The notes below the pieces were generated by a model. The model had not been told where the DNA came from, did not search any database, and saw only the letters and a program-made list of their open reading frames with translations. From Desulfobaccales bacterium (lineage in GTDB: Bacteria > Desulfobacterota > Desulfobaccia > Desulfobaccales > 0-14-0-80-60-11), in NCBI GenBank assembly GCA_052326585.1, contig JBKQLU010000066.1, positions 47,167 through 111,166 on the forward strand: a stretch of DNA of 64,000 bases. The letters are read 5' to 3'. The translations under genes and the position numbers were made by a program. Positions within the stretch are counted from its first letter, which is position 1. Each line of letters opens with the position of its first letter. This document shows, piece by piece, positions 1-64,000 of the stretch.

Positions 1-1
1 C

Positions 2-160
2 TACCTGGGGGGCTGGCTGGCGGCCTCTTTGGGCTACGCCACCTTCTTCTTCCTGAGCTTCCTGGCCGCCTGGCCCGCCTTCGCCCTGCTCCCCTGGGTG
101 TTGCCCACGGTGCGGCGGATCGAGGCCGCGGGCCGCGCAGAGTCAGTCAGCAGCAGATAG
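2..160 (+). CDS. C-terminal fragment of an MFS permease (AmpG-like), truncated by the window edge
   Basis: Manual translation: YLGGWLAASLGYATFFFLSFLAAWPAFALLPW...SSR*. Hydrophobic final TM helices of the AmpG/MFS type; stop TAG at 158-160. Confidence 0.6.
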   Translation, partial: YLGGWLAASLGYATFFFLSFLAAWPAFALLPWVLPTVRRIEAAGRAESVSSR

Positions 161-202
161 GGGGACCGCAGGTTTCGCGGGAAAGATGGGCCGCCGCCAC
201 TC

Positions 203-1012
203 TCAGCCAAGCTCGTAAAGCTCAGGCCGGCGATCAGCCAAGACCTTCATCTTGCTTCGGACCTCTTGAACCAGATCCAGATCGATGGCGGCGGTGAGGA
301 GCGCTTCATCCGTTTCGCCGGCCTCCACCACGGTCCTCCCCCAGGGGTCGATGATGACCGAAGCGCCGCAGTAGGTCACCATATTATCAGGACCGAATTC
401 TTCCCGGCCCACCTGGTTGGTGCCAACCACAAACATTTGGTTCTCAATGGCTCGGGCCCGCACCAGAATTTTCCAATGCTCCTGTCTCGGATAAGGAAAG
501 GCCATGGGAGAGAAGACTATCCCGACCCCCTTGAGGGCATAGGTCCGAAAAAGCTCCGGGAAACGAATATCGTAGCACACCGACAGACCGGTCAGACCCC
601 AGGGCGTCGCGGCCAGACCGAGGCTCTTTCCGGCCGCCATATGCTTTTCTTCACCGAGCAGGCTGAAGAGGTGGGTTTTGCGGTAGGTTGCGGTTCTCTC
701 TCCCTTTGGGTTGAATAAGATGGAGGTATTGGCGACCTTCCCCTCTTCGTTGAGGGCGGCCATGGAGCCCGAGATCCAGATACCATGGCCCTTTGCCATA
801 GCGGCGATGCGCTCCAGGGTCTTTTCGTGTTCGGCCGCCATGCGTTCGTTGTCGGCCCAGTTAAAGCCTGTGGTCCACATCTCCGGAAAACAGACCACAT
901 CACTGCCCCGGCGCGCCGCCTCGGCAATCAAGAGCTGGCCTTTACGCAGGTTCACCTCCGGCTGCGCCGTTGCCACTTCAATCTGGGCTAAGGATATTGT
1001 GAGTTTCATCAA
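203..1012 (-). CDS. Carbon-nitrogen hydrolase (nitrilase superfamily; omega-amidase/YafV/MtnU-like)
   Basis: Glu-Lys-Cys triad motifs FPEMW, YRKTHLF, VCYDIRFPE; also ARAIENQ and C-terminal DRRPELY. Confidence 0.92.
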   Translation of the reverse strand: MMKLTISLAQIEVATAQPEVNLRKGQLLIAEAARRGSDVVCFPEMWTTGFNWADNERMAAEHEKTLERIAAMAKGHGIWISGSMAALNEEGKVANTSILFNPKGERTATYRKTHLFSLLGEEKHMAAGKSLGLAATPWGLTGLSVCYDIRFPELFRTYALKGVGIVFSPMAFPYPRQEHWKILVRARAIENQMFVVGTNQVGREEFGPDNMVTYCGASVIIDPWGRTVVEAGETDEALLTAAIDLDLVQEVRSKMKVLADRRPELYELG

Positions 1013-1650
1013 CCGCCTGCCTTATACTTTTCTCTCAAACGCGCCAGCTTCTCCACCTCGGAGGCTGACAAAGGCGACACCGCTCCCTGGAGCCGCGCCG
1101 CCAGGACAACCCGGGCGGTGTGTTCCAGCTTTTCCATCTTATTGTAAGCGTCCATCACATCCCGCCCCAAGGTCATGGCGCCGTGCCGGGATAAGAGGAT
1201 AGCGTCAAATTCCTGGATCAAATCCCGGATGGCCATTGGAACTTCTTCGGTGCCCGGGGTGGCATAGGCCGCGGTGGGAATTCCCTTCAGGGTAATCACC
1301 ACCTCCGGCAAGATGGGTTCCAACAGGGAGATCCCCGCCAGGGTGCAGGCGGTGGCATAGGGGAGGTGGGCGTGCACCACGGCCCCGGCCTCCGGCCGCA
1401 ACTCATAAACCAGCAGGTGCATGCGGAGTTCCGAGGTGGGCCGTCCCGTCCCGGCCAGCAATCGGCCTTCCAGGTCCACGGTGATCACCTGGTCCTCCGC
1501 CAGCATTCCCTTGTTCACCCCGCTGGGGGTGAGGAGCACCCGGTCCCCCAGACGCACACTGACATTGCCGTCGGTGGCCGCCAGGTAATTTTTTTGGTGC
1601 AACATGCGGCAGACCCGAACAATTTCCTGCCTTAGCTGAGCTTGGCGCAT
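1009..1650 (-). CDS. Class II aldolase/adducin family protein (FucA/MtnB/Ald2-like)
   Basis: GNVSVR, TPSG, PTSELRMH, AVVHAH and LLSRHG zinc-binding motifs. Confidence 0.9.
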   Translation of the reverse strand: MRQAQLRQEIVRVCRMLHQKNYLAATDGNVSVRLGDRVLLTPSGVNKGMLAEDQVITVDLEGRLLAGTGRPTSELRMHLLVYELRPEAGAVVHAHLPYATACTLAGISLLEPILPEVVITLKGIPTAAYATPGTEEVPMAIRDLIQEFDAILLSRHGAMTLGRDVMDAYNKMEKLEHTARVVLAARLQGAVSPLSASEVEKLARLREKYKAGG

Positions 1651-1674
1651 CGTGGTCGGTCCTGTCCGGAAAAA

Positions 1675-2538
1675 TTAAGCGGGCCCCGAGAGGGCTCTCT
1701 CGATCTTGGCCAGATTGGCCCGGGCCTCATCAGGCCGGGTCTGCTGCAGCAGGGTGGCCAGGCTGTCGATGATGGAGATCTGGCTGGGAAAGGCGGCCAG
1801 GCTGTCCGGGACCGCGGTCATCTCCCGGACCGCGGTCACCAGCGCCAGATCCGCCACCCGGCATAGGGGAGCCAAAGGGTTGCTGGTGACGGCCAGGACC
1901 CGGGCCCCGCTCTCTTTGACCACCTGGGCCGCGGCCAGGATTCCCTGGGTACTACCCGAGTGGGAGATGGCCAGCAGGGCGTCCTCCCTCTCCAACAGGG
2001 CCGCGCCAACGGCCATCTGATAGCTCTCGGTAAAGCAGCGCAGGTCCAGCCCCAGGGGAGCGAAGCGAATGGCGGCATATTGCGCCGCCAGTCCCGAGCC
2101 TCGCAGGCCGCCAATGATCAGCCGCCGGCAGTTTCCCAGGAGTTCTCCGGCCTGGAGCAACTGCTGCATCTCCAAAATTTCCAAGGTTTCCTCCAGGGCG
2201 GTGAGGTTGACCTTGAAGATCCAACGCACCAGGGTGGCGGGACCCGCGTCTTTCCGCGGCCGCGGTGACGGCGTCACCAGTTCCCGGGCCAGGGCGATCT
2301 TGAAACCTTGAAAACCCTTAAAACCCAGGGCGCGGCAGAAGCGCATGACGGTGGCCTCGCTGACCCCGGCGGCCGCCGCCACTTCATTGACCGTGGCATA
2401 GATGGCCATTTCCGGCTGCCCCAGGATCAGGTTCGCCACTTTCTGCAAGGCCGCTTTCAGGGAAGGATAAACCCCTCGCAGGCGGATCAAGGCGCCGCCC
2501 TGAAGGTCCCGGCCCCTATCCCCCAGTGTGGGTGCCAT
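1675..2538 (-). CDS. RpiR/MurR family transcriptional regulator (HTH + SIS)
   Basis: VSEATVMRFCRALGFKGF HTH and ISHSGST SIS motif. Confidence 0.92.
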   Translation of the reverse strand: MAPTLGDRGRDLQGGALIRLRGVYPSLKAALQKVANLILGQPEMAIYATVNEVAAAAGVSEATVMRFCRALGFKGFQGFKIALARELVTPSPRPRKDAGPATLVRWIFKVNLTALEETLEILEMQQLLQAGELLGNCRRLIIGGLRGSGLAAQYAAIRFAPLGLDLRCFTESYQMAVGAALLEREDALLAISHSGSTQGILAAAQVVKESGARVLAVTSNPLAPLCRVADLALVTAVREMTAVPDSLAAFPSQISIIDSLATLLQQTRPDEARANLAKIERALSGPA

Positions 2539-2654
2539 GGGCAGGTCTCCTTTGGGAATCTAGACCAGTATAATACAATATATTTTATATTTTTTAGCCA
2601 TCATTTCCACGGCCATCTTCCCCCGCACGCGCATTTTTACGGCGGCGGCCCTCC

Positions 2655-4136
2655 CTACTCCAGCAAGCGGCGCACCAGCCTGAGGGCCTCTTCCCGGGTG
2701 CGCACCATTCCTTCCCACTGGGCCTCCTGCACCGCGGTCAACAGGTGCCGGAAGCGAGGGCCAGGTTCCAGGTGAAATTCCCGGATCAGGTCGTCACCGC
2801 CAAGCAGCCGGGGCAGGGATTCCTGGGGTTCCAGCTTCTCCTTGAGGAAACGCAGGGCCTCATCCGCCAGTTCGGCCAACACCGCCTCGGAATCCGAGGG
2901 TTTCATCTCTCCCTGACCCGCCAGGCTGTCGGCCATGGCCAGGGCAAAGAGGCCGGGCAACTCGGGGCGCGCCGCCCGCACCATCCGTCCCAGGGCCCGG
3001 AAACTCAGTTCCCGCTGCCGAAAGGCGGGGAGCAGCAGAAAAGGGCGCATATGCAGGCCGATAAGGGTGTTCACCGTCTGCGCTTCCGCGGCGCTCAGAC
3101 GCAGCCTCTGGGCCACCCCGGCAAAGATCTCCGTCCCCAGCTTCTCATGAAAATAGAAGGTATAACGGTCCGGATCGCGGCGTCGCTCCTGGACCCCGGG
3201 TTTACCGGCGTCATGGAACAGGGCCGCCAGCTTGACCAGGGCCGGCCAGGGCGGCGCCCCGGCCGCGGCCACCGCCACCGCCATTTCCCCAAAGTGCCGC
3301 CCAGGCTCCGCCAGCACCCCCTCCAGGTGCAGCACCGTAGCCAGAGAGTGCTGAAACACGTCCAGGTGGTGATAACCACTCTGATCCACCCCTTTCAGCT
3401 CTTCCAGCTCTGGAAAAATCCGGGTGAGGAGGCCGGCTCGATCCATCCGGGCCAGGATGGGGGCGGCCCGGGGCGCTCCCAGCAGGATAAACAGCTCCTG
3501 GTGAACCCGCTCCCCGGCAACCCGAGAGAATTCCTGTACCAGTCCGGCGATGGCGGCCTCGGTCTCCGGCGTCAGCTCCAGGCCGTGGGTGGCGGCAAAC
3601 CGGTAAGCCCGCAGCAGCCGCAACGGATCCGCAGCCAGATTCTGCGCCGCTACCATCCGGATCAGCCCCCGGGACAAATCCTCCAGGCCTCCCAGGGGAT
3701 CGAGGACCATAAGGGACGCCCGGCCCACGATGGCGTCCAGGTCCAGGGCCACCGCATTGATGGTGAAATCCCGGCCCCTCAGATCCCCTTCCAGTCCGGG
3801 GGCCCGGAACTCGGCCAGGTCCAGGATCTCTCCCCGGCAGACCACCCGGGCGGTGCGCTCTCCTTCGTCCAGGAGCACAAAGGTCCCGTCCAGGGCGCCG
3901 GCCAGCTCCCGGGCCAGTTCCAGGGTTTGCCCCGAGACCGCCAGGTCAAGATCCGGCGCGGTCCGCCCCAGGGCCAACTCCCGCACCGACCCCCCCACCA
4001 GATAGACCTTGGCCTTCCGGGCCGCCGCCAGCTCCTGCAACACTCGCAAAGAGCGCTGCCCTGCCAGCCGGTGGGCGCCCGTTAGAAGCTCTTGGCGAAG
4101 GGCATTGACGGTATTCTCAGACATCCTGAACCACAA
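2655..4136 (-). CDS. tRNA nucleotidyltransferase with HD domain (probably CC-adding type)
   Basis: LVGGSVR..DLDLA, RDFTINA, DPLRLLRAYRF and LFHDAGK (HD); flexible loop before RDFT is absent. Confidence 0.88.
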   Translation of the reverse strand: MWFRMSENTVNALRQELLTGAHRLAGQRSLRVLQELAAARKAKVYLVGGSVRELALGRTAPDLDLAVSGQTLELARELAGALDGTFVLLDEGERTARVVCRGEILDLAEFRAPGLEGDLRGRDFTINAVALDLDAIVGRASLMVLDPLGGLEDLSRGLIRMVAAQNLAADPLRLLRAYRFAATHGLELTPETEAAIAGLVQEFSRVAGERVHQELFILLGAPRAAPILARMDRAGLLTRIFPELEELKGVDQSGYHHLDVFQHSLATVLHLEGVLAEPGRHFGEMAVAVAAAGAPPWPALVKLAALFHDAGKPGVQERRRDPDRYTFYFHEKLGTEIFAGVAQRLRLSAAEAQTVNTLIGLHMRPFLLLPAFRQRELSFRALGRMVRAARPELPGLFALAMADSLAGQGEMKPSDSEAVLAELADEALRFLKEKLEPQESLPRLLGGDDLIREFHLEPGPRFRHLLTAVQEAQWEGMVRTREEALRLVRRLLE

Positions 4137-4358
4137 TCACCTGGTCAGAGAGACGAGTCCCGGCGGTTTAAACCCCAGCCGGCCGGGAATTCACTATCCG
4201 GCCCAGCCAGTTTTGTTTACCACATATTTAAAGATAATCATTTCATTATCCCGGCGGCAGCGCAAATTTAGGTTATATTTATATAATATCCCTGTGAGTG
4301 GCAGCGCCACCTTACATTCAGGGTCACAGGCCTACCCGATATATCTTTGGAGCATCTT

Positions 4359-5399
4359 ATGGAAGAGCAAGTGCGACGCACTTTGAATCTCATCTCAGGG
4401 GAGGACCTGGCCGCTAGTCTCCCTCCCGGCACTCAGGCCGGCCCCGGGGAGGGCTCGGACCTGGAACTCCTGGACGCTTACTCCCGGGCCATCGTCAAGG
4501 TAGTGGAGGAGGTGGGTCCCGCGGTGGTGGGCATCACCACCGGCAGCCCGTCGCCCAGGCAGGCGGCAGAGCAGGCCGGGGCCGGTTCGGGGGTCCTCAT
4601 CGCCCCGGATGGCTATATACTCACCAACGACCACGTGGTGGCCCAGGCCCGGGTACTCCAGGCCACCCTGGAAGACGGCCGCACCCTGGCCGGCGAGATC
4701 GTCGGCACCGACCCCGCTACCGACCTGGCGGTGATTCGGGTGAATGCCGCGGGTCTGCCCTTTGCCAGCCTGGGAGACTCCGCGGCCCTGCGGGTGGGCC
4801 AGGTGGTCATCGCCATCGGCAACCCCTTCGGCTTCCAGTCCACCGTCTCCACCGGGGTGGTGAGCGCCCTGGGCCGGGCCATGCGGAGCCGCGCCGGCCG
4901 CCTCATCGAGAATATTATCCAACACTCCGCACCCCTTAACCCGGGCAACTCCGGCGGGCCTTTGGTAGATTCCCGGGGCCGGGTGGTGGGGATCAATACC
5001 GCCATCATTATGATGGCCCAGGGCATCGGGTTCTCCATCCCGGCCAACACCGGCAAGTGGGTGGTGTCCCAACTGCTCATCCACGGCCGGGTGCGCCGGG
5101 GCTACCTGGGACTGGTGGCCCGGCAGCGGCCCCTGGAGCGCCGGCTGGTGCGCTTTCACCGCCTGAGCGCCGAATCCGTGGTGGAGGCCATCTCGGTGGA
5201 CCCGCAAGGCCCCGCGGCCCAGGCCGGTTTCCGGGAAGGCGACCTCGTCGTCTCCATCAACGGCCAGCCTTTGATCAGCGTAGACGACCTGCACCGGTTC
5301 CTGGCCGAGTGGCCCATCGGCGAGCCGGTGACCCTCATGGTCATCCGGGGTCTGGAACGCCTGGAACTGCGGGTGCGGCCCCGGGAGGCCAAGGCCTGA
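4359..5399 (+). CDS. HtrA/DegP-family trypsin-like serine protease with one PDZ domain; no obvious signal peptide
   Basis: TNDHVV, DLAVI and GNSGGPL catalytic triad; C-terminal PDZ; GGAG RBS before ATG 4359. Confidence 0.9.
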   Translation: MEEQVRRTLNLISGEDLAASLPPGTQAGPGEGSDLELLDAYSRAIVKVVEEVGPAVVGITTGSPSPRQAAEQAGAGSGVLIAPDGYILTNDHVVAQARVLQATLEDGRTLAGEIVGTDPATDLAVIRVNAAGLPFASLGDSAALRVGQVVIAIGNPFGFQSTVSTGVVSALGRAMRSRAGRLIENIIQHSAPLNPGNSGGPLVDSRGRVVGINTAIIMMAQGIGFSIPANTGKWVVSQLLIHGRVRRGYLGLVARQRPLERRLVRFHRLSAESVVEAISVDPQGPAAQAGFREGDLVVSINGQPLISVDDLHRFLAEWPIGEPVTLMVIRGLERLELRVRPREAKA

Positions 5400-5534
5400 G
5401 CAAGCTGAACTGGGCCGCCCTCGCAGGCAGGACCACGGTTTCTCATTGTCTTTTGCGCTCGAGATCAAGTAAGATCAAACCAGATCTTTTGTTGGGCATC
5501 ACCAATCTCAGCTCCTGAAGGACGCCATCACCCC

Positions 5535-6902
5535 ATGTCCCGGGCCGGAAGACCGGTGTTTGTCTGCCAACAGTGCGGCCACCAGGCGGCCAAATGGCTG
5601 GGGCGCTGCCCCGAGTGTGGCGCCTGGAGCTCCATGGCCGAAGAGGATATACCCCCGGTGGCTCCCGGCCTGGTGCAACTGCCGCCCCGGCGCGGCCAGC
5701 CCCTGCCCCTGCTGAACCTGCAGGCGCCCCCGGAGGTACGCCGGACTTCCGGCATCCAGGAGTTCGACCGCACCCTGGGAGGCGCGGTAGTCCAAGGTTC
5801 CGCGGTGCTGCTGGGGGGCGACCCGGGGATCGGAAAATCGACCCTGATCCTCCAGGTCATGGATCGGCTCAGCCGGGGAGGCCTGGTGGGCCTCTACATT
5901 TCCGGGGAAGAGTCCGAAGCCCAGCTCAAACTCCGGGCCAATCGCCTGGACCTCAGCTCGAGCGACCTCTTGGTGGCCACCGAGACCTGCCTGGAAAACA
6001 TCCTCAAGATAGTGGAAGAGGTCCGGCCCGCCTTCCTGGCCCTGGATTCCATCCAGACCATCTACACCGCCACTATCCCCGCGGCCCCCGGCTCCCTGAA
6101 CCAGGTGCGGGAGACGGCCTTTCGGCTGGTGCAGCAGGCCAAACTCACCGGGGTGGCCACCTTTCTCATCGGCCATGTCACCAAAGAAGGCGCCATCGCC
6201 GGCCCCATGACCCTGGAGCACATGGTGGACACGGTCCTCTACCTGGAAGGGGACCGCAGCCACGCCTTCCGGCTGCTGCGCACCGTCAAGAACCGCTTCG
6301 GCCCCACCCAGGAACTGGGGGTCTTTGAGATGCAGGAGGCCGGCCTCCTGGAGGTGGACAACCCCTCGGGCCTCTTCATGGCGGAGCGTTCCCTGGAGGT
6401 CCCCGGCGCCGCCGTGGTCCCCAGTCTCGAAGGCTCCCGCCCCATCCTGGTGGAGGTCCAGGCCCTGGTGTCCCCCTCCTCCCTGGCCCTGCCCCGCCGC
6501 CAGAGTATGGGGGTGGACCCGGGGAGGGTGTCGCTGCTGGTAGCCATCCTCGAAAAGCGGGTGGGACTGGGCTTGAGCGGCCAGGACCTCTACGTCAACG
6601 TGGCGGGCGGCGTCCGCCTCACCGAACCGGCCTCGGACCTGGGGGTCTCCCTGGCCGTGGCCTCCTCCTTTCTGGAGCGGGCCCTGCCCGCGGACACCCT
6701 GATCTTCGGAGAAGTGGGCCTCACCGGCGAGGTCCGGGCGGTGAGCGCCCCGGAAGTGCGCCTCAAGGAAGGCGCCAAATTGGGGTTCCGTAGGGCCCTC
6801 CTGGCCCTGCGCCAGAAAGAGCACCTGGGGGACTACCCCGGGCTGGAACTCCTGGGGGTGGAGACCCTGGCCGCGGCCATCCGCAGCCTGTTTCCCAAGT
6901 GA
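5535..6902 (+). CDS. radA: DNA repair protein RadA/Sms
   Basis: CQQCG..CPECG zinc finger, GGDPGIGKST Walker A, KNRFG motif, Lon-like C-terminus. Confidence 0.97.
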   Translation: MSRAGRPVFVCQQCGHQAAKWLGRCPECGAWSSMAEEDIPPVAPGLVQLPPRRGQPLPLLNLQAPPEVRRTSGIQEFDRTLGGAVVQGSAVLLGGDPGIGKSTLILQVMDRLSRGGLVGLYISGEESEAQLKLRANRLDLSSSDLLVATETCLENILKIVEEVRPAFLALDSIQTIYTATIPAAPGSLNQVRETAFRLVQQAKLTGVATFLIGHVTKEGAIAGPMTLEHMVDTVLYLEGDRSHAFRLLRTVKNRFGPTQELGVFEMQEAGLLEVDNPSGLFMAERSLEVPGAAVVPSLEGSRPILVEVQALVSPSSLALPRRQSMGVDPGRVSLLVAILEKRVGLGLSGQDLYVNVAGGVRLTEPASDLGVSLAVASSFLERALPADTLIFGEVGLTGEVRAVSAPEVRLKEGAKLGFRRALLALRQKEHLGDYPGLELLGVETLAAAIRSLFPK

Positions 6903-6984
6903 TCAGAGAAATTTTTGGCGGCAGGCCCCGGAATTTCATCACGGCCCAGAGGCCCATCCCGACCCGGATAGGTTATTGGTTACA

Positions 6985-7116
6985 GTGGCAAAGGCTTCCA
7001 GCCTGTGACCCGGTCGCCCTGAAAAGACCAAATATTTTGTTCGCATAAGGCGGCGGGCACAGCCCGCCCTAGAAGCGGTTAGAAGAAGGGATTTGATAGG
7101 GCGGCCTGTGGCCGCC
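6985..7116. repeat. REP-like palindrome cluster: one GTGGCA-type unit plus an inverted TAGGGCGG-type pair
   Basis: GTGGCAAAGGCTTCCAGCCTGTG at 6985-7007. TAAGGCGGCGGGCACAGCCCGCCCTA-N24-ATAGGGCGGCCTGTGGCCGCC at 7046-7116 recurs at 36446-36516. Confidence 0.8.
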
Positions 7117-7179
7117 GAGCATCGGCTTCACTTGAAGGCAACCCCCGGAGACCAACAGAAGAATCGAGGAGCGATCGCC

Positions 7180-7425
7180 ATGACCGATATGAAAAGCGAG
7201 ATTCAGAAGGCCTTTGACATGGTGGACCGGCGGCAGAACGACGCCGCCTTGCAGGTCATCGAAGCAATCCTGGCGAGTCTTTCGCCGCCCAACCGGGTGG
7301 AGATTCCCGCGGCCCGGCCCACCATCTACGACTGGCTGCAAAAGGCCAGACGAAGCCTGGCCGGAGAACCCGAGATCGTGCCTCCCAAGGCCGCCCTGGG
7401 GAGCGCCCTGGCCCTGGTGCATTAA
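7180..7425 (+). CDS. Hypothetical protein (81 aa)
   Basis: GAGGAG RBS before ATG 7180; fills the intergenic gap; no recognised motif. Confidence 0.65.
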   Translation: MTDMKSEIQKAFDMVDRRQNDAALQVIEAILASLSPPNRVEIPAARPTIYDWLQKARRSLAGEPEIVPPKAALGSALALVH

Positions 7426-7451
7426 CCAGAGCGGCTCTCAGGCGCCGGCCC

Positions 7452-8093
7452 TTAAATTCCCTCCCCCCGACAGGGGGGCGGGAAGATCTTGTCGAGGCCG
7501 TGCTTCTCAAACCCCGCACCGTGGTCATTGCTCCCCTGCCCCTGGACCTCCTGGACTTCCTGCCATATCAGCCGGGCTGCCGCCGGGATGGCCTTAGCCA
7601 CCGCCGCAGAAAGTCTTTGTCCGATGCCAAAGTCCTGGGCCTCGATGCCATAGACCACCAGAAAAGGCGGTAATTGCCGGAGCGCCTGCCCCAAGGCCAC
7701 GGCCTGGGCGATACCCCAGGCGTGGGTGGAGGCGGCCGGAAATAGCTCTGCCGGCAAGGCGGCCTCATGCACCGGGAAGCGGTAAATCTTGCCGGGCGGA
7801 CCGCCGCCCCGGACGGCGTCGGCCAGGATAACGGCGCCGGCCCCATCCCAGGCAGCCAGCAAATCGCTAATCGAGCCGGAGGTCTCCAAAACTGCCACCT
7901 GGGACCGATCTGGCTCAAAAAAAGCCGCATCTGTTGCAGTGGCGCGCCCTCCCGGGGCTGGAGCCGCCGGCCCGCCCCTACAGGCGCGAGTTGGTTTCAA
8001 AAGTCGGGCCACCAGGAGCCCGGCCGCGTCGTCGCTGCGCCACTCCTGGCCGACGCCGATGATCCGCAGTTGAAAATTCTGGGGAAAGGCCAC
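7452..8093 (-). CDS. Hydrogenase maturation protease (HycI/HyaD family) with a ~25-aa insertion
   Basis: IIGVGQEWRSDDAAG, ILADAV and STH motifs; follows the hydrogenase large subunit. Confidence 0.88.
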   Translation of the reverse strand: MAFPQNFQLRIIGVGQEWRSDDAAGLLVARLLKPTRACRGGPAAPAPGGRATATDAAFFEPDRSQVAVLETSGSISDLLAAWDGAGAVILADAVRGGGPPGKIYRFPVHEAALPAELFPAASTHAWGIAQAVALGQALRQLPPFLVVYGIEAQDFGIGQRLSAAVAKAIPAAARLIWQEVQEVQGQGSNDHGAGFEKHGLDKIFPPPCRGEGI

Positions 8094-8102
8094 CGCGATC
8101 CT

Positions 8103-9392
8103 TTATTGCCGCTCCAGACGGATTTTCAAAAAATGGGTGGCGCAGGAGATGCAAGGGTCGTAGTTGCGCACCAACTGTTCGCACTGCCAGGTGAGTTGGT
8201 CGTCAGGTAAATCGAGCCGCGGTTCTACGAACCTCCAGAGGTCCTGTTCGATGATCTTCAAGTTTTGGGAGGTGGGCGGCACGATCTTGGCCTTCAGGAT
8301 GGCCCCGGAGCCGTCCAGGCGATAGCGGTGGTAAAGGAGGCCCCGGGGCGCCTCGGTAGCAGCGCAGCCTACCCCGGAGCGGGGCTCCACGGTAATTGCC
8401 GGTTGATCAGGCCGTTCGTAGGCCGCGATGATCCTTAGGGCCTCATCCACCGCGTAAACGGTTTCCACCGCCCGCACGATGATGCTCTGGAAGGGGTTGC
8501 GGCAATCCCGGCTCAAACCGGCCTCCGCAGCGGCTTCTTGGGCCAGGGGCGAGAGACGGTCGTAATTCAGATGGTAGCGGGCCAGGGGGCCGACAAAATA
8601 GGGACCATGGCCCTGACGCCGCGAGCGCAGGGCGTTGGAATAAGGGACCTGCTCCTCGGCAAAGTGGGCATCATAGTCCTGGACCGCAATATCCAGGCCC
8701 TTATTGGAGACCAGCCGTCCTTCGTTTAAGGGGTATTCCGCGGCATGACGCAGGGAGACGAATTCATAATCCTGCTCAAACTCCGGCATGGGGAGGGCCG
8801 CCACCCAGCGCACCGTCTTCAGGGCCGCGTCCCGGGCCCACTTGAGTTCCTCCGCCAGCGGGGCCAGTTCCGCCTTGGTGGGCACCCGGTAGAAGCCCCC
8901 CACCCTGACGTTGATGGGATGGATCTCCCGGCCACCCACCTGAGTGACCACCGCGTTGCCGATCTTTTTGAGCCGGAGCCCCATCTTGACCACATCCGGG
9001 TGGTCCTGGGCCAGCCGAATGGCGTCCTGGTAGCCCAGGAAATCCGGGGCATGCAGCAGGAAGATGTGGAGGGCGTGGGATTCGATCCACTCGCCGCAAT
9101 AAAGGAGGCGGCGCAGGTCCCTCAGGGGGCCGGTGACCTTCAGCCCCATGGCGTTCTCCATGGCGTGCGCCGCGCTCATCTGGTAGGCCACCGGGCAGAT
9201 GCCGCAGATGCGGGCGGTGATATCCGGGGCTTCGTCGAACTGGCGGCCTCTTAAGAAGGCCTCGAAAAACCGGGGCGGCTCGAAGATCTTCAGCTTGACT
9301 TCGGCCACGGCGCCGCCCTTGACCCGGAGGTACAGGCCACCTTCGCCCTCCACCCGGGTCAGGATATCGACCTTGATGGTTCTACTTTTCAT
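8103..9392 (-). CDS. Group 3b [NiFe] hydrogenase large (alpha) subunit
   Basis: TRVEGEG, L1 RICGICP, EAPRG, L2 [10 protein letters not shown] plus a short cleavable tail; start MKSRTIKV at 9392. Confidence 0.95.
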
Positions 9393-10161
9393 GGGCTTCG
9401 CTCTCCCGGCGGAACTCCGGGGCGTTGGCGTAGAATTTACGGAAAGCCTGCACCAAACCCGCTTCGGAGACCCCAAAACGCTGACTGAACCAGGCAGCCA
9501 GGGAAGCGGTGTTGGGCGTCTCCTTGGGGCCATAGCAGCCGTAGCAGCCCCGGTGGTAGGTGGGGCACAGGGCCCCGCAACCGCCGTGGGTTACCGGCCC
9601 CAAGCATGGAGTGCCCATGACCATGACGCAGATGTTGCCCTGAGCCTTGCATTGCAGGCAGACGCTGTGAGGGGCCAGCCGCGGGGTGCAGCCGCTGAGA
9701 TAGGCGCTGATCACCTCCAGGAGCTGTCGTTTGTTGATGGGGCAGCCGTTGATCTGGTAGTCCACCTTGATATGGGCCGACAGCGGCGTGGACTGTTCCA
9801 GGGTCTGGATGTATTCCGGATGGGCGTAGACTGCATTAATGAAATTGTTAACGTTTTGGAAGTTGCGCAGGGCCTGGATGCCGCCGGAGCAGGCGCAGGT
9901 GCCCATGGCCACCAGGTATTTGGAGTCCCGGCGTACCTTTTTAATGAGTTCGGCGTCGTGGGCCGTGGTGATGGAGCCGTCCACCAGGGTCAGGTCGTAG
10001 GGGCCCTTGCCCATGACCCGGGAGGCCTCGACGAAAAAGGCCAGTTCCACCGCGCCGGTGATGGTCAGCAGCTCGTCTTCACAGTCCAGGAGCGATAGCT
10101 GGCAGCCGTCGCAGGAGGCGAATTTCCAGACCGAAAGCCGGGGCTTTTTTTTCAAGGCCAT
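9382..10161 (-). CDS. Group 3b hydrogenase small (delta) subunit
   Basis: [37 protein letters not shown] and GCYGCYG Fe-S motifs. Confidence 0.95.
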
Positions 10162-10164
10162 GGG

Positions 10165-10986
10165 TCAGACCTCCCGCCGCTCGAACCAGTCTTTGACCAC
10201 ATCGTAGCGAAAGACCGGACCGTCTTTGCAGACGAAGAAGGGTCCCCACTGGCAGTGGCCGCACAGGCCCAGGCCGCATTTCATGTGGCGTTCCATGGAG
10301 ACGAAGATTTGCGCCGGCGCCAGGCCCCGGTTGAGAAGTTCGATTACGGTGTAGCGCATCATCAACTGGGGGCCGCATACCAGGGCGGTGGTGTTGGCCG
10401 GGTCGAAGCGGGCCCGGGGAATGACGGTGGTCACCACCCCGACGCTCCCTCGCCAGTCAGTCGGGGCGGTGTCTACCGAGACGTGCACCCTGAGGTCGAA
10501 GCGGCCCCGCCAGTCCTGTAGTTCCTGCCGGTAAAGCAGGTCCGCGGGGGTGCGGGCCCCATAAATCAACTCGAAGTTTCCGTAGTCCGGACGATGGCCA
10601 AGCAGGTGATATATGGCGGGCCTTAAGGGTGCCAGGCCCAAGCCGCCGGCTACGATGACCACGTCTTGGCCGGCCATTTCCGCCACCGGCCAGGGGACGC
10701 CGAAGGGACCCCGCACTCCCAATCGCGCCCCGGGGCGAGCCCGACACATAGCCCGGGTGACGTTGCCGACATTGCGCACCGTGTGTATCAGGCTTTGGGG
10801 GTGGGCCGGGTCGCCGCTGATGGAGATGGGCACCTCTCCCAAGCCGAAGGCGTAGAGCATGTTGAACTGCCCGGGCGCAAAGGCAAAGTCCGACGCCTCG
10901 CCGGGCCGGGCCAGGTCAAGGGTGAAGGTGTCGGCGGTTTCGCGTCGCACCCGTTGGATCTGGAAAATTTCCGGCAGCATATGCAC
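10165..10986 (-). CDS. Group 3b hydrogenase gamma subunit (FAD/NAD(P)-binding, 2Fe-2S)
   Basis: [25 protein letters not shown] and [17 protein letters not shown]. Confidence 0.95.
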
Positions 10987-11021
10987 CCCGCAGGGCGGGT
11001 CCGGAGACTATCCCCACCTGT

Positions 11022-11480
11022 CTAGTCCTGAAACATATCGGTGAGCTGCAGGCTGTATACCCGGAAACGCACCGCCAGCGAATCGGCGTAGCGTTTCAGG
11101 ATTTCGTAGCCCAGATCGTGGTTGGCCTCGCATTTTTCCCGGAGGCAGTTCACCTCGAGGCTCAGGGCTCGCGTGAGGCCTGCAGCCCGCGTGTCCGCGG
11201 GCCAGTGATAAGACTCGCGGTTAACCCAAAGCCAACCTAGCATGCCCCCTTCCCCTATGGTCTGCATGGTTATGGGCCCGCGCCGGGCGCTGAAGATTTC
11301 CACCGAGACCCGGCCTTGAAGAATCAGGTAGAACCTGGTAGCCTCCTCTCCGGCCCGGCAGAGAAACTGGCCGTCGGTAAAATTGAGCCGGGAGGCGCAG
11401 GCGGCCACTTCGTGGATAAGCCGCGGGGCCAGACCCTGGCAAAATGGATGGGCCGCCAAGATGGGCTCAAGGTTCTCCAT
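11022..11480 (-). CDS. Cyclic nucleotide-binding domain protein (no HTH) inside the hydrogenase operon
   Basis: cNMP-type pattern [29 protein letters not shown]; GGAGG RBS before MENLEP at 11480. Confidence 0.85.
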
Positions 11481-12630
11481 GCTCGGTCTCCTCCTGGAGG
11501 ACTTCATTATTTCGAATGGCTCCGACTTCCTCGGTGAGGTCGATGCCCACCGGACACCAGGTTAGACAACGGCCGCAGCCGACGCAGCCGGAGCAGCCGA
11601 ACTGGTCGTGCCAGGTGGCCAGTTTGTGGGTCAGCCACTGGCGGTAACGCGACCGGGGCGAGGAGCGGATGCTGCCGCCATGAATGAAGGAATGATCCAC
11701 GGTAAAACAGACGTCCTGGCGGCGCCATCTTTCGGACGCGGCGCCGGTCAAGTCGGTGACATCTTCGACGGTGTGGCAGAAGCAGGTGGGGCAGACCCAG
11801 GTGCAGTTCCCGCAGTTGAGGCAGCGGGCCGTGACTTCGCCCCAGCGGCTATGTTCGTAATTGCGATAGAGGAGTTCCTTGAGGCCCCGAGTATCCAGCT
11901 CCCGGCCCATATTGGCTGCCATAGCCGCCACTACATTCTCGGCAGCCTCGACTTCCACGGCCGCGGCCGGTCGCAGGGGGACTGACCGGAGAACCCCGGC
12001 GCCCCGCTTGGTCCCCACTTCCACCAGGAAGTAATGTTTACCCTCCTCTAAAACCTCGGTGAGCGCCAGGTCGAAACCGGAAGTGGCCCTGGGGCCGCTG
12101 CCCATGGAGACGCAGAAACAGGTGCCGCAATCCCGGCCGCCGCAGTTGACCGCCAGGATGAAGGCCTGCTCCGAGCGGGCCTGATAAACCGGGTCAACGT
12201 GAGGGCCTTGCAGAAATACCCGGTCCTGGATCGCCATGGCGTGGAGGTCGCAGGCATGGACTCCGATGAAGGCGTAGCGGGGGACGTTCTCTGCCGACGG
12301 GTCAATCCGAAAGCCGTCGCCGTGGCGTTCGGCCCGCCAGAGCAGGTGGTGAGACGGAAACAGGAACTGCTTCCAGGACTGCTGGCCGACCCCATAGCCG
12401 AAGAGGGCCCGGTCGTCCCGCGGTTGCAGACGGAAGGCCCCGGGTTCCTGCGCGTCAGTCCAGCCCACGGGCAGGTCGGCCACCCCGGCCAAGTCGCCGT
12501 AGATCAACTGGCCATCCCTCAGAGTAGGCCCCACCATTCGGTAGCCCAGGCGGCCCACAGCTACTAGGAGCTGCGGAAAATCTGCCGCGGCCATCACCAA
12601 CTCGGCGCCAATTGACACTGGGGTAACCAT
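11467..12630 (-). CDS. Group 3b hydrogenase beta subunit (4Fe-4S dicluster, AsrA-like)
   Basis: [29 protein letters not shown] and RYRQWLTHK. Confidence 0.95.
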
Positions 12631-12698
12631 GGCCCCCCAGCCCCCATTTTAAGGACTATTTGGCCAGAAATCACCAGTCCGCATATTCTTCGCCCTGG

Positions 12699-12727
12699 AA
12701 TATATGACTTGCCTTACCTGAGGTCAA
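12699..12727 (-). promoter_or_regulatory. Sigma70-type promoter of the hydrogenase operon
   Basis: Minus strand TTGACC-N17-TATATT, about 70 bp upstream of the beta-subunit start. Confidence 0.6.
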
Positions 12728-12824
12728 GAGAAAAATGGGGAAAAACAGGCTTGAGGAGGTGGAAAGCCGAAAAATTTTAAGGAGCCGGTTTTTTGACGAT
12801 CGGCGGACCTGGTTCGCCTTCCAA

Positions 12825-13997
12825 TCATTGCGGATACAACAGAAACTCCCGCCGCCTCTCCCTGAACCCGGCCAGATCCATTTGCCAGGAATCTTCCAGC
12901 GCCGCCGCGCTCAAGCCCCGCTCCAGCCCCAGGCGGACCGCGGCGTCCCCGGTGAGCAGGTCGATGGGCAGCCGTGAGGTCTCGTATTCATAGGGCGGCT
13001 GGCGCCAGGCGAATTGCTCCGGGTAGAGCTCCCGGATCGCCGCCAACAGGGCCAGGGTGGTGAAATAGGGCTTGAAACTTCCCCGGTCGATGACGTGTAG
13101 CTGGAAACCGCAGCACATCTGGCCGCTCCACTTGTGGAAGATGGGCTCAAAGCAGGCCTCCCGCAGGATCACCCCCGGCAGTTTCGGCAACAGGGTCCGC
13201 AACCGCGCCGGCTCCAGGAACGGCGCCCCGCAAAGTTCGAAGGGTTTGGTGGTGCCCCGCCCCTCCGAGAGATTGGTGCCCTCCAGGAGGACCTGGCCCG
13301 GATAGACCAGGGCTCCCTCCAGGGTGGGCAGATTGGGGGACGGCAATACCCAGGGCAGGCCGCTGGCATCGAAATAGTCGCGGCGCCGCCAGCCGGACAG
13401 GGGAACGACCTCCAGATCGCAGTCGATCTTCTGGGTGGCCTGGTAGTAGCGGGCCAACTCCCCCAGGGTAAGGCCATGGCGCATGGGCAGAGGATAAGGC
13501 CCCACCAGGGAAGCCCATTCCGGCCGCAGGATATTACCCTCCACCGCCGCGCCGCCGATGGGGTTGGGGCGGTCCAGGACCACCACCTTTTTGCCCAAGG
13601 GAGCTGCAGCCTCCATCATCTTGGCCAGGGTGGCGGCAAAAGTGTATACCCGGGCGCCGACATCCTGCAGGTCCACCAGCACGGCGTCCACCTCCGCCAG
13701 GGTCTCGGTGGGCGGCGCCATCCGGGGGCCATACAGGCTTATCACCGGCAGCTTTAGGAGTGGGTCTATGAAGTCGGCGGAGGAGATCATATTGTCCTGC
13801 TTCTCCCCCCACAGACCGTGCTGCGGGCTGAAGAGCACCCTAAGTTGCCCGGGAAAGCGGGCCGCCAGGAGTTCCCGGCTGGCGGTCAGATCAGCGGCCA
13901 CCGCCGCCGGGTGGCTCAGCAGCCCCAGCCTGGCCCGGGCCGCCCAGGCAGGCGGGTTGCGCAGAAAGCCTTCCATACCGGTAATTACCCGCCCCAT
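12825..13997 (-). CDS. namZ: Exo-beta-N-acetylmuramidase NamZ (DUF1343/YbbC family)
   Basis: FSPQHG, DLQDVGARVYTF, LDRPNPIGG, MRHGLTLGE, PSPNLP and SEGRGTT family motifs. Confidence 0.88.
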   Translation of the reverse strand: MGRVITGMEGFLRNPPAWAARARLGLLSHPAAVAADLTASRELLAARFPGQLRVLFSPQHGLWGEKQDNMISSADFIDPLLKLPVISLYGPRMAPPTETLAEVDAVLVDLQDVGARVYTFAATLAKMMEAAAPLGKKVVVLDRPNPIGGAAVEGNILRPEWASLVGPYPLPMRHGLTLGELARYYQATQKIDCDLEVVPLSGWRRRDYFDASGLPWVLPSPNLPTLEGALVYPGQVLLEGTNLSEGRGTTKPFELCGAPFLEPARLRTLLPKLPGVILREACFEPIFHKWSGQMCCGFQLHVIDRGSFKPYFTTLALLAAIRELYPEQFAWRQPPYEYETSRLPIDLLTGDAAVRLGLERGLSAAALEDSWQMDLAGFRERRREFLLYPQ

Positions 13998-14048
13998 GGG
14001 TCTCTCTCCCCAATTAAAAACCTAACCGCCCCCGGCTAGCCCCGGACG

Positions 14049-14073
14049 AAAAGAGGCGGGTTTAATACCCGCC
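14049..14073 (-). terminator. Intrinsic terminator after the GNAT gene
   Basis: GGCGGGT-TTAAT-ACCCGCC hairpin followed by TCTTTT on the minus strand. Confidence 0.55.
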
Positions 14074-14104
14074 CCGGTCTCACTGCGAGCCCCCTGCGCC
14101 GCCG

Positions 14105-14674
14105 CTAAAATTCCGCTTCCTCTCCCTTCACGACCGGGCGCATCAGCAACACCACGTCGTGGGTCACCCCATCCATGCGGATAAAATAGTCGTCTAGCAG
14201 CGCCTTATGCTCAAAACCGTGGGTCCTGAAGCCCTTGATCACCTTTTTGAGGTCGGCGACGATCTCCGCCTTCAGCCACTGGAGATTTTCCTGAAAGGCC
14301 AGGTTGATCATCTCCTCCAGCATCAGGGAGCCCAGTCCCAGGTTCCGGTGGCTGCGGGAGACATATATTCGGATCTCCCCGATATGCTTGGCCGAGTGTT
14401 TACCCCGGTGCAGGGTGGCGTCCGCGGCAATCTGATTGGTTTCCAAGTCCACCGCCAGCAATGGCAAGACCTTGTGGTAGTTGATGTTATCCAGCCAGTG
14501 GTTGACTACCTTGGGATCTTTGACATTTTGCTTGAGAAACCGGATATCCTCATCGGGAGCCGCCTGAAACAACTGGAGCAAGCCCTGGCGATCCTCCTGG
14601 TTGAGGAAGCGAAACATCATGCGTTTGCCGTTGCGCAGGGTGATGAACTTGCGGTAGGCGGGGTAATTGATCAT
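14105..14674 (-). CDS. GNAT family N-acetyltransferase
   Basis: Acetyl-CoA-binding motif A YVSRSHRNLGLGS; upstream TTGACA-N18-TATCAT promoter on the minus strand (about 14709-14738). Confidence 0.85.
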   Translation of the reverse strand: MINYPAYRKFITLRNGKRMMFRFLNQEDRQGLLQLFQAAPDEDIRFLKQNVKDPKVVNHWLDNINYHKVLPLLAVDLETNQIAADATLHRGKHSAKHIGEIRIYVSRSHRNLGLGSLMLEEMINLAFQENLQWLKAEIVADLKKVIKGFRTHGFEHKALLDDYFIRMDGVTHDVVLLMRPVVKGEEAEF

Positions 14675-15256
14675 GGCTGGCCTCAAAAATTTTTGGAAAT
14701 ATTAGGGAATGATATAACCGAGCGGTGAAATTTGTCAAGGAAAGTGGAGGGCCGCGCCGGCCAGGAGCCCGGACCCTGCCGCGGCCAGCCGCGAACCCCA
14801 GGCGTGAGAGGCCTCCCGCCCAGCCGGCGCCCCCATGGCTTCCGGCCCTGGCCGTTATTAGGATAAGTTATGAATATCGCTATGAAATATATTTTGGGGG
14901 GATTTTCCATATGCATGTAGCAAGGATACCGAATTTTGCAGCTGATTCTCCTTTACCCTTATGAAAATCGTCGGAAACGATAGGAAACGCGAGATGAACT
15001 GAAACCCCCAAAAGCCGCCGGGAAACCTGGCAAACCCTTTGGGCCGATGCTGCTTGCTATAAATCATATTGAATTTGCAGGATATTTTGTCGCGTGGGAC
15101 AGGCCCGCGTCACCATTGCCCCATTGCCCCGCAAGCCTTCCCCATATGGCTGCCGGCAAAGAGCCCGGGCTAAGGTTCATTGGGGGCCATCCCCTTTGAC
15201 CGGAATGGTCCCAAAAGTTAGCATCCGGTTAGCAAACGCAACGGCAGCGGGGGAAC

Positions 15257-16633
15257 ATGTCAAGCATTTGGGAAGCGGCCAAAGAGGTCATCAAGGGCGA
15301 GGTACCCTCCTCCACCTTCCACCTGTGGATCGAGCCCCTCCAGGTAGAAAACGGTCCCGGAGGCGAACTGCTGCTGGCCTGCCCCAATCCTTTTTCCATG
15401 AGATGGGTTCAGGGCCATTATCTGCCGCTAATCCGGCAGGCCCTGGAAAACCTGGGGCAGACGCCGCCGGGGGTGGCCTTGAAATTGCTCAACGCCCCTC
15501 CCCGGCCGCCGGTGATGCCGCGGCCGACCCAGCCGGCCTTGCCGCAAATGGCGCCGCCAACCCGCCAGAGCGGTCTTAATCAGGCCTTCACCTTTGATAA
15601 ATTCGTGGTCGGGGCCTCCAACCGCCTGGCCTATCAGGCTTCCCGGGCCCTGGCCAGGGATGACACCTTTTATAACCATCTCCTGTTCATTACCTCCAGC
15701 CCCGGTCTGGGCAAGAGCCATCTATCTCAGGCCATGGGCAACTTTATCAGCCAAACGGCCGGTGGCGGCAGGGTCTTGTATCTCACCGCGGAGAGTTTCG
15801 CCAACCAGATGGTAAGGGCCTTGAAAACTGGGCAGATGGCCGATTTCAAGGAGCGCTTCCGCCGCGACTGCGACATTCTGCTCCTGGAAGAGGTCCAGTT
15901 TTTAAGCGGCAAAGAGAAGATCCAGGCGGAGGTATGCTACACCCTGGATACCTTACTGAGCCGCCGCAAACGGCTGGTCTTCACCAGTTGTTATCTCCCC
16001 GGGGAGATCAGCCAACTTTCCCAGGAACTCCGTTCCCGGCTCACCGGCGGGGTCATCACCCCCATCGGCCCGCCGGACTTCCCCACCCGGGTGAATATCC
16101 TGGCCAAAAAGGCCGAGAGCCGGGGGGTGCAGGTCTCGGTGAAGATCCTGGAATACCTGGCCGAATACGTCAGCGGCGACGTCCGCCGCCTGGAGAGCGC
16201 CCTGGACTGCCTGCTGGCCCGGGCGTCCCTGCTCAGCCAGAGCCTCAGCCCATCCATGGCCCGGGAGGTCCTCCAGGACTTGCAGGCCGTGTCCAGCCGC
16301 CTGAGCATCCCGGAGATCCAAAAGATTATCTGCGACTATTATGGGGTGGGCCTGGCGGAACTCTTGGGGCGTTCCCGCCAGAAGCGGCTGGTGCGGGCCC
16401 GGCAGCTAGGTTTTTATTTAGCCCGCCTCTATACGGAAAAGACGCTGGCGGAGTTGGGGCTTCTCTTTCAGAGGAGCCACGCCACCGTGGTGCACGCCTT
16501 GCAAACCCTGGAGCGGGAACGCAAGACCAATCATCGCCTGTCCCAGGAAGTGCAGCTTCTGGAACAAAAGTTGGCCCAGGCGCAAGTCAGGTGGGGGTCG
16601 AAACCAGCATCCACTCTTCGCATTGATGCTTGA
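15257..16633 (+). CDS. dnaA: Chromosomal replication initiator DnaA or DnaA paralog with atypical motifs
   Basis: Domain I Trp, FTFDKFVVGASNRLA, PGLGKSHL, LRSRL and domain IV ARQLGFYLAR..RSHATVVHA. Confidence 0.85.
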   Translation: MSSIWEAAKEVIKGEVPSSTFHLWIEPLQVENGPGGELLLACPNPFSMRWVQGHYLPLIRQALENLGQTPPGVALKLLNAPPRPPVMPRPTQPALPQMAPPTRQSGLNQAFTFDKFVVGASNRLAYQASRALARDDTFYNHLLFITSSPGLGKSHLSQAMGNFISQTAGGGRVLYLTAESFANQMVRALKTGQMADFKERFRRDCDILLLEEVQFLSGKEKIQAEVCYTLDTLLSRRKRLVFTSCYLPGEISQLSQELRSRLTGGVITPIGPPDFPTRVNILAKKAESRGVQVSVKILEYLAEYVSGDVRRLESALDCLLARASLLSQSLSPSMAREVLQDLQAVSSRLSIPEIQKIICDYYGVGLAELLGRSRQKRLVRARQLGFYLARLYTEKTLAELGLLFQRSHATVVHALQTLERERKTNHRLSQEVQLLEQKLAQAQVRWGSKPASTLRIDA

Positions 16634-17291
16634 TAACCCGGCCCTCCACGATGAAGACAATGTCTTCGGCGATGTTGGTGGCCAGATCGGCGATACGCTC
16701 CAAATTCCGGACGATGATCAGAAAATGGTGCAGCCGCGTTACCCAGCGCGACTCCTGGACCATACAAGCCAGAATCTTCTGGACGTACTCATCGTCCAGC
16801 AGATCCACTTCCACATCCCGCTGACACACCTTGATAGCCAGCTTGGGGTCCTGGTGCACGAAGGCGTCAATGCTGCTGGTCACCATGCCCAGGGCCATGT
16901 CGGACATGATCTTGAGATCGATGGGGACCTGCAGGGGCTCGCTGCTGTTGAGTTCCAGGGCCCGTTCGGCGATATTCACCGCCTGATCGCCGATGCGCTC
17001 CAACTCGGTGGCGATACGCATGGCCGCGGTGGTCAGTCTCAGGTCCGAGGCCAGGGGCTGGCGCAAGGCCAGCAGCCTGAAGGCCTGTTCTTCAATGGCC
17101 AATTCCATGCGGTTCAGGGTAATATCGTCGATGATCACGTCCCGGGCCAGGTCGGAGTTACGGGTTGCCACCGAGATTATACTCTTGTCCACGGCGGCTT
17201 CGGCCAGGCTCCCCAGTTGCAGCAGATCCTGTTTGATCTGCTCCAGTTCCTGATCGAATTGCCGCACCATCTTCATGGGGGTCGCCATCAC
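16587..17291 (-). CDS. phoU: Phosphate signalling regulator PhoU
   Basis: QPLASDLR, ELERIGDQAVNIA and LERIADLATNIAE repeats. Confidence 0.95.
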   Translation of the reverse strand: MMATPMKMVRQFDQELEQIKQDLLQLGSLAEAAVDKSIISVATRNSDLARDVIIDDITLNRMELAIEEQAFRLLALRQPLASDLRLTTAAMRIATELERIGDQAVNIAERALELNSSEPLQVPIDLKIMSDMALGMVTSSIDAFVHQDPKLAIKVCQRDVEVDLLDDEYVQKILACMVQESRWVTRLHHFLIIVRNLERIADLATNIAEDIVFIVEGRVIKHQCEEWMLVSTPT

Positions 17292-17448
17292 TTCTTCTCC
17301 TCAAAACATATCGCATTTTACTATAAATCAGGAGAAAGATAAATAATCTATAAGAGATATCTGGGCGGCGACCTAAAATCTTTTTCTGGTGGGAGGTCTC
17401 GGTCACCAAACGCTCCTCGGGCGGCCTAAAGCCGGCGGAAAGGTAATC

Positions 17449-18381
17449 ATGAGAATCGCCATCATCGGACCCGGAGCCCTGGGTAGTCTCTTAGGGGCTC
17501 TGCTATTTGAGGCAGGGGAGCAGGTCACCCTGGTCGATTATCTCCCCGAGCGGGCGGCGCGGCTCCAGCGCCAGGGCCTCCGGTTGCGCACCCCGGCTGG
17601 CGGCGAGCGGCAGGTCCCGGTACCCATCGGCCTGCCGGGGGAAGCAGGCCCGGCGGAGCTAATCATCGTGGCCGTAAAGGCTCACCAGACCGGGGCGGCG
17701 GCCCTGAGTCTGAGGCCCTTGCTGGCGGAGAACGGCCTGATCCTCAGCTTGCAAAACGGTCTGGGCAACTTGGAGACGCTGGCTCTCGCGGCGGGACCCG
17801 AACGGCTGCTGGCGGGGGTGGCCAGGCTGGGCGTCACCAGGATGGCGGCGGGGGAGATTATCCTGGCCGGTGAGGGGCCGCTAATCATCGGAGTCCCCAG
17901 GGGCTCTCAGGTTTCCCCGGAGGAACTGGACCGGGTAGCGGCGGCGCTGCGCCGGGCCGGCCTGGACTGCCGTGAACAGCCGGACATCGAGGTGGCTTTG
18001 TGGGAAAAACTGCTGGTCAACGTCGGGATCAATCCCCTGACCGCCTTGTTGCGGGTGCCCAACGGGACGCTCCTGCATCTGCCCGAGGCCTGGGGGCTGG
18101 CGTTGGCCGCGGCCCGGGAGGCCCAGCGGGTGGCCCGGGCCACGGGGCTGGCCCTGGACCTGGACCCGGAAGAAGACCTGCGTCAGGCGTGCCAGGCCAC
18201 CGCGGCCAATCGCTCCTCCATGCTCCAGGACGTCCTGGCGGGCCGGTCCACGGAAATCGACGCCCTCAACGGCCAGGTGGCCTCCCGGGGTCAGGCCCTG
18301 GGGGTCCCCACCCCGGTAAACCGTTTTCTCACCCAAATCTTCCGGTCCTGGGGGCAGGCGGTCCAGTTTCGGGTCAGTTAA
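17449..18381 (+). CDS. panE: 2-dehydropantoate 2-reductase
   Basis: GPGALG, VKA, LQNGLG, WEKLLVN..INPLTA and SSMLQD..TEIDALNG. Confidence 0.93.
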   Translation: MRIAIIGPGALGSLLGALLFEAGEQVTLVDYLPERAARLQRQGLRLRTPAGGERQVPVPIGLPGEAGPAELIIVAVKAHQTGAAALSLRPLLAENGLILSLQNGLGNLETLALAAGPERLLAGVARLGVTRMAAGEIILAGEGPLIIGVPRGSQVSPEELDRVAAALRRAGLDCREQPDIEVALWEKLLVNVGINPLTALLRVPNGTLLHLPEAWGLALAAAREAQRVARATGLALDLDPEEDLRQACQATAANRSSMLQDVLAGRSTEIDALNGQVASRGQALGVPTPVNRFLTQIFRSWGQAVQFRVS

Positions 18382-18410
18382 GGCGGGCCCTGCCCATGGC
18401 CTGGAGACCG

Positions 18411-19484
18411 TCAGCGCGGGGCGGCGGGCCGGCCCGGCGAGGTCGCCAGCAGCGGCCCGGCGGGGGGCTCTCCGGCCACCGCCACCTTAGCCGCGGCCAG
18501 CCCGAACTCGGCCCGGTCCGCCAGGATCTTCCCGCAGATGGCCCGGGCCAGCAAGCGGTGCCCCTGGCTCCGTAAGTGGCCGCTGTCGGCGAAATAGGAG
18601 GGGCCACCATCTCCTTTGAATACCTCACTCATGGAGATGTGATATACCCCGGGACCGGCCAGGGCGGCGCACATGGCGTCCAGACCGTCGTCGTTCAGGC
18701 GCGGGGGTTGGCCGGCCTCCCTTTCTACCCGGCATTGGGAGATCAGCAGCAGCGGAATCCCGAGGCGGCGCACCATGGCGACGTTCTCCACCAATTTCTC
18801 CCGGGCCAGTTGAATGCGGGCGGCGATCTCCCCGGGGTCCCGGGAGGCGGCCACCTCGGCGTCGGCGTCGCTCACCGCGCATTTCAGGCGGACCTCCTCC
18901 GGCACCAGGGGCCAGAAAACCTTCTCTAAATTGGCCTCATAGAGACGCCGGAAGATGAAGACCTTCATCAGCCAGTGGCGCGGGTGCCAGCCCTGGAACT
19001 CCTGGCTGCGACGCCACTCCCGTTCGTCCTCCCACTTATTGCTGTCGTCGACATGCAAGACGACGAGGCTGGGTTCGAACTCCAAGACCTTCTTGAGGAC
19101 CACCTGACAGCGGCGGGCCCCATAGCCCGGTAACGCCATGTTGAAAGATTCCGCCTGGATGCCCTGCCGCCGCAGGTCCTCCCCCAGCACCCAGGGGTAG
19201 GCCTCTCTGAAGCTGGGCCCCCGGGGGACGGAGTCCCCTATCACGAAGATGCGGTAGCTGCCCGGGGGGCGCTGCCTCTGGAAAGATTGGGGATGGAAAC
19301 GGCGGCCGCCGGCCCGGAAAAGTTTCACCGTGCCGTCCTGATGCTCGGCGAATCCCGCCTGCGGGTCATAGCCGTAGGCGAACCGGCCATCGATATCCCG
19401 AGCGAAAAAGATGCGGGCGCCGATCTCGGAGAGAGCCAGCAGCGCCAACACCATCAGGAAAGCCGGAGTGAGGAGCCTTTTCAT
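18411..19484 (-). CDS. Membrane-anchored SGNH/GDSL hydrolase-like protein (O-acyltransferase partner)
   Basis: N-terminal TM, IGDSV and DSGH (DxxH); start MKRLLT overlaps the MBOAT stop (TGATG). Confidence 0.75.
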   Translation of the reverse strand: MKRLLTPAFLMVLALLALSEIGARIFFARDIDGRFAYGYDPQAGFAEHQDGTVKLFRAGGRRFHPQSFQRQRPPGSYRIFVIGDSVPRGPSFREAYPWVLGEDLRRQGIQAESFNMALPGYGARRCQVVLKKVLEFEPSLVVLHVDDSNKWEDEREWRRSQEFQGWHPRHWLMKVFIFRRLYEANLEKVFWPLVPEEVRLKCAVSDADAEVAASRDPGEIAARIQLAREKLVENVAMVRRLGIPLLLISQCRVEREAGQPPRLNDDGLDAMCAALAGPGVYHISMSEVFKGDGGPSYFADSGHLRSQGHRLLARAICGKILADRAEFGLAAAKVAVAGEPPAGPLLATSPGRPAAPR

Positions 19485-21070
19485 CAGAATTGGAAGTAGA
19501 TGAATTCCTTGTCCTGCTCGCTGGAGGAGACCACCAGGAGCAGGAGCAGCAGATAGACCGCCCCTTTCACCGGCCAGGGCAGGCTCCGGAGGCGGGTTTC
19601 GTCGCGAAATTTCAGGGTCAAGAGCTGGAGCAGGATCAGGGGCCCGATATGAATCAGCAGCCAGAGGCAGGAAGACTGCCAGGGCAGCGCCAGGGATGAC
19701 TGCCAGTGGCCCAGGGCCCCAAACCAGGCCCCCACTTGGGCCAGGTCGCGGCTGCGGAAGATCGCCCAACCCGCCAGGATGAAAAGCCACATGAGGGGAA
19801 CCGCCAGCAGCGAGCCCCAGGAGAACCGGTCCTGGGCCGGGGATTTACCGGCCAGCAGATTCAGGGGCGGGAAGTGGTAGAGGATGAGCAGGCCCCCCTG
19901 GTAGGCGCCCCAGAGCACGAAGATCCACGAGGCCCCGTGCCAGAATCCCACCAGGAGCATGGTCACCCCCAGGTTGCGCAGGGTCAGCCAACGGCCGCCG
20001 CGGTTGCCTCCCAGAGGGATGTAGAGATAATCCCGGAACCAGTTGGAGAGGGAGATATGCCATCTGGACCAGAAGTCCGAGGGATTTTTGGCCAGATAGG
20101 GGAAGCGAAAGTTCTCCACCAGGTCGATGCCCAGCAGCTTGGCCGAGCCCCGGGCGATGTCGGTGTAACCGGAAAAATCCCCGTAGATCTGAAAGGCGAA
20201 GGCGACCACCCCCAGGACCGCCCAGTAGCCATTCAGGTGAGTGGCGGGGTCGAAGGCGTAGTTGGCCAGGACGGCGCAGTTGTCGGCCACGAAGATCTTT
20301 TTAAAAAAGCCCACCAGGATCATGCTGAGGCCGTCTTGAAGGTAGGCGGGCTGAAAAGCCAGGTCGGCCTCCAGTTGGGGGATGAGCTGATGACCCCGCT
20401 CGATGGGCCCGGAGACCATCTGCGGGAAAAAGGCGTCAAAGGCCGCGAAGGTGACCAGGCTGCGGCAGGCAGAGGTCAGTCCCCGGTAAATATCGAAGAC
20501 GTAGCCCAGGGATTGGAAGGTGTAAAAGGAGATACCCACCGGCAGGATGATCTTGAGGAGCACCGGATCGGTCCTCAGACCCGCGGTTTCCAGGAATGTC
20601 CGGGCCGATTGGACGAAGAAGCCGAAATATTTGAAAAATCCGAGGATGGTGAGACAGAAGCAGACGCTGAGGATGAGGAAATAGCGCCGCCGCCGCGGCC
20701 CGGCCCAGGCCCATAACAGCTCATGGCCCGCAAAGAACAGGAACCCCAGGGCCGCGGCCAGGCCCATGACCGTAGGGGAGATGTGGCTGCCCGGCAGCGC
20801 CAGGCGGCACACCGCGGTCCAGGCGGCGGGTGCCAGGGTCAGCAGCAGAACCCAGGGGGCTTTCGTCCTTTCCCCGTCGATACTCAGGCCGCAGAGGAAA
20901 TCGATGACCGTGGTAGCCATCACCAGCGCCAGGAAACGCACGTCCCAGCCGGCGTAAAAGAGATAACTGGCCGCCAGCAGCAGCAAAAGCCGCCTTCTGC
21001 CGGTGAGCCTCCAATAGAGGAGGAAGACGATGGGCAGAAAAATGAGATATTGCCAGGAAATGAAGGACAT
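19484..21070 (-). CDS. MBOAT family O-acyltransferase (AlgI/PatA/DltB-like)
   Basis: LPVGISFYTFQ, QIYGDFSGYTDIA, FWSRWHISLS, GFWHGA and C-terminal FIYFQF. Confidence 0.95.
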   Translation of the reverse strand: MSFISWQYLIFLPIVFLLYWRLTGRRRLLLLLAASYLFYAGWDVRFLALVMATTVIDFLCGLSIDGERTKAPWVLLLTLAPAAWTAVCRLALPGSHISPTVMGLAAALGFLFFAGHELLWAWAGPRRRRYFLILSVCFCLTILGFFKYFGFFVQSARTFLETAGLRTDPVLLKIILPVGISFYTFQSLGYVFDIYRGLTSACRSLVTFAAFDAFFPQMVSGPIERGHQLIPQLEADLAFQPAYLQDGLSMILVGFFKKIFVADNCAVLANYAFDPATHLNGYWAVLGVVAFAFQIYGDFSGYTDIARGSAKLLGIDLVENFRFPYLAKNPSDFWSRWHISLSNWFRDYLYIPLGGNRGGRWLTLRNLGVTMLLVGFWHGASWIFVLWGAYQGGLLILYHFPPLNLLAGKSPAQDRFSWGSLLAVPLMWLFILAGWAIFRSRDLAQVGAWFGALGHWQSSLALPWQSSCLWLLIHIGPLILLQLLTLKFRDETRLRSLPWPVKGAVYLLLLLLVVSSSEQDKEFIYFQF

Positions 21071-21283
21071 ATGCGTAAGAAAATCTCTGGCGCTTGGGCA
21101 TCTCAGCGCGCCTATAGTCTTAATTTACTATACCTAAAATGAGACCTCTAAGAAACCCCTGGCAGCCATCAGCCGGCTTGAGTCAGGACCAGGCCGCCCC
21201 TGTCACCTTAAGTCCATGCAGGCCGCGTCTCAGGCGCCTGATCGGGAGCGGGAGACGCACCCCAACGCCACCAGCCGTAGATC

Positions 21284-21973
21284 TCAGGACCGCCGGGAGC
21301 TCACCGCCAGGCGGGGCTCGCGGCCCAGCGGCAGCCGGTAGGGCTTAAGTTCCAGTGGGCCCAGACCCAGGAGACGGCCCGCCGCGGCCGCGGCTTCGAG
21401 TTCGCCTCCGGCCAGGTGCGGCCCTTTGAGTGCCAGTGCCAGGCCGCCGGGCAACAGCAGGGGGGCGGCCAGTTCCAGGAAGCGCCCCAGAGGAAAGGTG
21501 GCCCGGGAGACCACCGCCTGGAAACGGGGGCCCCACTTCCGGGCCTGCTCCGGGGTCAGATGGGTGCAGGCCACCTGAACGTCCGGCAGCTTGAGACAGG
21601 AAACCAGGTATTCCAAAAAGGCCGCCTTCTTTTGCCGGGCCTCCACCAGGGTGAGCTGGAGTTCGGGCCGGACCAGCTTCAGGGCCAGTCCGGGAAACCC
21701 CGGGCCGCTGCCCAGGTCCGCCAGGGAGCGGCAGCCCGCCAGGAAAGGCAGGATCGCCAGGGAATCGAGGAAATGCTTGACCACCATGTCCCGGTCGCTC
21801 TTTAAGCCGGTGAGGTTGACCCGGGCGTTCCACAGCTTAAGCTGGGTCAGGTAGAACCGGAACTGGTCCAGGGTGGCCGGGGGCAACTCCAGCCCCAGGG
21901 GCGCGGCCCCTTCCTGCAGCAAGTCCATGGGGTCGCCGGGGGGGTTCGGGGGAGTCATCTGGTCAATTGCCAT
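21284..21973 (-). CDS. rsmG: 16S rRNA m7G527 methyltransferase RsmG (GidB)
   Basis: [24 protein letters not shown] and VVSRA. Confidence 0.95.
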   Translation of the reverse strand: MAIDQMTPPNPPGDPMDLLQEGAAPLGLELPPATLDQFRFYLTQLKLWNARVNLTGLKSDRDMVVKHFLDSLAILPFLAGCRSLADLGSGPGFPGLALKLVRPELQLTLVEARQKKAAFLEYLVSCLKLPDVQVACTHLTPEQARKWGPRFQAVVSRATFPLGRFLELAAPLLLPGGLALALKGPHLAGGELEAAAAAGRLLGLGPLELKPYRLPLGREPRLAVSSRRS

Positions 21974-22104
21974 CGCCGCCAGGTCTGTAAAGCCTTTCGC
22001 CGTTATTGAGGTCAGGCCGCGGAACTAAGTATTCATTTTCAAAACGCCGGTGCCACCCAGACGCCTGTAACACTGGCCCCCCCTCGACTCACTCCCCAAA
22101 ATCC

Positions 22105-23505
22105 TCATTTCCCCAGACAAAATTCCCCGAAGATGCGCTCCAGGACCTCGTCTCCCATCTCCTGGCCAGTGATCGCCCCCAGTTCCCGGATGGCCTCATG
22201 GAGCTCCAGGCCTACGAGTTCCCAAGGCGGAGCCGGGAGGGCTTGTGGTAAAGGGGAAACCGCCAGCAGTTCCCGGACCCGGGCCAGGCAACCCAGGCAT
22301 CCCTCCAGATGCCGGTGATGCCGGGCCAGGGTGACCATCTCGCCGTCGAGCCGCAGGCCGCCCTCCAGGGCCTGGGCCAGGATGGCCGTCTTCAATGACT
22401 CGGTCCCCTGGCCGGTGAGGGCGGAAATCGACAGTACCGGGAAGGAGGTGGCCGCCTGCACCTCGGCTTCACCAAGCGTCCGGGGCAGATCCGCCTTATT
22501 GATCACAGCCAGGCCCCGGCGGCCGTTCATCTCCCCCAAGGCCTGCCGGTCTGCCGCGGCCAGGGGCTGACTGCCGTCCAGGAGATAGAGGACCAGATCG
22601 GCCTGGGCCAGGCGTTCCCGGGTGCGCTCCATGCCCAGCTCTTCCAGGCGGTCCCGGGCCTGACCCAGCCCGGCGGTGTCGCTGAGGCGCACCGGGATGG
22701 ATCCCAGGATGATGGTCTCCTCGATCAGATCCCGGGTAGTGCCGGGGATCTCGGTAACAATGGCCCGGTCCAGGTTAAGCAGGCGGTTCAGGAGGCTGGA
22801 TTTGCCGGCATTGGTCCGGCCGGCAATGACCGCCAGCAGGCCTTCCCGCAATAAGCGGCCTTGCCGGTAACTGGCGGTGAGGCGCCCCAGGGTTTCTATC
22901 CGGGGCGCCAGGGCCGCCTCCAGAAGCGCCGGGGCCAGTTCTTCGGCTTCCTCGGGAAAGTCCAGGGCCGCCTCTACCCGGGCCAGCAGGTCCAGGAGGT
23001 CCTCCCTGAGCAGGGCCAGGCCACGCCCCAGGCCACCCTGGAGGTGGCCGGCCGCCACCTGCAGCGCCGCCTCGCTACGGGCCCGGATCACTTCCAGGAC
23101 CGCTTCCGACTGGGTCAGGTCGACCCTCCCCGAGAGAAAGGCCCGCAGGGTAAACTCGCCGGGCTGGGCCAGACGAGCCCCCCGCTTCAGGACCAGGGAT
23201 AAGAGGCGCTCCAGCACCCGGTAGCCGGAATGGCAGTTGATCTCCACCACGTCTTCCCTGGTATAGGTATGGGGGGCTCGCATCCAGGTGAGCAGCACTT
23301 CGTCGATGATTTCTCCCTGGGAACCGACGATTTCACCCAGGTAGAGATGGTGGGAGCGCCACTGGCGGCGGGGACGGCGGGGGCGAAAGATCTCCCGGGC
23401 GATCTCCCGGGCTCGAGGACCGCTGAGACGGACGATGCCTATGCCCCCCTCACCAACGGGAGTGGAAATGGCGGCGATGGTATCGGCCGGATCAGGCTGG
23501 GTCAT
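22105..23505 (-). CDS. mnmE: tRNA modification GTPase MnmE (TrmE)
   Basis: DTIAAIST, GRTNAGKSS, GTTRD, DTAG, NKAD and C-terminal FCLGK. Confidence 0.97.
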   Translation of the reverse strand: MTQPDPADTIAAISTPVGEGGIGIVRLSGPRAREIAREIFRPRRPRRQWRSHHLYLGEIVGSQGEIIDEVLLTWMRAPHTYTREDVVEINCHSGYRVLERLLSLVLKRGARLAQPGEFTLRAFLSGRVDLTQSEAVLEVIRARSEAALQVAAGHLQGGLGRGLALLREDLLDLLARVEAALDFPEEAEELAPALLEAALAPRIETLGRLTASYRQGRLLREGLLAVIAGRTNAGKSSLLNRLLNLDRAIVTEIPGTTRDLIEETIILGSIPVRLSDTAGLGQARDRLEELGMERTRERLAQADLVLYLLDGSQPLAAADRQALGEMNGRRGLAVINKADLPRTLGEAEVQAATSFPVLSISALTGQGTESLKTAILAQALEGGLRLDGEMVTLARHHRHLEGCLGCLARVRELLAVSPLPQALPAPPWELVGLELHEAIRELGAITGQEMGDEVLERIFGEFCLGK

Positions 23506-23562
23506 GACTTCGTAAGGGGTAAGCGTGAGGCGTCCTGGGTAATGGACCTAACCCTGCACCCA

Positions 23563-24243
23563 TTAACCATCACTCATTACCGTCTTTTCCGGTCCATCCT
23601 CCTGGCCTTCCTTTTTTTTGGCGGGGGCTATGACCACCTTCTTGTATAGCCCTTCCCCCCGGCTGCTGGTCTTCAGATCCCCGTCCTCCTGCAGGGCCAG
23701 ATGGACGATGCGGCGGTCATAGGGGTTCATGGGATTTAAGGTGATGGGCTTACCGTTCTTTTTCACCTTCTCCCCATAACTCTGGGCCAGATGCGCCAGG
23801 GCCTCGTCGTGCCGGGCCCGGTAGGCCTCCACGTCGATGGAGATCCTCACCTTGTGGCGGCTCCGCTTGGCCAGCATCTTGGTGACCAGATATTGCAAGG
23901 CGTCCAGGGTCTGGCCTTGCTTGCCGATGAGCAGACCGGCGCCCGCGGTTTCGATGCGCAGGCTGATGCGGTCCTCCTCCTGGTGCACGCTAACCTTGGC
24001 CTCTTCCTGCATCTTCGCCAGGAGGTTTTCCAGAATCTCCTGGGCCGCGCTCAGCAGGTTTTCTTCCGACTCATCCCGCTGCGCGGCCCGGACCTTCGCC
24101 TTCCGGCCACCCAGGCCAAAGAGGCCCGGGGAGCCTACCGATAAGATCTCGATTTCCAACTGCTCCGAGGAGACCTGAAAATGGGCACAAGCCGCCTCAA
24201 TGGCGTCTTCGGTGTCCTTGCCTTCAAACTCCTTAAACTCCAT
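23563..24243 (-). CDS. jag: RNA-binding protein Jag/KhpB (EloR)
   Basis: Jag_N domain, KH GLLIGKQGQTLDALQ and R3H DRRIVH. Confidence 0.93.
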   Translation of the reverse strand: MEFKEFEGKDTEDAIEAACAHFQVSSEQLEIEILSVGSPGLFGLGGRKAKVRAAQRDESEENLLSAAQEILENLLAKMQEEAKVSVHQEEDRISLRIETAGAGLLIGKQGQTLDALQYLVTKMLAKRSRHKVRISIDVEAYRARHDEALAHLAQSYGEKVKKNGKPITLNPMNPYDRRIVHLALQEDGDLKTSSRGEGLYKKVVIAPAKKKEGQEDGPEKTVMSDG

Positions 24244-24260
24244 CAACGCTTCCTCTAAAA

Positions 24261-25970
24261 CTAGGTGAGGTACTTGTTGGTATAGTGTTGCTGTATGATG
24301 GAAAGCACATTGTTCGCCAGCCAATAGATCACCAGGCCGGAGGCGAAGTTCAGGAACATGAAGGTGAAAACTAACGGGAGAAACATCATCATCTTGGCCT
24401 GGGCGGGGTCCCCCGGTGAGGGGGTCATCTTCTGCTGCAGGAACATGGTGCCCCCCATGACTATAGGGGTGATGAGCAGGGGGTCCTTGGTGGACAGGTC
24501 CGCCAGCCAGACGATATGGGTAAACGGCAAAGTGGGAATGAAGGAGGCGTGGCGCAGTTCGATGGCGGTCCCCAGAACCCTGTAGAGGGCAATGAATACC
24601 GGCAGTTGTATCACCATGGGCAGGCAGCCGGCCAGGGGGTTGACCTTGAAGGTCTTGTAGAGGCCCATCAGCTCCTTGTTCATGGCTTCCTTGTCGTCTT
24701 TGTATTTCTCCCGGATCTTGGCCACCTTGGGCTGAAGCTTCTGCATCGCCTTCATGGACTTGTAGCTCTTGTGGTTAGGATAGAAGAAGAGGATGCGGAT
24801 CACGAAGGTGAGGATGACGATGGCCCAGCCGTAATTAAGGGAATAACGCTCAAAAAACTTGAGGGAGGAAAGCAGGGGTTGGCCCAGGAAATTGAACCAG
24901 CCGAAGTTGACGGCCTTCTCCAGGCCCAGGCTCTGAAGGTTCTTCTCATCCTTGGGCCCGAAATAGAGACCATAGGAAAACCGCGCCTCCCTGCCGGCGG
25001 ACAGATTCTCCACCGGGGTCTTGAGGCTGGCCATCATGGGTCCCGGCAGGGTCTCTTTGAGCAGCACCAAGGACTTGGGGGCCGCCTGGGGCACCATGGC
25101 GGTCAAGAAATAGCCATCGTCCAGCCCGGCCCAGCCGATCTTGCCGGTAAAGGTGCGCGGTTCCTTGACGCCGCCGCTCTTGATCTCTTGCCAGCTATCA
25201 TTGACGAAGCCGTTGAACCCAAAGGATTGGTAACGGGAGGCCACCTCCCCGGCAAACTCCTCCCTGAGGTCGAGGTCCAACTGCCCATCCAGGGTTTGGG
25301 CGGTTTGGTTCACCACCTGCACCGCCAGGTCGAAGGCGTAGCTGTCGCCCTTAAAGGTGAAGGTCTTGATGAAGGTGAGGCCGGAGTTGCTGCGGCCGGT
25401 GAATTGCAGGGTGCCCTGATCTGCCCCCGTCAGGGTGAGGCCCGGCTGGGAGGCCGCCCAGGATATGGTCCCATCGGCCCCGGAGAGACTGTGGCCCTGC
25501 CAGCCCAGGTCCAGGTCGCAATTCTGGCCGGGGCCGGGACTCACCAGTTGTTTGGGCGGGGTCAGGGAATTATCTGGACTGTGGTAGCGCTCTGCATCGA
25601 GAGCAACCGGCCCCACTTTGAACTGGTAGATGGGGGTAAAGGGCAGGCTCTCCCGGTATTTTTTTAACTGGAAGCTCTTCAGGCAGCCGCCCGCCTCGGT
25701 GAATACCGCCCGAAACAGGGGGGTTTCCACCACCAGCTCCCGACCCGGGCTGGCCGCGGCCGGAGCCGGGCTCAGCGGCGCTTGGGCCGCCGGAATGGCG
25801 GGAGCCGGGGCCAGCGGCCCCTGGGCCTGTTGGGCTGGCTGGGCTGGCGTGGTTCGCTGGCCTGGCTGGCTTGAGGGAACTTGGCCCACCTTCGACCACT
25901 GCCCCACGTACATGAATACCGCAAATACCGCCATACTCAAGGCGAGGGCAATCATAGCCCGTTTTTCCAT
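24261..25970 (-). CDS. yidC: Membrane protein insertase YidC
   Basis: YFGPK, NYGWAIV, NPLAGCLP, ELRHA and GLVIYW. Confidence 0.97.
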   Translation of the reverse strand: MEKRAMIALALSMAVFAVFMYVGQWSKVGQVPSSQPGQRTTPAQPAQQAQGPLAPAPAIPAAQAPLSPAPAAASPGRELVVETPLFRAVFTEAGGCLKSFQLKKYRESLPFTPIYQFKVGPVALDAERYHSPDNSLTPPKQLVSPGPGQNCDLDLGWQGHSLSGADGTISWAASQPGLTLTGADQGTLQFTGRSNSGLTFIKTFTFKGDSYAFDLAVQVVNQTAQTLDGQLDLDLREEFAGEVASRYQSFGFNGFVNDSWQEIKSGGVKEPRTFTGKIGWAGLDDGYFLTAMVPQAAPKSLVLLKETLPGPMMASLKTPVENLSAGREARFSYGLYFGPKDEKNLQSLGLEKAVNFGWFNFLGQPLLSSLKFFERYSLNYGWAIVILTFVIRILFFYPNHKSYKSMKAMQKLQPKVAKIREKYKDDKEAMNKELMGLYKTFKVNPLAGCLPMVIQLPVFIALYRVLGTAIELRHASFIPTLPFTHIVWLADLSTKDPLLITPIVMGGTMFLQQKMTPSPGDPAQAKMMMFLPLVFTFMFLNFASGLVIYWLANNVLSIIQQHYTNKYLT

Positions 25971-25979
25971 GCGTGACTC

Positions 25980-26189
25980 CTAGGGCACCGGGTCCCAACC
26001 CCCGGGGTGAAAAGGATGGCAGCGCAACAGACGCCGCAGGGCCAGGTAGAGGCCCCGCCAAAAGCCGTGGCGCGCCATGGCCTCGGCGGCGTAATGGGAG
26101 CAACTGGGGGCAAACCGGCAACACCTGGGAAAGAGAGGGGCAATCAGCAACTGGTAGGCCCGGATGGACCAGAGGGCCAATCTAATCAT
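25980..26189 (-). CDS. yidD: Membrane protein insertion efficiency factor YidD
   Basis: [10 protein letters not shown] and [17 protein letters not shown]. Confidence 0.95.
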
Positions 26190-26604
26190 GGGCTACCCCC
26201 GGGGCCTGCACCGACAACAGGCCTCCCAACTCCTCCGCCACCCGCCAATAATTCAGGGCTGCCGCCCCCGGTTTAGCCATGATTACCAGGTCATATGGGG
26301 GCAAAAGCGTTTTATGCCGCCGGAAAAATTCCCGCAGCAGCCGCTTCATGCGGTTGCGCCGGACCGCCTTGCCGAAGCGCCGGGTCACCACCAACCCCAG
26401 CCTGGGGGCAGAGGCCTCCGGGGGCGCCAGGGTGACCCCGAAATGGCGCGAATGCAGCCGCTTCCCCTGGGCCTGGACCCGGAGATAATCGCGACGGCGG
26501 CGGATCCGATCCGCCTTGGTGAAACTTACGATCCCCTTGATGGTTGGGGTCGGGGCGGGGGTGGGACGCCGGTCGACGGAATTGGCGGGAGGCCTCAGGA
26601 TCAC
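26182..26604 (-). CDS. rnpA: Ribonuclease P protein component
   Basis: [25 protein letters not shown] (RNR motif); exact start uncertain. Confidence 0.93.
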
Positions 26605-26614
26605 TCCGCCGGCG

Positions 26615-26752
26615 CTAAACCGTCAAACGTTTCCGACCCCTGGCCCGGCGGCGGTTGATGACCTGGCGGCCACCTCGGGTGCTCATCCGCTCCAGGAAGC
26701 CGTGGGTTCTGGACCGACGCAGATTATGAGGTTGATAGGTGCGCTTCGACAT
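26615..26752 (-). CDS. rpmH: 50S ribosomal protein L34 (absent from the supplied ORF track)
   Basis: Manual translation [45 protein letters not shown] (45 aa). Confidence 0.97.
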
Positions 26753-27121
26753 TTGCTCATCCTTATGACGGAACGTTTTCCAAACATTTTATAAACCATT
26801 TCTAGGCCCTTTTGTCAAGGGACCGCCTAGATTTTCTCTGGTTTTCAGCCTTCGACTCATCCAGGCGCCGGCGTTTCCCAGGTGAGGCGGCGGCCGCCAG
26901 TCCGGCCCAGGCCATGGTTCCCAAGGCCCGGGCCACTGGAAAGTCAAGGGGCGGTTTCTCCCCCCGCCAATTTTTAAGTTGGATTTTATAGACTAAATAA
27001 CATAAACTTAGAAGATTAGAGCTAGATTAGCCCTTTCCAGACTCCATGGACCGGGTGGCTTTGGACCGTCGGGCCAGTTCATTCCTCGCTGGAGATCCGG
27101 CGGTGTTTCCATGAAGATTAA

Positions 27122-29003
<1,882 letters not shown>

Positions 29004-29007
<4 letters not shown>

Positions 29008-29534
29008 TCGCCGCCCTTCTCGGATACAGCTTCCTGGCCCTCGCCATCTTCTACCTGCAGAACCTGGCGTTCTTCCCGCAGGTGCACTTGCGGCTGCTGG
29101 CCCTGCTGCTGTTTTACCTGGGTTTGCGGCCCTCTCTGCCCCTGGCCCTGGTCCTGGCGGTGGTGGTGGGACTCTTGCAGGACAGCTTTGCCACCACCCC
29201 CTTCGGGATTCACCTGGGCGCGGCCCTGTTGCTGGTGGGAGTGGCCCGCTTCTTTTACCCGCGTCTGCCGCAGCAGCGCTTCGGCCTGCAGACGGCGGTC
29301 TGCCTGCTGGCTCTGATCCTGCAAGAGGTCTTCTTACAAGTGAGCCTTATCACCTTGGGCTACCAGGGCGGACTCGATTGGGGACAGCTCTCTCATCAAG
29401 GCGCGGCAATTCTGTTTACCGCGGTTCTGGGGCCCTTGATGTATTTTTTGGTAAATGGCCTGGAACGATTTCTGGGCCGTTACGGCTGGCGCCCCGAGAG
29501 GCAGCCGCCCGGGTTTTACCGGCCTCTGACATAA
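29004..29534 (+). CDS. mreD: Rod shape-determining protein MreD
   Basis: Polytopic hydrophobic protein with GLLQD motif, between mreC and mrdA. Confidence 0.85.
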
Positions 29535-29631
29535 TGGCGGGGGGCTGTCTCCCGGGCCGATTCCAGGCGCACGGATACCGTGGCCTGCCCCGCCCCATAC
29601 CAGGACAAGACCATAACAAGACGAGACCGTC

Positions 29632-31548
29632 ATGGCCCACCCCAAGCCGAATCTGGAAGCGAACCATTTAGGGAACTTTAAGTTCCTGGGAGCTTCCGCC
29701 GGCGGCGCCATGCCCCTGGATGAACAGGAACGGGGGCGCCGCAATTTTTCCGTGGTGGCCCTCATTGTCGTTAGCCTCTTTGGCCTCCTGTTCCTGCGCC
29801 TCTGGTATCTGCAATTGGTGCAGGGTGATTACCTGCGCCAGCGCTCGGAACAAAACCGCATCCGCCTCATCGACCTGCCCCCCTGGCGGGGCAAGATCAT
29901 GGACCGCGGCGGCCAGGTTCTGGTGGGCAACCGGACCAGCTACGAACTGATGGCGGTCGTGGAAGACGTGGGAGACATTGGACTCCTGAGCCGCCGGCTG
30001 GCGATCTTGCTGCATATGGATCAGAAGCAGGTCGCCGCCCAATTGGAAAACGCCAGGGCCAACGGCCTTTACCAGGTGCGCCTCCGGGGAGACCTGAGCT
30101 GGGAGGAACTGGCCCAGGTGGCCGCTTATGAACCGGAATTGCCCGGAGTCCTGGTGCAGCTCCAGCCCAAGCGGGAGTACCGCCAAAATGGCCAGGCGGC
30201 CCATATCCTGGGTTATCTGGGGGAGATTAGCGAAGCCCAGCTCAAGAGCGGCAAGTTTGCCAATTACAAGGGCGGGGACTATGCGGGCCGTTGCGGCATC
30301 GAACTGGCCTGGGATAACTATCTCATGGGCGCCCGGGGCCACCGCCGCATCGAAGTGGACGCCTATGGCCGGGAATTCGGCCAAATGGACTCGATTTCCC
30401 CAACCCCCGGGGCCAACGTCTACCTGACCTTGGATAGCCGCCTGCAGCAGGAGGCCGAGGATTGCCTGGAAGGCAAGGAGGGAGCCATCGTCGCCCTGGA
30501 TCCCCGTTCCGGCAAGATTCTGGCCATGGCCTCTGCCCCCAGCTTTTCCCAGGAGGCCTTTGAGCATGGGCTGCCGCCCCAGGAATGGCAACGTCTCAGC
30601 CAGGATAAGAGCCATCCCCTGGAAAACCGCGCGCTCCAGGGACAGTATCCCCCAGGTTCCACTTTCAAAATTATCATGGCGGTGGCCGGCCTGGAAGAGA
30701 AGGTCATCACTCCCGAAACCACCTTTAATTGCACCGGGTCCCTGGTCTTAGGCGACCACGAGTTCAAATGCTGGAAAAAGGGCGGCCACGGCGAGGTCAA
30801 TCTCCATCGCGCCCTGGTGGAATCTTGCGACGTCTATTTTTATCAACTGGGGGAGAGGCTGGGGATTGACCGCATTGCCAAGTGGAGCCGCCGCTTCGGC
30901 CTGGGACAACCCAGCGGCCTCAATCTCGATAAGGAGATGCCCGGGCTGGTGGCCTCCAGCGCCTGGAAAAAGGCCCGCTTTAACCAGGCCTGGCACGAAG
31001 GGGAGACCCTGTCGGTTGCCATTGGCCAGGGCTATAACCTGGTCACCCCGCTGCAGATGGCCCAGGTGGCCGCGGCCATAGCCAGCGGCGGCCTGATCTA
31101 TGAGCCGCAGTTAGTGGAAAAAGTGGAGAGTCCAACCGGAGAGGTTCTCTTTCAGTCCCAGCCGCAGGTCAAGTATAACCTGGGGGCCAGTCCGGCCACC
31201 ATCGCCGCGGTGCAGAAAGGCCTGGAGGGGGTGGTGGCGGAAGAGGAAGGGACCGGCAAGGTGGTCCGCCTGGCCGATATCCAGGTGGCCGGCAAGACCG
31301 GCACCGCCCAGGTGGTGACCACGGAGAAGCTGGAAGAGGAGAGAAAAGGCGGCAGCGCCGAGAAGATCCACAAGTATCAAAACCATGCCTGGTTCGTGGG
31401 TTACGCCCCGGCGGACAACCCCCGGGTGGCCGTGGCGGTGCTCTTGGAACACGGCGGCCATGGCGGCGGCGATGCCGGACCTCTGGCCCGGCGGGTCATC
31501 GCCGCGGCCTGCCGGGAGCCTGAGCCCCGGGTGGCGAAGGCAGATTAA
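29632..31548 (+). CDS. mrdA: Penicillin-binding protein 2 (class B transpeptidase)
   Basis: SxxK (GSTFK), SCD and KTG motifs; start may be at 29710. Confidence 0.95.
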   Translation: MAHPKPNLEANHLGNFKFLGASAGGAMPLDEQERGRRNFSVVALIVVSLFGLLFLRLWYLQLVQGDYLRQRSEQNRIRLIDLPPWRGKIMDRGGQVLVGNRTSYELMAVVEDVGDIGLLSRRLAILLHMDQKQVAAQLENARANGLYQVRLRGDLSWEELAQVAAYEPELPGVLVQLQPKREYRQNGQAAHILGYLGEISEAQLKSGKFANYKGGDYAGRCGIELAWDNYLMGARGHRRIEVDAYGREFGQMDSISPTPGANVYLTLDSRLQQEAEDCLEGKEGAIVALDPRSGKILAMASAPSFSQEAFEHGLPPQEWQRLSQDKSHPLENRALQGQYPPGSTFKIIMAVAGLEEKVITPETTFNCTGSLVLGDHEFKCWKKGGHGEVNLHRALVESCDVYFYQLGERLGIDRIAKWSRRFGLGQPSGLNLDKEMPGLVASSAWKKARFNQAWHEGETLSVAIGQGYNLVTPLQMAQVAAAIASGGLIYEPQLVEKVESPTGEVLFQSQPQVKYNLGASPATIAAVQKGLEGVVAEEEGTGKVVRLADIQVAGKTGTAQVVTTEKLEEERKGGSAEKIHKYQNHAWFVGYAPADNPRVAVAVLLEHGGHGGGDAGPLARRVIAAACREPEPRVAKAD

Positions 31549-31607
31549 CCAGATTCATCAATCCGGAGAAAAAACCTAGGGTTCTTCCAGTTCTAGCTTC
31601 AATCTGA

Positions 31608-32270
31608 TCAGACCCCATTCCCGCCGTCCCAGCCATATTTGCCGATAAGGCGCACGAAGCGGCAGCCCCCGTAATATTCGTACTTCAACCCCTCCGTGGT
31701 CTGGCGCACGCGGGTCAGGGTTTGGCTGAACCTGTCCCCCACCGGAATCACCAACCGTCCCCCCAGGGCCAGTTGCTCCACCAGGGGGCTGGGGACCCGC
31801 GGGGCCGCGGCGGTGACGATGATGCCGTCGAAGGGGGCCTCCTCCGGCCAGCCCAGGGTGCCATCCCCTACCCGGATGCGAATGTTCCGGTAACCCAGGG
31901 AGTCCAAGATCGATCGGGCGTGACCCGCCAGGCCGCCGATGCGGTCGATGCTGAAGACTGCCGCGGCCAACTCCGCCAGTATGGCCGCCTGGTAGCCGGA
32001 GCCGGTGCCCACCTCCAGGACCCGATCCGTCTCCTGAAGCTCCAGGATCTCGGTCATGAGGGCGACAATATACGGCTGAGAGATGGTCTGGTCTTCCCCG
32101 ATGGGCAGGGGGTAGTCAGCATAGGCCTGGCTCCAGAGGTGCTCAGGGATAAAGCGGTGCCGGGGCACCCGGCGCAACGCAGCCAGCACCCGGGGCCCGG
32201 CCACCCCCCGGGCCCGGATTTGCTCTGCCACCATCCGGTCCCGGGCCGCGGCAAATTGATCCTCGGCCAT
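31608..32270 (-). CDS. pcm: Protein-L-isoaspartate O-methyltransferase
   Basis: QTISQPY, LEVGTGSGYQAA, APFDGIIVTAAA and CRFVRL. Confidence 0.96.
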   Translation of the reverse strand: MAEDQFAAARDRMVAEQIRARGVAGPRVLAALRRVPRHRFIPEHLWSQAYADYPLPIGEDQTISQPYIVALMTEILELQETDRVLEVGTGSGYQAAILAELAAAVFSIDRIGGLAGHARSILDSLGYRNIRIRVGDGTLGWPEEAPFDGIIVTAAAPRVPSPLVEQLALGGRLVIPVGDRFSQTLTRVRQTTEGLKYEYYGGCRFVRLIGKYGWDGGNGV

Positions 32271-32481
32271 AAATATTCCTCTCAGGAAGAGCTTCCCGCA
32301 GCAAGGCGTAGCGGCCGGGTCCCTGAGATCCGGCCAGATCTTAAAGTAATAGGAGAAAGTTGGTTTTGGAAGGGGAAGCGCGAAAATTTTATTCCCGGGC
32401 GAAGAATTTTCGGCAACCGGGCAGACGCCGGTGGCCGCCGGGACGATGGATCGGAGGCTGATCCTTTGATATAATTCTTTT

Positions 32482-32688
32482 ATGGTAGCGATGGAGCACT
32501 GCCGTTTTCACCCGGACCGGGAGGCCTGGGTCCGGTGCCAGAAACATGAATTGGGATACTGCCGGGAGTGCTTGGACGCCTGCCGGGCCTGCACCGACCC
32601 CTGCCTCTACTGCAAGTTCCGCCCGGGCTGCGTCATCTGGGAGCTCTGCCGCAAAGAGGCTAAGAAACGCTGCCGGGAAGAGGGGTGA
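32482..32688 (+). CDS. Small Cys-rich (11 Cys) putative metal-binding protein with B-box-like N-terminus
   Basis: CRFHPDREA..CQKH..YCRECL..CTDPCLYCKFRPGC; AT-rich -10-like TATAAT just upstream. Confidence 0.75.
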   Translation: MVAMEHCRFHPDREAWVRCQKHELGYCRECLDACRACTDPCLYCKFRPGCVIWELCRKEAKKRCREEG

Positions 32689-32710
32689 TGCCCGGCCGGA
32701 CTGCGTCTTT

Positions 32711-34006
32711 TCACAGCTTCTTCTCCCAGCGGAGCAGATCGGTCACCTGGGCCAGGGTGCTGCCTGCCTTGATCTCCTCCCGGAGGCGATTCTCCTTTTC
32801 CAGGACATCCATGGACCGGTTGGCGTATTCCACCGCCAGGCTCCGAGGCAGGACCACCACCCCATCGTCATCCCCCACGACCCAGTCGCCGCTCTCCACC
32901 TTGACGCCCCCTACCCGGATGGGCACCCCGATCTCTCCGAAGCCCTTGGGCTCCCCGGCGTTGGGCATCACCAGGCGGGAGAAGGCCGGAAAACCCAGCT
33001 TGATGATGTCGCCCGAGTCTCTGATGGCGCCATCGATCACCACCCCGCTAAGTCCTCGCTGCAGGGCCGAAGTGGTAGCCAGTTCCCCCCAGATGGCAGG
33101 CCCCACCCCGCCGGCATCGATGACCACTACGTCTCCCGGCTGGGCCCGGTCGATGGCCTCCACCGGCTTGGCCCAATCCCCGGGATAGGTGCGCACCGTC
33201 AGGACCGGGCCCACCAGGCGGACCCCGGGAAAGAGGGGCCGCAGCCCCTCCAGAACCCCGCTCCGGTGCAGGGCGTCAGAGAGATTGGAGGCGGAGATCA
33301 ACTCCAGCACTCCCCGGATCTCCTCCTCCCCCACCCGCTTGAACAGGGTGGTGGGAATCACCACACCCTCATCCAGGGCCCGGCGGATATCCCGGGTGGC
33401 CGCGGCCGGGTCCATGGCCTTGGTGATGGCGCCCCCCACGATGACGTAGCCGGCCCCGTGGGCCACCGCCTGGGCCGCGGTCTCGGAGTTGATGCCCCCG
33501 GCCACTCCCACCGGCACCCGCACCGCCCCGCTGATGGCGGCCAACAGCGCAAAGGGGTCTTGTCCCCCGCCCCGCATCTGTTCGTCAATGGCCAGGTGCA
33601 CTGAGATGTAGTCCGCCCCCAGTTCCGCCACCTGGCGGGCCCGGGCCAGCGGATCGGCTACCGCGATGAGGTCCACCGCGATCTTGGCCCCGTAATTCTT
33701 GCCGGCCTGGATACACTCGGCAATGGTGGCATCGGTGGCGGTCCCCAACACGTCGATGATCTGGGCCCCGGCCTTGGCCGCGGTCTCCACCTCCACCCGC
33801 CCGGCATCCATGATCTTCATGTCCGCCACGATGACTTTGCCGGGGAAGAGGCGCCGCAGCTCCCGCACGGCATCGAGGCCTTCGCTCTTGATCAAGGGGG
33901 TGCCGGCCTCCACCCAATCTACCCCGGCGGGCACGGCCACCTCCGCCACCTGCACCGCACGGTGCAGGTCCACAAAATCGAGAGCCAGTTGCAATATGGG
34001 AGCCAT
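32711..34006 (-). CDS. Bifunctional 3-hexulose-6-phosphate synthase / RraA(MenG)-like protein
   Basis: N-terminal HPS motifs LQLALD, EAGTPLIKSEG, ADMKIMDAG, AGGI; C-terminal RraA motifs NLSDAL, WGELA, DGAIRD, GDDDGVVV. Confidence 0.92.
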   Translation of the reverse strand: MAPILQLALDFVDLHRAVQVAEVAVPAGVDWVEAGTPLIKSEGLDAVRELRRLFPGKVIVADMKIMDAGRVEVETAAKAGAQIIDVLGTATDATIAECIQAGKNYGAKIAVDLIAVADPLARARQVAELGADYISVHLAIDEQMRGGGQDPFALLAAISGAVRVPVGVAGGINSETAAQAVAHGAGYVIVGGAITKAMDPAAATRDIRRALDEGVVIPTTLFKRVGEEEIRGVLELISASNLSDALHRSGVLEGLRPLFPGVRLVGPVLTVRTYPGDWAKPVEAIDRAQPGDVVVIDAGGVGPAIWGELATTSALQRGLSGVVIDGAIRDSGDIIKLGFPAFSRLVMPNAGEPKGFGEIGVPIRVGGVKVESGDWVVGDDDGVVVLPRSLAVEYANRSMDVLEKENRLREEIKAGSTLAQVTDLLRWEKKL

Positions 34007-34123
34007 AGGTAAGTTCCTCAGGGGATAGGGATTAGATAAGTTTATTTTAATTTGGACGATTTATTCAGGGAAGTATAGAAGTCGGCGGCATGCCGCGTCT
34101 GGCGCCTCAGCCCGAAAACTTCT

Positions 34124-34750
34124 CTACTCCAAATCGGCGTGGCGGTCCAGGATTTCTCTGTAGTCGTGGCCGGAGCGCCTCCGGTAAAGGAGGAGGACCA
34201 CCGCCTCCAGGAACATAAAGGCGGCCTGTTCGAAGAGGCTGCCAGGGCATTGCACCGAGGCGGTCTCCTGGGTCCGGGCCAGCTTGGTGGTGCCGGGGAT
34301 GCTGATGACCACCTGGGCTTCCCGGCCGATGGTGGAGTCGCTATGCGCGGTGAGACCCAGGGTGCGGGCCCCGACGGTATTGGCCCGGCGCTCCATCTCC
34401 CGGGGCTGGGCCGTCTCCCCGGAACCGGACATCACCACCAGCAAGTCACCTGGGCGGATGCGGGGGGTGGTGGTCTCGCCTACGAAATAGACGGCATACC
34501 CCAGGTGCATCAGCCGCATCAAGAAGCCCCGGAGAATAAAGCCGGAGCGGCCGCTGGCGCACCCGAAGATGCGGGGCGCGGCTTGAATCTCCCGGATCAG
34601 GGTCTCGGGCATCTCCGGAGTAATCTGGGCCAGCACGCCGCCCAACTCCTGGTGCATCTGCTCCAGGGCCACGGAAAATTTCAGGGTCTCTTGAGATTTG
34701 GACAAAAAAGCCTCCCGCGGCTGTCCCGGAAGGCAATCTATCTTGTCCAT
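34124..34750 (-). CDS. hxlB: 6-phospho-3-hexuloisomerase (PHI, SIS domain)
   Basis: GRSG, MRLMHLG..VGETTTP, SGSGET, GSLFEQ and C-terminal HADLE. Confidence 0.92.
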   Translation of the reverse strand: MDKIDCLPGQPREAFLSKSQETLKFSVALEQMHQELGGVLAQITPEMPETLIREIQAAPRIFGCASGRSGFILRGFLMRLMHLGYAVYFVGETTTPRIRPGDLLVVMSGSGETAQPREMERRANTVGARTLGLTAHSDSTIGREAQVVISIPGTTKLARTQETASVQCPGSLFEQAAFMFLEAVVLLLYRRRSGHDYREILDRHADLE

Positions 34751-34939
34751 ACATTCCCTCCTTTAAGTCCCGGTCCACTGCTTGCGGATCCAGGCCGCGA
34801 GGAATCTAGAGCAAAATTATCACAGACTGGCAAAAATTACCAGGAATCTCCCCGGGTTCCTCAGATTTGCCTGATTTTTCCAAGATGCGGGCGGGAAACA
34901 TGGGCCGGGGGGTCTCTGATATGTGCTCAACCGGCTCCT

Positions 34940-36202
34940 TCAGTCTTCAAATTTCTCATCGAAGACCTTCATGGCGCAGAAGCGACCGCACATGGTGCAC
35001 TGGTCTTCCCGGGCCTGGCTCAGTTCCCGGTAGCGCCTGGCCTTGGGGGGATTGACCGAGAGTTGAATCTGCGTGTCCCAATCCAGGGCCCGGCGGGCCT
35101 TGGACATGGCCAGGTCCCAGGCGGCGGCGCCGGGCCGGCCCAGGGCGATATCCGCGGCGTGGGCCGCGATGCGGGAGGCCACCACCCCGTCGATGACGTC
35201 CTCCACCTCCGGCAGTTTCAAGTGTTCCGCCGGAGTGACGTAACACAGAAAGGACGCGCCCAGGGTGGCGGCCAGGGCCCCGCCGATGGCCCCGGAGATG
35301 TGGTCATAGCCCGAGGCCACGTCGGTGACCAGGGGCCCCAGGACGTAAAAGGGGGCCTGACTGCAATATTTCTGCTGCAGGCGGACGTTTTTGCGGATGG
35401 CGTTCAAGGGTAGATGCCCCGGGCCTTCCACCATCACCTGGACCCCCTTGGCCCAGGCCCGATGAGTGAGTTCACCCAGAACCTTCAGTTCGTGGAGTTG
35501 GGCCCGATCGGTGGCGTCGGCCAGGCATCCGGGCCGCAGCCCGTCCCCCAGGGAGAGGGTGAGATCGTGCCTCTGGGCAATCTCCAGCAGTTCGTCATAG
35601 CGCTCATATAAAGGGTTTTCCCGGCCGGAACGCCGCATCCAGGCAGTGAGGAAGGCCCCACCCCGGGAAACCACCCCGGTGACCCGCCGGGCTAAAAGCG
35701 GCAGGGCGCCCCGGGTGACGCCACAGTGTACCGTGACGAAGTCCACTCCCTGGCGGCCGTGGTGGCGCACCATCTCCAGGAGGTCATCACCCCGGACTTC
35801 TTCCAGGCTCTTGGCCTGGCTCATGATCTGATAGATGGGCACGGTGCCGAAGGGCGCCGGGCATTGGGCCAAGAGGGCGGTGCGGATATCGTCCAGGCTG
35901 CCGCCGGTGGACAGGTCCATGACCGCGTCCGCCCCGAACTCCAGGGCCGCGGCCAGCTTGGCCTGCTCCTTTTCCAGGTCGCAGTCGTGGGGGGAAGTGC
36001 CGATATTGGCGTTGATCTTGACTCGCACCCCCTGGCCGATGGCCAGCGGCTCCAGCCCCAAATGCCCGGGATTGGCAGGCACCACCAGGGTGCCCTGAGC
36101 CAGACCCTGGCGAATCACCTCCGGAGCCAATCCTTCCCGCCCGGCCGCCTGCTCCATGGCCGGAGTGATCTTCCCTGCTAAGGCCGCCTCACGCTGAGTC
36201 AT
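34940..36202 (-). CDS. thiC: Phosphomethylpyrimidine synthase ThiC (or ThiC-family paralog)
   Basis: KINANIGTS, MDLSTGG, SLGDGLRPG, EGPGH, YVTPAEHL and C-terminal CTMCGRFC. Confidence 0.88.
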   Translation of the reverse strand: MTQREAALAGKITPAMEQAAGREGLAPEVIRQGLAQGTLVVPANPGHLGLEPLAIGQGVRVKINANIGTSPHDCDLEKEQAKLAAALEFGADAVMDLSTGGSLDDIRTALLAQCPAPFGTVPIYQIMSQAKSLEEVRGDDLLEMVRHHGRQGVDFVTVHCGVTRGALPLLARRVTGVVSRGGAFLTAWMRRSGRENPLYERYDELLEIAQRHDLTLSLGDGLRPGCLADATDRAQLHELKVLGELTHRAWAKGVQVMVEGPGHLPLNAIRKNVRLQQKYCSQAPFYVLGPLVTDVASGYDHISGAIGGALAATLGASFLCYVTPAEHLKLPEVEDVIDGVVASRIAAHAADIALGRPGAAAWDLAMSKARRALDWDTQIQLSVNPPKARRYRELSQAREDQCTMCGRFCAMKVFDEKFED

Positions 36203-36314
36203 AAGAAAATATTATCTTAATGCGGGGAAAAAAGGAAGGGATAGAGGAAGCGGCCGCGGGGGCAAGCATTTAGTATCGTGCTGCAGAAATATCTCCAAAA
36301 TATGTGGGGTTTAT

Positions 36315-36380
36315 GTAGCCGCAGGCTTTAGCCTGCGCTCTCGTTTTCCAATTATTTCGCAAGCTAAAGCTTGCGGCTAC
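36315..36380. repeat. Inverted pair of GTAG-type REP elements
   Basis: GTAGCCGCAGGCTTTAGCCTGCG (36315-36337) and CGCAAGCTAAAGCTTGCGGCTAC (36358-36380). Confidence 0.85.
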
Positions 36381-36445
36381 ATTTCAAACGCCTACCTGCA
36401 GAAAAATGGAACGGGCTGGAGGGAAGGGCATGGAAAACAAGAAAT

Positions 36446-36516
36446 TAAGGCGGCGGGCGCAGCCCGCCCTATGAGTGGGATGGAGATAGGATATTATAGG
36501 GCGGCCTGTGGCCGCC
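36446..36516. repeat. Inverted REP pair, second copy of the 7046-7116 element
   Basis: TAAGGCGGCGGGCGCAGCCCGCCCTA-N24-ATAGGGCGGCCTGTGGCCGCC. Confidence 0.85.
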
Positions 36517-36523
36517 AACTACC

Positions 36524-37144
36524 TCATTCCTCCTCAAAGAGAAGGTTGGCCAGGGCCGGCCAGTCCGCCACTTCCAAAAATGGATGGGGCAGGCGGTTCC
36601 AGGGCTGGGCGAAGAGGATGGGAGTGATCCCGTGGTCGGACAAAAGCAGGCAGGTTTCCAGGCGATCCTCCACAAAGAACCGGACCTTCTGTTCCTGGAG
36701 GTAATGGAGTTTGCGGTCGGGATCACCGGTGGCCACTACCCGGATATCTTGCGGCGCCACCTGAGGTAGGGTGCTCTGCAGCCAGGTCAGAATGGGCCCG
36801 GCCCGGTCCCGGGCGGTCACGAACAACAGGGGCGTCTCCCGGGCCAGGCGGGTGAGGACCGCCGCGGCCTGGGGAAAGGGCTCCACCGCCAGTTGCTGGG
36901 GACGGTCGATGAGTTCCCGGATCAATTCCGCAATGATCCGGGGCTCCAGATCGAGACAGTCCTCCAGGGAAAAGGTGGTGAGGTCCTCGTAGCGCAGATG
37001 ATGGCCGCAGTCGTAGCGCTCCCGGACCAGGGTGAGGAAGGTGGTCATGATGTCGGCCACCACGCCGTCGATGTCGAAGGCCAGGGAGTCTCGGGAGATA
37101 TAAGGCAGCTTACTGGAATTGATACAATTACTATCTTGCTTCAT
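36524..37144 (-). CDS. HAD-superfamily 5'(3')-nucleotidase-like protein
   Basis: FDIDGVVAD, FVTAR, FVEDR and PWNR motifs. Confidence 0.85.
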   Translation of the reverse strand: MKQDSNCINSSKLPYISRDSLAFDIDGVVADIMTTFLTLVRERYDCGHHLRYEDLTTFSLEDCLDLEPRIIAELIRELIDRPQQLAVEPFPQAAAVLTRLARETPLLFVTARDRAGPILTWLQSTLPQVAPQDIRVVATGDPDRKLHYLQEQKVRFFVEDRLETCLLLSDHGITPILFAQPWNRLPHPFLEVADWPALANLLFEEE

Positions 37145-37156
37145 ATCTACTTTGAC

Positions 37157-37194
37157 GAGATTCTTCGGTCGCCTGCGGCTCCCTCAGAATGACA
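37157..37194. repeat. Short palindromic element of the TGTCATTCTGAG...GAAGAATCTC type
   Basis: GAGATTCTTCGGTCGCCTGCGGCTCCCTCAGAATGACA, imperfect hairpin; single copy in this window. Confidence 0.55.
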
Positions 37195-37261
37195 AAAAAA
37201 ATGACTTCGCTTCAGCTCCGGGCAATTAAAACCAACAGCCTTACCCCTAAATCCCATTTAT

Positions 37262-37948
37262 TTATGCTTCCAATTTCAAGGAGGCCATAATTTCCAGCAC
37301 TTCCTCGTCATCCAGATCATACCAGTTCACATAGGCGTCGGCCACCGCGAAAGACCAGCCGCTCCTGACGTTGAGGCAGAGGAGTTCGTCCACTTCGGGC
37401 AGGAGGTCAGCCACGGTGCGCTCCGCGGCGGTGGGCACCGCCACCAGGATCTTGCCGGCGCCCCGGCGCTTCAGAAATTGGACCGCGGCCCGCATGGTAA
37501 AGCCCGAGGCCAGGCCGTCGTCGACGATGAGGGCCGACTCTTCCGCCAGCTCCGGGTAAGGCCGGCCGCCCCGCAGCCTCTCTTCCCGCCGGCGGCTGAC
37601 CGCGGCGGCCTTGGCCATCTGGGTGGCGATCTCCTCCTGGGTCAAGGGCTGCCGCCGCAGCAGCTCCTCATTGAAGATGGCTGCCCCCTCGGGGTCCAGG
37701 GCCCCGAAACCGGCCTCAGTGGTCCAGGGGAGCTGGATCTTGCGCACTATAAGCAGGTCCAGAGGCAGGGCCAGGCCCCGGGCGATCTCCGCGGCCACCG
37801 GCACGCCGCCGGCGGGAATGGCAAACAGGTGCAGCTTCCGGCCATGCTGCACCAGGAGGCGCGCCAGCAGGAGCCGGCCGGCGTCGGCCCGGTCCTTAAA
37901 GACCCGGAGGCGATCTCTTAAATGGAGATCTTCAGTGAGTCTGCCCAT
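37262..37948 (-). CDS. Type I phosphoribosyltransferase family protein
   Basis: FKDRADAG, IPAGGVPVA and PRPP loop IVDDGLASGFT. Confidence 0.9.
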   Translation of the reverse strand: MGRLTEDLHLRDRLRVFKDRADAGRLLLARLLVQHGRKLHLFAIPAGGVPVAAEIARGLALPLDLLIVRKIQLPWTTEAGFGALDPEGAAIFNEELLRRQPLTQEEIATQMAKAAAVSRRREERLRGGRPYPELAEESALIVDDGLASGFTMRAAVQFLKRRGAGKILVAVPTAAERTVADLLPEVDELLCLNVRSGWSFAVADAYVNWYDLDDEEVLEIMASLKLEA

Positions 37949-38703
37949 GGTCGGCAAAATTCCTCGGCCAGGGCGGCCACTCGCCGGAGAAACTCCGCCT
38001 GGCTGAGGCGGGCGCCGGTGAGGCCTCCCCTGAGGTTGATTTCCGAAAGATAGGTTGCGCCGTCCGGACCGACCAGGAGGTCCAGGATGGCGTAAGGAAA
38101 TTTACCCCGGGCCATGATCCGGCGGCAGAAAAGCAGATGGCTCGGGACCAGCGCCGCCGGCTGCGAGGTGCCGCCTTGATAGAGATTTTTGCGGAAGCTG
38201 TGGAGGTTGACCCGCTCATAGGCTTCGGCATAGTCTCCCGCCACCACCACCCGCAAATCCCTGGCCCCTTCCAATAGGGGCTGCACCACCAGGGGATAGG
38301 GCAACGGCTGGAGCCCCGCCAGGCTATAGAGGGACTCCAGGGAGGGCCAGCAGCCCACTCCCAGCCCCAGGTGGCCCCGGTCCCGCTTACTGACCACCGC
38401 ACCTGCGTGCCGGCTGGCAAACCCGGAGAGATTGGCGGCCAGATCGGCGAGCCCGTAGGCCACGAAGGTGCCGGGCCCCATGAACTCCCCCAGCGCCTCT
38501 GCCTGGGCAGCCTTGGAGCGCGCCAGCAGTTGGGCCAGGGCCGGGGGGAACAGGGCCACTCCCCGCTCCGCCAGGTCCAGCAGTTTGAATTCCTCGCCGG
38601 GCCGCAGGGCCAGCGGCCCGAGCACCGCGTCTCCGGCGCGCAAGTCAGGATAACTGGCGCGAAATTCGACAATGCTCCGGATCAGCCGCGGGGCTCGCTC
38701 CAT
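37918..38703 (-). CDS. ATP-grasp (RimK-like) ligase family protein
   Basis: SKAAQ, VVQP, DLRVVVAG, FRKNLYQGG and ILDLL..YLSEIN. Confidence 0.8.
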   Translation of the reverse strand: MERAPRLIRSIVEFRASYPDLRAGDAVLGPLALRPGEEFKLLDLAERGVALFPPALAQLLARSKAAQAEALGEFMGPGTFVAYGLADLAANLSGFASRHAGAVVSKRDRGHLGLGVGCWPSLESLYSLAGLQPLPYPLVVQPLLEGARDLRVVVAGDYAEAYERVNLHSFRKNLYQGGTSQPAALVPSHLLFCRRIMARGKFPYAILDLLVGPDGATYLSEINLRGGLTGARLSQAEFLRRVAALAEEFCRPWADSLKISI

Positions 38704-38837
38704 TTTTCTTTAAGGGTGCTTCTGGGCAGTAGGGTTGGGCAACAAAATTGCATGGAGAAGATTACACTAGCTACCGGTAAAACCCTATGACATGGTAATT
38801 TCAGCTAAATCCACATATTATACCGATGCTTAATGTG

Positions 38838-38896
38838 TGCGCCCCTTACGAAGCGTGGGCAACGTAAGGGAGGTCGGACACATCGGTCCGCCCCTA
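38838..38896. repeat. Degenerate REP-like palindromes
   Basis: GCGCCCCTTACG...CGTAAGGGAGGTCGGACACATCGGTCCGCCCCTA. Confidence 0.5.
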
Positions 38897-38931
38897 TGGT
38901 GAAACCCGCGGCTGCCGATCTCAAGAACCAG

Positions 38932-38964
38932 AAAAGAAGCCTGCCCCATTATAGGGCAGGCTTC
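38932..38964 (-). terminator. Intrinsic terminator after the U32 gene
   Basis: 11-bp stem GAAGCCTGCCC/GGGCAGGCTTC, 7-nt loop, TTTT tail on the minus strand. Confidence 0.75.
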
Positions 38965-39008
38965 CCCATGAAATAAACTATAATTTCCAGGCCGGTTGAC
39001 CTGGTTGA

Positions 39009-40037
39009 TTACAGGCCGGCAATATTCTTGTGCAGTTCCCTGGTCTTTTCCAGACGGGCCCGATCCCGCTTGGCCACCAGGGCCGCCAGGCGGTCCTGGA
39101 TGCGCTGGTAAAAGGTGGCGTTGATGTCTTCCCCCCGGGCGTGGGCATTGATGAGTTGGCGGTAGCAGCAGATCATCTTGGAGATCATGGATACGGCGTA
39201 CTCCCGCCCCTGGACCTTGACGGTGGCCAGCCCCAGGTCGAGATAAGCCTTCAATTCTTCTCCAAGAATGGCGAAGGCCACGTTGGGCTGTTCCCGGACG
39301 CGGTCGTTGATGGCTTCGATCTTCTCCGGCGGCTGCCCCCGCCGGGCGAGGACCTGGCGCCGCTTCTCTTCGCTTAAGAGGCAGAGCCGGAAACAACTGC
39401 CGCTGCGGTCCGGCCAGCCTTCGTATTCCACGATCTCGTTGCCGTCTTCGTCGCGGTAGACCTTGCGGACATAGGAGTCCGCAATGAGTTCGTGAAACAG
39501 GCAATTGCCCACCCCGCCGATGCAGCGGTTGCCGTGGATCAGCACCTCGGTCTTTAACCCCAGTTCGTCCGCCTCTTGCTTGAACCGGGTCAGCTTCGCC
39601 ACCGTATTGATCTCGGTGGAGGCCACCAATTGGCTGGCGCCGCAAGATTTAAAGCGCGCCATCTCCTCCTGGGCCTGGATATTGCAGCCGACGCTGGCGT
39701 GGATGACCAGTTGCGGAAACTGCCGCTGCACCGCCCGCATCACCGCCGGGGTCTTGACGATCACCCCTTCGATACCGTAGTCGGCATACTTGCCCACTTT
39801 TGCCATCAGCAGGGGAATCTTCTCCGGTGGGATTTCGGCGTTTAACGCCACCCGCACCTTTCCCTGGTAGTCGGCGGCAATGCGCACCACCTCAGCGATG
39901 CCGGTATCTTCCAACTCCCATTGGCACTTGCGGCGGCTGAAACCCTTGGCCCCCACGTACACGACGTTGGCGCCGTTCTTAAAGACTCCTTGCACCATTT
40001 CCAGGCTGCCGCCTGGGGCCAACAGTTCGTTAATCAT
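39009..40037 (-). CDS. Peptidase U32 family Fe-S protein (O2-independent hydroxylase family: TrhP/RlhA/UbiU-like)
   Basis: [35 protein letters not shown] and KVQGR; GGAG-rich RBS before MINELL at 40037. Confidence 0.85.
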
Positions 40038-40283
40038 CGCTCCCACACCTCCCCGAGCCTCGGCCAAAAGGTTCCTAGGCTCTGCGACACCTTCAAACGC
40101 CGGTGCCTCTGGTAACCCCCAGGAAACGGTGGGTTCCTGCGCCGCGCCTAAACCCGCCGGCCACTCGAACATTCCACATGCGGGCGGGATTTCTCCTAAA
40201 TTTAAATATAAGTCTGTTAAAGATTAATTTCAATTATTATTGTTAAAAATCTTAGGCTATTTTAACGATAGCCAATCTGCCGC

Positions 40284-40451
40284 TCAGCCCCGCAGATAGG
40301 CAATGGCCAGGGTGAAGCAGAGCCCGATTTCCACCGCCCAGCTAAGCAGGTAAATTAACCGTTCCAGGCCGGAACCATAATCTTCCTCCTGGAGAATGCG
40401 GTTCGGTTCCCGGAGGATATCCCAGGAGCTGATCTCTTTGTCGGCGGTCAT
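40284..40451 (-). CDS. Small putative membrane protein (55 aa), absent from the ORF track
   Basis: AAAGGAG RBS; MTADKEISSWDILREPNRILQEEDYGSGLERLIYLLSWAVEIGLCFTLAIAYLRG*, with a C-terminal hydrophobic helix. Confidence 0.65.
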   Translation of the reverse strand: MTADKEISSWDILREPNRILQEEDYGSGLERLIYLLSWAVEIGLCFTLAIAYLRG

Positions 40452-40542
40452 GATGAGCTATCTCCTTTCAGAAAAATTTAGTCCGGCGCCGCCTGAGGGC
40501 GCTCCCCGGAAAATCGGGCCTGAAGTTCTCTCCAGACACCGC

Positions 40543-41397
40543 TCAGAAAAAATCGGCTAAAAGCTCCTTTACCGGACGCTGGGGTTGCTGCCGTACCAGG
40601 GGACCGGCCCCGAGGACCGGATGGGCTTCCTCCAGCAAGGGGCGAGGCCGTTTGAAGATCACCCCGATGGGAATTCTCTCTCCCCACTCCCTGCCCTTCC
40701 GGAAGGCCCATATTTCGTTTTTCGGGTCGTAACCCGGCTCCTCCTCCACCCGGTAAACCCGGGCCTGGAACCATTGATAGGTGTTGATCCGGTTAAAGGT
40801 GACGCAGGGTTGCAGCACCTCCAATAGGGCGAAACCCGGGTGGCTGAGGGCCTCTTTGTAGAGGCCGGTCAGATGCTCCCCCATGCCGGCGAAGCCCCGG
40901 CCCACCCAAGAGCAGTCCTGGCTCACCGCCAGGGCCAGGGCGTGCAGAGGCGGGTAGGCCACCCCATCCGGCTGCAACAGGGTCTTGACGCCCTGGTCAC
41001 TGGTGGGGGAGGCCTGGCCCTTGGTCAGGGCGTAAACCTGGTTGTTGTGCACCACCAGGGTGAGATTGGGGTTGCGCCGCAGGGCGGCCAGCAAGTGGTT
41101 GCCTCCCTCGCCGTAGCAGTCACCGTCGCCAGCCTCGGCCACCACCATCATCTCGTGGTTGGCCAGCCGCGCCCCGGTGGCCAGGGGCAGGGTGCGGCCG
41201 TGGACGCCGTTGAAGGTGTTGCACTTGAGATAATGGGGAAATTTCCCCGACTGGCCGATCCCGGAAACCATGAGGAGGCCTTCCGGCCTGATCTCCAATT
41301 CCGCCAGGGCCTGCTTGAAGGCCTTGAGCATGGCGAAGTTGCCGCAGCCAGGGCACCAGGCCGCCGGGAGGCCTTGATAGAGCTCCAGGGGCAACAT
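40543..41397 (-). CDS. 2-oxoacid:ferredoxin oxidoreductase beta subunit
   Basis: WCPGCGNF, SGIGQS, HGRTLP, TPP motif GDGD..NN and QPCVTFN; TGATG overlap with alpha. Confidence 0.95.
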   Translation of the reverse strand: MLPLELYQGLPAAWCPGCGNFAMLKAFKQALAELEIRPEGLLMVSGIGQSGKFPHYLKCNTFNGVHGRTLPLATGARLANHEMMVVAEAGDGDCYGEGGNHLLAALRRNPNLTLVVHNNQVYALTKGQASPTSDQGVKTLLQPDGVAYPPLHALALAVSQDCSWVGRGFAGMGEHLTGLYKEALSHPGFALLEVLQPCVTFNRINTYQWFQARVYRVEEEPGYDPKNEIWAFRKGREWGERIPIGVIFKRPRPLLEEAHPVLGAGPLVRQQPQRPVKELLADFF

Positions 41398-43109
41398 CAG
41401 GCGTGGCCCTCCAGACCCCGGAGGATATATTCCGGGGTAAAGGGAGCGCCGTCGTACCTGAGGACCAGGTGATCGGCGGCGATCCCGGTCTCCTGACGCA
41501 GCAGGCGGCCAGCCTGGGCGGTGGCGTTCATCTCCACCATCACCAAACGCTTGGCGCCTTTTAAGGCCTTGGCCACCGCCGGCGCCGGGAAGGGCCACAG
41601 TTCGCTGAGGTGCACCGTGCGCGCCGGGGCGCCAGCCTCATTCAGCCGGGCCACCGCCTCCGTCACCGGCCCCAGACTGGAGCCCCAGCAGATCAGGACC
41701 AGGGGGGCCGTCGCCGGGCCGCTGGCGGAGATGCCATTGAGCTCGCGCCCCAGCTTTTGCAACTTGCGCAGGCGCTTGTCATGCATCTGCACCCGTACTC
41801 GCAGGTCTTCAGTGAGGTGGCCGTCCGGGGTGTGCTCGTCGGAGTCGGCCACCACCAGTTCCGGACCCAAACCGGGCAGGCGCCGGGGCGAAACGCCATC
41901 GGCGGTGATGGCATAGCGCGCGTAGGGCGCCGCCGCCGGACCCAGCTTCAGGGCCCGCTCAATCTCCACCTTCTCGGGAAAATCGCCGGCCTCCTGGGTG
42001 AAGTTGGCGTCAGCCAGGTATTGATCGGTGAGGAGAATTACCGGCAACTGGTAGCGCTCCGCCAGATTGAAGGCCCGGGCCGTCAGGGCGAAGGCCTGGG
42101 CCGGAGTGCCCGGGGCCAGCACCGCCCGGGGAAAATCCCCCTGCCCGGCAGAAAGGACGAAGCTCAGGTCACCCTGCTCGGTGCGGGTGGGCAACCCGGT
42201 ACTGGGGCCGGGGCGCTGGCCCTCCACGATGACCAGAGGCGTCTCGCTGCAGCCCGCCAGTCCAAGGGTCTCCACCATCAGGGAAAAACCGCCCCCGGAG
42301 GAGCCCGTCATGGCCCGGACCCCGGCGAATGAGGCCCCCAGGGCCAGGTTGATGGCGGCGATTTCGTCTTCCGCCTGCTCCACCACTACCCCCCAGCGGG
42401 CGGCCCTTTGCCCCACGGCGTTGAGGGCGCTGCTCCACGGGGTCATGGGGTAGCCGCTGATAAATTGCAGGCCCGCGGCCAGGGCTCCCAGGGCCAGGGC
42501 CTCATGGCCGCTGATAAGGAGGCGGGGCGCCGGCGGCGGGCTGATCCCCGCCAGAGAAAGGCCGCTGCCGCCCATGGCCGCCCCCAGCCTGTAACCGGCG
42601 GCCGCGGCCCGGTGGTTCCAACCCACCACCTCGGTGCCCTTGGCGGCAAACGCCTCCAGGAGCAGGCCCATCATGGGCTCCAGGGAGACCCGGAGCAGCC
42701 CCAGGATAGCGCCGCTGGCGCCGGCGTTGACGGCGATCTCCGCGGCCTGGCTTTCCGGCAGCAGGGCGGCTGGCTCCAGGGGGAGCTTAAGCCCCCGGGC
42801 GGGCAAGTCCCGGACCTGGGAGGCATCATAGATAATGATCCCGTCCGGGGCCAGTTCCTCCTGGTGGAGGTTGACGGTCTCCTGGTTCAGGGCCACCAGC
42901 AGGTCTACCCCTTCCCGGGAGGAGATCAGGGGCGCATCCGCCACCCGGATGCGATTGAAGAGATGGCCGCCGCGGATGCGGGACTCATAGGACTGCACGA
43001 ACAGTACCCAACAGCCCTGGCGCACCAGGGTCCTGGCCAGGGGGCTGGCGATGGCATGCACCCCCTGCCCTGCCGCCCCACCGATCAAGATATTGATATC
43101 AATGGCCAT
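41397..43109 (-). CDS. 2-oxoacid:ferredoxin oxidoreductase alpha(-gamma) subunit
   Basis: GGAAGQG, RIRGGH, GYPMTP, QAEDEIAA and QRPGPSTGLPTRTEQGD. Confidence 0.95.
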   Translation of the reverse strand: MAIDINILIGGAAGQGVHAIASPLARTLVRQGCWVLFVQSYESRIRGGHLFNRIRVADAPLISSREGVDLLVALNQETVNLHQEELAPDGIIIYDASQVRDLPARGLKLPLEPAALLPESQAAEIAVNAGASGAILGLLRVSLEPMMGLLLEAFAAKGTEVVGWNHRAAAAGYRLGAAMGGSGLSLAGISPPPAPRLLISGHEALALGALAAGLQFISGYPMTPWSSALNAVGQRAARWGVVVEQAEDEIAAINLALGASFAGVRAMTGSSGGGFSLMVETLGLAGCSETPLVIVEGQRPGPSTGLPTRTEQGDLSFVLSAGQGDFPRAVLAPGTPAQAFALTARAFNLAERYQLPVILLTDQYLADANFTQEAGDFPEKVEIERALKLGPAAAPYARYAITADGVSPRRLPGLGPELVVADSDEHTPDGHLTEDLRVRVQMHDKRLRKLQKLGRELNGISASGPATAPLVLICWGSSLGPVTEAVARLNEAGAPARTVHLSELWPFPAPAVAKALKGAKRLVMVEMNATAQAGRLLRQETGIAADHLVLRYDGAPFTPEYILRGLEGHA

Positions 43110-43141
43110 GCGCCCGCCTGGTCCCCACTGTGGCAGGTGAT

Positions 43142-43175
43142 TGTGAATAATTACTTAAAGAGGGGCCCCTGTCAA
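43142..43175 (-). promoter_or_regulatory. Putative sigma70 promoter of the OFOR operon, overlapped by a consensus DnaA box
   Basis: Minus strand TTGACA (43170-43175)-N16-TAATTA; TTATTCACA at 43142-43150. Confidence 0.45.
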
Positions 43176-43271
43176 TATCACTAAATTGCCTTGGCTTCAG
43201 GCCGGAAAGGAGTGCCGCTGGGAGTGCCACTGCCGCTCTCGGGCCAGACCCGGTGTCCGCCGCTGGCGGCA

Positions 43272-44453
43272 TCACTTCGGCTTATGTTCGGTAAAGGAGT
43301 GCCACAATTTATGCAGGAGCCCGTCCTCGTGGTTCTGGCCCTGGTTTCCCTGGGCCGCCTGGGCCTGGGCCGTCGCCGCCTCTTCCTGAGCCAGCTCTTC
43401 CAGCAGGTGCCGCTGCCGCGGCGTCAGGGTGTGGGGGACCTGCACCCGCACCTCCACCAGCAAGTCGCCCCGGCGGGAGCCTTTAGGATAGGGCACCCCC
43501 TCCCCCTTGAGACGGATGGTTTCACCGGGTTGGGTACCCGGAGGGACCACCAACTCCCGGCGGTCCTTGAGGGTGGGGATGGTGAAGCGGGTGCCCAGGG
43601 CCGCCTGGACAAAGGAGATGGGGGCTACCAGATGCAAGTCGTAGCCCTCCCGGCGGAAAATCTCGTGGGGCCGGACCGACAGGACGATGTAGAGGTCACC
43701 CGGCGGCCCGCCGTGCGCGCCGTCGTTGCCCTCCCCGGGCATCACCAGATGGGTGCCGCTGTCCATGCCCGGCGGGACCTTGACCTTGATCTTCTTCTTT
43801 TCCCGCAACCGCCCTTCCCCATTACAGTCGGGACAGGCTTCCGCGAAAAATTCCTTCATCCCCTGACAGCGAGGACAGGTGGTGGTGATCTGAAAGATGC
43901 CGTGGCTGCGGGAAACCACCCCGCGGCCGCCGCACTGGGGACAAGGGATGCGCCTGGTACCGGGTTTGGCCCCGGAACCACCGCAGGTCCGGCAGTTCAC
44001 TACCCGGGGAACCTCCACCGTCACTTCGCTGCCCAGGGTGGCGTCGAGGAAATCGAGGGTCAGATCGTAGCGCAGGTCGGTGCCGGCCTGGGGACGGGGA
44101 CCGCCGCCCATGCCGCCCATGCGCCCCATGCCGCCGAAGCCCCCCATGCCGAACATGTCTTCGAAGATGTCGCCGAAGGACTTGAAGATGTCGCCGAAAT
44201 CCCGGAAGCCGGTGAAGCCGGTGGACGAGACCCCTTCATGGCCGTAGAGATCGTAGAGGCGGCGCTTCTCCGGGTCGTGCAAGACCTCGTAGGCCTCAGC
44301 CGCCTCTTTGAACCGCTCTTCAGCCTCGTGGTTACCGGGATTGCGGTCCGGGTGGTTCTGAAGGGCTATCTGCCGGTAAGACTTCTTGATATCGTCGATG
44401 GAGGCGTTGCGCGCCACTGCCAAAATGGTGTAGTAATCTCGTTTGGTCGCCAT
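43272..44453 (-). CDS. dnaJ: Molecular chaperone DnaJ
   Basis: J domain HPD, G/F-rich region and four CxxCxGx(G) repeats. Confidence 0.96.
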
Positions 44454-44459
44454 ATTCTC

Positions 44460-44759
44460 TTATTTCAGTCGGGCTCGAACCGATTTTTTTTTGTCACCCA
44501 GAAAGACTTCTTTATCGCGGCGGTCGTCGATGGAGATGTGGGTCAAAACCCGCTTGACTCCTTGTTGAAAAGGAAGTTCGTGCAGGGCCTGGGCCACTCG
44601 CAGGAGCGTCTCCGGCTGGCCGTGCACCACAGTGCCCATGTCCGTGAGTTCGTGGGGAATCTTTTCATTTTCCAGGTATTTCACCACTCTGGCAATGTGG
44701 TCGCCCAAGCTGGTTTGGCCCAGTCCCAAAGGGACTACGCTGATCTCCATGATAGCCAT
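44460..44759 (-). CDS. MTH1187/thiamine-binding family protein
   Basis: MEISVVPLG..TSL, TDMGTVV and IDDRRDK..K..SV family pattern. Confidence 0.88.
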   Translation of the reverse strand: MAIMEISVVPLGLGQTSLGDHIARVVKYLENEKIPHELTDMGTVVHGQPETLLRVAQALHELPFQQGVKRVLTHISIDDRRDKEVFLGDKKKSVRARLK

Positions 44760-45011
44760 GTCCGACCTCCGGCAGGTGCGGCCGTCCTTCAGGAAGGCAG
44801 CCAGCGCCGCACCACGGCCTTGGGAAGATCCAGATCATGTAATTTTACCACAAAATCATCGGCTCCCCAAGGGGAAAGATCATGGAGAGGAAGGCCGCGG
44901 GAGTAGAGGACCACCCTGATGTCCTTCTGAGCAAAAGATAGGTAGGGCAAGCTCATCTGTCCAGTTGGCCACCGGGTTGGCGCCGTTTTTTTCTCCTGGA
45001 GATTGAGAGTC

Positions 45012-46346
45012 TTATTCCTCCCGGGGGTCGCGGCCACCCTGCGGTTCTTGCCCCCGTTGGCGGAAGCCCTGCCAGCGGGCCACCAGGTCCGGCTCCACAC
45101 CCTCCGGGCCAGCCTCATAGAACCGCACCCCGGCCAGCTCTTCCGGCAAGTATTCCTGGGGCACGAAGTGGCCGGGAAAATCGTGGGGATAGAGATAACC
45201 CTGGCCGTGGCCCAGAGACTTGCGGTCCCGATGGCTGTCTTGCAAGGGAGCGGGCACCCGGGTGGCGCCCTTGGCCTCCAGGGCTGCCCGGGCCTTAAAA
45301 TAGGCCTGCGTGGAGTTGCTTTTCGGGGCCAGGGCCAGATAGATGGTGGCCTGGGCCAGGTGGTACTGGGCTTCCGGCAGTCCCACCCAGGTGAGGGCTT
45401 GAGAGGCCGCGACCACCTGCACCAGGGCGTTGGGATCGGCCAGGCCGATGTCCTCCGAGGCCAGGATCAGCAGCCGGCGCATAATGAAGCGCTCATCTTC
45501 ACCCGCCTCCAACATACGGGCCAGCCAATAGAGGGCCGCGTCCACCTCGGAGCCCCGGACGCTCTTGATAAAGGCCGACACCGTGTCGTAGTGGGCCTCT
45601 CCCTGTCGGTCATAGACCAGGTCCCGCCGGGGCATGCATTCCCGGGCCGCCTCCAGGTCCACGCGGACGACGCCGTGCTCATCCACTGCGCTGCTCAGGG
45701 CCGCCAGTTCCAGGGCGTTCAGGGCCCTCCGGGCGTCGCCCCCGGCCATACGGGCAAAATGGAGCAGGGCCTCTTCGGTTACGGTCAACGCCATGGCCCC
45801 TAATCCCTGATCCCGGTCCGCCAGGGCCCGGTGCAGGAGGGCGAGAATATCCACCTCCTGGAGGGGCTCAAAGGTGAAGACCCGGGCCCGGGATAACAGC
45901 GGCCCGATGATCTCGAAATAAGGATTCTCCGTAGTGGCGCCGATGAGGGTGAGAAGCCCCTCCTCCACGTGGGGGAGCAGGGCGTCCTGCTGGGCCTTGT
46001 TGAAGCGGTGGATTTCGTCGATGAGCAGGATGGTGCGGCGGCCTTGCTCCTGCCAGCGGCGGGCCTCCTCCACCACCCGGCGCAGGTCCGCCACTCCGGC
46101 CATCACCGCGCTGAGGCTGGCGAACTGGGCGTCCAGGCTGCGGGCCATGACCAGAGCCAGGGTGGTCTTGCCGCTTCCCGGCGGACCCCAGAAAATCATG
46201 GAGGAGAAGAGGCGGCCGGCCTTCAGAGCCCGCCACAAAAGGCGCCCGGGGCCCACCAGATGCTGCTGGCCCACGAATTCCTCCAGAGTCCGGGGGCGCA
46301 GACGCACCGCCAGGGGCTTAGGCGGCGTGAATAAGGTGGCAGTCAT
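45012..46346 (-). CDS. rarA: Replication-associated recombination protein RarA/MgsA
   Basis: PLAVRLRP, GPPGSGKTT, DEIHRFNKAQQD, ATTENP and YLYPHD. Confidence 0.96.
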   Translation of the reverse strand: MTATLFTPPKPLAVRLRPRTLEEFVGQQHLVGPGRLLWRALKAGRLFSSMIFWGPPGSGKTTLALVMARSLDAQFASLSAVMAGVADLRRVVEEARRWQEQGRRTILLIDEIHRFNKAQQDALLPHVEEGLLTLIGATTENPYFEIIGPLLSRARVFTFEPLQEVDILALLHRALADRDQGLGAMALTVTEEALLHFARMAGGDARRALNALELAALSSAVDEHGVVRVDLEAARECMPRRDLVYDRQGEAHYDTVSAFIKSVRGSEVDAALYWLARMLEAGEDERFIMRRLLILASEDIGLADPNALVQVVAASQALTWVGLPEAQYHLAQATIYLALAPKSNSTQAYFKARAALEAKGATRVPAPLQDSHRDRKSLGHGQGYLYPHDFPGHFVPQEYLPEELAGVRFYEAGPEGVEPDLVARWQGFRQRGQEPQGGRDPREE

Positions 46347-46432
46347 GTCCGGGTCCGGTGATCAGTGGTTATGGTCATATTTCAGATTTTCCTTTCATAA
46401 AAAATGTCTTTCATCTTTAGGCTGTTAAGATT

Positions 46433-46535
46433 GTAAGGGCGGACCCAGGCATCCGCCCTGGTTGCGGGCGCACCGGGGCGCAGGCTTCCAGCCCGGGATT
46501 GGCTGCGCCCCTACAGGCGAAAGCCTGCGGCAACT
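46433..46535. repeat. Composite, degenerate REP-like cluster
   Basis: GTAAGGGCGGACCCAGGCATCCGCCCT, GGGGCGCAGGCTTCCAGCC and GCGCCCCTACAGGCGAAAGCCTGCGGCAAC. Confidence 0.6.
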
Positions 46536-46699
46536 ATTAGTGTATAACACCTCTTGACTGGACTGCCTTCCGGGCGCGGCTAGCCGGCGGCCACCAGGTT
46601 CCCTTATTCCCTGGGATTTCTCGCCCCTTCCCTTTAGATTAATTTTTGCTTATAATTAAACCAACTTCACCAAATTTTTGGCTCTAGAGAGGCCGCCCC

Positions 46700-46972
46700 A
46701 TGTTCGGCTATAATTTTTCCACCCTGCTCATCGTCCTGGTCATCGCCCTGCTGCTTTTCGGCCCCAAGCGTTTACCGGAGCTGGGAGAGAGTATCGGCAA
46801 GGCCATCCGGAGTTTTAAGACGGCCCATGATGACCCCAATTCGGTGGCTCCCAGGAACGAGATTCCCGGCGGGCCCGCGGCGCCCGGCGCCACCTGTCCC
46901 CAATGCCACAAGGATGTCCCGGGAGACTTCGCCTTCTGTCCCCATTGCGGCAACCGCATAACCAAGGTGTAA
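46700..46972 (+). CDS. tatA: TatA-family twin-arginine translocase subunit with C-terminal zinc ribbon
   Basis: TM-FGPKRLPELGESIGKAIRSFK hinge and amphipathic helix; tail CPQC-x10-CPHC. Confidence 0.9.
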   Translation: MFGYNFSTLLIVLVIALLLFGPKRLPELGESIGKAIRSFKTAHDDPNSVAPRNEIPGGPAAPGATCPQCHKDVPGDFAFCPHCGNRITKV

Positions 46973-46987
46973 TTTTCCGGTAGCGAA

Positions 46988-47341
46988 ATGGGAATTGATT
47001 TTGAAACGCTGATCATCCTTTTGGTGCTGGCCTTCATCCTCTTCGGACCCCAAAAACTGCCGGAATATGCCGCCAAACTGGGGTGCCTGATCGCCAAGCT
47101 GCGTGAGGCCAGCTCGGAGCTAAGCCGGCAGTGTCAGACCTCCTTTCCCGATCTCATACCGCCGCCGCCACCAACCGGCGTCAACCAGCCTGCTCCCTGG
47201 CAGCCGCCGCCGACCCCGCCAACCCTCGCCTGCCCCAAGTGCTCCCGGGAACTGGGGCCGGATTTCGCCTTTTGTCCCCATTGCGGCCACCACCTGAAGG
47301 AAGATGAGGAGGCGCCGCCGCCCCAGCCGCCGGCCTCCTGA
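46988..47341 (+). CDS. TatB/TatA-like subunit with Pro-rich linker and C-terminal zinc ribbon
   Basis: TM-FGPQKLPEYAAKLG..LR; tail CPKC-x10-CPHC. Confidence 0.82.
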   Translation: MGIDFETLIILLVLAFILFGPQKLPEYAAKLGCLIAKLREASSELSRQCQTSFPDLIPPPPPTGVNQPAPWQPPPTPPTLACPKCSRELGPDFAFCPHCGHHLKEDEEAPPPQPPAS

Positions 47342-47407
47342 CAAGGCGGCGCGCCCGGAAACAGGGCCGCTTCGACTTCCGGCGCCCCGGCTCAGCGGAG
47401 GTAATCC

Positions 47408-47917
47408 TTGATCATACCATTGGCCAATGGTGAAGTAGGGGCCGCCCTGAAGATCATCAATGAGGCGGCCAGGGCTTATCAAGGAATAATCCCCGCAGAT
47501 TGCTGGCAGGAGCCTTACATGTCCGAAGACGAACTGCAGGCGGAGATCGCCGCGGGGGTAGATTTTTGGACTTACCAGGCCTCCGGAGGCCTCCTGGGAG
47601 TCATGGGACGCCAGCCCCTCGCCGATGTTACCCTGATCCGTCATGCTTATGTGCTTCCTGCGGCGCAGCAACAGGGCATCGGGGCCCGGCTCTTGAGCCA
47701 CTTGCTTAAGGGCGGCAACGCCCCCGTCCTGGTGGGCACCTGGGCCGCGGCCTGGTGGGCCATCAGTTTCTATGAAAAATATGGTTTCAGGCAGGTAGCC
47801 CCGGATGAAAAGGACCGGCTGCTGCGGCGCTATTGGACTATCTCCCGCCGGCAAGTGGAAACCTCGGTGGTATTGGCGGATGGGAAGTGGTTCGCTTCTC
47901 AGTCGGCTTCAGCCTGA
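47408..47917 (+). CDS. GNAT family N-acetyltransferase
   Basis: HAYVLPAAQQQGIG and AISFYEKYGF; TTG start with GGAGG RBS. Confidence 0.88.
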   Translation: MIIPLANGEVGAALKIINEAARAYQGIIPADCWQEPYMSEDELQAEIAAGVDFWTYQASGGLLGVMGRQPLADVTLIRHAYVLPAAQQQGIGARLLSHLLKGGNAPVLVGTWAAAWWAISFYEKYGFRQVAPDEKDRLLRRYWTISRRQVETSVVLADGKWFASQSASA

Positions 47918-47949
47918 ACCTGCCGCGGCAGATTGGACCTAAAACCCCT

Positions 47950-48813
47950 TTAGGCCAGGTGGTATTCCCGGCGGCGCCAGGCCTTCAAGGCCGCAAGCAG
48001 CCGATAGTTGAGGCGCTCCTGGCCGGGCATGCCACCCAGGACGATCTCCGGCTTGTTATCCCCGTGGAAGTCGGAGCCCCCGCTGACCAACAGCCCCAGC
48101 TCCCGGGCCAGCCGCAGGTAGAGGGCTTCCTGCTCCGGGGTGTGCTCCGCATAGATGGCCTCGATGCCGGCCAGGCCCACGGCGGTTAATTCCTCCAGGG
48201 TATTTTTCAGCGCCCGGGCGGAGCCCAACCCCAGGGTAAAGGGGTGGGCCAGGACCGGGACTCCCTGGACCTCCCGAATCATGGCGATAGCCTCCTCCGG
48301 GGGGAAGCGGAACTTGGAGACGTAGGCCTTGCCCCGGTAGCTCAGGTAGAGGTCGAAGGCCTCCTGGATGGAGCTGACATAGCCGGCCTCCATCAGGGCC
48401 CGGGCGATGTGGGGCCGGCCCATCTGGCCCGCTCCGGAAATCCTGGCCACCTGCTCCAGGCTAATGGGGAACCCCAGGGCGTTCAGCTTGGCGATAATTT
48501 GGGGATTGCGTTCGGCCCGGGCTCTTTGCAGGACCGCCAAACGTTCGCCCAGATGGCCGTTGCCATATTCGATATCCAGACCCAGGATATGCATGGTGCC
48601 GCCGGGATAGCGGGCGCTGACCTCGATCCCGGGGATGACCTCCACCCCGTAGGCGGCCCCTGCGGCCACCGCTTCGGCCAGGCCGTCAATGGTGTCGTGG
48701 TCGGTGAGGGCCAGGGCCTTGAGGCCCCCTTCCCCGGCCAGGCGCACCACCTCCGCCGGCGCAAAGGTGCCGTCGGAGGCGTTGGAGTGGACGTGCAGGT
48801 CGATTAATTCCAT
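47950..48813 (-). CDS. PHP-domain metal-dependent phosphoesterase (YciV/TrpH-like)
   Basis: DLHVHS..SDG, LTDHDT, GRPHIA, LAHP and GGSDFHG. Confidence 0.92.
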   Translation of the reverse strand: MELIDLHVHSNASDGTFAPAEVVRLAGEGGLKALALTDHDTIDGLAEAVAAGAAYGVEVIPGIEVSARYPGGTMHILGLDIEYGNGHLGERLAVLQRARAERNPQIIAKLNALGFPISLEQVARISGAGQMGRPHIARALMEAGYVSSIQEAFDLYLSYRGKAYVSKFRFPPEEAIAMIREVQGVPVLAHPFTLGLGSARALKNTLEELTAVGLAGIEAIYAEHTPEQEALYLRLARELGLLVSGGSDFHGDNKPEIVLGGMPGQERLNYRLLAALKAWRRREYHLA

Positions 48814-48852
48814 TTCCAGTTTTCTAACCTAAACCTTGTGCTTCGGGCAAAT

Positions 48853-48885
48853 TCCCGTTCCCAGGCAGGAACTTTGGAAACGAGA
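48853..48885. repeat. CTCG-type REP-like palindrome beside the low-GC UDG gene
   Basis: Minus strand TCTCGTTTCCAAAGTTCCTGCCTGGGAACGGGA, an imperfect inverted repeat. Confidence 0.5.
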
Positions 48886-48912
48886 ATATATTAAAAAATT
48901 AATAACTGCTCG

Positions 48913-49584
48913 TCAGTTAGCGCCATGATGTGCCCTTGCTTGCTCCCAGACTGCGCGTAGACTGCGCCAGTCGGCACGCTGCTTAGAGTCTGGGCGCCCA
49001 TTTCGCGGATTTCTTGCTTGCGCGCTTGTATGAAACAAAGGAAACAAAATGCGAGCATACCAGGGAGTCGGAATTGCCGCTGCTTTCGCCATCATTCGAT
49101 ACCCATGTGGATATATCTCTTCCGTTGCGAGAAGTGCTTTAGTACCCATCGGGCAAACAATAATTGGGGCAAAATTATCGATTATTTGTCTGAGAATCTT
49201 AATGCAGTTAGTTCGCTGCCTTGGGGAGACAGGGAACTTGCCCGCCTTTTCCGCTGGTAAGCAAAGCACACTGTTGGTTATGAAGAGGTCACCAATGGAA
49301 AATCGCAATTCATTAGTGAATAGATCATGGAAAAACCTACCCGATGGGTCCGTGCGGGGATCGACCGTTAGATAGCCTTTGTTTGGATTGTAGGTATCAT
49401 CTCGGTTGGGCGCTTCGAGGATAAACAAGATGTCGAAGGATCGCGGTTCGTCCTTGGAAAAAATGGGAAAAGATCGCCGGTCTAAAAGTTCTTCGTTCCT
49501 GCACAGAATGCATGTGCTGTGGGTTTTAACGAACTCCCGCCACTTAGCTTGCATAAGGTCTTTCTCCAAGTTCTCACTCTCCAA
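48913..49584 (-). CDS. Uracil-DNA glycosylase-like family protein, low GC
   Basis: [19 protein letters not shown] and LFHTS motifs; sampled lines 37-50% GC versus about 65% in the flanks. Confidence 0.78.
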
Positions 49585-50290
49585 TCAGGGCGATCATTTC
49601 CCGGACCGCCCGCTCGATCCCCACCAGCACGGCCCGGGCGATGATGGCGTGGCCGATGGAGTATTCGGCGAATTCCTCCCGGCCCCGGAAGGGTTTAATG
49701 TTCCGGTAGTTGAGGCCGTGGCCGCACTTCACCTTCAGGCCGAGGCTGCGGGCGTGCCGGGCGGCGCTCAGCAATTCCTGGAAGAGCCGGGTAGCCTCGG
49801 CTCGAGTCGACGCCTCGGCGTAAGTGCCGGTGTGCAACTCGACCCATTCGGCCCCCACTTCCTTGGCGGCCTGGATCTGCGGTTCGACCGGGTCCACGAA
49901 CAGGCTGACCCGCAAGCCCGCCGCCTTTAAGGCCAGCAGATACTCCACCAATGCCGCCCGGTTGCCCGCCACTTCCAGGCCCCCCTCGGTGGTGAGCTCC
50001 TGGCGCTTTTCCGGCACCAGGGTCACCAGGTCCGGCTGCACCTCCCGGGCGACCGCCAGCATCTCCGGGATGGCGGCCATCTCCAGGTTGAGCCGGGTTT
50101 TGAGCGTCTTTCTGAGCAGCCGCAAGTCCCGGTCCTGGATATGGCGGCGGTCCTCCCGGAGGTGAACGATGATGCCGTCGGCCCCGGCCAGTTCCGCCAG
50201 GGCGGCGGCGGTCACCGGGTCGGGCTCATCGATGCGGCGGGCCTGCCGCAGGGTCGCCACATGATCCACGTTCACTTCCAATCGAGGCAC
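49574..50290 (-). CDS. pdxJ: Pyridoxine 5'-phosphate synthase
   Basis: [36 protein letters not shown] and GHGLNY. Confidence 0.97.
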
Positions 50291-50348
50291 GCCATTCCTC
50301 CTGGAGGGTCAATTTTCGGGCCGGGAGAATTTCCCTGGCAACCGGCGG

Positions 50349-50867
50349 CTATTTCGATCCCGGCTGCAGCAACCTCATCAGCTCCCAGGTCTTCTCGGTC
50401 ATGGCGGCCTCCTCCGGAGGCGTCCCATGATCGTAGCCCAGCAGGTGTAATATACCGTGAATCAGGAAAAAGTCGAAGAGTTCCTGCCAGGGCCAGCCAA
50501 GTTCCCTGGCCTGGTTGACGGTGGTCTCCAGGGAGATGACCACCTCTCCCAGGAGCGTCGGCGGGCCTGACCTGGAGCCGGAGCGAGGCCCAGGGTCAGG
50601 GGCGAGGGCGTCCCGGCTTTTCCGGGCTGGCCCCTCTCCGGCTAAGGCGGGATTGGGGGCGTCCAGGGGGAAGGAGATAACGTTGGTGGGGCTCCGGCGC
50701 CCGAAGGTCTCGCGGTTGAGGCGGGCCATGGCCCGGTCCCCCAGGATGGTGAGGCTCAGCTCCGCCTCAGACCATCCCAAGGCGTTTAAGATCTTCCCGG
50801 CTCTTTTCTTGATTCTCTCCGGATTTAGCGCCATTTTTCTTTGGCGGTTGCTTATCCAAATCCTCAT
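50349..50867 (-). CDS. ybeY: rRNA maturation endoribonuclease YbeY, with a Pro/Arg-rich insertion
   Basis: HGILHLLGYDH zinc motif, LNRETFGR..PTNVISF and LGEVVIS; start MRIWISN at 50867. Confidence 0.92.
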   Translation of the reverse strand: MRIWISNRQRKMALNPERIKKRAGKILNALGWSEAELSLTILGDRAMARLNRETFGRRSPTNVISFPLDAPNPALAGEGPARKSRDALAPDPGPRSGSRSGPPTLLGEVVISLETTVNQARELGWPWQELFDFFLIHGILHLLGYDHGTPPEEAAMTEKTWELMRLLQPGSK

Positions 50868-53205
50868 GGATTCTCTTCTTTTCAACGCTCTGGGGATAAT
50901 GGATGCGATGGTGGAAGATGCCACCCAGGATCTTGTGAAAGCTCTTGGCGATGTTGTGCAAGTCCCTCAGGGTCAGCTCGCATTCGTCCATCTGGCCGTC
51001 GGCGAAGACATTGTTGACGATCTTCTGCACCAATCCCTGGATACGGGCCGGGGTAGGATCGCTGAGGGTCCGGGAGGCGGCCTCCGCCTGGTCCGCCAGC
51101 AGGACCAACCCGGCTTCCTTGGTTTGGGGCCGGGGGCCGGGATAGCGATAGTCCTCGGCTTTTACCGCCTGGGGGTTGGCCGCCTGGGACTGGGCCTTAT
51201 GGTAAAAATAGGTGATAAAGCTGGTGCCGTGATGCTGCTGGATGATGTCGGTAATGGCCCCCCCCAGTTTTTGTTTCCGGGCCAGGTCCACCCCGTCCTT
51301 GACGTGGGAAATGAGAATCAGGCTACTCAAAGAGGGGGCCAACTTTTCGTGCTTGTTTTCCCCCTCCATCTGGTTTTCCACGAAATAGACGGGTTTTTTG
51401 ATTTTCCCGATGTCGTGGTAATAGGCCGCCGCCTTGGCCAGCATGGGATTGGCGCCGATGGCTTCGGCCGCCGCCTCCACCATCTGGCCCACCACCAGGG
51501 AATGGTGGTAGGTGCCCGGGGCCATCAGCATCAAATCCCGGAGCACCGGCTGATCCAGGTTCAAAAGTTCCAGCAGGCGGATGTTGGAGGAGAAGCGGAA
51601 GCCCACCTCCATAATCGGGGTGAGACCCAGGGCCAGGATGCCGGTGAGCAAGCCCCCGGATAAGGCGAAGATCTCCCCGTTGAACAGGTCCTGGAAGCCG
51701 AAGGGGTATTCCACCAGTTTGAAAGCGACCAGGAGGGCCATGTTGGCCACGCTGATGGCCAGCCCCGCCTCGATCAGGGCACTGCGGCGGCGGCAGTTCT
51801 TCACCCCCCAAACCGCTACCAGGCCGCCAATGACAAAGTAGAGGAACAGGGGAAAGGGCCGCTCCACCATCAGGGCGGTAAAGGTGGCGTTCAAAAAGGC
51901 CACTCCCACCGCGGTTTCCAGACCCAGGAACATGGCGGCCAAGATGGCCGGCAGCCCCAGGGGTAGGATAAATACCAGGTTTTGGCCCACCAGCGGCAGA
52001 CTCCAGGATAGATTCTCGCCCAGGACCAGAAGAGATTTATCCAGCAGGGCGCTGGCCAGCAGCAAGACCGCCAGGAAGGCCAGGTCCCGGAGGCTCTGGG
52101 AAAAGTTCCGCAGGGAGAGACTGGCCAACTGGTAAAAGACCGCCAGCAGCAGGATCAGGGTGAAGAAAATGCCCAGGAACACCACCACCACCCGGCTGCG
52201 GGGATAGAGTTTGCTCTGGGCTTGCAATTGCGCCAGGTGCAGGCCGGTGATGGGCTCCCCTTCCCGCACCAGCATCTCGCCCCGTTTGACCTTGAAATAG
52301 ACCGGCTGCAAGGAACTTAGTTTGGCTTTTTGCAGCTCGCTGGTTGCGGCCAGGTTGGGCGAGACGTTGGGTACCAGCAGATGCTGGGCCAAATCGCACA
52401 CCAGCAAGCGTTCCGGCGGCGACAGCTCTGCCGCCACCTCTCCGCAATAGCCGGCGACGAACTTTCGGCCCTCATCCATTTCCACAAAGGGAAAGGGGGC
52501 CTGCTCCAACTCTTCTTTTTGGGAAGGCAGGCGCCGCACCAGGATCTTCTTGGGGGCCGGCTGCAGGATGCTGCGGCTGCTGATCACTCCTTGATTGAAA
52601 AACTGGCCCAGAACCTGGCTGGTCATGGCCTCCAGGTAGGGGGAGAAATCGGTCTTGACCAGCAGTGAGAAGGTGGAATTGGGGATGGATGTCCCCAGGA
52701 GCCGGTCGAACTCCGGCTTATGATCCAGCAGCATTTTATAGGAGGCGTCCCCCCGGGCCCGGTTGCCGGACGCCGGGCGCCCTCCGTTGGCAGACGACTG
52801 GTTTTCTTGGGAAAGGAGGCGCAGATAATCCATGGCCTTATGGAGGCGCTGCTGGACCTTATCGGCCATTTGCTCCTCCAGGTCGAAGACCGGCGGAATC
52901 TGGGCCAGCAGTTCCTGCTGCCGTTGGTTGGTGGTCTGCACGTCCTCCACCAGAAAGCCCCTGATGGCCTTGACGTTCTCCCGGGCGATGTCCCCCACCC
53001 GATATTGCCTGGCGGTGGAGGGAACCCGGGGCGACAGGATAAAGGCCAGCCCCAGGCTCAAAAATAATAGCAGCGCCAGTTTGAAGGTCCGCTCCTCCCG
53101 GGGCGACGCCGGCAGCTTGCCGCACAGGGAGCGGGGCAGGTGGGAGCGCAGGCGCTCCAGCCCGAAGAGGTGCCGGATTTTTTCGCGCGGTTCTTTGTCA
53201 AACAT
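50767..53205 (-). CDS. 7TM-HD phosphohydrolase (PgpH-like cyclic-dinucleotide phosphodiesterase family)
   Basis: Extracellular domain, 7 TM, APGTYHHS, YYHDIGK, QHHGT and YPGPRPQTKE. Confidence 0.92.
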   Translation of the reverse strand: MFDKEPREKIRHLFGLERLRSHLPRSLCGKLPASPREERTFKLALLLFLSLGLAFILSPRVPSTARQYRVGDIARENVKAIRGFLVEDVQTTNQRQQELLAQIPPVFDLEEQMADKVQQRLHKAMDYLRLLSQENQSSANGGRPASGNRARGDASYKMLLDHKPEFDRLLGTSIPNSTFSLLVKTDFSPYLEAMTSQVLGQFFNQGVISSRSILQPAPKKILVRRLPSQKEELEQAPFPFVEMDEGRKFVAGYCGEVAAELSPPERLLVCDLAQHLLVPNVSPNLAATSELQKAKLSSLQPVYFKVKRGEMLVREGEPITGLHLAQLQAQSKLYPRSRVVVVFLGIFFTLILLLAVFYQLASLSLRNFSQSLRDLAFLAVLLLASALLDKSLLVLGENLSWSLPLVGQNLVFILPLGLPAILAAMFLGLETAVGVAFLNATFTALMVERPFPLFLYFVIGGLVAVWGVKNCRRRSALIEAGLAISVANMALLVAFKLVEYPFGFQDLFNGEIFALSGGLLTGILALGLTPIMEVGFRFSSNIRLLELLNLDQPVLRDLMLMAPGTYHHSLVVGQMVEAAAEAIGANPMLAKAAAYYHDIGKIKKPVYFVENQMEGENKHEKLAPSLSSLILISHVKDGVDLARKQKLGGAITDIIQQHHGTSFITYFYHKAQSQAANPQAVKAEDYRYPGPRPQTKEAGLVLLADQAEAASRTLSDPTPARIQGLVQKIVNNVFADGQMDECELTLRDLHNIAKSFHKILGGIFHHRIHYPQSVEKKRIHEDLDKQPPKKNGAKSGENQEKSREDLKRLGMV

Positions 53206-53267
53206 GGGAGTGGCCCGTTGGCGCCGGCGCCTCGCCCGCGCCTGATTTCTTTGATTTCTGGCCCTGG

Positions 53268-54254
53268 TTAAGCATGGGGAAGCTCTCCCGGGGCAGAATC
53301 CCGCCGCGGCCGGCGGCTGTCATAGGCCCGGATAATATCCTGCACCAGAGGATGGCGCACCACGTCCCGCTCGCTGAAATGCACCTGGGAGATACCCTCC
53401 ACCCCCTTAAGCAAGTCCCGGGCTTCCACCAACCCGGAGGTCACCCCGGCAGGCAGGTCGATCTGCGTCACATCCCCGGTGATCACCGCCTTGGACCCGA
53501 ACCCCAGGCGGGTAAGAAACATCATCATCTGCTCGGAGGTAGTGTTTTGAGCCTCATCCAGGATGACAAAGGAGTCGTTCAGGGTCCGGCCCCGCATGAA
53601 GGCCAGGGGGGCCACCTCGATGATGCCCCGCTGCACCAAACGGCTGGCCTTCTCGAAATCCATCATGTCGTGCAGGGCGTCGTATAGGGGCCGGAGATAA
53701 GGGTTGACCTTTTCCGCCAGGTCTCCGGGCAGGAAACCGAGCTTTTCTCCGGCCTCCACGGCGGGCCGGGTGAGGACGATGCGGATGAACTCCTGGTTCA
53801 TCAGGGCCGCCACCCCCATGGCCATGGCCAGATAGGTCTTGCCGGTGCCCGCCGGTCCCACCCCGAAGACGATGTCGTGGATGCGCATAGCCTCGATGTA
53901 GCGTTTCTGATTGATGCTCTTCGGCGAAATGCGCCTCTTCATGGAGGAGATATAAACCGTGTCCATGAAGATCTCCTTGATCGACGCGGTCTCCCGGTCC
54001 TGGAGAATCCTGATACTATACTGCACATCCTGGGGCAGAAGCGGGTAGCCGTGGCGCAGCAACTCGTAAAGCTCCAGCAGGACCCGCTGGGCCAGATGAA
54101 CATCGGCCTCCGAACCTTCAAAGGTCACTTGGTTGCCCCGCACCGGCAGCTTGACCCCCAAGGTGCGGCTGATGATACGCAGATGCTTGCCCTGTTCCCC
54201 GAACAGGGCCTGGGCCAGGGCGTTATCTTCAAAGGTGAGTTGGGTGGTGGCCAT
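53268..54254 (-). CDS. phoH: PhoH-like ATPase (YbeZ)
   Basis: [28 protein letters not shown] and LDEAQN. Confidence 0.95.
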
Positions 54255-54264
54255 GGTATCGGTT

Positions 54265-54717
54265 TTAGGCGAGGCAGTCTTCACGCGGTGGGGCCTGTAA
54301 CCCCAAAACCTGGCCCCCAATCTGGCGCTGCCGGGGCCGGTTGTCAAAATCGAGGAGGACGATCTGCTGCCAGGTGCCCAATTGGAGCCGCCCCTGGTCG
54401 ATGGGAATGCTCAGCGAGGGTTTGAGGAAGGCCGCCCGGACATGTGCATAGCCGTTGCCGTCACCCCAGCGGCGGTCATGCCCGTAGTCCAGGTCTTGGG
54501 GGAAAAGCCGCGCGATGGCGGCCTGTAAATCCTGCACCACACCGCTCTCATATTCGATGGTGGTCAAGGCCGCGGTGGAACCGGAAATGAACAGGGTCAG
54601 CAAGCCCGCGCTCACCCCGGTGTCGCGAACCTTGGCAGCCACCTGCGGGGTCAGGTCCAGAACGTCGGTGCCGGCCGTAGTTTCCACCTCTATAGTGAAC
54701 GACTGCAAAAAGAACAT
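54265..54717 (-). CDS. yjbQ: YjbQ/UPF0047 family protein
   Basis: [16 protein letters not shown] and LGTWQQI..DFD. Confidence 0.9.
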
Positions 54718-54936
54718 CGCTTCGGGCAAATTCTCACCGGAATCCGCAGCCAGTTGCCATTACTGCGGTGGCGTCAGCGCTGCTTCTAATTTTCTCATAA
54801 TCTTATCACTTAGCAATCCACTCGTGGCGATATTTTTTGTTTTAGCAGTGAAAATTTTTAATCCGGGGCTGAATTCCGGTTCTTTTTTTCCGGTCTTCCT
54901 GGTTTAACCGTGGAGCTGCCAAGGCCGGTATCTTTT

Positions 54937-54992
54937 GTAGGGGCGGGGTTTCCCCGCCCAAGGCAAGCCCACAGGCCAGAGGCCTGTGCCAC
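54937..54992. repeat. Composite REP elements in the yjbQ/lysS divergent gap
   Basis: GTAGGGGCGGGGTTTCCCCGCCC (54937-54959) and CACAGGCCAGAGGCCTGTGCCAC (54970-54992; same family as 6985-7007). Confidence 0.75.
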
Positions 54993-55105
54993 TGAGACGC
55001 CGCCCCTCCGGACGCGATGGAATCGGGAATCAACTATGTATAATTCCTTTATTTTGACGGCTTGCCGCGCGTCCCGGCTCCCCAGCCGCCCGGCTCCATT
55101 AAGGC

Positions 55106-55134
55106 TTGACTAAGGCCCCTGAATAATCTAAAAA
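55106..55134 (+). promoter_or_regulatory. Putative sigma70 promoter of lysS
   Basis: TTGACT-N17-TAAAAA, about 55 bp upstream of the TTG start. Confidence 0.45.
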
Positions 55135-55190
55135 TTTGGAGTTTGAGAAAATTGATGCCGCGATATCTCCTCCGGGAAACAGGCTGAAGC

Positions 55191-56681
55191 TTGGCGCTAT
55201 CCGACCAGATCAGAAGTCAACGTCTTAAAAAGCTAAAAGAGCTGCGGGACCGGGGAGTCGACCCCTTTTCCAACCGCTTCGCGCCCAGCCATAGCATCGC
55301 CCAGGTGATCAAGCAATTCGGCTCCCGGACCAAACCCGAATTGGAGCATCTGAGTGATAAGAGCTTCAAACTGGCCGGGCGCCTGATGCTCCTCCGGGAG
55401 TTCGGCAAGACCTGCTTCGGCACCCTCCAGGATGGCGGCAGCCGCCTGCAGATCTACCTCCAGCGGCAGGTCCTGGGCGAGGAGGACTATGCCTCCTTCC
55501 AGCGCTTCATCGATCTGGGGGACATTATCGGGGTGGCCGGCACCCTGTTCCGCACCCGGACCGATGAACTCACCCTGGCGGTTAAGAGCTTTGTGCTCCT
55601 GACCAAGTCTCTGCGGCCCCTGCCGGAGAAATACCACGGCCTCAGCAATGTTGAGACCAGGTATCGCCAACGCTACCTGGACCTGATGGTTAATCCCGAG
55701 GTGCACCAGGTCTTCGAGACTCGGACCAAAATCATCCGCACCATTAGACAATTTTTCGATAAGAAAGGATTTTTAGAAGTAGAGACCCCAATGATGCAAC
55801 CCATCCCGGGGGGAGCCACGGCCAAGCCTTTCGTTACTCACCACAAGGCCCTTGGCATGAAATTATATCTGCGTATTGCCCCGGAACTCTATTTAAAGCG
55901 CCTGGTGGTGGGCGGAATTAACAAAGTTTACGAAATTAATCGCAACTTTAGAAATGAAGGGCTATCTATTAAACATAATCCGGAATTTACTATGTTAGAA
56001 TTTTATCAAGCTTACGCCAATTATAAATATCTTATGACGATTACTGAAAAACTTATCCAAACTATTGCTAAGAATAGCATAGGGACCCTTTGTTTTAAAT
56101 ATCAGGGCCAGGATATTGATTTAGAAGGCAGATGGCGCAGGATTGATCTGAAAGAATCGTTAATAAAGATTGGTAACATAACCCCTGAGATTGTCAATGA
56201 CGAGGAAAAACTTATAGATTTTGCCAAGGAGGCGGGGGTGGAACTGCGCCAAGGCGAGGGTTACGGCCGGGCCCTGACCAAGCTCTTCGATCTCAGGGTC
56301 GAGGAGCAACTCTTGCAGCCCACCTTCATCACCGGCTACCCCCTGGAGACCTCTCCCCTGTCCCGCAAAAATGATAGGGACCCTAAAGTGGTCGACCGCT
56401 TCGAACTCTTCATTGCCGGCCGGGAGATGGCCAATGGTTTCTCCGAGCTCAACGACCCGGTGGACCAGAAAAAACGCTTCGTCAGGCAAATGCAGGCCCA
56501 CAAGGCTGGGAACAAAGAGGCCCCTCACGCGGTGGACGAAGACTTTATCCAGGCCCTGGAGTACGGCCTGCCGCCCACTGCCGGGGAGGGCCTCGGCATC
56601 GACCGCCTGGTGATGCTCTTGACCGATGCACCCTCCATCCGGGATGTCATTCTCTTCCCGCTGCTCCGGCCGGAAAGGTAA
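55191..56681 (+). CDS. lysS: Lysine--tRNA ligase (class II)
   Basis: OB-fold, RYRQRYLDL, YLRIAPELYLK, FRNEG..HNPEF and GLGIDRL..IRDVILFP. Confidence 0.98.
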   Translation: MALSDQIRSQRLKKLKELRDRGVDPFSNRFAPSHSIAQVIKQFGSRTKPELEHLSDKSFKLAGRLMLLREFGKTCFGTLQDGGSRLQIYLQRQVLGEEDYASFQRFIDLGDIIGVAGTLFRTRTDELTLAVKSFVLLTKSLRPLPEKYHGLSNVETRYRQRYLDLMVNPEVHQVFETRTKIIRTIRQFFDKKGFLEVETPMMQPIPGGATAKPFVTHHKALGMKLYLRIAPELYLKRLVVGGINKVYEINRNFRNEGLSIKHNPEFTMLEFYQAYANYKYLMTITEKLIQTIAKNSIGTLCFKYQGQDIDLEGRWRRIDLKESLIKIGNITPEIVNDEEKLIDFAKEAGVELRQGEGYGRALTKLFDLRVEEQLLQPTFITGYPLETSPLSRKNDRDPKVVDRFELFIAGREMANGFSELNDPVDQKKRFVRQMQAHKAGNKEAPHAVDEDFIQALEYGLPPTAGEGLGIDRLVMLLTDAPSIRDVILFPLLRPER

Positions 56682-56686
56682 GCCCC

Positions 56687-57922
56687 TTGGCCTATTTTGA
56701 AACCTTCGTGGCCCTGCGCCTCCTGCGCGGAGTTAAACGCCAGAGAGGCTTCCTGTCACTCAGCACCTTCATCTCCATGGCCGGAGTGGCAGTGGGGGTG
56801 ATGGCCCTCATCGTGGTCATCGGGGTGATGACCGGCTTCACCCAGGAGCTGCGGCGGAAGATTCTCAGCGTCAACGCCCACATCCTGGTCCTGAGACAGG
56901 GAGGCCCCTTTACTTCTTACCAGAAGGAGATGGCCGAAATCGAGGCGGTCCCCGGGGTGCTGTCCGCCGCCCCCTTTATCTACACTCAGGTGATGTTTTC
57001 GGCCCCGGGCAACATCTCGGTCGGGGTGATCCGGGGTCTCGACCCGAAGACCATCAGCCGCGGCGGACCCCAGGGCCTGAAGGTAATCCAGGGGCATTTT
57101 ACCGATCTGGCCGAGTTCGCGCCGGATGAGCCCCCCCCCATCGCCATCGGCACCGAAATGGCCCGTAATCTCAATCTCAGGCCGGGTGACTACCTGAACA
57201 TCATCTCCCCTTTGGGGACCCTGACTCCCATGGGACGCATGCCGCGCATGAAGGCCTTCCGGGTGAGCGTCGTATTCTACTCCGGCATGTATGAATTCGA
57301 TAATAGCCTGGTCTTCACCGGCATTCCGGCCATTCAGGAATTTCTCGGCCTGGGCCGCCGCATCACCGGCCTGGAAGTGGAAATCCGGGATATCTATGCC
57401 GCGGAAGCGCTGCAGGAGCAGATCATGGCGCGCTTAGGCCCCGGTTATTACTGCAAAAACTGGATGCAAATGAACTCCAGCCTCTTCGCGGCCCTGAAGC
57501 TGGAAAAGATCACCATGTTTATCATCCTCACCCTCATCGTATTGGTGGCGGCCTTCGGCATCGCCAGCACCCTGTTCATGATGGTTATGAAGAAGACCCG
57601 GGAGATCGCCATCCTCAAGTCCATGGGAGCCACCCGGCAGTCGGTCATGCGCATCTTCATCCTGAACGGCCTGGCCATCGGCGGCCTGGGGACCCTGGTG
57701 GGCCTGGGCCTGGGCCTGGGGCTCTGCGGGTTGCTGGAAAAATATGAGTTTATCAAGCTGCCCGCCGGGGTATATGGTCTCTCCACCCTGCCGGTGCGGA
57801 TCCAGAGCCTGGACGTTCTGACCATTGTGCTGGCCGCCATGGCGATCAGTTTCCTGGCGACCTTGTACCCCTCCTGGCAGGCGGCCCGGTTGGATCCGGT
57901 GGAGGCCATCAGGTATGAGTGA
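56687..57922 (+). CDS. lolE: Lipoprotein-releasing ABC transporter permease LolE/LolC
   Basis: GVAVGVMALIVV..VMTGF, EKITMF, EIAILKSMGA and ATLYPSWQAARLDPVEAIRYE. Confidence 0.93.
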   Translation: MAYFETFVALRLLRGVKRQRGFLSLSTFISMAGVAVGVMALIVVIGVMTGFTQELRRKILSVNAHILVLRQGGPFTSYQKEMAEIEAVPGVLSAAPFIYTQVMFSAPGNISVGVIRGLDPKTISRGGPQGLKVIQGHFTDLAEFAPDEPPPIAIGTEMARNLNLRPGDYLNIISPLGTLTPMGRMPRMKAFRVSVVFYSGMYEFDNSLVFTGIPAIQEFLGLGRRITGLEVEIRDIYAAEALQEQIMARLGPGYYCKNWMQMNSSLFAALKLEKITMFIILTLIVLVAAFGIASTLFMMVMKKTREIAILKSMGATRQSVMRIFILNGLAIGGLGTLVGLGLGLGLCGLLEKYEFIKLPAGVYGLSTLPVRIQSLDVLTIVLAAMAISFLATLYPSWQAARLDPVEAIRYE

Positions 57923-58042
57923 GCGCTGCGGGCGCAATGGTCGGCGGCGGCGGGTTCCATTTTCGGTACCGTAGTGGATTGGCCGCGGGGGCGGCGAACA
58001 CCAACTAACATCTTACCACTCAGCCAGTCAAACCTATCGAGA

Positions 58043-58071
58043 TTGACGCGCTCTCGGGAAAGTGTTAATGT
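58043..58071 (+). promoter_or_regulatory. Internal sigma70 promoter upstream of lolD-bamA
   Basis: TTGACG-N17-TAATGT with an extended -10 TG, in the lolE-lolD gap. Confidence 0.55.
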
Positions 58072-58093
58072 ACTAAACGCGGTAGAAGAGAAT

Positions 58094-58804
58094 ATGGCGG
58101 AGCGCAGCCGGTCTGAGACTCCCCCCAAGATACAGGTCCGGGGTCTGGTCAAGACCTTCAAGAATAATGGTATCCAGGTGCCCGTGCTCACCGGGGTGGA
58201 CCTCGACATACCCCAGGGGGAAACCATTGCGGTGGTGGGGGCCTCGGGAGTGGGCAAATCCACCCTCCTCCATATCCTGGGAACCCTGGAGCGCCCCAGC
58301 AGCGGAGAGATTCTCTGGGAAGGCAGCAATGTCTTCGCCATGGATGACAAGCCCCTGGCGGCCTTTCGCAATCGCAAGCTGGGGTTTGTCTTCCAATTTC
58401 ATCACCTGCTACCTGAGTTCAATGCTCTGGAAAACGTCATGATGCCGGCCCTCATCGCCCGGGAGCTCCAGGGGCTGGCCCGGGACAAGGCCGAGGCCAT
58501 CCTGGTGCGGGTCGGTTTGAAGGACCGCCTGAGTTACCGGGTAAGCAGGCTGTCCGGCGGTGAACAGCAGCGGGTGGCGGTGGCCCGGGCCCTGGTACTG
58601 GAGCCGGAAGTTCTCCTGGCGGACGAACCAACCGGCAACCTGGATCCCAAGAGCGGCGCCAGGGTGCAGGAACTCATCCTGGAACTCAATCACGAACGGG
58701 GCCTCACCTCCGTAATTGTCACTCATAACCAGGAGTTGGCTCGAGCCCTGGACCGGCGCATAAGCCTGGTGGATGGCAAGGCCATGATTCTACAGGGGGA
58801 ATGA
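58094..58804 (+). CDS. lolD: Lipoprotein-releasing ABC transporter ATPase LolD
   Basis: [27 protein letters not shown] and ADEPTGNLD. Confidence 0.95.
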
Positions 58805-61464
58805 AGGTGTTGCGAAGGCTCATAATTTCAGTCCTGCTGGCGGCTTTGGCCCTGACGCCCCCGGCCCTGGCGCAGGAACAAGAGGTGGTCCTGAAGAAGG
58901 TGGCGGTCTTCCCCTTTGCCGTGGCCAGCCGGGAACCTTTGGAAGGCCTGGGTGACAAGGTGCAACAGGAGATCCTGGACCGTCTTAAGACCGATGGCTT
59001 TTCCACGGTCCCCCAGGAAGACATGACGCGGGCCCTGGCCACGGTGAAGGGGCCCTTGAACGATGCCCTGGTCCAGGAGATCGGCCGCAAGCTGGGGGCC
59101 GATATGGTCATTTACGGCACCCTGGTGAAGGTGGGCGATGCCCTCTCCCTGGAAGGCCAACTCCTGGATTTGACCGGGCACGCGGCCCCCGCCACTCTGA
59201 AGCTCCAGGCTACGGGACTCCAGGCCCTCACCGGCCTCAGCCGCCAGATGGGGCAAGAATTCAGCCTCAAAATTCTTGGCAAGGTGAAGGTTTACCGCGT
59301 CGACGTCAAGGGCAACCGCCGCATCGAAAAAGACGCCATCTTGGGAGTGATGCAGACCCGGGAAGGGGAGACCGCCAATCCCGCCCGCCTCCGGGAGGAT
59401 TTGAAGGCCATCTATAAGATGGGCTACTTCACCGACGTCAAATTGGATATCAGCGATACTCCGGAGGGCAAGGTCCTCACGGTTTTGGTGAAAGAGAAGC
59501 CAGCCATTAAAGCGATCATCATTAAAGGCAACCACAAGGTGAAACAGGACAAGATCAAGGAGGTCATGGAGATCAAACCTTTCGCGGTGGCCTCGGAGAC
59601 CGCCATCAAGGAGAGCATCAACAAAATCCAGAACCTCTACCGGGAGAAGGGTTACTATGAAGCCAAGGTCACCTCTGAATTGGTACCCATCTCCCTGACT
59701 GAAGCCAATCTGGTGATGCACGTCGACGAAGGCGGCAAGGAGATGGTTAAAGAGATCAACTTTGAGGGTAACACGTCCTTTAAGGCCAAGGAACTCCGGG
59801 ATGTGATGGAGACCAAAGAAAAATCTTTTCTCTTTGCAATCAACTGGCTCACCGGGGCCGGGAAATTGGACAAGGACAAGCTGGATCGGGACGTGGAAAA
59901 GCTGGCGTCGTTTTATTACAACCACGGCTACATCAAGGCCAAGATAGGCGAGCCCAAGATCGACGTCAGGGGTAAATATATCTACATCACCATCCACATT
60001 GACCAGGGGCCGCAATACCACGTGGGCAAAGTAGACTTCCAGGGGGACCTTCTGGAGGATAAAACGAAGCTCCTGGAGACCATCGCGATCCCCAAGGCGA
60101 AGGTTTACAGCCGGGAGATGCTGCAAACGGATCTCACCACCCTGTCCGACTTATATGCGGACAAGGGCTTTGCCAACTCCGATATCAACCCTGTGATCAA
60201 GGAAGATGACCAGGCCCGCACGGTGGATGTAACCTTCGATATCCATAAAGGCAACAAGGTCTATTTCGAACGCATCGATATCGCCGGCAACGTCAAGACC
60301 CGGGACAAGGTAATCCGCCGGGAAATGCGGGTTTATGAGGGAGACCTCTTCTCCGCCACCAATCTCAAAGAGAGCATCAAGAACCTGCGGCGCCTGGAGT
60401 ATTTTGAAGACGTGAACTTCAGCACCTCCCCGGGTTCCACCCCCAACCACATGAATCTGAAGGTCACCGTGAAGGAACGGCCTACCGGCACCTTTGGGGT
60501 GGGAGCCGGATACAGCACCCAGGACCGGGTAGTGGGCATGGTGCAGGTTAGCCAGAATAACCTGTTCGGCCGGGGAGAGCAGGTCAAGATCGAAGGTATG
60601 CTCGGGTCAATTTCCCACCGCTACCGGGCCTCTTTCACCGAGCCCTATCTCTTCGACCGGCCCCTGAGTTTCGGCATTGATGTCTATAACTGGGAGCGCC
60701 TCTACACAGAATACGATCGCAAATCCACCGGCGGGGATCTGCGCCTGAGCCATCCCCTGGAATGGCAGTACACCCGCCTCTTTTGGATGTACCGGTATGA
60801 ATACGTGACCCTCTCGGACCTGGGCCCCAATCCCGACCCCCTCATCAACGCGGCCTCCAAGATTCACAGCACCAGCGCCACTTCCCTGACCTTGCGCCGG
60901 GACTCCCGGGACTCCCTGTTCTCCCCCACCAAGGGATCGGATAACAGCGTCTCCGTGGAAATGGCCGGCCTCGGCGGCGCCGTCGCCTTTATGCGCTACG
61001 TGGCGGAATCCGGCTGGTATTTCCCTCTTAAGTGGGGCAGCGTCGGCCTGCTGCACGCCCGGGTCGGCTACATGGGCGCCCTGGCCTGGGGGGACCTGCC
61101 GGTTTATGAAAAGTTCTACCTGGGCGGCATCGATACCATCCGCGGCTTTAAATATGCTGATATTAGCCCCCGGGATCCGGCCTTTGCCAATGAGCGTGTC
61201 GGCGGCGATAGGTTCATCCAGTTGAATTCGGAATATCGTTTCCCCCTGATCAAGAAGCTGGGCGTCATGGGCACTATCTTTTTTGATGCCGGCAACGTCT
61301 ACGGCCCCGGCCAGGTGGAGCCGTTCCTGCGGCCGACCTCGGGCATTGGCTTCCGATGGTTCTCGCCCATGGGGCCGCTCCGGGTCGAATGGGGCTACAA
61401 CCTGACCAGGAAGTCCTTTGAGAGATCCAACGTTTGGGAATTCACCATGGGCTCCTCATTCTGA
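58801..61464 (+). CDS. bamA: Outer membrane protein assembly factor BamA, with an extra N-terminal domain before POTRA1
   Basis: Signal peptide, five POTRA domains, IRGF loop motif, SPMGPL and C-terminal Phe. Confidence 0.96.
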   Translation: MKVLRRLIISVLLAALALTPPALAQEQEVVLKKVAVFPFAVASREPLEGLGDKVQQEILDRLKTDGFSTVPQEDMTRALATVKGPLNDALVQEIGRKLGADMVIYGTLVKVGDALSLEGQLLDLTGHAAPATLKLQATGLQALTGLSRQMGQEFSLKILGKVKVYRVDVKGNRRIEKDAILGVMQTREGETANPARLREDLKAIYKMGYFTDVKLDISDTPEGKVLTVLVKEKPAIKAIIIKGNHKVKQDKIKEVMEIKPFAVASETAIKESINKIQNLYREKGYYEAKVTSELVPISLTEANLVMHVDEGGKEMVKEINFEGNTSFKAKELRDVMETKEKSFLFAINWLTGAGKLDKDKLDRDVEKLASFYYNHGYIKAKIGEPKIDVRGKYIYITIHIDQGPQYHVGKVDFQGDLLEDKTKLLETIAIPKAKVYSREMLQTDLTTLSDLYADKGFANSDINPVIKEDDQARTVDVTFDIHKGNKVYFERIDIAGNVKTRDKVIRREMRVYEGDLFSATNLKESIKNLRRLEYFEDVNFSTSPGSTPNHMNLKVTVKERPTGTFGVGAGYSTQDRVVGMVQVSQNNLFGRGEQVKIEGMLGSISHRYRASFTEPYLFDRPLSFGIDVYNWERLYTEYDRKSTGGDLRLSHPLEWQYTRLFWMYRYEYVTLSDLGPNPDPLINAASKIHSTSATSLTLRRDSRDSLFSPTKGSDNSVSVEMAGLGGAVAFMRYVAESGWYFPLKWGSVGLLHARVGYMGALAWGDLPVYEKFYLGGIDTIRGFKYADISPRDPAFANERVGGDRFIQLNSEYRFPLIKKLGVMGTIFFDAGNVYGPGQVEPFLRPTSGIGFRWFSPMGPLRVEWGYNLTRKSFERSNVWEFTMGSSF

Positions 61465-61615
61465 TTCAAGGCGAGTACATGGGCGTATCCGGAAGTGCGC
61501 CATGAGCGCCCCCTAAATAGAGAGGACCCGGGTCTGCTACTTAAAGAGCACCCCTCCCGGCCGCGCCGGCTCCGGCCTCTGCCGGGAGTTAAACAAATCC
61601 AACTGGAGGTTTTAC

Positions 61616-62125
61616 ATGTCCAAAAAATTGCTAATCAGCGCTTTCATTGCCTTGACCATGATCTTCGGACCGTTGACAGCATTGGCGGCCGAATTGAGAA
61701 TCGGGGTGGCGGACACAAATTCCATATTGTCGGGCTCTGCCGAAGGTAAACGGATCCAGGAATCCATCAAAGCGAAAGCTGAGGAGTTGAGCCGCCCCCT
61801 GGGGACCAAGCGCGCCGATCTGACCCGCCAGGTGGAGGAATTCCAGAAACAGGCTTCGCTGATGAAGGAAGATGCCAGAAAGGCGAAAAGCCAGGAATTG
61901 GAAAAGAAGATGGCGGACTTCGATAAAGAGGCGGCTGCTGCCGACAAACAATTGGCTCAATATCGCCAAAGCCAGTTCGCGCCATTGTCCCAGAAGATGA
62001 ACTCGGCCCTGGAAAAGGTTTCCCGGGATGAGAAGCTGGATCTGATCCTGGATAAGTCGACGGTACTGATCAGCAACAAGGGCCTGGATATCACTGACAA
62101 GTTGCGCGCCGCCTTCGGCTCGTAA
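61616..62125 (+). CDS. skp: Periplasmic chaperone Skp/OmpH
   Basis: Signal peptide, IGVAD, long coiled coil, DLILD..DITD; synteny with bamA and lpxD. Confidence 0.9.
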   Translation: MSKKLLISAFIALTMIFGPLTALAAELRIGVADTNSILSGSAEGKRIQESIKAKAEELSRPLGTKRADLTRQVEEFQKQASLMKEDARKAKSQELEKKMADFDKEAAAADKQLAQYRQSQFAPLSQKMNSALEKVSRDEKLDLILDKSTVLISNKGLDITDKLRAAFGS

Positions 62126-62133
62126 ATTATTGC

Positions 62134-63177
62134 ATGAAAATAACCCTGGGAGAATTGGCGGCCCGGCTGCAGGGGGAGCTGCACGGTCCCCCGGACCTGG
62201 TGCTCGAGGGCATCGCTGCCCTGGAGCGCGCCACTCCCAGCGAAATCAGCTTCATCGCCCAGAGGCGCCTGGCCCGCCGGGCCGGCGCCAGCCGGGCCGG
62301 GGCCTTCATCGTGGGCCCGGACCTGTTGGATCTGGACCGGCCGCTAATCATCGTGGCCAACCCCTACCTGGCCTACGCCCGGGTAGCGGCCTTATTTTCC
62401 CCGCCCCGGCGGCGCTGGTCCGGCGTTAGTGACCAGGCCTGTCTGGGACTGGACCTGGAGCTGGGCCGGGAAGTCTCCATCGCCCCCCTGGTATTTATCG
62501 GCGACCGGGTGCGCCTGGAAGATGGGGTAACCATCATGCCCGGCTGCTTTCTGGGGGATGAAGTGCACCTCGGGGCCGGCACTCTCGTCTATCCCAATGT
62601 CACCATCCTGGAGCGTTGCCGGGTGGGGCGGCACTGCATTATCCACAGCGGCACGGTGATTGGCGCCGATGGTTTTGGCTTTGTCCCCACCGCGGCCGGC
62701 AATGAGAAGATCCCCCAATTGGGGACCGTGGTCATCGAAGACGAGGTGGAAATCGGCGCCAACTGCACCATTGACCGGGGCGCCCTGGGAGAGACCCGCA
62801 TCGGCCGCGGCGCCAAGATGGACAACCTGGTGCACCTGGCCCACAACGTCGAGGTGGGAGAGCATTCCCTGCTGGTGGCCCAGGTTGGGGTATCCGGATC
62901 CACCAAGATCGGCCGCCGGGTGGTGCTGGCGGGCCAGGTGGGTCTGGCGGGCCACCTCGAACTGGGCGATGAGGTCCGGGTGGGAGCCCAATCCGGGGTT
63001 CACCGCTCCGTGCCCGCCGGGCAGACGGTGTCCGGTTACCCGGCCCGGCCTCAAAAAGAGTGGCTGCAAATCATGGGCTCTCTGCCCCAACTCCCGGACC
63101 TCCATCAGAAGCTGAAACGGCTGGAAAAAGAGTTGCGCCTGCTCTCCGCCAGGCTGGATAAGGAGCCGGAAACATGA
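62134..63177 (+). CDS. lpxD: UDP-3-O-acylglucosamine N-acyltransferase LpxD
   Basis: NPYLAYA, hexapeptide repeats, GADGFGF, KIPQLG and DNLVHLAHN. Confidence 0.97.
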   Translation: MKITLGELAARLQGELHGPPDLVLEGIAALERATPSEISFIAQRRLARRAGASRAGAFIVGPDLLDLDRPLIIVANPYLAYARVAALFSPPRRRWSGVSDQACLGLDLELGREVSIAPLVFIGDRVRLEDGVTIMPGCFLGDEVHLGAGTLVYPNVTILERCRVGRHCIIHSGTVIGADGFGFVPTAAGNEKIPQLGTVVIEDEVEIGANCTIDRGALGETRIGRGAKMDNLVHLAHNVEVGEHSLLVAQVGVSGSTKIGRRVVLAGQVGLAGHLELGDEVRVGAQSGVHRSVPAGQTVSGYPARPQKEWLQIMGSLPQLPDLHQKLKRLEKELRLLSARLDKEPET

Positions 63178-63632
63178 CCCTGCCGCCCCTTCCCTGGAGT
63201 TATGAAAAAATTCGTGATCTGCTGCCGCACCGCTACCCTTTTCTCCTGGTGGACCGCATCATCGCCCTGGAGCCGGGGAAACGCATCGTCGGCTTGAAAA
63301 ACGTCACTATCAATGAGCCTTTCTTCCAGGGCCACTTTCCGGAGCGGCCCATTATGCCCGGGGTGCTCATCGTGGAATCCCTGGCTCAGGTGGGAGGCAT
63401 CCTGGCCCTGTTGGCCACTCCGGAGCACCAGGGGAATGCCTCCCTCTTCCTCATGACGCTGGATAAGGTGCGCTTCCGGCAGCCGGTCTTCCCAGGCGAC
63501 CAATTGCGGCTGGAAGTGGAATCCCTGCGCAGCGGCCAAAAGTTCTGGAAGATGCACGGCCAGGCCTTCGTCAACGATACCCTGGTGATGGAAGGTGAGA
63601 TGATGGCCGCGGTGGGCCGGGGAGAAAAATGA
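63174..63632 (+). CDS. fabZ: 3-hydroxyacyl-ACP dehydratase FabZ
   Basis: [11 protein letters not shown] and [25 protein letters not shown]. Confidence 0.97.
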
Positions 63633-64000
63633 GGCAGGCAGAGATCCATCCCACCGCCATCGTGGCTGCCGCGGCCCAACTGGGCCTGGGAGTCACCGTG
63701 GGCCCTTACAGCATCATCGAGGGCCATGTCGCCATCGGGCCCCAGACGCAGATCGGCCCCCATGTGGTTATCCGGGATTTTACCAGCATCGGCAGCCGCT
63801 GCCGCATCTTTCAGTTCGCGGTCCTGGGGGAGATCCCCCAAGACCTAAAGTTTAAAGGGGAAGAGACCCGGCTCAGCATCGGGGATGACAACACCGTCCG
63901 GGAATTCGCCACCATGCACCGGGGCACGGCCGCCGGCGGCGGCGTCACTCGGATCGGGGACGGCAACCTCTTCATGGCATACAGCCATGTGGCCCATGAC
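63629..64000 (+). CDS. lpxA: UDP-N-acetylglucosamine acyltransferase LpxA (5' part; runs off the window)
   Basis: Manual translation [12 protein letters not shown]...[32 protein letters not shown]. Confidence 0.96.

Follow-up and report, generated by a model that had tools for sequence, protein, structure and literature searches.

Alternative forms of one gene within a higher taxon have been described for the aminoacyl-tRNA synthetases. Such homeoalleles are two divergent forms with the same function, present one per genome and distributed patchily with respect to the organismal tree; one form replaces the other in the same syntenic context via homologous recombination (Andam and Gogarten, Biol Direct 2011, PMC3191353). 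The homeoalleles treated in that paper are whole genes, about 29% identical, that are swapped through recombination in the flanking genes. The lysS gene studied here resembles the homeoalleles in that there are two forms, one per genome, with a patchy distribution and shared synteny. It differs in the unit of exchange, which is not the whole gene: in lysS it is an intragenic segment of about 490 bases, which has a protein identity of 61–69% to its counterpart and a GC content lower by 30 points, and which recombines within lysS itself.

A second point of comparison is provided by mosaic genes. The penicillin-binding protein genes of Streptococcus and Neisseria include mosaics that are products of interspecies homologous recombination. 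They have in common with lysS sharp-edged divergent blocks in an otherwise species-typical essential gene, a preserved reading frame and occurrence across species. Unlike for the penicillin-binding proteins, no selective agent or donor is known for lysS, the block differs in composition, and the age of the two forms matches that of the genus. In the model of Lawrence and Ochman, compositionally atypical DNA acquired by horizontal transfer is reportedly ameliorated. The lysS patch fits this model in its host-unlike GC3 and codon usage and in the excess of W->S over S->W changes (18 to 7); it departs from it in replacing homologous core-gene sequence and in apparently decaying more slowly than the regime of the flanks predicts. 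A fourth system, bacterial oriC, comprises DnaA boxes, DnaA-trios and an AT-rich unwinding element. Here the likeness consists of AT-richness and one 8-of-9 box match; unlike oriC, the patch lies inside an open reading frame without a box cluster or conservation, sister species lack it, and in a single-contig relative a long distance separates it from dnaA. A literature search returned no description of an AT-rich or mosaic lysS segment, and the homeoallele paper alone was relevant. Since mosaic essential genes and alternative synthetase forms are already known, the finding reported below adds a well-documented case rather than a new principle.

The lysS gene and its AT-rich trough

The window (the whole stretch of 64,000 nucleotides that was analysed) belongs to a 3.51-Mb assembly with a genome GC content of 59.7%. 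lysS is located at 55191..56681 on the + strand, starts with TTG and encodes 496 amino acids without stops or frameshifts; the frame is intact, as described in the original prediction. The product is predicted to be a class II (IIb) lysyl-tRNA synthetase with an OB-fold anticodon-binding domain and a class II catalytic domain, on the basis of Pfam matches (PF01336 at residues 60–136, E 4.6e-11; PF00152 at residues 154–491, E 9.6e-91) and of the closest solved structure (LysRS 3a74, E 4e-164, residues 3–493). There is one lysS per genome, and G000 contains a single full-length copy.

The AT-rich stretch inside lysS is confirmed. The hand counts on which it had been proposed were exact (52/180 G+C, or 0.289, at 55921–56100; 185/480, or 0.385, at 55741–56220; and 40/60 at 55381–55440), and 180-base windows as GC-poor as 55921–56100 account for 6590 of 3,499,957 (0.19%) across the 3.51-Mb assembly. 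Measured in 30-codon windows, the GC3 of lysS was 0.73–0.97 before 55700, 0.23–0.47 at 55851–56240 and 0.7–0.9 past 56240, while GC1 was down from 0.6–0.7 to 0.33–0.43 in the trough. The GC3 expected from the protein's own amino acids and genome-wide codon usage was 0.74–0.76 in the patch, where 0.27–0.34 was observed; for the lysS flanks the same calculation gave 0.79, with 0.79–0.80 observed. A low-GC3 window (any 40-codon window with GC3 ≤0.35) was found in 131 of the 2685 long GC-rich open reading frames of the genome, mostly at the start of the frame, in stop-to-stop upstream sequence. The lysS window (0.20, codons 220–350) had the lowest GC3 inside any frame whose remaining codons had a GC3 of at least 0.75. 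The sole other internal trough with a minimum of 0.20 or less was a short dip in a weak PMT_2-like frame, and this genome-wide scan of GC-rich frames for internal AT troughs yielded no comparable core-gene case besides lysS.

The trough is composed of several parts. AT-type block 1 (55740..55784, + strand, residues 184–198) forms the 5' part of the mosaic and has a GC3 of 0.27, with 0.74 expected. It is separated from block 2 by a GC-rich island (55785..55856, + strand, residues 199–222, the PIPGGATAKPF region), which corresponds to a GC-richer stretch noticed earlier at 55801–55860; the latter is real, GC3 being 0.68 both in the lysS of the window (L001) and in that of carrier L006, and 0.5–0.92 across the six carriers (12-codon windows). 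The possibility that the island is a general trait of low-GC lysS genes was considered and rejected; 31 such genes average a GC3 of 0.40 there versus 0.33–0.35 beside it. AT-type block 2 (55857..56225, + strand, residues 223–345) contains RNEG...HNPEFTMLEFYQAY, which we take to be the motif 2 region, and the variable region 276–345. Its GC3 is 0.34 in L001 and 0.22 in L006 (0.75–0.76 expected), and in L006 its 3' edge extends to about residue 355. A second carrier-specific block is present at 55311..55370 (+ strand, residues ~41–60), where the protein alignment has IKQFGSRTKPELE..SDKSFK versus IEEYGS.SGEQL..-..FR; this block is not AT-rich at third positions (GC3 0.75–0.82). Five bases past the lysS stop begins a LolC/E-like permease gene with FtsX and MacB_PCD domains in Pfam (56687..57922, + strand). 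This gene follows lysS in 20 of the 20 loci compared, and it served as the reference for the history of the carriers.

Distribution and history of the two forms

The sliding-window GC3 analysis suggested together with the original prediction was carried out on lysS of this genome and of its relatives. The patch (residues 184–198 and 223–345, with the GC island 199–222) was found in 6 of the 15 genus genomes, with a GC3 trough of 0.20–0.40 in the lysS of G000, G009 (a single contig), G010, G013, G007 and G001; none of 14 other loci from the genus, family and order had such a trough. In the other nine genomes of the genus the operon is the same but lacks the patch. In a DNA search for matches over at least 324 of 369 bases, the patch was retrieved from 6 of the 69 genomes of the family and from 6 of the 83 of the order; it is also carried by two metagenome contigs, L132 and L133. 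A milder trough was present in G048, from another genus (GC3 0.40/0.57/0.46 vs 0.78), which joins the AT-type clade in the patch (support 96, starred in the quick tree) and not in the C-terminal flank; the metagenome protein P0013 is likewise AT-type in the patch and not in the C-terminal flank. The AT-type allele occurs in at least three genus backgrounds.

Similarity between loci changes sharply at the block edges. Between L001 and L007, a non-carrier from its own clade, identity falls from 0.84/0.85 in the flanks to 0.56/0.61 in the AT blocks; for L001 and L006, a carrier from the other species clade, the flanks give 0.80/0.78 and the AT blocks 0.96/0.73 (the first value of each AT pair being nucleotide identity in block 1). 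Over codons 31–75 the nucleotide identity of L001 to L007 falls to 0.62–0.66 and that to L006 holds at 0.83–0.84. At the protein level, carriers (group A) and non-carriers (group B) are 0.61 identical over residues 241–345, while group B is 0.77 identical to other genera and 0.72 to the other family. The differences by type are confined to lysS residues 184–345 and ~41–60, and the rest tracks the species clades.

Trees of the different segments are in conflict. The AT-type patches form one clade (support 100, stem 0.35 in the quick tree; 100/96, stem 0.43 in the careful tree; both starred), with the reservation that the carrier group was defined by the AT trait itself and that a shared AT-driven amino-acid make-up could inflate support in protein trees. 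Each of the 15 AT-type proteins seen is itself a mosaic, FYMINK residues making up 0.36–0.41 of the patch versus 0.19–0.26 of the flanks. The lysS-flank tree divides the genus into two starred clades, both mixing carriers with non-carriers. The tree of the downstream LolC/E-like gene shows the same split, carriers and non-carriers being mixed in one clade (100/100, starred), and the tree of the unlinked rpoB gene separates non-carrier G011 and carrier G001 from the seven others (100/100, starred). In the rpoB, neighbour-gene and lysS-flank trees alike, the deepest division within the genus has carriers on either side, in each case next to non-carriers. AU tests rejected (i) the carriers as a single clade for the downstream gene (p 1.5e-74); (ii) a species-like clade of L001–5 and L007–9 for the patch (p 1.5e-4); and (iii) the carriers including P0013 as a single clade for the lysS flanks (p 5e-4). 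For the lysS flanks alone within the genus, a single carrier clade was not rejected (p-AU 0.14), in part because the flanks include the second carrier-specific block. Separate trees for the patch and the rest of the gene, the check that had been proposed, thus show that the history of the patch conflicts with those of the flanks, the next gene and rpoB. As is characteristic of intragenic recombination, lysS has sharp internal breakpoints in similarity and composition with the frame kept, and a segment tree in conflict with flanking and unlinked genes.

The donor of the divergent block was sought in several collections. A word-indexed search with residues 183–345 returned non-carrier proteins at best 62–66% identical over residues 241–345; its top match, P0002, was discarded, as its high score came only from a region that is present twice. 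A HMMER search of 1.84 billion representatives gave at most 75% identity over partial stretches and about 60–64% over the whole patch. Among the matches listed for genome contigs, with the own genus left out, nothing was closer. In metagenome contigs the variable region of the carriers retrieved only the carriers L132 and L133, low-GC lysS genes being at most 46% identical; viral contigs gave no match, and in plasmids and phages every match but one was below 60% identity. Overall, no parental lineage was identifiable in these searches, proteins outside the carriers reaching at most ~66% over residues 241–345. In the careful tree the patch falls within the order of the organism itself (96/97, starred) and not with low-GC lineages or phyla; therefore, rapid divergence in place may be the ultimate origin of the patch.

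The AT stretch of lysS probably marks one of two long-standing allelic forms of the central part of the gene, exchanged by intragenic homologous recombination. Both forms would be in circulation within this Desulfobaccales-like genus, so placed from the names of database hits, and within its family, with homologous recombination placing or replacing them, and lysS would consequently be a mosaic gene. The AT-type form would consist of residues 184–198 and 223–345 around a GC-type island, paired with the block at residues 41–60, and would encode, for the stretch of the catalytic core between residue 184 and the end of the variable region 276–345, a version that is complete, constrained and divergent. 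The allele may have brought its AT-richness with it, out of a low-GC relative or replicon of the same order that has not been sampled. The strong divergence from the GC-type form may now block recombination with the alleles of neighbours, so that the AT-type form would be preserved as one block. As DNA the segment most likely has no function, its role being to encode a variant LysRS. Among the options originally put forward was recombination with a low-GC lysS as the source of the patch. The recombination part of this option is supported by the polyphyly of the carriers on rpoB, the adjacent gene and the flanks. A recent clean transfer does not fit, the form being old, present in 6 of the 15 genus genomes, milder in another genus and found in metagenome proteins; moreover, the patch groups with its own order, and the searches above gave no low-GC donor.

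Composition of the patch and alternative readings

The GC3 of the patch has stayed at 0.22–0.34 while synonymous sites have changed about once each; from the codon usage of the host, 0.75 would be expected. Its composition appears to have decayed less than that of a neutral import should. With the turnover of the flanks, the GC3 of the patch should be no lower than 0.42–0.53 even after a start at zero, and 0.25–0.28 was observed; a two-state estimate under the flank regime gives an impossible negative ancestral GC3, and block 2 has an implied equilibrium GC3 of 0.43, the flanks one of 0.78–0.91. Per site, W->S changes are less frequent in the patch (18 changes/48 sites vs 18/17 in the flanks, p 0.002) and S->W changes more frequent (7/14 vs 33/164, p 0.035), these counts being small and derived from parsimony on six sequences. 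Within the patch W->S changes exceed S->W changes, which indicates that some drift toward GC is under way. In its turnover the patch is like the flanks, and it behaves as though its own composition were stationary. The dS between L001 and L006 was 1.0–1.6 in the patch, and patch dS is equal to or above flank dS (L001–L005, 0.52–0.67 in the patch versus 0.26 in the flanks; L001–L007, 0.40 in the flanks). For residues 276–345 dN/dS was 0.24–0.26 in carriers and 0.27–0.38 in non-carriers, indicating that the protein is constrained. Identical codons at conserved residues among carriers amounted to 0.76 in the patch and 0.80–0.82 in the flanks; the nucleotides of the patch are not unusually conserved, and its DNA has no conserved DnaA box or promoter-like site.

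It is conceivable, and we hold it with considerable reserve, that the low GC is actively held, either by selection on the AT-rich rare-codon run or the variant enzyme, or in a recombination-free island at mutational equilibrium. Selection on the AT-rich, rare-codon composition itself, with the allele spreading as a useful one, appears rather unlikely. It could take the form of a slow-codon run that tunes LysRS synthesis or folding, of a composition-dependent region for RNA decay or protein binding, or of an inhibitor-favoured enzyme with hitch-hiking AT-richness; a function of the patch that resides in composition only may exist. The low GC3 maintained in carriers at a patch dS of 1.0–1.6 against a prediction of 0.74–0.76, the negative ancestral GC3 that would otherwise be required, the different equilibrium (0.43 vs 0.78–0.91) and rates, and the presence of the allele in at least three genus backgrounds all speak for it. 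However, the carriers share no conserved motif, promoter-like site or DnaA box, the patch has no Rfam match, the same operon does without the patch in nine of 15 genus genomes, and W->S changes still outnumber S->W changes in the small parsimony counts on six sequences.

A selection-free alternative, which we consider improbable, is that the patch sits at an AT-biased mutational equilibrium, its divergence of ~40% from the GC-type allele blocking recombination, so that it escapes the GC-biased gene conversion that would keep the flanks GC-rich. This reading assumes that such conversion drives GC3 in these organisms. The flanks of carriers and non-carriers within one clade lie close to each other (dS 0.40 for L001–L007). 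A patch dS above flank dS is what would be expected if gene flow homogenises the flanks only, and the stationary behaviour with flank-like turnover agrees with it too; yet carriers within one population could still recombine, which would allow biased conversion, and the equilibrium accounts for persistence and not for origin.

An internal promoter for the downstream lolC/E-lolD genes, or another cis element, had also been proposed and is very improbable. Promoter-like matches do occur in the patch at 56191–56220 (+) and 56027–56000 (−), and the LolC/E-like gene follows lysS at only 5 bases. However, the 3 promoter-like sites in 3 kb compare with 2.0 ± 1.3 in shuffles, and the scan for promoters and terminators as a whole stayed at shuffle level. 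The + strand site is found in L001 only and the − strand site in 3 of the 6 carriers; no −35/−10 hexamer site is common to at least four of six carriers, and non-carriers keep the gene order without the patch. An Rfam scan of 54000–57500 gave a single sub-threshold match, outside lysS, and none in the patch.

The patch is not an assembly chimera, and that reading, together with a recent transfer out of a distant low-GC phylum, is left with hardly any probability. It was raised by a composition like that of low-GC genomes and by the origin of the window in an 81-contig assembly. The patch is, however, present in six genomes, including the single-contig one, and in L132 and L133, and contigs from other samples span both of its edges with zero differences (55100–55958 and 55904–56615). 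The patch nests in the order clade (96/97, starred) apart from 28 lysS genes of other lineages, low-GC ones included, and residues 183–275 are 0.85–0.87 identical to the family versus 0.68–0.81 to other lineages.

The chance that the patch is an intragenic replication origin or DNA-unwinding element is negligible. In its favour are the AT-rich stretch of ~370 bases, the near-consensus DnaA box followed by CTA-TTG-CTA and a dnaA gene on the same contig; TTATCCAAA, which has one mismatch to the consensus, is indeed present at 56053..56061 (+ strand) with CTATTGCTA behind it, and the single PF00308 match in the genome (C66:62741–63226, E 2.2e-45; Bac_DnaA domain, 15575..16060 of the window, + strand) lies ~40 kb upstream of lysS. 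We judge the box to be a chance match, as the matching codons are altered in three of the five other carriers (L002 CTAATCCAA, L005 CTCATTAGA, L006 CTTATTAAA) and one-mismatch boxes number 9 in the 64-kb window versus 5.8 ± 2.8 in shuffles, 18 of 100 of which reach 9. The patch contains this single 8-of-9 match, in agreement with the original remark that there is no DnaA-box cluster, and neither a cluster with DnaA-trios nor conservation in close relatives was found. In addition, nine genus genomes have the gene without the patch, synonymous sites diverge as fast as in the flanks or faster, and dnaA and lysS are 1.29 Mb apart in the single-contig relative that carries the patch. GC skew is weak and noisy in both contig C66 and 20 × 20-kb samples of that relative, and too faint to locate an origin in either genome.

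Implications of two sub-genic lysS forms

In these uncultured Desulfobaccales-like bacteria from peat and soil, a core translation gene has two deep forms below the level of the whole gene, whose distribution crosses the boundaries of species and genus. The two forms bear on the value of genes of this kind as phylogenetic markers and on composition-based binning and chimera checks. The AT block and the GC-rich flanks share the same gene, expression and genomes, and therefore offer a compact natural test of how a high GC3 is kept up, the candidate forces being codon selection, biased gene conversion and mutation. If the patch were a recombination-free island, one gene would show the composition with and without the force that raises GC.

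Composition and occurrence of the AT-rich patch in lysS

The lysS gene (window 55191–56681, forward strand) is an uninterrupted open reading frame of 496 codons with a TTG start; its product contains OB-fold and class II catalytic domains (domain search) and matches the solved LysRS 3a74 with an E-value of 4e-164. A recount reproduced the base counts of the original prediction exactly, 52 of 180 bases being G+C at 55921–56100 and 185 of 480 at 55741–56220. Just 0.19% of all 180-base windows in the 3.51-Mb assembly (59.7% GC) are equally GC-poor. The third-position GC (GC3) of lysS falls from 0.73–0.97 to 0.23–0.47 in the patch and is back up in about 10 codons near 56225; first-position GC is likewise lowered. 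The patch's own amino acids and the genome-wide codon usage would give a patch GC3 of 0.74–0.76, and 0.27–0.34 is observed; for the flanks the same calculation gives 0.79 (observed 0.79–0.80). In GC3 profiles and codon alignments the trough consists of two AT-type blocks, block 1 (residues 184–198) and block 2 (residues 223–345), separated by a GC-rich island (residues 199–222).

Across the assembly, 132 regions hold a 180-base window at or below 33% GC (for example C13:69855–74088, C54:8326–10694 and C23:35857–37182). Several of these, clustered over kilobases, are probably acquired islands; the lysS patch is the sole member on its contig, C66. Besides lysS, a genome scan found one internal trough with a minimum at or below 0.20, a short GC3 dip to 0.13–0.17 in L185 (C21:47702–49312, minus strand), an ORF of 537 codons that weakly matches PMT_2 glycosyltransferases. 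The gap 5' of lysS is GC-poor as well (0.42 at 54740–54919); it contains hairpin-plus-T-run structures resembling terminators at 54767–54784 and 54863–54883, and an anti-hemB Rfam match far below threshold (E 0.37).

Nearly all of the 31 related genomes searched have a single full-length lysS. When GC3 was followed along the gene in this and related genomes, a check proposed with the original prediction, the trough was found with identical sub-structure in six genomes of the genus (G000, the window's own, and G001, G007, G009, G010 and G013) and was absent from the remaining 14 of the 20 aligned loci, as it was from two frameshifted genus assemblies inspected. In a DNA search with block 2 over 69 family and 83 order genomes, at least 324 of 369 bases were matched in these six carriers only; the remaining matches are 68–79% identical and extend over roughly the first 180 conserved bases (264 at most). 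Two metagenome contigs (L132 and L133) and about nine metagenome proteins also carry the AT-type form. The patch is not an assembly artefact: contigs from other samples span 55100–55958 and 55904–56615 with zero differences, a run of a different study also extends across the 5' edge into the patch, and the carrier G009 is one 3.45-Mb contig. Four genus assemblies that combine few contigs with low completeness (G002–G005; e.g. L028 and L047) have lysS broken into fragments in different frames, and in two of them stops occur as well; this looks like indel errors of the assemblies and not like pseudogenes.

Discordant histories of the patch and its flanks

Over residues 241–345, the protein identity between carriers and non-carriers of the genus is 0.61, compared with 0.77 between non-carriers and other genera and 0.72 between non-carriers and the other family; in the lysS flanks, carriers and non-carriers are 0.77–0.84 identical. 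At the nucleotide level, the flanks of the window's own copy (L001) are 0.84/0.85 identical to those of a non-carrier (L007) and 0.80/0.78 to those of a carrier across the genus split (L006). In blocks 1 and 2 the values are 0.96 and 0.73 to L006, and 0.56 and 0.61 to L007.

Separate trees for the patch and the rest of lysS, which had also been suggested, gave one carrier clade for the patch and a mixture of carriers and non-carriers for the flanks. All AT-type patch sequences form one long-stemmed clade (quick tree, starred support 100, stem 0.35; careful tree, starred 100/96, stem 0.43). The careful flank tree divides the genus into two clades, both starred: the non-carriers L010 and L011 group with L006 and three carriers from metagenomes, and the non-carriers L007–L009 with L001–L005 and three further carriers; the carrier protein P0013 groups with another genus. 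Trees of the adjacent LolC/E-like gene (L001–L005 with L007–L009, 100/100; L006 with L011, 95/93; both starred) and of the unlinked rpoB (the non-carrier G011 and the carrier G001 versus seven others holding both types, starred 100/100) agree with the flanks. With groups defined by the GC3 trait itself or taken from reference trees, AU tests rejected a single carrier clade for the LolC/E-like neighbour (p = 1.5e-74) and, with P0013 included, for the lysS flanks (p = 5e-4), and rejected a species-like clade for the patch (p = 1.5e-4). For the flanks alone within the genus, one carrier clade was not rejected (p = 0.14), in part because a second carrier block lies in them. At residues ~41–60 (window 55311–55370), carriers of both clades have IKQFGSRTKPELE..DKSFK where non-carriers and outgroups have IEEYGS.SGEQL..-..FR, so the flanks are not free of allele-type signal. 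Third positions of this block are not AT-rich, and the block and the patch may have co-adapted within the enzyme. The AT-driven amino-acid make-up that carriers have in common may inflate the support for their clade; the block 1 identity of 0.96 across clades argues for common descent of the block and against convergence.

The L001–L006 dS is 1.0–1.6 in the patch and 0.8 in the flanks, and between the two non-carrier lineages the patch divergence is about the flank value. Since patch divergence within each type thus equals or exceeds flank divergence, both forms are about as old as the genus. A genome from another genus of the family (G048; L029 on G048:C3, residues 176–345) shows a milder trough with the same blocks (GC3 0.40/0.67/0.57/0.46 versus 0.78). 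It joins the carrier clade for the patch (starred 96, quick tree) and not for the C-terminal flank. Its variable region has derived carrier residues until about residue 320 and non-carrier-like ones beyond, so that this copy combines the two forms in a mosaic of its own. The 3' edge of the patch lies at about residue 345 in L001–L005 and 355 in L006; such varying edges fit repeated exchange with different breakpoints. Overall, the recombination patch of the original prediction is supported in modified form: the patch would be an old, shared allele form exchanged by recombination inside the genus and family, and a source in a low-GC lineage was not seen.

Source of the AT-type form and alternative readings

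No donor was found in protein, metagenome, viral, plasmid and phage collections or, among the matches listed, in genome contigs, and each of the 15 carrier proteins is itself a mosaic by amino-acid composition. With 28 lysS sequences from other lineages added, some of them low-GC, block 2 nests in the organism's own order (starred 96/97), apart from the low-GC lineages, and residues 183–275 are 0.85–0.87 identical to the family versus 0.68–0.81 to other lineages. These two results point to an unsampled relative or replicon of the same order as the source, or to an origin in place; in the latter case a single lineage would have changed rapidly toward AT before the form spread. Low-GC lysS genes do not generally show the GC-rich island, which looks like host-type sequence that was either kept or regained and that all carriers inherited with the mosaic. 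In the LysRS-like protein P0002 (554 aa; named at source as a partial ligase-related protein from a Haliangium MAG) the motif 1-to-variable region occurs twice: one copy is at the protein start, and the other belongs to a full catalytic domain that has about 50 additional residues. P0002 may be a fused protein or a product of misassembly.

A replication origin in the patch, also put forward in the original prediction, is unsupported: the near-DnaA-box TTATCCAAA is present, but of the five other carriers three have different bases at these codons, one-mismatch boxes in the window are not above chance level, and conservation of the patch among carriers is no higher than that of the flanks (share of identical codons where residues are conserved, 0.76 versus 0.80–0.82; dS equal to or above the flanks). 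GC skew is too weak for placing an origin in either this genome or G009. An internal promoter fared no better, promoter-like sites being at shuffle level with none common to at least four carriers, and an Rfam scan gave no match inside the patch. The dnaA gene (window 15575–16060) lies 40 kb upstream of lysS on C66, and 1.29 Mb from it in G009 (G009:C1:1065118–1065603 versus G009:C1:3216250–3217737), a mismatch meaning that either close species differ by a large rearrangement or one assembly is mis-joined.

Compositional decay and relation to known systems

Classic mosaic genes are products of interspecies recombination, and lysS with its patch resembles them. Literature searches found no published report of an AT-rich or mosaic segment in lysS. 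The closest concept is that of aaRS homeoalleles, divergent forms of one synthetase that coexist in a taxon and replace one another without a change of syntenic context (PMC3191353); lysS departs from this concept in that the exchanged unit is a within-gene piece with a strong compositional mark.

Under the flank regime since the carrier lineages split, the predicted patch GC3 is at least 0.42–0.53 even starting from zero; the observed value at comparable sites is 0.25–0.28. Polarised changes in the six carriers, which are small, parsimony-based counts, give a lower per-site W→S rate in block 2 (18 changes at 48 sites versus 18 at 17 in the flanks, p = 0.002) and a higher S→W rate (7 at 14 versus 33 at 164, p = 0.035), with an implied equilibrium GC3 of 0.43 in block 2 versus 0.78–0.91 in the flanks. 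As the 18 W→S changes in block 2 outnumber the 7 S→W changes, some drift toward GC occurs. These counts would also be explained by independent later imports from a low-GC source that had diverged, but no such source was seen. The dN/dS of the variable region is similar in carriers (0.24–0.26) and non-carriers (0.27–0.38), indicating that the variant protein is under ordinary constraint. The slow compositional decay of the patch is the one feature of this exchanged allele form that could hide something new.
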